Below, piece after piece: positions 1 to 41,307 of a DNA stretch of 41,307 nucleotides; within the stretch, counting starts at the first letter, position 1, and each line of letters begins with the position of its first letter. The notes beneath the pieces were generated by a model that saw nothing but the letters and a program-made list of their open reading frames with translations, made no database searches and was not told the origin of the DNA. The stretch comes from Chiloscyllium plagiosum (taxonomy: Eukaryota), in the NCBI RefSeq assembly GCF_004010195.1, contig NC_057719.1, positions 41,348,522 to 41,389,828 on the forward strand, given 5' to 3'. Position numbers and translations under genes: made by a program.

Positions 1-218
1 GCTATGTTCCCCTGAGAATCCATCACCCCCTACATTTTCTAAAACAGCATACCTGTTTGAAATGGGTATATCCACAAAAGACTCCTGCACGAGCTGCCTA
101 CCTCTCTTACCCTTTCTGGAGTTAACCCATCTATGTGACTGTATCTGAGACTTTCCCCCCTTCCTATAACTGCCATCCATCACATACTGTTGCTGTTGTT
201 AATTCCTCATCGCTTCTA
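1..218 (-). mobile_element. CR1 LINE ORF1 fragment
   Basis: Minus translation ...RWVNSRKGKRGRQLVQESFVDIPISNRYAVLENVGGDGFSGEHS resembles the CR1 ORF1 'IPISNRYAVL' segment; runs off the window start. Confidence 0.7.
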
Positions 219-252
219 TCAAGGAGGGAATTTATAGGTAGAGCTGGAGGGA

Positions 253-448
253 GTGACTGAGGTCTTTAACAAATTGACAAGGCAGAAGGACATGGCAGAT
301 GGTAAGTCTAGGGATGGCTATATTGATATTTTATGGGATGTCAATCTAAAAAAGGTTTTGGGTGTTTTAAAAAGCATTAAGGTAGACCAGGTCCCAGGAC
401 TTGATGGAATCTATCCTAGAATGCTGAGAGAGACAGCTGAGGAAATAT
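253..448 (+). mobile_element. CR1 LINE ORF2 fragment
   Basis: VLKSIKVDQVPGLDGIYPRMLRETAEEI matches the CR1 KVDKSPGPDGIYPR motif (compare 16392..17027 ORF). Confidence 0.75.
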
Positions 449-450
449 AT

Positions 451-745
451 GCAGAAAGAGGCCATTCGTCCCATTGAGTCTATACTGACACTCCAACCAG
501 CATCCTACCCAGACACATCCTATCCTCATAACCCCATTTACCATAGCTAATCCACCCACCCTACACTTCCTTGGACACTGCGGGTAACTTAATATGATCA
601 AACCACATAATTTGTACAACGTTTTACTGCGGCAGAAAACCAGAGCATCGGAGGGCAGACACAGAGAAAACATGCAAACTCCACACAGACATTCGCCCGA
701 TGCTGGAATCAAACCTGAGTCACTGGCACTGTGAGGCAGCAGTGC
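451..745 (-). mobile_element. HE1-type tRNA-derived V-SINE
   Basis: Reverse complement reads gcactgctgcctcacagtgccagtgactcaggtttgattccagc...gtctgtgtggagtttgcatg, as in the other SINE copies. Confidence 0.85.
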
Positions 746-753
746 AAATCAGT

Positions 754-901
754 GATGTGCAGGTTAGAATGGATTAGCCATAGTGAATGTGGGATTATGG
801 GGATAAAGTGGGGGATTGGGTCTAGATGGGATGTTCTTTGAAAGGTTGATGCAGACTCGATGGGCCAAGTTGGCTCTTTCCACACTGGAGGAATTCTATG
901 A
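754..901 (+). mobile_element. HE1-type SINE, 3' half
   Basis: gatgtgcaggttag...gatgggcc...gaattctatga tail; opposite orientation to 451-745. Confidence 0.75.
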
Positions 902-910
902 CTTTTACTA

Positions 911-1920
911 GAAATGGGGATGTTTGCTGATGATTACACAATTTTCAGAATCATTTGCAAATCCTCATAAACTGAAACAGTTCATGTCCAAATGCTGCTT
1001 CAAGAACTGGATAATATCCAGATTTGGGCTGATAGGTGGCAAGTAACATTCCTGTGAGACAAATGTCAGGCAGTGACCATCTTCAACAAGAGAAAATCTA
1101 ACCATTGGCCATTGACATTCAATAACACCAAGTAGCAACATCATGTGGCTTACTATTGGTCAGAAATTGAACTGGAACAAGCCATATAAAGACTATGGCT
1201 TCAAAAGCATGTAGTCCCAAAGAGTAGGCATACTGCAACAAGTAACTCACCTCCTGAGTCTACAAAGCTTGTTCACTACTTATAAGTCAAAAGTCAGGCA
1301 GACGGTGGAATTCTCCCCATTTGCCTGGATGAGTGTAGATTCAAAAAGCTTGATATCATCCAGAGAAAAGCAGCTCACTTAATTAGTGCCACATCCACAA
1401 CATGCACTCCCTCTAACACCAATGCTCAATAACAATAGTTGTACCATCTCCAAGATGCACTTTAGAAAATCAACAAGACATCATAGACAGAACCGTCCAA
1501 ACCCCACTAGAATCTGTAAGAAGAAGAGCATCAGATACATGAGAAGACCACCATCAGCAGGTTGGAGGGGAATTTGCTGATGGTGGTCTTCTCATGTATC
1601 TGATGCTCTTCTTCTTATAGATTCTAGTGGGGTTTGGACGGTTCTGTCTATGATGTCTTGATGATTTTCTAAAGTAATTCCCCTCCAACCCGCTCACCAT
1701 TCTTACTTGGAAATATACTGCTGGTCCATCAGTGTCTCTTTGTCAAAATCCCAGAACTCTCCCCCTGAAGTCATTGCAGTTACCCCCAGTACACAGTCTA
1801 TAGTGGTTGAAGAAGGTTGAATGACTCACTCACCACCTTCTCAAGGGTGATTAGGGATGGACGATAAAGGATTTGAAAAATACCAATAGTTCCATATCCC
1901 AAAAATGAATAACAAGAAAA
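911..1920 (+). mobile_element. CR1/L2-group LINE 3' fragment (RT C-terminus plus 3' tail)
   Basis: MFADD...LDNIQIWADRWQVTF...KCQAVTIFNKRKSNHWPLTFN; A-rich tail near 1905-1922; same family as 12490-14154. Confidence 0.8.
1459..1690. repeat. 101-bp inverted duplication with a crossed 15-bp inverted segment
   Basis: 1459-1559 and 1575-1675 are reverse complements with 2 mismatches; spacer 1560-1574 is the reverse complement of 1676-1690. Confidence 0.95.
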
Positions 1921-1987
1921 AAGTCAGGAGTCAGTCCCTAGGGAGGATGGCTGGAACAGTAGAGTCTTCTCACCATAACATCTTCGG

Positions 1988-2167
1988 GAATGGAATGCAC
2001 TGTCTGGAAGGGTGGTGCAAGTAGGTACAATTTTAACTTCCGAAAGGGAATTGGGTAAACACTTAAATCAAAACATTTGGTGGATGATAGGGAAAGGGCA
2101 GTGGAATGGGAGTAATTGGGTAAGGCTTCAAAAGACTGAGGCTTAGCAAATTGGACCAAATGGTCTC
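1988..2167 (+). mobile_element. Old CR1 3' end
   Basis: tggaatgcactgtctggaagggtggtg (WNALS.RVV-like)...ggaccaaatggtctc tail. Confidence 0.6.
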
Positions 2168-4030
2168 AAAACATTCTCTGACTCCTTGACACACAGGAAG
2201 TTGGACTGTGCATCAGATCTGGACAAATGATCATTTCTGAACACTGCTTGGCTGCCTTGGTTTTGAATTTCTCCATAAATTAAATCTTTAGACTTGGTGC
2301 CTGTTTTGGGGCACAGGTTAACAAATTGCAAACTTGTTCATAACATGAGGCTGACAGTATGCAATGTCCAAAAGAATGGTTTCAGTGCCCAACTCAGCTG
2401 AACTGGGTTGCTGGGTAGCTGTAGACACAACAGGGGCTCTTACAAGCATGGTTATCACATCTTCGGGCTTGACTTCAGCTCCGATACACAATCTGCTCCT
2501 TTTAAAAGGCAAGCAGCACTGATTCACAGAAGGATGCTGTTGAATTCTATTGCAACAATTCTGAAGGGAAATTGAAGCTCTGCAAGGGCCAAGTGGACCA
2601 TGTCAGAAATAGGCAGAAGGGCAGCAGCATCATTTCCTTGTTTTTGGGATTCATGTCATTACAAAGCTCTATTTAAAATTAACAAAGCAAATACAGCTTA
2701 TTCTTCATATTATTCTGAGATCTGTCAACAATGTTCATAGTAAAGGCATCTGCACAATCCAAGGTCTGCTGTCCATATATCTAAACACTGAGAAGTGATG
2801 GCTGTCAGCAGACACACAAAATAGCCAATAGCCAGAAATAGAAACAGAGCAAAATCCAGTCTGGAGTTATGTTGTTCAAAAATAAAAGGATGCTGTATCA
2901 CATGCCTTAAGCTACATTTCAACTCTGGAGTTAAAGTATGAAGATTCCTGTCTTTGCTAATTTTAGAACAACATGCAGTTGAGTAAAAGTTTTGCTCAAA
3001 GTAGTAAATCTCAAGTTTTTCAGAATTACATCCATGTGTAATTTCAACTACATAGACTTTATTTTATGTAAAACATGCGGTATTGTCTTTATAACATATG
3101 TTCTGTTGAAAGCAGGTTAATGTTATCAAGAAATGAAAAGGAAAGACTATGGGTTAAAACTTATTTGAGTGATGTGGGCTATGATGAGATGTGGAGCAGA
3201 ATCAGGTGGCAAGTACAATGAGACCTCTCTCGAGATTGTGATCATCCTACTCCATCTTTTATGCTTTTTGCAAGCAGTGTGATGAATTCTGGCTAAGTGA
3301 AATTCCAAAAGATGGAAATTAATACTTTTTAGTTAGTCTTTAATGCCACAACTCACTCCATTAATGTACAGACTTTTATTTTATCAAACTCATCAAACAA
3401 GCTCAACATCAACATGGAAAGCTAATGGATTCAATGTGCCACTTGCTCCAGACAACTGCCATAGTGAAAACTGAGCATTAACATCTTACAGCACACCCTA
3501 TGGGCACCAACCACATGCACCACGTGTTCATGGACATTGACATCTGACTTGTGCCACCCTCTGGGAACCGTCATGACCCACATTCAATTCACTTATAGGC
3601 CACCACTGCATTTCAAAACTGCAGCACACACTGTACTAGAACTCTTACTGTAAAACTGCAGTGAGGAGATTGTGTGCTCAGGGACATACATCTAGCTCAT
3701 GGATTGGATCAGGCTGTATTGGTTGGCTTTTTGCTTGCTGTAATAGTGCTTGCTCCCTCTGAGCATACCTGGATGCTCACAGCATCTCTGCCTTGCATTG
3801 CCTTGTCTTTTTTTTGTGCTTTTTTCCCTCACCCAGAGATACAAGACTCATATTATTGCTGTATTATCATGCTGTTTAGAGCAGACACAAAGCCAGGAAG
3901 CTTCTCATTGTTGTCAGCATGCCTCAAACAAACCAAGGGATATAACCTTTGCTCAGGAGTCCCTGGCACAATAAGTCAGGGGTAGCTTCCAATGCACGGC
4001 TGGTCAGAGTCAGCAGCCTCTCATAAAAAC

Positions 4031-4520
4031 ATTGAAAATAGAAGTAGGCTATTCGGCCCTTCAAGCCAGCTTCAGCATTTATTATGATCATGGCAGATCA
4101 CCCAATTCAATAGCCTGCTCCCACTTTTTTCTCTTTGATCTAATCTTTGATCCCTTTCACCTCAAGAATTATACCCAAATCTTTGAAATCACATAATCAT
4201 AGAATTGCAGAATCATAGAATACCTACAGTGTGGAAATGGGCCATTTGACCCATTGAGTCTCTACTGACCCTAGGAAGAGCAGCCCCCACCTCCTAAGAC
4301 CCACCACCCTACCCTATCCCTGTAACCCTGCATTTCCCATGGCTAAGCTACCCAGCCTATATATCCCTGATAATGTTTTGACCTCGACTGCTTTCTGTGG
4401 TAATGAATACCACAAGCTCCCCACTACCTGGGTGAAGAAATTTCTCCTCAAGTCAGTCCTAAATAGTTTGCCCCATATCCTTAGACTGTGCCCTGGTTTT
4501 TAATTCCCCATGATGAGGGG
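4031..4520 (-). mobile_element. CR1 3' end interrupted by a SINE
   Basis: gtaggctattcggcccttcaagcc...ctgggtgaagaaatttctcctc; resumes after the SINE at the duplicated 'ataat'. Confidence 0.7.
4198..4369 (-). mobile_element. HE1-type SINE, 3' part
   Basis: catagaatacctacagtgtggaaatgggcc...cctatccctgtaaccctgcatttcccatggcta. Confidence 0.75.
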
Positions 4521-4845
4521 TAAGGAGCTCAATGTCGGGCAGCCCACCTCCTGTTCTGATTCTTTCTGTCCTCTTGTGGGTTGTTTTCCTCCTGGCTCTT
4601 GCAGGAGATTCATTTGGCACAGTGGTAGGACTTTGTATAGTTGGAGAGGTGTCCTGAACAAAGGGGTAAGGAGTGCAGAGGATATTTCACAATAGTGGTG
4701 TTGTGGGTTGGGGTTGGTGAAAGTGAGTGAGGAACATATTGTAGGTAATAGTTAGAGGGATGGAGCAAGCACCTTGGTGGAAGGAGGGTACAGTAGCAGA
4801 GATAGAGTGTGTGTGAGGTATCAGAGAGAAGATGGTGGCACTTAC

Positions 4846-5070
4846 CCTGGCAAAGTGCAGAAGAACATTGATATTCTTCTTATAGTGCTGTGCACTTCTC
4901 CAGATGGCTGAAACTGCTTTAACCCCAATGGCAACCTTAGACCAATCTGCCAAGGCTGGGTGTCTGGTAGTCCTATGAGAGGAGATAGTTCCACACTGGC
5001 ACCAATATGTTCTGCAGGACCTCCAGGACCATGCTCGTAGAGTGAATGCCAAATTCTTCCTGGCTGCCAC
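4846..5070 (-). pseudogene. Harbinger Myb/SANT-like DNA-binding gene, exon 1 remnant
   Basis: WSKVAIGVKAVSAIWRSAQHYKKNINVLLHFAR fits the Myb/SANT-like W..VA..V.A....R...Q..K..NDL pattern; ends at donor CAGG|GTAAGT (4846/4845); frameshifted upstream. Confidence 0.65.
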
Positions 5071-5869
5071 GTGCAGGGAAAATGTCAGGAACTGTGCAGG
5101 GCAGCTTTGTACTGACTGTGCTTACCCAAACACACAATGAGCTTTGAAAGATCGTGCAAGGAATACTTGTGAATTATGAGATAGATGCTGAGTGGTGAGT
5201 GGTTCGAGAATGACATGGGTAAGATGTGTTGGAAATTGAATGTGACAGTCGCCATAGCAACAGCGTAAGTAATTAATGAGGAGAGTTTGATAAAATAGGG
5301 CAAGAAAAGTAGTGAGGCCTTCTGGTGAAAAATTCTCTAAAAAACTAACACAACTCGGACTTAGCTATAAAAAAAAGTAAGTTTCAGTCCAGTGGTTCTA
5401 TTGCATGTGCACCCTGGACATGTTTTACTTCATTTTCTGATTCAGCTCTTTAAAATGTTATTTACTGCAGAGTTTCATGTTGTTGGCCTTTCCAAGAGAT
5501 TAACAGAACAGCCAAGCCTCCGAGATCGAAGCAGAGGGTAAACAGGTAGGAAAGTTAATTCTGCAAACAATGCCTGAGGCTTGTTGGAATTTGGGTCCAA
5601 AGACTCAGCTCCCAGTGCGATATAAGTCTTCTGTTGACTAAAGGTCTTTTTTCAATGTTTAATTACTTTGTTGTTTACTGTACCTTTAACCTCATTTATA
5701 ATGAAAACAGTGGGAGGAGACTTGTGTGGACCATAGGGACTAACATGGACTAGTTGGGACAAATGGTCTGTTTCTGTGTCAGCTAGTGAGACACACACAT
5801 CCTAAATGAGTGCTTGTTAGTAGTTACATTTTGAGGGTGAAATCATGAAAAAGAACATCCCAACAACCA

Positions 5870-6980
5870 AAGTTCCCATGGGAGACTGGTTAGCAAGGCT
5901 AGATCTCATGGAATACAGAGAGAAGTAGCCATTTGGATACAGAACTGGCTCAAAGGTAGAAGACAGAGGGTGGTGGAGGTGGGTTGCTTTTCAGATTGGA
6001 GGCCTGTGATCAGTGGAGTGCCACAAGGATCGGTGCTGGGTCCACTACTTTTCGTAATTTATATAAATGATTTGGATATGAACATAGAAGGTATAGTTAG
6101 TAAGTTGCAGATGACACCAAAATTGGAAGTGTAGTGGACAGCGAAGAAGGTTACCTCAGATCTTGGCCAGACGGGCCAATGGGCTGAGGAGTGGCAAATG
6201 GAGTTTAATTTAAATAAATGCGAGGTGTTGCATTTTAGAAAAGCAAGTCAGAGCAGGGCTCATACACTTAATGGTAAGGTCCTGGGGAGTGTTGCTGAAC
6301 AAAGAGACCTTGGAGCATAGGTTCATAGTTCCTTGAAAGTAGAGTCACAAGTAGATAGGATAGTGAAGAAGGCATTTGGTATGCTTTCCTTTACTGGTCA
6401 GAGCATTGAGTATAGAGGTTGGGAGGTCATGTTGAGGCTGTACAGGACATAGGTTAGGCCACTTTTGGAATAGTGCAATCAATTCTGGTCGCCTTCCTAT
6501 TGGAAGGATGTTGTGAAACTTGAAAGGGTTCAGAAAAGATTTACAAGGATATTGCCAGGATTGGAGTGTTTGAGTTATAGGGAGAGGCTGAATAGGTTGG
6601 GGCTGTTTTCCCTGGAGCTTCGGAGGCTGAGGGATGACCTTATAGAGGATTATAAAATCATGATGGGCAAAGATAGGATAAATAGACAAGGTATTTTCCC
6701 TGGGGTTGGGGAGAACTAGAGGGCATAGGTTTAGGGTGAGGGGAAAAGATATAAAATGGGCCTCGAGGGTGTGTGGAATGAGCTGCCAGAGGAAGTGGTG
6801 GAGGTTGGTGCAATTACAGCAATTAAAAGACATCTGGATGGGCATATGAATAGGAAGGGTTTAGAGGGATATGGGCTATGTGCTGGGAAATGGGGCTAGA
6901 TTAGGTTAGGATATCTGGTCGGCATGGACGTGTTGGACCAAAGGGTCTGTTTCTGTGCAGTATATCTCTGTGACTCTATA
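5870..6980 (+). mobile_element. CR1 (HER1-like) LINE, 5'-truncated, RT to 3' tail
   Basis: [48 protein letters not shown]; tail ctctgtgactctata; stops and frameshifts. Confidence 0.95.
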
Positions 6981-7194
6981 ACCAAAGTGGAAACATAGCA
7001 CCAAAGAACATGGCAGCAATAGTGAGCAGCTAATAAGACAGAGCTTAGGAGCGAGTGAGTCAGAGAGTTAAATGGGAGTGTGAATATAGTGAGACAGTAA
7101 CAAATTTGTGAGACATATAACAAATTGTCAGCAATTGTTTCTAGTGAGGCAGACTATTAAGTGAACTTTAAAGTAATACAAAGAAAAGCAGACA

Positions 7195-7512
7195 TCGGGG
7201 CCAGGCATAGGGCCCATCAAGTCCACACTGACCTTCCAAAGAGGACCCCACCCAGATCCTAGCCCCACTGCCTAGTCCTTGCAGCCTTGCATTTCTCACG
7301 GCTAATCCACCAAGCCAGCATATCCCTGGACTCGATGGGCAATTTAGCACGACCAATCTTTGGATTGTGGGAGGAAACCGGAGCCCCCAGAGGAAACCCA
7401 CACAGACTCAGGGAGAATGTGCAAATTCCAAACAGACTGTTGCCTGAGGTTCTAATCTGGGTCCCTGGCATTGTGAGGCAGCAGTGCTAAGCACTGAGCC
7501 AGCATGCCACCC
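7195..7512 (-). mobile_element. HE1-type SINE
   Basis: Head (reverse complement) ggtggcatgctggctcagtgcttagcactgctgcctcac with conserved central domain. Confidence 0.85.
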
Positions 7513-7542
7513 TAATCACAGCCTAATACAGCGACAGTGTTT

Positions 7543-7764
7543 GAGATCAGAGTCAAGACTATAGTGTTGCTGGAAAGGCAGAGCAGGTCAGGCAGCATCT
7601 GAGGAGCAGGAAAATCAACATTCCGGGCAAAAGCCCTTCATCAGGAATGATGTTCGAAACATCGATTTTCCTGCTCCTCATATGCTGCATGACCTGCTCT
7701 GCTTTTCCAGCACCACTATAATCTTGACTCTGATCTCCAGCATCTGCAGTCCTCACTTTCGCCT
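7543..7764. mobile_element. Fold-back PLE terminal-repeat unit (family A), degenerate HHR
   Basis: Inverted arms 7543-~7625 / ~7655-7737; minus CTGATGAaGGGCttttGCCCGGAA; flanks agtgtttgaga / agtatttgaga. Confidence 0.85.
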
Positions 7765-7889
7765 AGTATTTGAGAACATATTGAGTGGAAAAGGTTTTAC
7801 CTCAGTATTAGCATCTAGCTTTGGAATCTTCCAACTGATCAGGCCCTGTATTTTTTCATCCAGCAAGTTTGCTCATGAATCCATTTAGA

Positions 7890-9292
7890 GAGAACAGGTG
7901 AAATGAAAGATGTACAAAGCCAAGCTTTGAAGCTGCAGTGTGGCTGGAAGTGGCTGGGGGAGAAATGTGGTCCCTTATTCAGGAACGCAGTGCTGAAAGA
8001 GGTTCAAGAAGCTCATCAGGGCTGGAAGGATGACTGGCTTCTTGTATTTAAGTACAAAGGTCCTCGCTCTGACTTCAGCAGCTTGCTCCTACACAACAAT
8101 CATCAGGCTGACTCAGCTCCACTCAATCCTCTCACTTGAGGCACCTCCTCACATCCACATCACTGATACCCTCATTTATTGCTGTCTCACACCCATCCCT
8201 CACAATCACCATCTGCAAATCTTGTCCTTCTATTCTCACACTCACAACTCTCTGATTTTTGGCTTTGCAGGAAAAGAGACCTTCAAGGGGGAAGTAGAGA
8301 ACAGTGCTCTGCCCTCTGATAAGGGGTAGCTTGACTGCTGGCCAGGGGGAGGCACTAAAATTAGCAAGCTGTCAGTGTGCCTGGCCACAGGAAATGGGAG
8401 AGCTTTGAGTCTTTCAGCTACCCAGTGACAGAATTAGACATCAGACAGCCACATGGCACACAGCAATCAATCATGTTGAATTGATGTCAGCACTGACTGA
8501 AATATGATAATCTGCACCATGATGACTTTGAACCTTTACTCCCTGTCAGGTTTAATTCATGTCTTTCATCTCCCACAGGTCCTTCAAGTGTCATTCAGGA
8601 ATTGGTGCTGGAGAAGAATAAACACAAGTTCAGAGCTCCCTGCACCTTTACATGACTCACATACACCCTCTATCAGCTCAGACAAAAACCACTCGGTGGG
8701 ACCTTCGAGGCAAATAATTGGATTTTCACACAATAATGCACTCCTCGTGAGTGAACAGGTGCAGATGTTGAAGAGAAGGACAGCAGTGGAGAGTACCTGT
8801 CAAAAGGTAAGGCCCCTCAAAGGTCTATTCAGCGAACTCTAAGCCTTAGGGGTCATCGACCAAGAGGATTATTTTGGAAGCAGCAGCAGTAAATGTGGGA
8901 GGATATTTCCAGGAAGTGCATCGATGAAGGCAAACTGGAGGAGTCCATCTGCACATGAGTGTCAGGCCTTTGTTGATGGCCATTTCCAGGGAAAGACTGG
9001 CAACTCAGATGCCACTGAATCTGTGTTGGTCTCACCAATGATCTGCATAGTCAGCCTGTCAGTTTAAATCTTGCCTTGGAGATTCAATACATCACTGCAG
9101 TGCTCTCCAACACTTGGCTGGCAGAGATGTGCAGGTCTGCCATGTGAAGGAAGATGGAGAAGTAGGACATGGATGTGATTTTTGACAGCCAGGGTTCTAC
9201 ATAGTAACTATCGCCCAGTCTGCCTCTACACAGGTGGAGCTGTCATTGGCTGCTCAGTCACCAGCTGCAAAAGCCAGCTGATGTCTACCATA
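7890..9292 (+). pseudogene. Harbinger Myb/SANT-like accessory gene remnant (multi-exon)
   Basis: WLEVAG...QC*KRFKKLIRAG (about 7941-8026); acceptor ttgcag|GAAAAGAGA at 8270/8271; acceptor cccacag| at 8578/8579 followed by PSISSDKNHSVGP; appears to continue at 10262-10320 after the PLE insertion. Confidence 0.6.
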
Positions 9293-10250
9293 GTTAGAGA
9301 TTTAAAAAACTGCAGATACTGCATCCGTAGTAGACAAGCAGGAGGCTGAAAGAACACAGCAAGCCAGGCAGCATCAGGAGATGCAGAAGTCAATGTTTTG
9401 GTGATAACCCTTCTTCAGGACTGGGGTGTGGGGACAGGGGGAGCTGCAGATAAAGTGGGGACCTTTAGGGTTTTAGGTGGGAAGAGGGTCAGAATGGTGA
9501 GGCAGGGATAGGTGAACACAAGTGATAGGTACGACCTGGTTGGTGAATGGGAAGAATGAATTCAGTTGGTAACTGGAAGGAAGGGTCAGTAGGTGGAATG
9601 GAAGGGAGGAGGCAGGGGAGGAAAGGGAGTCATGGGATGGGTGGGAAGGGAGCCGAGGGATGGATGGGAAGGTTATTTGAAATTGGAGAACTCAATGTTG
9701 CGGAAGATAAGGTGCTATTCTTCCAATTTGCGGTCTGATTCACTGTGGCAATGGAGGAGGCCGAGGATGGACATATCAGAAAGAAATTGGGAAAGAGAAT
9801 TGAAATGGGTGGTAACTGGGAGGTCAGGCTGACCATTCCGGGCCCCATTGAGGATCTCAGTGAAACGTTCCTAAGTCTACTTTTGATCTTACTGATGTAG
9901 AGAAACCCACATCGGGAGCATCAGATACAGTAAACTAGGGTAGAGGAGAGGAACTTCTGTCTCACTGGAAGGACTGTTTGGGGCACTGGATGGAGATGAG
10001 AGGGGTGACGTGCCCACAGGTTTTGCATCTTTTACTGTTGCAGGGGAAGGTACCGGGGGTTGGGGACGTGGTGGGGAGAGTGGCATGAGCCAAGGAGTGG
10101 CAAAGGGAATGACCCCTGCAGAAGACAGAGAGGGGTGGGGAGGGGAAGATGTTCTTGTTGGTGGGGTCTAGTTGGAGTTGGCGGATGCGTTTGAGGATGA
10201 TACGGTGGATGCGGAGGCTAGTGGGGTGGAAAGTGAGAACAAGGGGTCCC
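9293..10250 (-). mobile_element. Penelope-like element 3' part (GIY-YIG endonuclease plus terminal repeat)
   Basis: Minus LVYCI*CSRCGFLYISKIKSRL resembles the GIY-YIG motif VYCI.C..C...YIGET; degenerate HHR CTGAAGAagggttatcaccAAAA; TSD tgtctaccata (9282-9292) / tgtctaccgta (10251-10261). Confidence 0.85.
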
Positions 10251-10344
10251 TGTCTACCGTAAACATCTTAAATACCAGAGCAAGGGAAGGAAAAGCCTGC
10301 CTCTAACTCCGCTGAAGGTACAGTTATAGGACAAAAAGGAATTG

Positions 10345-11400
10345 TCTGCAATAGCTGTCACTCAATTTGCAGATGATGTCTGCTCCATTTGTAGGTTCCT
10401 ACCGTGCATCTTTGTGTGACTGAACAGGCTGATTCTTGATCGTTAAGTAGATGGGGCAGGATGTGCCACGGGATAGTGGTCCCCGGAGTGCAGGATCTAC
10501 TTCCGTTTCTTTCCTATTCTGCTGCTGCTTGTAACTCAAAGGATATTGTAATTCAAAGCAACATGCAGCTTCATGGACAAACTTCCGTCTATGAAACAAT
10601 TGGATGCAAACTTCTCCCACTCATTAATGTCAATATTGCTGCACTTCAAGGTGATCTGCAGAGTGTTTATGTAAACTTTTAGTTGACCTTTTCAGAATGC
10701 TGGCTATCTAAGAGTTGAGAAAACAGGACCTAGTGGGGGAAGGTTGATTGTTGCAGCCATTTAGACAGTTTCCAGTTTATTTTTCAGGAGTTTTACCAAA
10801 CTGCTCATGGGGCTGGCTTCAAGAACATTGGAGTTTGTTCAATCAACCTCCCATTGAATCTGAAGGAAATACTGCTGGTGGAATTTCTCATCTACTCTCA
10901 TGCATCATAGATGCATAGGTCAGGTCTCATGTGGGTGGCATGATGGCTCAGTGGTTAGCACTGCTGCCTCACAGCACCAGGGACCTGAGTTTGATACCAG
11001 CCTTGGTTGACTCTGGATGCTCTGGTTTCCTCCCACCTTCCAAAAATGTGCAGGTCAGGTGAATTGGCCATGCTAAATTGCCCATTGCGTTAGGTGCATT
11101 AGTCAGGGGTAAATATAGGGTAAAGCCAGGTGGGTTACTCTTCAGAGGGTCAGTGTGGACTTGTTGGGCCAAATGGCTTGTTTCCTCACTATAGGTAATC
11201 TAATATACAGAGCGTGGTGACCTACTCTGTACATTAGGATTAACTTTTTTTCTGGCTTGCTGAGGTCTTTGTCAGCAAACATTTATTGCTGTAGTTTGAG
11301 AGAGGCTGAACTGGCTCAATTGATCTGGTAGTAGATCAGCTTGTCAGTAGTGGCCTTTTGAGAGAGATGGGGCAATTCCCTAAGTCTTTCCTTCAATATG
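10345..11400 (-). mobile_element. RTE-clade LINE 3' fragment (interrupted by SINE)
   Basis: Minus LSQKAT.DK.I...FADKDL; VLFSQL...ITLKCSNIDINEWEKFAS...FVHEAACCFE; ISLFSHTKMH resembles the RTE C-terminal IGL.SH.RTH. Confidence 0.75.
10933..11204 (+). mobile_element. HE1-type SINE (internal deletion)
   Basis: A box tggctcagtgg, B-box-like gagtttgatacc, tail taatctaat. Confidence 0.9.
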
Positions 11401-12489
11401 ATTTAGAGATGGAATATTCAACTGGTGAAGTGTGAGTTTTATTTTGACATCCAAGCACAGAATAAGAGTTTCTTGCATGCAGGATTGAAGAGATCAAGAG
11501 AATCGAGAATCCCTGAGTCCCTACACACTCAGGTCCCCCCGCCATGTTAATCTGACATCCTTGTGACATTACGGATAACAAAATTGTTCAGTTTTTACCA
11601 CACTACAGAACTCACCTATAAAGCGATAAAAGCACAAACTCAGAACAAGTCCTGTGAGCAAAAGCATGTCATCAACATAAAGAAGCAGCTCTGAAACACC
11701 TCAGCACTGAAAGGATTTTCAATCTGTTCATTTCATAGTCCTAACAGTGCCACCATCCTGACTTGTCCAACCTGGCACATTTCAGCCAGCTTGGGAAATG
11801 CTGCACACTGGTAGTTAATGCCAAATCCAAGGCTAGCGATGTGGCCAATTGTTAATAACATATGTTGGTGACAGACGCACTTGGCCCATGGGGATTTCCC
11901 ATGTGCTAACAAACAAACAAACACAAGTTGAATACAGAGGTTGGCAGATTACTGCTGACTTGCTGTCATGTTGTCAAATTTTGCTTCTTTAAACACCCAC
12001 ACATACCAGCGTCTGACCAATCGGGCATGATCACATTCAATTCCACTAACTTGGAAAAAAAGGTTCGAGATGCAATAAGTTTTAAACAAGCTCAGAGGCT
12101 GAAGAGAAAGGGAGATGGGAGGAAGAACCAAAGGGCTGTTCTGTTAATGTGGAAGGGAGCAGAGATTAAATGATAAAAGGGATGTTGTACAAAGGACAAA
12201 TGAACATTCTAATGTAGTTCCAGCCAGACTGATATCCAAGAACAAATTGCTGTGAAGAAAGCAGTTCCTCAAGAGAAAAGGTGGCACTGGAAGAGCAACA
12301 TAGCTAGTAGGAATGAATTCATTATTGTTCAAGTCACCATTGTGTATTCATCAGAGTCCAATGAATGGTACTAATTCTCTTTGTGTAGATACCATTCTAT
12401 GATTGTTAAATATTCTTTAATCCTCTGATTAAATGCCAAATCACTGACTCCACATTACTACAGGATGTATAACAGCAGGTACTACAGGA

Positions 12490-13395
12490 TTTTTTTTATT
12501 CACTCTGCCCGTCCCTAGTTGCTCTTCAGAAGGTGGTGATGAACTGTCTGCTTGAACCGTTGCAGTTCACTTGCTGTAGGTTGACCCAAAATGCCGTTCA
12601 GGAGGGAATTCCAGGAGTTTAACCCAACAACAGTGAAGGAACAGCATTATATATCCAAACAAGTATAGTGAGTGGCTTGGAGGTGAACTTGCAGGTGGTG
12701 GTGTTCCCATGTCACTGTTGCCCTTGTCCTTCTCAGTGGAAGTGGTCATGGATTTGGAAGGTGCTGTGTAAGGAGCTATAGTGCATTTCTGCAGTGCATC
12801 TTGTAGACAGTACACACTACTGCTACTGAGCAATGGTAGTGGAGTGAGTAGATGTTTGTGAATGTGGTGTCAATCAAGCAGGCTGCTTTGTCCTTGATGG
12901 TGTCAGGCTTCTTGAATGTCGTAGGAGCTGCACCCATCCACGCAAGCGAGGAGTATTCCATCATACTCCTGACTTGTGCCTTGAAGATGGTGGACAGAAT
13001 CTGGGGAGTCAGGAAGTGAGTTACATGCCACTGTATTTCTTGTCTATGACATGTTCTTGTAGCTGTTGTATTTATATGGCAAAACAAGTTGAGTTTCTGA
13101 GGAGAAAGTGAGGTCTGCAGATGCTGGAGATCAGAGCTGAAAATGTGTTGCTGGAAAAGCGTAGCAGGTCAGGCAGCATCCAGGGAACAGGAGAATCGAC
13201 GTTTCGGGCATAAGCCCTTCTTCAGGAATGTTCCTGAAGAAGGGCTTATGCCCGAAACGTCGATTCTCCTGTTCCCTGGATGCTGCCTGACCTGCTGCGC
13301 TTTTCCAGCAACACATTTTCAGCTCAAGTTGAGTTTCTGGTCAATGGTAACCCCCAGGTAGTTGATAGTGGGGGATTCAATGATGGTAACATGAA
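12490..13395 (-). mobile_element. CR1/L2-group LINE 3' fragment
   Basis: ORF 12776..13087 LSTIFKAQVRSMMEYSSLAWMGAAPTT...DKAACLI; T-run tail at 12490. Confidence 0.85.
13100..13325. mobile_element. Fold-back PLE terminal-repeat unit (family A) with HHR cores on both strands
   Basis: 95-bp arms 13134-13228 / 13231-13325 with 1 mismatch; 15-bp TSD caagttgagtttctg (13085-13099, 13325-13339); cores + 13234-13261 and - 13225-13198. Confidence 0.92.
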
Positions 13396-13429
13396 TGGAG
13401 TTCTCCTTGATGCCACACTCAGTCAAAAG

Positions 13430-14154
13430 ACCATTGACAAGAAACTCAACAGGATTTGTCACATAAACACAGTGGCTGCAAGAGCAGGTCAGAGGCTAGG
13501 AATTCTGTGATGAGTAACTCAGCTCCTGAATCCCATATATATGGTAACAGTACCACCTGCAAGTTCCCCTCCAACCCACTCACCATCCTGACTTGGAAAT
13601 ATATTGCCATTCCTTCATTTCATTAGGACAAAATGTTGGCAATTCCTCCCTCAGAGCATTGTGGGACAACCCAAAGCAGGTGGATTGCTGCGGTTCAAGA
13701 AGGCAGTTCACCACCTGGGCGGCACGGTGGCTCAGTGGTTGGCACTGCTGCCTCACTGCACCATGGACCCGGGTTTGATTCCAGCCTCAGGTGATTTTCT
13801 GTGTGGTGTTTGCACATTCTCCCCGTGTCCGCGTGGGTTTCCCCCGGGTGCTCTGGTTTCCTCCCACAAAATAAAGATGTGTAGGTTAGGTGAATTGGCC
13901 ATGCTAAATTGCCCATAGTGTTCAGGGATGTGTAGATTAGGTGCATTAGTTAGGGCTGAATATGGGATAATAGGGTAGGGGAATGGGTCTGGGTGGGTTA
14001 CTCTTGGAGGGTCGGTGTGAACTTGTTGGGTCGGAGGGCCTGTTTCCACATTGTAGGGATTCTATGAATGACTACTTTCTCAAGGGCAACTAAGGACTGG
14101 CAATAAATGCTGGCCAAAAAATGCCAGCTGGGTACCATGAGTGAATAAAAAAAA
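13430..14154 (+). mobile_element. CR1/L2-group LINE 3' fragment (interrupted by SINE)
   Basis: TIDKKLNRICHINTVAARAGQRLGIL; tail ggcaataaatgctggcc...gaataaaaaaa. Confidence 0.8.
13717..14067 (+). mobile_element. HE1-type SINE, full length
   Basis: gggcggcacggtggctcagtggttggcactgctgcctcac...ggtttgattcc...gattctatga. Confidence 0.92.
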
Positions 14155-15052
14155 GCCTTCTGCCAATATTGGCTTTCTCAATCAAAGCACTGAAGGCGTT
14201 TGAATGATGGCACCCACTCCCCAAGAGCTCACAAGCAGCTCTGCCCAGATTCGCTCATCATGCTGTGCATTTGGTGAACCTTTGCTCACTGCTGGCTTAA
14301 TACCATTGTAGGTGCGGGGTGCTGTGGGCCATGAACTTCCCAGACTGATGGTGGGTGTCCACAATCTTCTGCCTAATTAATTGTACCCTCCCCACTCCAC
14401 AGGACAAGACAGAAGATTCCACCCTAAGTATTTACATTCCTTAACATTTTTAACCTGCTATCCAGATTATGCCATGAAAAAGAAGTCAAAGGTCAGCTGT
14501 GAACTCAAGATAAGCAAGAATAGAAAACATGAAATCATAAGGAAGAGGAGCAAATGCATCTGGATGGCTCCTCAAGCCTATTGTTTGTTATTTAATCAGA
14601 ACACGGTTGATCTCCCTCAAGTGAACACACCTGTCTGATCACCACATCCTTAGTGTTCATACTATCAGACTCAATCTTGATTATAATTATTTACCGAACA
14701 TTCACATCTCTCTGGGATAGATCATTCCAAAGATTTTTAAATTATCTAAAGCAAAGTAATGTCTCTTTATTTCAGACTTAAAGAGGTACTTCCCTGTTCT
14801 TGGAAGGGAGAGCTTCAAGTGAGAGAGAAAGCTGTCAGAAAAGAATTCTCAGCTAACTGGAGACAAGAAAACATGAAGTCACCAAATGCACTCCTTGCAA
14901 ATGGATGTGTGCTCTCTAGTTTAAACCAGCTTAGGTTCGGGAGCTATTACTGCTTTATGGGATAAGTGTACTGGTTGACATTGTAATGATCACTGTGTTA
15001 ACTGGATAATTTAATACTGAACAATTTATAAGGAAGATCTTGGTCAACATTT

Positions 15053-15320
15053 TGCCTCACAGCGCCAGGGACCCAAGTTCGATTCCAGCCTCGGGCGAAT
15101 GTCTGTGTGGGATTTGTACATCCGCCCCGTGTCTGCACGGGTTTCCTTCCACAGTCCATAAGATGTTCAGGTCAGGTGAACTGGCCATGCTAACTTGCCC
15201 ATAGTGTTAGGTGCATTAGTCAGAGGAAAATGGGTCTGGATGGGTTACTCTTAGGAGGGTCGTGTGGACTTGTTGGGCCGAAGGGCCTGTTTCCATACTG
15301 TAGGGAATCTAATCTAATCT
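15053..15320 (+). mobile_element. HE1-type SINE, 5'-clipped
   Basis: tgcctcacagcgccagggacccaagttcgattcc...(aatct)n tail. Confidence 0.9.
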
Positions 15321-15773
15321 GCATTTATGTGTTATCCCATCTCAAAGCATTTCACGTACTTCGCATACTGTGAATTACATAAAGGGTAATAACTACATTA
15401 GAGACAAATATACAACTAATTTTCTGATCTGAAATCAAAAGCAGCAATGAATGACATGCATTTTTGAGCTTTAATAACCTCAGGATATGTTAAAGTGCTT
15501 AAACAGTCAGTGAAATACTTTGGAAATTTAATTATTGTTGTACTGAAGAAAGTACAATGAGGTTTAACTGATTTAGAGGAGTCAAGTACTGGGAGCATAG
15601 TACAAAAACTAGAACCAGATCTTTCAGGAGTGAAATTAGGTAACATTTCTGCACAAAAGTGGTGTAGACGTTTGGAACACCCTTTTACAAACAACAAGTG
15701 CTGCTAGATCAATTGTGAGATTGAGATCTGAGATGTAGTTTAAAAAAACGCTGCCAGGTTAAAATCTTTGTTC

Positions 15774-15864
15774 GAGACAAAAAGTTGCAGATGCTGGAAT
15801 CCAAGGCAGACAAGCAGGAGGGTGGAAGAAGACAGCAAGCTGGGTAGCATCAGGAGGTGGAGAA
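15774..15864 (-). mobile_element. PLE terminal-repeat fragment
   Basis: tgcagatgctggaatccaaggcagacaagcagg...gcagcatcagg-like stretch, similar to 9310-9390. Confidence 0.7.
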
Positions 15865-16435
15865 GTGGACAATGGAGAAGGTTACCTCAGAATACAACGA
15901 GATCTTGATCAGATGGGCCAGTGGGCTGAGAAGTGGCAGATGGAGTTTAGTTTAGATAAATGCAAGGCGCAGCATTTTGGAAAGACACATCAGAGCAGGA
16001 CTTGTACACTTGTCGTTAAGGTCCTGGAGAGTTTTGCTGAACAAAGAGACCTTGGAGTGCAGGTTCATAGCTCCTTGAAAGTGGAGTCGCAGGTAGATAG
16101 GATAGTGAAGGCAGTGTTTGATATGCTTTCTTTTATTGGTCAGAGTATTGAGTACAGGAGTTGGGAGGTCATGTCACGGCTTTACAGGACATTGGTTTGG
16201 CCACTTTTGGAATATTGCATGCAATTCTGGTCTCCTTCCTATCGGAAGGATGTTGTGAAACTTGAAAGGGTTCAGAAAAGATTTACAAGAATGTTGCCAG
16301 GATTGGAGGATTTGAGCTATAGGGAGTGGCTGAATAGGCTGGGGCTGTTCTCCTTGGAGCGTTGGAGGCTGAGGGGTGACCTTATAGAAGTTTACAAAGT
16401 TATGAGGGGCATGAATAGAGTAAACAGGCAAAGTC
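15865..16435 (+). mobile_element. CR1 LINE RT C-terminal fragment
   Basis: ORF 15865..: QRDLDQMGQWAEKWQMEF..KC..HFG...LEYCMQFWSP...LERVQKRFTRM. Confidence 0.95.
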
Positions 16436-17442
16436 CTATCGAAGATACAAATATCTCAGCAAGAGGCCCAGCAATCACTTCCCTAGCTTCCCACAGAGTT
16501 CTCGGGTACACCTGATCAGGTCCTGGTGATTTATCCACCTTTACCCATTTCAAGACATCCAGCACTTTCTCCTCTGTAATATGGACATTTTGCAAGATGT
16601 CTCTACAGTCTATATCTTCCATATCCTTTTCCACAGTAAATGCTGATGCAAAATCGTCATTTAGTATCTCCCCCATTTTCTGCGGCCTCACACAAAGGCC
16701 GCCTTGCTGATCTTTGAGGGGCCCTATTCTCACCCTAGTAATCCTTTTGTCCTTAATGTATTTGTAAAAACTCTTTGGATTCTCCTTAATTCTATTTGCC
16801 AAAGCTATCTCATGTCCCCTTTTTGCCCTCCTGATTTCCCTCTTAAGTATACTCTTACTTCCTTTATACTCTTCTAAGGATTCACTCGATCTATCCTGTC
16901 TGCACTTTACACGAGTTTCCCACTTTTTCTTAACCAAACCCTCAATTTCTTTAGTCATCCAGCATTCCCGATACCTACCAGTCTTTCCTTTCACCTTGAC
17001 AGGAATATACTTTCTCTGGATTCTCATTATCTCATTTCTGAAGGCTTCCTATTTTCCAGCCGTCCCTTTACCTGCGAACATCTGCCCCCAATCAGCTTTT
17101 GAAAGTTCTTGTCTAATACTGTCAAGATTAGCCTTCCTCCAATTTAGAACTTGGACTTTTAGACCTGGTCTATCCTTTTCCATCACTATTTTAAAACTAA
17201 TAGAATTATGGTCGCTGGCCCCAAAGTGCTTCCCCACTGACACCTCAGTCACCTGCCCTGCCTTATTTTCCAACAGTAGGTCAAGTTTTGCACCTTCTCT
17301 AGTAGGTACATCCACATACTGAATCAGAAAATTGTCTTGTATGCACTTAACAAATTCCTCTCCATCTCAACCCTTAACACGATGGCAGTCCCAGTCTACG
17401 TTTGGAAAGTTAAATTCCCCCCCATAACCACCCTATTATCTT
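16436..17442 (-). mobile_element. CR1 LINE endonuclease-to-RT linker fragment
   Basis: PTREGAKLDLLL...FGASDHNSISF; NPKSFYKYIK; KVDKSPGPDQVYPRTLWEAREVIAGPL. Confidence 0.95.
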
Positions 17443-17524
17443 ACTAGCAGAGGGAGTCGAACCCTTGACTCTGCGGAGGTTGCAAACCTAAATCCAGTGG
17501 CTTTGACCGCTCGGCCACTGCTGC
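17443..17524 (-). pseudogene. tRNA-Leu(TAG)-like relic or tRNA-derived SINE head
   Basis: Minus GCAGCAGTGGCCGAGCGGTCAAAGCCACTGGATTTAGGT...AGGGTTCGACTCCCTCTGCT: A box, CTGGATTTAGG anticodon region, B box; anticodon stem does not pair. Confidence 0.7.
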
Positions 17525-18782
17525 AGGTTACTTTGAGAAAGCATTCTTGATGTTGAGCTATGCCTTTTGCTTTCTGCCAGTTTAAATGCTATGCTGTCAG
17601 AAATAAATGCTTTCCTGGGTGTTGCCTTTAAGTTTAATGGGACTGTGATGATTGTTGAGAACATTAGTGAATTCTCGTGCCGATTGTCTGCGAATCCAAA
17701 AGCTTCACACTAATGGCTGCATCACTTAACAACGGAGTTAGTAAGAAGGAAAACGTAATCCCTGAAAACCAAAACGTAACGCAAAAATTCCTGAGTGCCT
17801 TTGGGAAAGTGTGTGTGGGGTGGGGAGGGTGATGATATTTGTTTTGCAGCTGGTTTGCCCTTTCTTCACTAGTTATTTTTTCCACCTAATTTTTATTGTC
17901 ATTTATTTGAATGTGCCAAAATATGTGAACAAATTAAGACTGAGGATTTCTTCAATAATATCAACGATTTAAATTTGTTGCAGAAGAAACTAATTTCTTT
18001 TGACATTTCTGGCATAATAACATGCTATGTTATAAGCATTGACAGGGAAAAGAAGCAGATGAAGCATTAAAAGGATGATTGCAGCATTGTAACAATGAGT
18101 AAACAGCACAAGGCTTCTCCTATCACACCCTGTTTATTTACTTTACCTGATCAGTTGACAATTGCTGATAACTGACTGGAAGCCTTCACTTAGATTAGTT
18201 TTGTTTTACAATATTTGCACACATTTTCAGTTTACGCTCCACAACCAGTTACCAACTTCGCACACTTTTGTCTACCAGTTGACCAAAATGACTTTATCTA
18301 AGCTGCATTAAATCAGTTTCCTGTCATGCAAGCCCCGAATACAAACAGAAAACCAGTCAGACATAAAAGTGATTGTTATGGTTGTTGGAGACCTGCTGCG
18401 TAGGATATTACTGCAAGAATTTCTCAGAAAAAGTGTTATTGGCTTAAATTCATCTTCAGCTGCCTCATCCTTGACTTTGTCTCCACCAAAAGATGAGGAG
18501 TGGAGTAGTCAGTGGTCAGCCCAGAAGTAGATCTGGCCCAACATGCAGCCTCCAGTGAGAAGTAAAGTTTTTTTTTTCTTTTTTTAAAGAGTAATCTCCA
18601 TGCAGGCCCAGGAGTTGCAGAAGTGATGACACTTCAATTCTACTCCACGTACCCAGCCACATACCGGAGAATATCAGGACAACTGCTGTCTTTGCAGCAG
18701 CCTCAAAGTGACTTGCATTTCATTGGTGACATGCCTGGGGATGTGAGATCAGTGTCACCAGTTCACCAGACTTCTTAAAATG

Positions 18783-19549
18783 AGAGTCCAGAGTGTGGTG
18801 CTGGAAAAGCACAGCAGGTCAGGCAGCATCCGAGGAGCAGGCGATTCGACGTTTCAAGCAAAAGCCCTTCATCAGTCTTGGGGCTGTGAGCCGAGGGGGT
18901 GGAAAGGTAAATGGGTCGGGGAGTGGGTTGGGGGGTAGGTAGCTGTGAGTGTGATAGATAGATGAAGTTGATAAGTTGGAGAGGAGGGTGGAGCGGATAG
19001 ATGGGAAGGAAGATGGACAGGTCATGAGGGCAGTGCCGAGTTGGNNNNNNNNNNNNNNNNNNNNNNNNNNNNNNNNNNNNNNNNNNNNNNNNNNNNNNNN
19101 NNNNNNNNNNNNNNNNNNNNNNNNNNNNNNNNNNNNNNNNNNNNNNNNNNNNNNNNNNNNNNNNNNNNNNNNNNNNNNNNNNNNNNNNNNNNNNNNNNNN
19201 NNNNNNNNNNNNNNNNNNNNNNNNNNNNNNNNNNNNNNNNNNNNNNNNNNNNNNNNNNNNNNNNNNNNNNNNNNNNNNNNNNNNNNNNNNNNNNNNNNNN
19301 NNNNNNNNNNNNNNNAGGGGAGAGAGGGTTGGTTGGGGGTTGGGGGTGGGGGAGGGGGTAGGGGTTGTTCTGGACCTGGTGAGGGAGTCGCAGAGGGAAT
19401 GGTCTTTATAGAAGCTCGGTTGGAGGGAAATGTATCTCTGGTGGTGGGGTCTGTTTGTAGGTGTCGGAAATGGTGGAGGATGATGTGATGTATACGGAGG
19501 TTGGTGGGGTGGAAGGTTAGGACCAGGGCTGGCATTCTGTCCTTGTTGC
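18783..19549 (-). mobile_element. Penelope-like element 3' part spanning an assembly gap
   Basis: ALVLTFHPTNLRIHHIILHHFRHLQTDPTTRDTFPS (PLE RT-EN linker); terminal repeat with CTGATGAaGGGCttttGCTTGAAACGTC on minus near 18847-18875. Confidence 0.85.
19045..19315. other. Assembly gap (N run)
   Basis: 271 consecutive N. Confidence 1.
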
Positions 19550-19759
19550 AAATGAGTCCTGGGCACCCTTATGGATTGAATATTGGGCCTAGCATCTGGA
19601 TGTGGAGATTCCCTGCATCCAATTAATGTTGGTTTTGCAAAATATCACGAATATCTACTCAAATGTCTTTAAGGAGGGTGGAGTCAATATAATACAGAGG
19701 AAAAGCATAATAAATGGGAAAAAGAGGGGCAATATTTTTGTTAATGCTCATGTTAAGTT

Positions 19760-19915
19760 AATATTTCGGCTCCAGTGACCCTTTTCAAGTTCGTTATGAA
19801 GAACCCAAAACGTTAAATATGCTTTTTCTCCACAGATGCTGCCAGACTTGCTGAGTTTTCCCAGCAATTCCAGTTTTTCTTTCCGATTTGCAGCATTCAC
19901 ATTTCTTGGGTTTTT
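19760..19915 (+). mobile_element. Degenerate PLE terminal-repeat unit
   Basis: tgaagaacccaaaacgttaa...cacagatgctgccagacttgctgagttttcccagca resembles the family A downstream sequence. Confidence 0.55.
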
Positions 19916-19979
19916 AGGATTTGTTTGTTCTGTGCCTCCTGGTGACAGACAGAAAACTAGTTCTTACAAACTGTTCACA

Positions 19980-20145
19980 TGATGAGGAGATGCTGGTGTT
20001 GGACTGGGCTAGACAAAGTTAAAAATCACACAGCACCAGGTTAGAGTCCAACAGGTTTATTAGGAAGTACTAGCTTTTGGAGTGCTGCTCCTTCGTCAGG
20101 TTACCTAACGAAGGAACAGCACTCTGGTGTTGTGTGATTTTTAAT
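19980..20145. mobile_element. Fold-back PLE-type terminal-repeat unit (family B)
   Basis: ttaaaaatcacacagcaccag ... tggtgttgtgtgatttttaa inverted ends; centre ccttcgtcaggt-t-acctaacgaagg; TSD actgttcaca (19970-19979, 20146-20155). Confidence 0.85.
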
Positions 20146-21217
20146 ACTGTTCACAGCTATCATCCTGAGGTTTCCTGGGTTCTGTACATTCAGTGGCTTT
20201 CAATTCTGTCTTAAATTCAAAAAGACCTTAAAGTGGCTCAACACAGCTCCAGGAAGCTAGTGCTCTAAAAAGGCAAGAGAGCCAATTATGCTGATGTCCT
20301 TTGAAGTCCATCTTGTCTCCTGTTCTCTCAGAAGTCAAGGGTTTTTTTTACACCTTTGAGAAGCTTCACTGGCCATCCCTGCAGGGGCCTTTGCATTTTA
20401 ATGACACTTCTAGCCAGTTCTAGAGATAACAGAGTCTGACAAGGTTTGAACAAACACTGAAGGATGCCAGGATGTCTGCTCATTCACCAGTTTTTTAAAA
20501 AAGGCTGTTAAACTCAATTCAATTGTTTAAGAGTAAAAGATTGTCCTCAAAATCTCCAATATTTTAATTTCTCAGAAGAAGAAAGGGAATTGGTTGTTGA
20601 AATGGAACATATCTGGAAAATTTGTGAGGTGAAACTGTGCCACACTGGAAAGATTCAATACTAAAGAAATATTTTCCAGAACTATTTCCATCTGATGTAA
20701 AAGTATGATTGCTTGATCAGAAAAGTGAAACACTGAAGCAACCAGGTGAGCACACTGCTTCATCACACACTAAGTAAGAAAGGACATAACTTACTTTCAT
20801 ACAATGCCTTTCACAAAATCAAGATGTTTTTAAAGGAGTTTACTTTCGAAGTGTTGTCACATAGGAAAATGACAATTGACATACAGCAAAGCCATGAACA
20901 GTGATGTAATTGTGACCAGACTATTAAGACCATAAGATATAGGAGCAGAATTAGTCTATTCAACCCATCAAGACTGCCTGTCAAAAAATAGAATAGAATA
21001 TCCTTTATTGTCACATGCATTGGAATGGGTACACTGAAAAGTTTGTAATATCACTGCTTTGGGGCCATCTTAGGTGCATGGTAGCTCAGTACAATGTTTG
21101 TTACTGAATTGAAAGAGTGAAAAAAAGTCTAGCATAGGAATACAAAGTTTTCAAAAGTACTTGAACTACTCAAAGTCCAGAAAAGAATAAAAAGTATCTT
21201 TAAGAAATACTCAAAGG

Positions 21218-21755
21218 AAAGATGTTGGGAAACTTGAAAAGGTTCACAAAAGATGTAGAGTCATAGAGCAATGAAACATTCACGTCTGTTGCCAGGGTTG
21301 GAGGCTTTGAGCTTTAGGAAGATGCTGAATAGACTAGGGCTGTTTTCCCTGGAGCGTTGAAGTCTGAGGGGTGACCTTATAAAAGTTTATAAAATCATGA
21401 GAGGCATGGATAGGGTAAATAGTCAATGTCTTTTCACCAGGTTAGGAAAGTCCAAAACTAGAGGGCATAGGTTTAAGATGAGAAGGGTAAAGATTTAAAA
21501 GGGACCTTAGGGGCAACCTCTTCACGCAGAGAGTAGTGTGCATATGGAATGAGCTGCCAGAAGAGGAGGAGGAGACTGGTACAATTATAACATTTAAAAG
21601 GCATTTGGATGGGTATACGAGTAGGAAGGATTTAGAGTGATAAAAGCTAAATGATGGCAATTGGGACTAAATTAATTTAGGATATCTGGTCAGCATGGAC
21701 AAGTTGGACCAAAGGGTGTGTTTCTGTGTTGTACATCTCTATGACTCTGTGACTC
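21218..21755 (+). mobile_element. CR1 LINE 3' end
   Basis: LGLFSLER..LRGDLIKVYKIMRGMDRVN; tail ctctatgactctgtgactct. Confidence 0.9.
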
Positions 21756-21795
21756 TGTCTGCTCTGTCGTTTGATCGTGGCTGACATATTTCTCA

Positions 21796-22082
21796 CCGCC
21801 GCTCCCTCACCACCAGACGCCTGGAGGAAGAACGCCTCATCTTCTGCCTCGGAACACTTCAACCCCAGGGCATCAATGTGGACTTCAACAGCTTCCTCAT
21901 TTCCCCTTCCCCCACCTCATCCTAGTTTCAAACTTCCAGTCCCCTTGACTTGTCCGGACTTGTCCGACCTGCCTAGCTCCTTTTCCACCTATCCTGAAGG
22001 GCTTTTGCCCGAAATGTCGATTTTGCTGCTCGTTGGATGCTGCCTGAATTGCTGTGCTCCTCCAGCACCACTGATCCAGAAT
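21796..22082 (+). mobile_element. 5'-truncated Penelope-like element
   Basis: RRLEEERLIFCLGTLQPQGINVDF (PLE endonuclease C-terminus) plus terminal repeat with a clipped HHR core; 15-bp TSD ctgacatatttctca (21781-21795, 22083-22097). Confidence 0.88.
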
Positions 22083-24537
22083 CTGACATATTTCTCAACC
22101 CATTCTCCTCTCTTTTCCCTATAACTTTGAATCCCCCCCACTAATCTAGAACCTATCCATTTCTGTCTTAGAATCACACAATGACTTAGCCTCCACAACC
22201 TTCTACACCCTCTGACTGAAGAAATTCCTCGTAAACTCAGTTCTAAACAGTTGTCCCTTCACTCTGATGCTGTGTCCTCAGTCCTAGTCTCTTCAACTAG
22301 TGGAAGCATCATCTCCATGTCTATTCTATCCAGACATATCCAGGTCTCTCAGTGGGCTCTAAGTTTCAATTAGATTCCCCCTCATCCTTCTAAACTTGAT
22401 TAAGTACACAGCGAGAGTTTTCAACCCCTCCTTATATGACAAGATCTTCATGAGTAGGATCACTCTTGAAACCTCCCCCCAACCATCTCCTCCCCTCCCT
22501 GCACCCCTCCCCCCTCCCCCCCCCCACCAACCCCCGCCAAGGACAGTACCTTTTTCCTTAAATACAGATTCCAGAACTGCTCACAATGTTTCAATCTGCT
22601 AATGAGCTCAATTGAGTGATATATTTTGGGTGGGACAATGAAAATAATTTGTCTGCTTCTTTTTGAATTATTACATAAGACCTTTTATGTCCGATGAGAT
22701 GATAGATTGGCCTTATTTAATGTCTCATTCAATAAAATGTTTACACTTCTAAAAATGTTTTGGTTACAGAACTTTGCAGTTTTTAAACTATTAGCTAAGT
22801 TGGTCTGACTGAAATGATTTTCACATTGATCTTTTACCTCTTGTCATGATGACAGATTGGAACCACAAAGTCCTTAACGCACATACTGAACTTTTTGAGA
22901 ATTCTGAAAGCTGTTTGGAGAAGAGAAACAAATGAGAAAAGTGAGGTAATTATGAAGAATATTGACAATTTCAAATGCTAGCCGGTATGATAAACAGCAC
23001 TATTCCAAAGACAATGATACTTTATTGTTCAGTAACTCAATGAAAAACAGGAAAAACAGCAACTGATGTACCCAGTGCACTGAATACACACAAACCATTT
23101 AGTGACAGGATCAGAGTTCAAGGGACACCTCCTCCCAGCAGCATTTTAAAAGCTTTTATAAATTAGCAAAAGGCCTGAAAAATGAGTGACACTGCCAACG
23201 AGGAATTCAATAGCAAGCACTTCAGCGTGATGAATGAGCATGTGACACAGCGTACAGAATCACAAGTCAGCCTTCCTCACAACAATATGCCTGTACTTTC
23301 GTGACTAGAGATTTATACAGCAACAGCGGCAAAACTGGTAATTAATGAAGCTCTTATGGCCTTTGTTAACACAACCAAGAAACACGAGGCAAAAGGGAGC
23401 CAGGGAGAGATTGAAGGGAAACTCTTTTTCAAAAAAGGATCAGGTAAGAACAATATTCCCAGGCAGTTGAGGCCATGTTGTTGATTTGATGAATATAGCT
23501 TTATCTGGAGAGATTGAGTGTCCTTCAAAAAGGAAAAAAGAAATGGCTCTGAGGCATAGCTTGAAGTATATTGGGGTAGAATTAAGATTAATGAAAAGTC
23601 CTGGGAGCATAGCTAGTGGTGTGATATGAGGAGAGTGATGAAAGCAAAACAGGAGCAGAATGCGAATTACTTGCTTTACCCATGGTCCCTTGTGGACAAC
23701 CCTAAGCTGTTGTTTTAGAAGCCAGTCATTTCATGTGGGCACTCACTAAACCCTGGGGAACCTCAATGTAGCAGAGAAAGAGAATAAAAATCACTTACTG
23801 GACCCAACATAATCTGTGATCCTCTATTTAAAAACTACAATACTGTCAAAAATGTTGATTAGTAATCTGCTAATTTCTAATTTTGAAGCATGGAGTAAAT
23901 TTGAAGGTTATTTTAAAAAATCTCAAATAGCTCAATGTTAGACTGCATGAAACAGGATTGGAAAAGTATATCATTACCTTGTAGCATATTAGCTTGTAAA
24001 TAGAAGTAAATAAAGTGTTAGAGTTTTGAAGAGATAATTTGCCAAATCTTTGGCAGACCTATCAAACGGCATTCCTGGATTTCTTAATTAGCCACGGACA
24101 TTAATCTTTCTAAGTTACAAGAAGATTATTGTAACACTTAATTAGTAAATAGTTTGGAGTTCTTGTGCATTCTTTACCCAAAATTTTCAGGAACTCCAAA
24201 CCCCCCTCAGCATCACAGTGTTCAGGATCTTAAAGTTCAAGCATGGTTTATGTATTCTGTCTTACTGACACCCAGCACAATACACTCTGTAAGTTTTGAA
24301 TGTAGACTTTCTGTTGAAATTCTTGTTTCAACATGTTTCTTCGTTTGCCTGAAGCTTCTGAGTCACTCTCAGCTATAGTTTCACAGGCTTGCTACCTAAA
24401 CAAACAAACAACGTGACAGTATTCGAAAGTAACATGAACAATAATGTGATATGCTGCTGAGATACTATGTTCTGTTCTGTGGCATTCTAATTATCAGCTA
24501 AACTGCAACATCACAATGAAACCTTGTTGAGGTTAGA

Positions 24538-24630
24538 AGTTAAAAATCACACAACACCAGGTTATAGTCCCAACAGGTTTATTTGGAAGCACGAGCTTTC
24601 GGAGCGCTGCTCCTTCATCAGGTGCTAGTG
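24538..24630 (-). mobile_element. Family B terminal-repeat unit (single arm)
   Basis: agttaaaaatcacacaacaccaggttatagtcc...ccttcatcaggtgct; same family as 19980-20145 and 37950-38070. Confidence 0.85.
24588..24626 (-). ncRNA. Minimal type I hammerhead ribozyme motif (family B)
   Basis: AGCAC CTGATGA A GGAGC agc GCTCC GAAA GC TC GTGCT: 5-bp stem I, full core, 5-bp stem II, loopless palindromic stem III (AGCT), CUC triplet. Confidence 0.85.
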
Positions 24631-25509
24631 GGGTTAAGGAGAGCTGCCATAAAGCAAACAATATCTTCCTAAGTCACTAATTCTGGTGGAAAATTCAAAA
24701 TATTTTTATGATTATTGGCCTAAAATGGTTCTTTTATTCTGAACAGGGTTTGCCTGTAGCTATTTGACTGTGTAAGGATGCATCATAGCAATGTTCAGCT
24801 TTTATATTGTAGTTATTTTGCAAGAAATTAAGAGTCTACCTTAAAATTAGTTCTGGTTAATCCTGCCATAGAGGGCTGAATCTTAGGTTTTTTTTGGTTA
24901 AGGCTGAATTGCTTTGAATTTTTTGGAGGGTTTTTTGCCAAGAGGCCTAGCAAGTTGTCACACCCACCATCTTACCGAACTCACCATGCTAACATTCCAC
25001 TAAGCTCCGATGGTGTCTCTCGTGTGATTTATACCCCATCTTACCACATGTTGTTCCCACAACATCTCACTACTCAATAGATATCCAATGAAATACTGGC
25101 ATCATTTGTATGCATATTATCTTTAAAAGACCACCATGCATCTGGGCAAGCATTGACTGTCAGCAGCATTGTCACAGCAGAGCAACAACAATCGCACTGC
25201 CCACAGCACATAGCCACATAGCTGATACGATTCATACACACAAATCCATTGTCTTACTCAAATCTCTATTTAACCACCAGGCTGCACACTTTACCTGTTC
25301 ATAGCTATCCTGCCGAACACCCTCTAAGTCAGCACTATCCTGCCCCCAATGCTCGCTAGAGACCCGTATTGTCCAGTAGGGAATTATCACATACAGTTAA
25401 GCAAGAGACAATTGCAAATAAAAATGAGTTTTTATTCAAAAAATGGAAAATGGAATAGAAATAAAGCCAATGAACTGTGCCCCCACAATGTCAACCAGAT
25501 TTCAGTGTC

Positions 25510-26480
25510 TTGATCAAAAGAAGCTCTGGTCAATGATTATCTGCGGCACCCAGCTGCCTTCTATTGGAGAGGGACTCAATGAGGTTCGGTCTGGTGTGTC
25601 GCACCCAACAAAGCTGAGCTCTGTCATGGACAACATCAGGGTCCTGAATCTCAATGTCCTCAAATGACTGCTCCAGTTCCCTCAGCACCTCTGCATCCAG
25701 GACATTATCTCATTGTCTCTTCCAGTTGTGCAGAATGTAGCACGCCAGAATGATGCAGTACACTCCATCCAGACTGTCCTGGAGACCCTCAGCCTGGTCC
25801 AAGCAGGAGCTTGTACCTTCAGTCATCCTATATTTTTCTCCTTTATTGCCATGATCGAGTCACAGGCTGCATCGTATCTGTGCTCTGTATCAGATTGTGG
25901 AATAGTCAATGGTGTCATGATCTCTCAGTAACCAGCTTTGAAAGGCACCTGAACCCTCAAACACAAATGGGAGTCAAGGCAGTTGTCAGGATAGCAGGCA
26001 TACACCTCCAGGAAGTGATAACAGTGATAATAGATCACCTACACATTAATAGAGAAGAACCCTTCCTGTTGATGAATTGTGCAGCCTGATGGTACAGCCC
26101 TGTTAGTGCCATGTGGGCGTAGATGAATGCACCACGTACCATCACAGAAGCTAGCTATGTTTCTCAGTCCGACTGCCCAGGTTGCAGCACTGAACTTGGG
26201 AAATGAAATGACCTGTGCGATATTGCACAGATGGCATCAGTCACTGTCCTGATGTGTTTTTGGGAGCATGGCTGAGAGGTCCTGCACAGGTCACCTGTTC
26301 CCCCCCCCCACCGGAAGGAGCTGGCACATAGCAGTGACCTTTACAGCCACAAGGACAGGATGGTCTTCCACTTCTGCAGCTCTCAGGTCCCACTGCAATA
26401 TCCAGCACAGTCATGTCAGTACCCCTGTTGGCACTGTGCCTCGCTTATGGCCAGGAAATGGCATCAGGGTGCACCTCACA
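25510..26480 (-). pseudogene. PIF/Harbinger (HARBI1-like) DDE transposase remnant
   Basis: Minus-strand pieces in the expected order: FLAISEAQC, VAVKVTA, TGDLC, KHIRTVTDAI, FINRKG..SINV, YACYPDNCLDS, MTPL..PQSDTEHRY, IILACYILHN; many stops and frameshifts. Confidence 0.85.
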
Positions 26481-26759
26481 CATCCGGAGAGGAAGTGGCC
26501 TCTCCCTGAGCTGGATGCTTCTTGTCCTCCAACATGGAGCCTACAGCAGCTCTTGGACACGCTGTCAGTCCTGCTCTTATGTAGGCAGCCACAGCTACCA
26601 ACATCACTTTCAGAGGAAGGGACCTGAATTGGGCACAGAAGAAGTAAAAGAGTTTGTTAGATCTCAGAACAATGGTGTACCCTGCAGATGAGGGCTGGGT
26701 ACAATTCACCATCAAGTGAGACATGCTGGAGCTGGGTGACAGGGGACACATCTGCATTG

Positions 26760-26983
26760 AGAGAAAGTGAGGGCTGCAGGTGCTGGAGATCAGAGCTGAA
26801 AATGTGTTGCTGGAAAAGCACAGCAGGTCAGGCAGTATCCAAGGAACAGGAGAATCGACGTTTCGGGCATAAGCCCTTCTTCGGGCATAAGCCCTGAAGA
26901 AGGGCTTATGCCCGAAACGTCGATTCTCCTGTTCCTTGGATGCTGCCTGACCTGCTGCGCTTTTCCAGCAACACATTTTCAGC
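26760..26983. mobile_element. Fold-back PLE terminal-repeat unit (family A)
   Basis: Arms gctgaaaatgtgttgctgg... / ...ccagcaacacattttcagc; + core CTGAAGAaGGGCttatGCCCGAAACGTC at 26894-26921; 14-bp TSD acacatctgcattg (26746-26759, 26984-26997). Confidence 0.92.
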
Positions 26984-27775
26984 ACACATCTGCATTGGAC
27001 ATGCACATGGCGCCTCAGTGTATATAGTTCACTTGTTAGTGAAACATGTTAGTGAAACACTAAATCTCACACTGCATTCCATGTAGACAACTATTAGGCT
27101 TCCATGAAAGATCAGGACTCGAACTTGTTAGCTCACACGGGAAGTGAAATGAGTAGTGGATTTACTTCAGTTGACTCTGGCCTTTTGTCTCATCATTGCT
27201 GCCAACTTATTGCTGAGGTGGCCAAGTTCAATTTGTAAGCACCAATAGCATGTAACAAATTCCTGTGACCAGTATCTCAGCCCTAAGCAGCCTCAGTCAG
27301 AATGCATGTGAAATGAACAATGCACTGAATTTAACTCTAGTGTAGCTGTGCTTTGCAAATGGCTGCTTCATCTTTTTGTTGTGACAAATTTGTGCTGTCC
27401 AGCAAATGTGGATCCTGTGCTTTTGGCCATCAAACTGACTCATCTTGGGCATTGCTTCAGACATTTTCTAGGAGCACTTCATTTCTAGAGAAGGAGAAGC
27501 GATGGCAAGGAACACAGCTTATGTTGGATATTGTCAGCACTGGGCTCCTCCTAGTCACCAGATGCATGTACCCTCCCACTCCCACAGCTAACATGTCCCC
27601 TGTTACCATACACTATTCCAACAGCCCATTTTGATCCGCTCCCCCCAGTGTAAAGAGCCACCACATTGAACTTCTCCCCATCCCCTGAGCTCTAGCATTA
27701 CACCTTACTGATGTCAATGCCCACCTTGTTCCTTATTGCTCCTTGCGGAGACCACTGTGGTGCTCACTGTCAGAT

Positions 27776-28137
27776 AGAATCACAGAATTCCTACAGTGTG
27801 GAAAACAGACCTTTTGGCCCAACAAATCCACACTGACTCTCTGAAAAGTATCTCAGCAAAACCCATTTCCCTACCCTATTACTCTACATTTACCTCTGAC
27901 TAATGCAACTAACCCACACATCTCTGAACACTATGGGCAATATAGCATGGCCAATTCACCTAACCTGCACATCTTTGTGATTGTGGGAGGAAACTGGAGC
28001 ACCCAGAAGAAACTCACGGTGACACGGGAAGGAGATTGTGCAAACTCCACATAGACAGTTGCCCGAGGCTGGAATCGAACCCGGGTCCCTCGTGCTATGA
28101 GGCAGCAGTGCTAACCACTGAGCCACCTTAGCCGCCC
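27776..28137 (-). mobile_element. HE1-type SINE, full length
   Basis: Reverse complement gggcggctaaggtggctcagtggttagcactgctgcctcatag...gggttcgattcc. Confidence 0.92.
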
Positions 28138-28929
28138 CAAAGTAAGAGAGAAAGTGAGCAGCCCTGAGATGCAGCCTGGTCCAATCCTTGAGTGGAATGC
28201 CAGTCTTTATGTGTAAAGTGTCCCTGCTGCAGTCTTCTCATGGTATTTGCCGACGTACAGGGCAGTGTAAGACTGAGCCTTGTGAACAGCCTGCTACTGT
28301 ATCAGAGCAGTGGCAGGATGATCTGACAGGTTGTCAAATGCTGAATGCCAACTTCTCTAGGTGAAAGGTATGTCTTGCTCAGCATTGAACATGGTGATTG
28401 CTCACAGCAAGTGATTTGCTGAATATCCCAGGTATCCACTGTGGTTTCATTGCCAACTTTTACTGATATCAGACTTCTATAAGATTCTGTTCGTAACCAG
28501 GTTTTGAACTTCTGAATCAACAGCCAGCCCTACTGCCACTATTACATGAGATGGCTTCTGATCTTTATAACCAGCTTTGAAAGTCCACTGTTAATTATGA
28601 AGCAGTCTGTTTCCTACACCACTGTGAGCTATATTACAGAACCATTTCCTGGAGCAAGTTCTCAGTCATCAGAACCGCAGAAAATGCAAATAGACTTGAA
28701 GGATATTTGCTGTCAATGAAGCAACATTATAAATGCCAGCTAGTGGCTTCCCTTTGTAATTATAATACAGATGTAAGTATTTAGGAACTTTTCCTGAATG
28801 CTTAAAGCTTCGCAGTCCTTTGTTGTAAAGGAATCAATTGTGAGCTGAATTTATGTGAAAGGTATTAAAAATAGAACAAGGCTGTCCACTGAATGGTTTG
28901 AAATTAGAAGATGATTACCATCTCATTCT

Positions 28930-29110
28930 GCAACCTGTGCCCCATTCCCCAACCTGGACCCCATCCCACAACCTGTATCGTAACCCCAACCTCGATCCTG
29001 TTCCCCAACTTTCACCCTGTCCCCCAACCTCCAGCCGTACTCCAACTTTCACCCTGCCCTACAATCTGCATCCTCTCCCCCAAACTGCACTGTCTCCCCC
29101 TGCTTGTACC
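28930..29110. repeat. Degenerate C-rich minisatellite (~18-19 bp unit)
   Basis: Recurring ccctgtcccccaacct / ccccaactttca-like units. Confidence 0.55.
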
Positions 29111-29797
29111 ACATGCCCCAATAGACACACTGACAGCCATGTTAGCAGCGTTATCACTGGATTTGTAATAATTTACATATACAGTGCAGCCTCCATTCTG
29201 CTGTTTATCCCTTTCATACAGACTATTGCATACCACTTGCCACTTGTCACCAACTCCAATATTGGTTTTGTGAGGTCTTAAATTTGCATTTTATTTAATT
29301 ACTGTTCTTTTCACCTTCCATTTGCTGCTGCACCTTGCTTTAACAGATACATGTTCGATAGGAACAACCTACAACTTCCTGCATTCCTTGCAGCTAGCAT
29401 GCAAAGTGCTCCATCTGCTGTGTGTCATATTATTTTAACAGCTTTTTTTTTCTTTATTACTTAGATTCTACAAGCAATTTTACATTTTGAAAAACATTCA
29501 AGCCTAATAAAATGCTGTACATCATTACTTAAACACACAAAGAAAGCGCATGAGTTATCTAAGACTGGAATATGGATCATAGATCAGAATGATTTGTTTT
29601 TACAGTGCAATGTGTGGAGAGCGGTATTAGTGATCAGGGCTGAAGGCAGCTATTTGTGGATGGGACAAGGGAACACAGCAGTTTTTAATTTCTTCATGGA
29701 ATGTGACCATCATGGGTCAGGCCCGCTTTTATTGCCTATCCCTAATCGCCCTTGAGAAGGTGGTGTTGAACTCTGGTGTTCAGTTCTTTTGTGTTTT

Positions 29798-30163
29798 GTG
29801 GCACGGTTGCACAGTGATTAGCACTGCTGCCTCATAGCAGCAGGGACCCAGGTTCAATTCCCCCCTTAGGCATGGAATCGAAGCCATCTGTGTGGACTTT
29901 GCACATTCTCCCTGTGTCTGCATGGGTTCCCTCTGGGTGCTACAGTTTCCTCCCACAGACCACAGATGGGCAGGTTAGGTGGATTGGCCATGTTAATTTG
30001 CTCATAGTGTCCAGGATGTGCAGGTAAAATGGAATAGCCATGGGAAATGTAGGGTTACAGGGATGAGGTAGGGAGTGTGGGTCTGAGTGGGATGCTGTTC
30101 GGATGGTCGGTATGGACTCGATGGGCCGAATGGCCTGCTTCCATACTATAAGGATTCTATGAT
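29798..30163 (+). mobile_element. HE1-type SINE
   Basis: gtggcacggttgcacagtgattagcactgctgcctc...ggttcaattcc...gattctatgat. Confidence 0.9.
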
Positions 30164-30360
30164 TTGGACCAAGGCTGTGATGATGTCAGGTGCTGAGTGA
30201 CCCTGGAAGAAGCAAGACTGAATATCAGTGAGCAGTTTATTCCTTTGTAAGTCACTTTACAGCACTGTCAATGGTCCCTTCTGCTGTTTGATTGATGATT
30301 GAGAGGTGACTGATCAGGCAGCAGGCTGTATCTGGTCAATTTCTTACACTGTCAGGTTGA

Positions 30361-32662
30361 TTTTTTTTTATTTCAAAAATATACTTTATTCATAAAATTA
30401 TTTTGATATCTATACAATTGGTCATGCCATTCTTATTATATTTCTTTACATACAGAGATCGGAATTAATCATTCGTATATACAAGTCTGTACATTGACCA
30501 TCCAGATATTCTGCCGAGGCATCAGCAGGGCCCAATTTCTGAGTGGACCCCCTGTTCTTCTTAGGCAGGCAGATGTTACACGGTGGTCTTTCCCCACCAC
30601 GCCTTGGCGGCAGCTGCCCCAAGCTTCAGCGCATCCCTCAACACGTAGTCCTGGACCTTGGAATGTGCCAGTCTGCAACACTCAGTCGGGGTCAACTCCT
30701 TCAGCTGGAAGATCAGCACATTTCGGACCACCCAGAGAGCGTCCTTCACCGAGTTGATGATCCTCCAGGCACAGTTGATGTTCGTCTCGGTGTGCGTCCC
30801 GGGGAACAGGCCATAGAGCACAGAGTCCCATGTCACGGAGCTGCTCGGAACGAATCTCAACAAACACCACTGCATTCCTCTCCAGACTTCCTTTGAATAG
30901 GCACATTCCAGAAGGAGATGTGTGACAGTCTCGTCCCCCCCCGCAGCCGCTTCGAGGGCAGCGTGCAGTGCGGCAAAGAGTCCGGGCGTGCATAAAGGAT
31001 CTCACAGGCAGAGCCCTTCTCACCACCAGCCAAGCCATGTCTTGGTGCTTGTTGGAAAGTTCTGGCGATGAGGCATTCTGCCAAATGGCTTTGACAGTCT
31101 GCTCAGGGAACCACTCAACAGGATCCACCCTCTGCTTTTCCCAATGGGTCTCAAGGACACTAGGTGCTGACCACTTCCTGATGGAATTGTGGCCAAAGTT
31201 GGTTTCCTTCATAAATTTCTTCACGAAGGACAGGTAATACAGAATGGTCCAATTACTTGGAGCGTTCCATTGCAGCGGGGCCAGGCCCATCCTTTGCAAC
31301 ACCGGGGACAGGTAGAACCTCAGTACATAGTGACAGTACGTATGCATACCGGGGATCCACGTACAGCTTGATGCAGCCACACACAAAGGTGGCCATCAAG
31401 GTGAGGGTGTTTTATCCCCTCCTTGCCCAGATCTTCATACAGTGAGTCCCTTCGGACCTAGTCCATCTTTGATCTCCACATAAAGTGGAAGATGTCCCGG
31501 ATGACTGCAACGGCACAGGTTCTGGGAATAGGCCAGACCTGTGCCACATGTAACAGCAATGACAGGGCCTCACACCTGATGACCAGGTTTTTACCCGCGA
31601 TGGAGAGCGATCGTTGCTTCCATCTGCCCAGTTTCTGCCTCACTTTGCTGATACACTCCTCCCAAGACTTGGCGTACCCCCAGCCCCTCCGAACCAAATA
31701 CCCAGCACCTTCAGGTGGTCGGTCCTGACGGTGAAGAGGATCGCGGATTGGTTGGCCCAGTTCCGAAGAGCATGGCCTCGCTCTTGCCTCGGTTTACCTT
31801 GGCCCCCGAGGCCCGTTCGAATGGTCACATATGCACATGAGTCTGCGCACCGACAGCGGATCCGAGCAGAAAACAGCGACGTCATCCATGGACAGGGAGG
31901 CCTTGACCGGCAGGCCCCTGCTGCCAGGAATAGTCGCCCCTCTCAGGCTCACATCCTTCCTGATGGACTCGGCAAATGGCTCCATGGAGCACACAAACAA
32001 GGCAGGGGAGAGAGGGCAGCCCTGCCTGACTCCAGATCTGACTGGGAAGCTATCTGATTCCCACCCATTGATTGAGACTGCACTGACAATGTTGGTGTAG
32101 AGCAGTCTGATCCAATTGCAGAATCCCTCCCCAAAGCCCATTTTGGAGAGAACATCTCTCATATACCTGTGTGATATCCTGTCAAAGGCTTTCTCCTGGT
32201 CCAGGCTGATCAGGCAGATGTCCAACCCTCTGTCCTGCACGTAGGCGATCGTATCCCTGAGGAGTGCGAGACTCTCAGCGATCTTCCTGCCCGGCACAGC
32301 ACAGGATTGGTCAGGGTGAATCACTGACCCCAGAGCAGACCTGACCCGGTTGGCGATAACCTTNNNNNNNNNNNNNNNNNNNNNNNNNNNNNNNNNNNNN
32401 NNNNNNNNNNNNNNNNNNNNNNNNNNNNNNNNNNNNNNNNNNNNCTTGGTCAGCTCATCCAGAGATAGCGGCTGGTCCGGCCTCTCCCGTGTTCTGTCGT
32501 CTAAGACCTCCGTGATAGAGGACAGGAACGACTGGGAGGCCGTGCTGTCGGTTGGCTTCGAGTCATACAGACTGGCATAGAAGGATTTACTGATCCTCAT
32601 GACGTCAGCCTGAGATGACATTATTGAGCCATCTTCTTCCTTCAGGCTGCTGAGCATGGAGC
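30361..32662 (-). mobile_element. L1/Tx1-clade LINE, 5'-truncated (RT, zf-RVT, poly-A)
   Basis: ISLDQEKAFDRISH, GVRQGCPLSPALF, SMDDV, LKVLGIWFG, LGRWKQRSLSIAGKNLVI, C.RSGCGG; AATAAA (tttatt near 30385) and T-run at 30361; frameshifts. Confidence 0.93.
32364..32444. other. Assembly gap (N run)
   Basis: 81 consecutive N. Confidence 1.
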
Positions 32663-33133
32663 TGATGCCAGCATTGTAAGTAGACAGGAGCAGTTTGGCT
32701 TGAGGTCTGGCTAATTCTGGAGCACAGGTCTTCAGTTCTATTTCACTGTACTATAATATTGCCAGGAGAAATGGAACTGAACTAGAAAACAGCAGTCAAG
32801 TGTTCGATTTCATTTGCACCTCCTCAAGTAATACAGCAGCTGAAATGTGCAAATTGCCAGGCTAGGGCAATAAACAGGCTTGGACTAGTAAGGAGCAAAA
32901 AATATTTGCATCACACAAGTTCCAAACAATGAGCATTTCCAATGTGAGAGAATCTAAAAATCTCCCATTGACATTCAACATTACCTCATATCATTGAGCC
33001 TCCCATCAATGTGTAGGTTTATCATTGACCTGAAACATTACAGAATCAGTCATATGAATAATGTGGTTATCTGAGCAGCTTAGAGATTGATAATTCTATG
33101 GCAAAAGAGAAACTCACCTCTACCTCTTCAAAG

Positions 33134-33394
33134 TCGGATTTTGGTTCTATAGGTAGGCACTGAGGAAGGAGATGTGGCTGTGGTGGTGAAACTGCTTCAA
33201 GGTGTGGCTGAAGAGCTTCAGGGCAGAGGAGGTGACCTGGGGAGTGCAGTGAGAGAGAGATTCACTGGGACCCTTGTAGAGAGAATCTCATCTACACCGA
33301 AATTCCTGATGAAGGGCTTATGCCCAAAATGTTGTTTCCCCTGCTCCTCGGATGCTGCCTGACCAGCTGCGCTTTTCCAGCACCACACTCTCAA
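33134..33394. mobile_element. PLE unit: inverted ORF-start segment joined to terminal repeat
   Basis: Minus SLSHCTPQVTSSALKLFSHTLKQFHHHSHISFLSA; plus CTGATGAaGGGCttatGCCCAAAA; 16-bp TSD ctctacctcttcaaag (33118-33133, 33395-33410). Confidence 0.8.
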
Positions 33395-33463
33395 CTCTAC
33401 CTCTTCAAAGCTTTCTCACAATCTCCAAGATAAAGTCAGGATTATAATGGAATATATCCATTT

Positions 33464-33770
33464 GGGCGGCATGGTGGCACAGTGGTTAGCACTGCTGCCT
33501 CACAGCACCAGAGACCCGGGTTCAATTCCCGCCTCAGGCGACTGACTGTGTGGAGTTTGCATGTTCTCCCCGTGTCTGCGTGGGTTTCCTCCGGGTGCTC
33601 TGGTTTCCTCCCACAGTCCAAAGATGTGCAGGTCAGGTGAATTGGCCATGCTAAATTGCCCGTAGTGTTAGGTAAGGGGTAAATGTAGGGGTATGGGTGG
33701 GTTGCGCTTCGGCGGGGCGGTGTGGACTTGTTGGGCTGAAGGGCCTGTTTCCACACTGTAAGTAATCTAA
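33464..33770 (+). mobile_element. HE1-type SINE, full length, relatively young
   Basis: A box tggcacagtgg, B box ggttcaattcc, retained CpGs, taatctaat tail. Confidence 0.95.
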
Positions 33771-34174
33771 TATCCCACTTTCTTGAATGAGTGCAGCTCT
33801 AACTATTCTCAAGCACCTCAGCAGTATCCAGGACAAACAGATCAATACCACAGATCAATACAAGGCAAACCACTTAATTGGCACTCCAGACCATCAGTGG
33901 GTACTGTCAAGAAATCACACTGAAGGAACTCAACAAGGTTCCTTTTGCAGCATCCTCCACCAGGTAGAAGCACAAAGACATAGAAAAAAATGATCACCCA
34001 TATGCTCCCCTCCAAGTAATATACTATCCTGACTTGGAACTATATTAGTGTTACTTCACTGCCACTGGATGAAATTGAAGAACCCCCTTCCTAAAAATGC
34101 TGTGGGTACACTTAGACCACATGGACTGCAGTATTTCAATGTAATCCTTCACAATAATTGGGTACATGGGACAG

Positions 34175-41307: not shown

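Follow-up and report, generated by a model that had tools for sequence, protein, structure and literature searches.

A 39-nt motif on the minus strand of the DNA analysed here (the window, 41,307 nt in all) has the letters of a small hammerhead ribozyme, and it raises the questions of which element it came from, how typical it is of its family and whether this copy would still cut. The window is repeat-rich eukaryotic DNA, probably shark-like to judge by its repeats, with LINE-like reverse transcriptase (RT) pieces and pieces of Penelope-like elements (PLEs), and its hammerhead motifs fall into two families, A and B, the focal motif belonging to family B.

The focal motif has the parts of a minimal hammerhead

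The letters at 24626-24588 on the minus strand are exactly those given by the initial annotation, AGCAC-CUGAUGA-A-GGAGC-AGC-GCUCC-GAAA-GC-U-C-GUGCU, with C17 at 24593. They make up a minimal type-I hammerhead motif (24588-24626), the sole intact core among the seven family-B copies in the window. Read 5' to 3' on the minus strand, the motif starts with the stem I 5' arm AGCAC (24622-24626), which is one base longer, AGC(C/U)AC, in other family-B copies, and continues with the core C3-A9, CUGAUGA (24615-24621), and an extra unpaired A between positions 9 and 10.1 (24614), the hallmark of minimal hammerhead ribozymes (min-HHRs) according to PMC4209133. Stem II, GGAGC/GCUCC with an AGC loop (24601-24613), includes the G10.1-C11.1 pair (G24613-C24601) in both the fold and the alignment. 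It is followed by G12-A15.1, GAAA (24597-24600), in which G12 lies within a CpG and is A in 18-19% of family-B contig depth. The loopless palindromic helix III, AGCU (24594-24597), can by its sequence and by the descriptor pair only with a second AGCU copy. N17 (24593), 3' of which cleavage is predicted, is C in the focal copy and mostly A in the family contigs, and the stem I 3' arm GUGCU (24588-24592) closes the motif.

The min-HHR core CUGANGA ... GAAA-N-N-U-H, the unpaired base before 10.1 and the G10.1-C11.1 pair are thus all present, as is the palindromic 15.2-16.2 with little or no loop III (AGCU). The short helix I that closes the junction has 5 bp in the focal copy and 3 bp plus a mismatch or bulge in its sister copies. 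These defining features are all given by Cervera & de la Pena 2014 (PMC4209133). Stems I and II both appear in the minimum-energy fold of the 39-mer (-13.8 kcal/mol), the energy of which is not significant by itself (z = -1.34). A full min-HHR descriptor (core, stem II of at least 4 pairs, palindromic 15.2/16.2, H17, stem I of at least 2 pairs) matched five times in the window, four times in family A and once at the focal copy, and in 0/1500 dinucleotide shuffles.

The curated Rfam covariance models returned no hammerhead among 30 matches at E<=1 across the whole window. Outside the window, a generic hammerhead core pattern occurred at 93 loci of viral contigs, and 0/93 had both a stem II of at least 4 and a stem I of at least 3 pairs. 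The exact 26-nt family-B pattern had no match in viral contigs and none in metagenome contigs, and a family-type hammerhead pattern had none in prokaryote genomes. Long near-perfect palindromes with arms of 95-174 nt lie at 37371-37721, 26784-26994, 13134-13325 and 1459-1675, three of them being family-A inverted pairs, and they account for spurious Rfam microRNA matches.

Family-B copies carry the marks of Penelope-like insertions

BLAST inside the window recovered seven family-B pieces, the focal copy included. The similarity of the focal copy to family B is ungapped over 24624-24537 and extends to about 24632 with two small indels. By BLAST and contigs (pieces to 24631), the whole insertion (24537-24632, minus strand) is a 5'-truncated, tail-less family-B pseudo-LTR (pLTR) end of about 96 nt, starting about 11 nt upstream of C3. 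It lies between CTTAACC (24633-24639) and CTAACC (24531-24536), which are imperfect copies in the reference genome. In one organism-B contig, which lacks the base at 24636, CTAACC flanks the insertion on both sides, so the two are probably a target-site duplication. A low-copy second repeat with a depth of 120-410 lies about 250 nt upstream of the insertion, at 24875-24955.

The nearest same-strand family-B copy (19980-20101, minus strand), 4.5 kb downstream of the focal motif, has a tail, G12A and a broken stem-II pair. It is joined to an inverted, internally deleted partner with a tail-less end (20102-20144, plus strand), and a 10-nt duplication, TGTGAACAGT, surrounds the copy and its partner. 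A head-to-head family-B pair at 35851-36022 has lost its cores, has a tail at one end only and a 9-nt duplication, CATTCTAAA, and is nested in a longer copy (35768-36737, plus strand). That longer copy is tail-less, contains two nested insertions and carries a motif at 36653 with its core broken to CUGAGAA. Another longer copy (37770-38076, plus strand) has a 36-nt tail and a motif at 37957 with U4C in the core, and probably extends upstream to about 36790. The longer copies have about 0.8 kb of apparently non-coding upstream sequence. Since the same-strand neighbour carries G12A and the cores of the remaining copies, all in the other orientation, are broken or missing, the focal motif has no intact same-strand partner in the window. 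The region 35768-38076 as a whole is a PLE nest, in which two long family-B copies, head to tail, hold all inner insertions, namely the family-B head-to-head pair (CATTCTAAA) and, from family A, a piece that combines endonuclease and end (AAGACTTAACA) and an inverted pair (CTCACATTTTTAATG).

Several features of these copies are those of PLEs. Family B has two 3' end points 36 nt apart, with 3/7 pieces carrying the tail and 4/7, including the focal copy, ending before it, and 872-1101 contigs per run continue into the 36-nt tail at 24537. It corresponds to the optional tail of 30-40 bp that is described as unique to PLEs and often occurs at one end of an insertion (PMC11167929; PMC8557442). In two insertions (19980-20144 and 35851-36022) the paired copies stand head to head, one end has the tail, and the duplications measure 10 and 9 nt, respectively; 5' truncation with an adjacent inverted copy, a PLE trait, is thus present in family B. 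Moreover, numerous strand-switch joints in the contigs fall at the motif's front edge (24620-24624), and the target duplications of family-B insertions are AT-rich. The PLE origin, which the initial annotation had only inferred, is now well supported by the tail, the inverted partners, the target duplications and homologues adjoining PLE endonuclease or RT sequences.

The annotation's statement that the window holds no family-B ORF agrees with our searches, in which PLE protein queries matched only family-A pieces, at 29-37% identity. By eye, translated sequence upstream of four family-B copies had no recognisable endonuclease end. Pfam searches of the 208 N-free ORFs of at least 62 aa returned only GIY-YIG, two RVT_1 and zf-RVT matches plus two weak sub-threshold matches (NuBaID_C, PerB), and no host protein domain. 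The GIY-YIG match (E 4e-05) is to the family-A ORF at 35976-36401. This frame abuts the front edge of the family-A hammerhead at 36348 without a spacer, and other family-A copies have upstream sequence at this place; the spacer-less junction could be a template jump or a deletion at the motif edge. Among the other coding remnants of the window are a broken non-LTR retrotransposon ORF on the minus strand (30579-32750, an RT-like frame and the zf-RVT match), additional RT pieces at 5841-6131, 15763-17366 and 38973-39461, and a PLE-like ORF piece at 9965-10267 that matches the linker region of proteins P0002-P0005. An ORF piece at the window end (40988-41305) has no Pfam match, and we take it to resemble a PLE N-terminus.

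Homologous loci point to an endonuclease-bearing lineage

A metagenome scan for this type of motif found three loci (L094, L095 and L096), and 3/3 are PLE-associated. About 750 nt upstream of the motif, L096 has an endonuclease ORF that contains both a YIGET motif and a CxxxCxxC linker. It is 37% identical to the GIY-YIG ORF of the window (BLAST E 9e-11) and 49% identical to the RT-fused protein P0004; taken alone, it has no Pfam match, and it is called an endonuclease via BLAST to the window GIY-YIG ORF and P0004/P0005. P0004 has an RVT_1 domain on the same chain as the endonuclease that is 49% identical to L096, and a single ORF with RT and, at its C-terminus, GIY-YIG is therefore seen in the homologous lineage, in organisms other than the host of family B. 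L094 is the same element as L096 (99.6% over 677 nt) and contains an inverted RT piece with 49% identity to P0004. In L095, the C-terminus of an endonuclease, 79-86% identical to P0002 over two frameshifted pieces, lies about 210 nt upstream of the motif, and the locus appears chimeric outside the endonuclease-hammerhead region. The protein search gave five proteins from 137 candidates, none of them named as vertebrate. The Cx2-5CxxC linker of Neptune and Nematis is present in the L096 ORF and in P0001-P0005, while the family-B pieces of the window have no ORF. Because the homologous loci lie beside endonuclease or RT sequences, the placement of family B in the lineage of endonuclease-bearing PLEs with the Neptune/Nematis linker seems well supported by homology.

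Downstream of the hammerhead, at 24553-24574 on the minus strand, lies a pLTR motif (GUUGGACUAUAAC...), which has one extra G in the focal copy. About 21 nt of it are nearly identical in family B and in the marine-metagenome PLE L095 (934-953), with 20/21 bases matching (E 0.003 against the window with the hammerhead excluded), and a weaker similarity between the two continues through the tail. This motif is a candidate protein-binding or RT-start signal. The GGACUAU hairpin downstream of the hammerhead is weak, with a stability no better than that of shuffles (z -0.33 to 0.73).

To the alignment used for covariation, the focal copy, two sister copies and three homologues contributed five distinct rows. 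Only stem I is informative in it, because the homologue search pattern fixed most of stem II. In the alignment, 94% of cells were paired, versus 30-54% for slid controls. Three of the five stem I pairs changed on both sides (AGCAC/GUGCU, UUCAC/GUGAA, UUCUC/GAGAA), while stem II had one-sided G-U changes only and the AGCU palindrome was invariant in all five rows. The compensatory change claimed by the initial annotation therefore holds for stem I among homologues, but it had been based on comparing family A with family B, and such a comparison does not amount to covariation inside a single alignment.

We also considered whether stem I might hold a 3' splice acceptor like that of Drosophila Penelope. 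A pyrimidine run and a CAG lie just upstream of stem I in two copies of the window, but the idea was rejected, because neither L095 and L096 nor family A and the second loose-end variant have these signals.

The focal copy differs from its abundant family

Contig data came from three DNA runs, two of organism A and one of organism B, in which 28,231 and 28,599 (organism A) and 27,556 (organism B) contigs matched the stretch. The summed depth, which is not a copy number, was 3.0-4.4 million at 24551-24577 versus about 5-32 on the unique flanks. Family B is a very abundant repeat; read naively, the depth would put its copies on the order of 10^5, although depth itself gives no copy number.

In shares of family-B depth, which are contig-weighted and not counts of copies, position 17 in the three runs is A at 83.9, 93.6 and 85.4%, U at 11.5, 2.7 and 10.1%, and C or G together at no more than 4.7%. 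All five other window copies that retain position 17 also have A. The stem I 5' arm of family B is AGC(C/U)AC or AACCAC, so that three pairs are followed by a mismatch or bulge; in a comparison with the other window copies and the main loose-end consensuses, the focal copy alone has five unbroken pairs in stem I. The complete fold emphasised by the initial annotation is thus not typical, with C17 below 5% of family-B depth and the stem I of the family shorter or bulged. Likewise, in place of the expected cut after C, family B would be predicted to cut after A (CUA). Most simply, C17 and the unbroken stem I are rare variants, probably changes that arose in the focal copy amid many decaying copies. 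The genomic copy that looks best does not represent the consensus of its family, and an assay of the focal copy would probe a rare variant.

Decay is evident at the CpG formed by C11.1 and G12, which is changed on both strands: 17.6-19.3% of depth has G12A and 23.4-28.4% has C11.1U. Through G12A the hammerhead loses its general base. That this change is nearly as common as the tolerated C11.1U is expected under unselected CpG decay and fits inserted copies that are not selected for cleavage. At another CpG, 24605/24606, no change is listed at 8% or more of the family contigs, while CpG 24600-24601 is changed in about 41-48%; this is at odds with simple neutral decay.

Organism-B contigs stop within the repeat at both focal junctions, and no skip joint was seen. 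The focal insertion is probably shared with organism B, on the basis of contigs that reach only 25-28 nt into the repeat, which is less than the 31-nt bridging rule and leaves N17 uncovered. In addition, 2, 9 and 2 contigs per run contain tandem joints (24537-24624), in which the 3' end without a tail connects to the motif's front edge. Short head-to-tail family-B tandems occur elsewhere in these genomes, and they would be natural dimer substrates.

Proposed mechanism and alternative explanations

We interpret the motif as a min-HHR within the pLTR of an endonuclease-bearing, Neptune-type PLE. The element RT and GIY-YIG endonuclease would have inserted a 5'-truncated, tail-less cDNA of about 96 nt at an AT-rich site, an enzymology modelled on the Poseidon element PAc of Anolis carolinensis. 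In a parent tandem transcript, two motifs would share helix III via the self-complementary AGCU, or an element protein would fold them, and the cut would fall 3' of N17 (A in family B), as in published min-HHRs. The focal copy has been left without an intact partner nearby and is therefore most likely an inert leftover. This reading as a whole, including C17 and the unbroken stem I as rare variants, is in our judgement very probably correct.

Energy models are in line with weak activity. The AGCU self-duplex was calculated at -4.5 kcal/mol and AGCU with the family-A palindrome ACGU at -0.3 kcal/mol, suggesting that helix III would require two motifs pairing by their AGCU. The modelled active dimer (-25.9) compares with 2 x -13.8 for two monomers and -34.9 for an inactive duplex. 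Such a weak dimer agrees with the low activity of min-HHRs as dimers and its absence as monomers (PMC4209133), and with the protein-assisted cleavage of PAc. A further idea, which we hold to be rather unlikely, is that the helix-III palindrome is a self-recognition code allowing own-kind dimers only, and that the hammerhead and the GGACUAU-containing motif, which family B shares with a distant marine PLE, form one conserved cis-module for RNA recognition by the element protein, with solo copies acting in trans as partners or decoys. If so, RNA of family A or B would be cut only when its own transcripts meet. Two very abundant families with incompatible helix-III palindromes are in any case convenient material for testing dimer specificity.

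Other explanations concern either the origin of the motif or what it does. A chance match would be compatible with the unremarkable folding energy (z -1.34) and with the lack of an Rfam hammerhead match, but it is refuted by the family contigs, the PLE-associated metagenome homologues and the 0/1500 shuffles, and among the 93 viral loci that share its core letters there was none with the two stems; we regard it as practically excluded by a motif that sits within a repeat family and in PLE homologues. Family B might instead be a non-autonomous, SINE-like or retrozyme-like element with a PLE-derived end, moved in trans and with no ORF of its own left in the genome. The window has no family-B ORF, the longer copies have about 0.8 kb of apparently non-coding upstream sequence, a small number of contigs hold tandem units (2, 9 and 2 in the respective runs), and retrozymes are argued to stem from PLE pLTRs (bioRxiv 10.64898/2026.07.22.740005), all of which would suit such an element. 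Its copies, however, have variable starts and two fixed ends as in 5'-truncated PLE insertions, its homologues lie directly behind an endonuclease gene, and the focal copy is solo and not part of a tandem array, so that this origin seems quite improbable to us. The focal copy could also have been improved by mutation (a CUC site and a perfect stem I), and the host could have retained it as an active ribozyme that cleaves in cis or in trans. It is the sole intact copy of seven in the window, its two rare variants help the fold (stem I forms with a probability of 0.23-0.64, as against 0.00 for two sister copies), and organism B seems to carry the insertion as well. Yet the organism-B contigs, reaching 25-28 nt into the repeat and short of the 31-nt bridging rule, do not cover N17, and among many copies some would be intact by chance. 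Helix III is loopless, and a published min-HHR of such a type had no monomer cleavage (PMC4209133); in the models, two monomers (2 x -13.8) and the inactive duplex (-34.9) both come out more stable than the active dimer (-25.9), and the 208 ORFs of at least 62 aa contain no host protein domain. Retention by the host is thus highly improbable.

The motif may also be a relic with a structural or protein-binding role and no cleavage at all in vivo, which is kept for RNA folding or RT recognition, or merely rides along. This concerns function and is compatible with a PLE origin, and we consider it possible, though clearly the less expected outcome. For the anole PLE it is reported that mutating the hammerhead leaves in vitro insertion unaffected and that none of the RNA-seq reads terminate at the cleavage site (PMC11167929). 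Genomic copies of family B span the cut site, which implies templates that were uncut or re-ligated, and the family-B site is CUA as compared with GUC, reported as the most effective (PMC2238771). On the other side, the catalytic-core bases are all kept in family B and in distant homologues while stem I changes compensatorily, and the anole motif does cleave with protein help (PMC11167929). The role of PLE hammerheads may accordingly be to cut tandem precursors, they may need a protein, or they may ride along.

Comparison with known systems

Within the window, family A has the same core architecture as family B and follows a GIY-YIG ORF. It differs in stem II (GGGC/GCCC), helix III (ACGU, which cannot pair with AGCU), C17 and an unrelated downstream sequence. 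The initial annotation's view that every helix differs between the two families is correct for the sequence as such, but both have the G10.1-C11.1 pair and close stem I with the same C-G pair.

Poseidon PAc of Anolis carolinensis resembles family B in having a hammerhead in its pLTR, an optional 30-40 bp tail, which is attributed to two RT start sites, and AT-rich targets (PMC11167929). It belongs to a different clade, as the family-B homologues have the Cx2-5CxxC linker of Neptune and Nematis. Moreover, the PAc ORF begins at stem II, whereas the AUG in the family-B core reaches a stop after 8 codons in A17 copies. The non-LTR retrozymes (Li 2026, bioRxiv 10.64898/2026.07.22.740005), also reported from one chondrichthyan genome, are likewise non-coding, hammerhead-bearing repeats related to PLE pLTRs and are argued to derive from them. 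They are defined by tandem units (at least two consecutive), each with a hammerhead, whereas the focal family-B copy is a solo 96-nt piece with no intact family-B neighbour in the window.

The closest match is with the min-HHRs of Cervera & de la Pena (PMC4209133), which share the CUGANGA-H core, the extra base before stem II, the G10.1-C11.1 pair, the loopless palindromic helix III and the short stem I, and which also occur as many solo copies of truncated PLEs with several families per genome. In Fig. S3 of that work, a PLE motif from the shrimp Marsupenaeus japonicus has A17 and the same stem I, AGCAC/GUGCU, as the focal copy, and there are motifs with an AGCU helix III from Schistosoma mansoni(1) and Adineta vaga(2) (C17) and from Philodina and Chrysemys (U17). 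Hence several min-HHR families in one genome, the AGCU palindrome and the same stem I are already in print. Among the 56 motifs of that figure none is from a cartilaginous fish, and the word 'shark' is absent from the searched text of the supplement. The family-B sequence is not listed there, and its abundance seems far above the thousands reported in that work, this being judged by contig depth and not by copy number. Family B may therefore be undescribed, although its kind was described in 2014 and the supplements of Li 2026, where one chondrichthyan genome was screened, may list it. It is one more family in the class described in 2014, represented at the focal site by an atypical copy.
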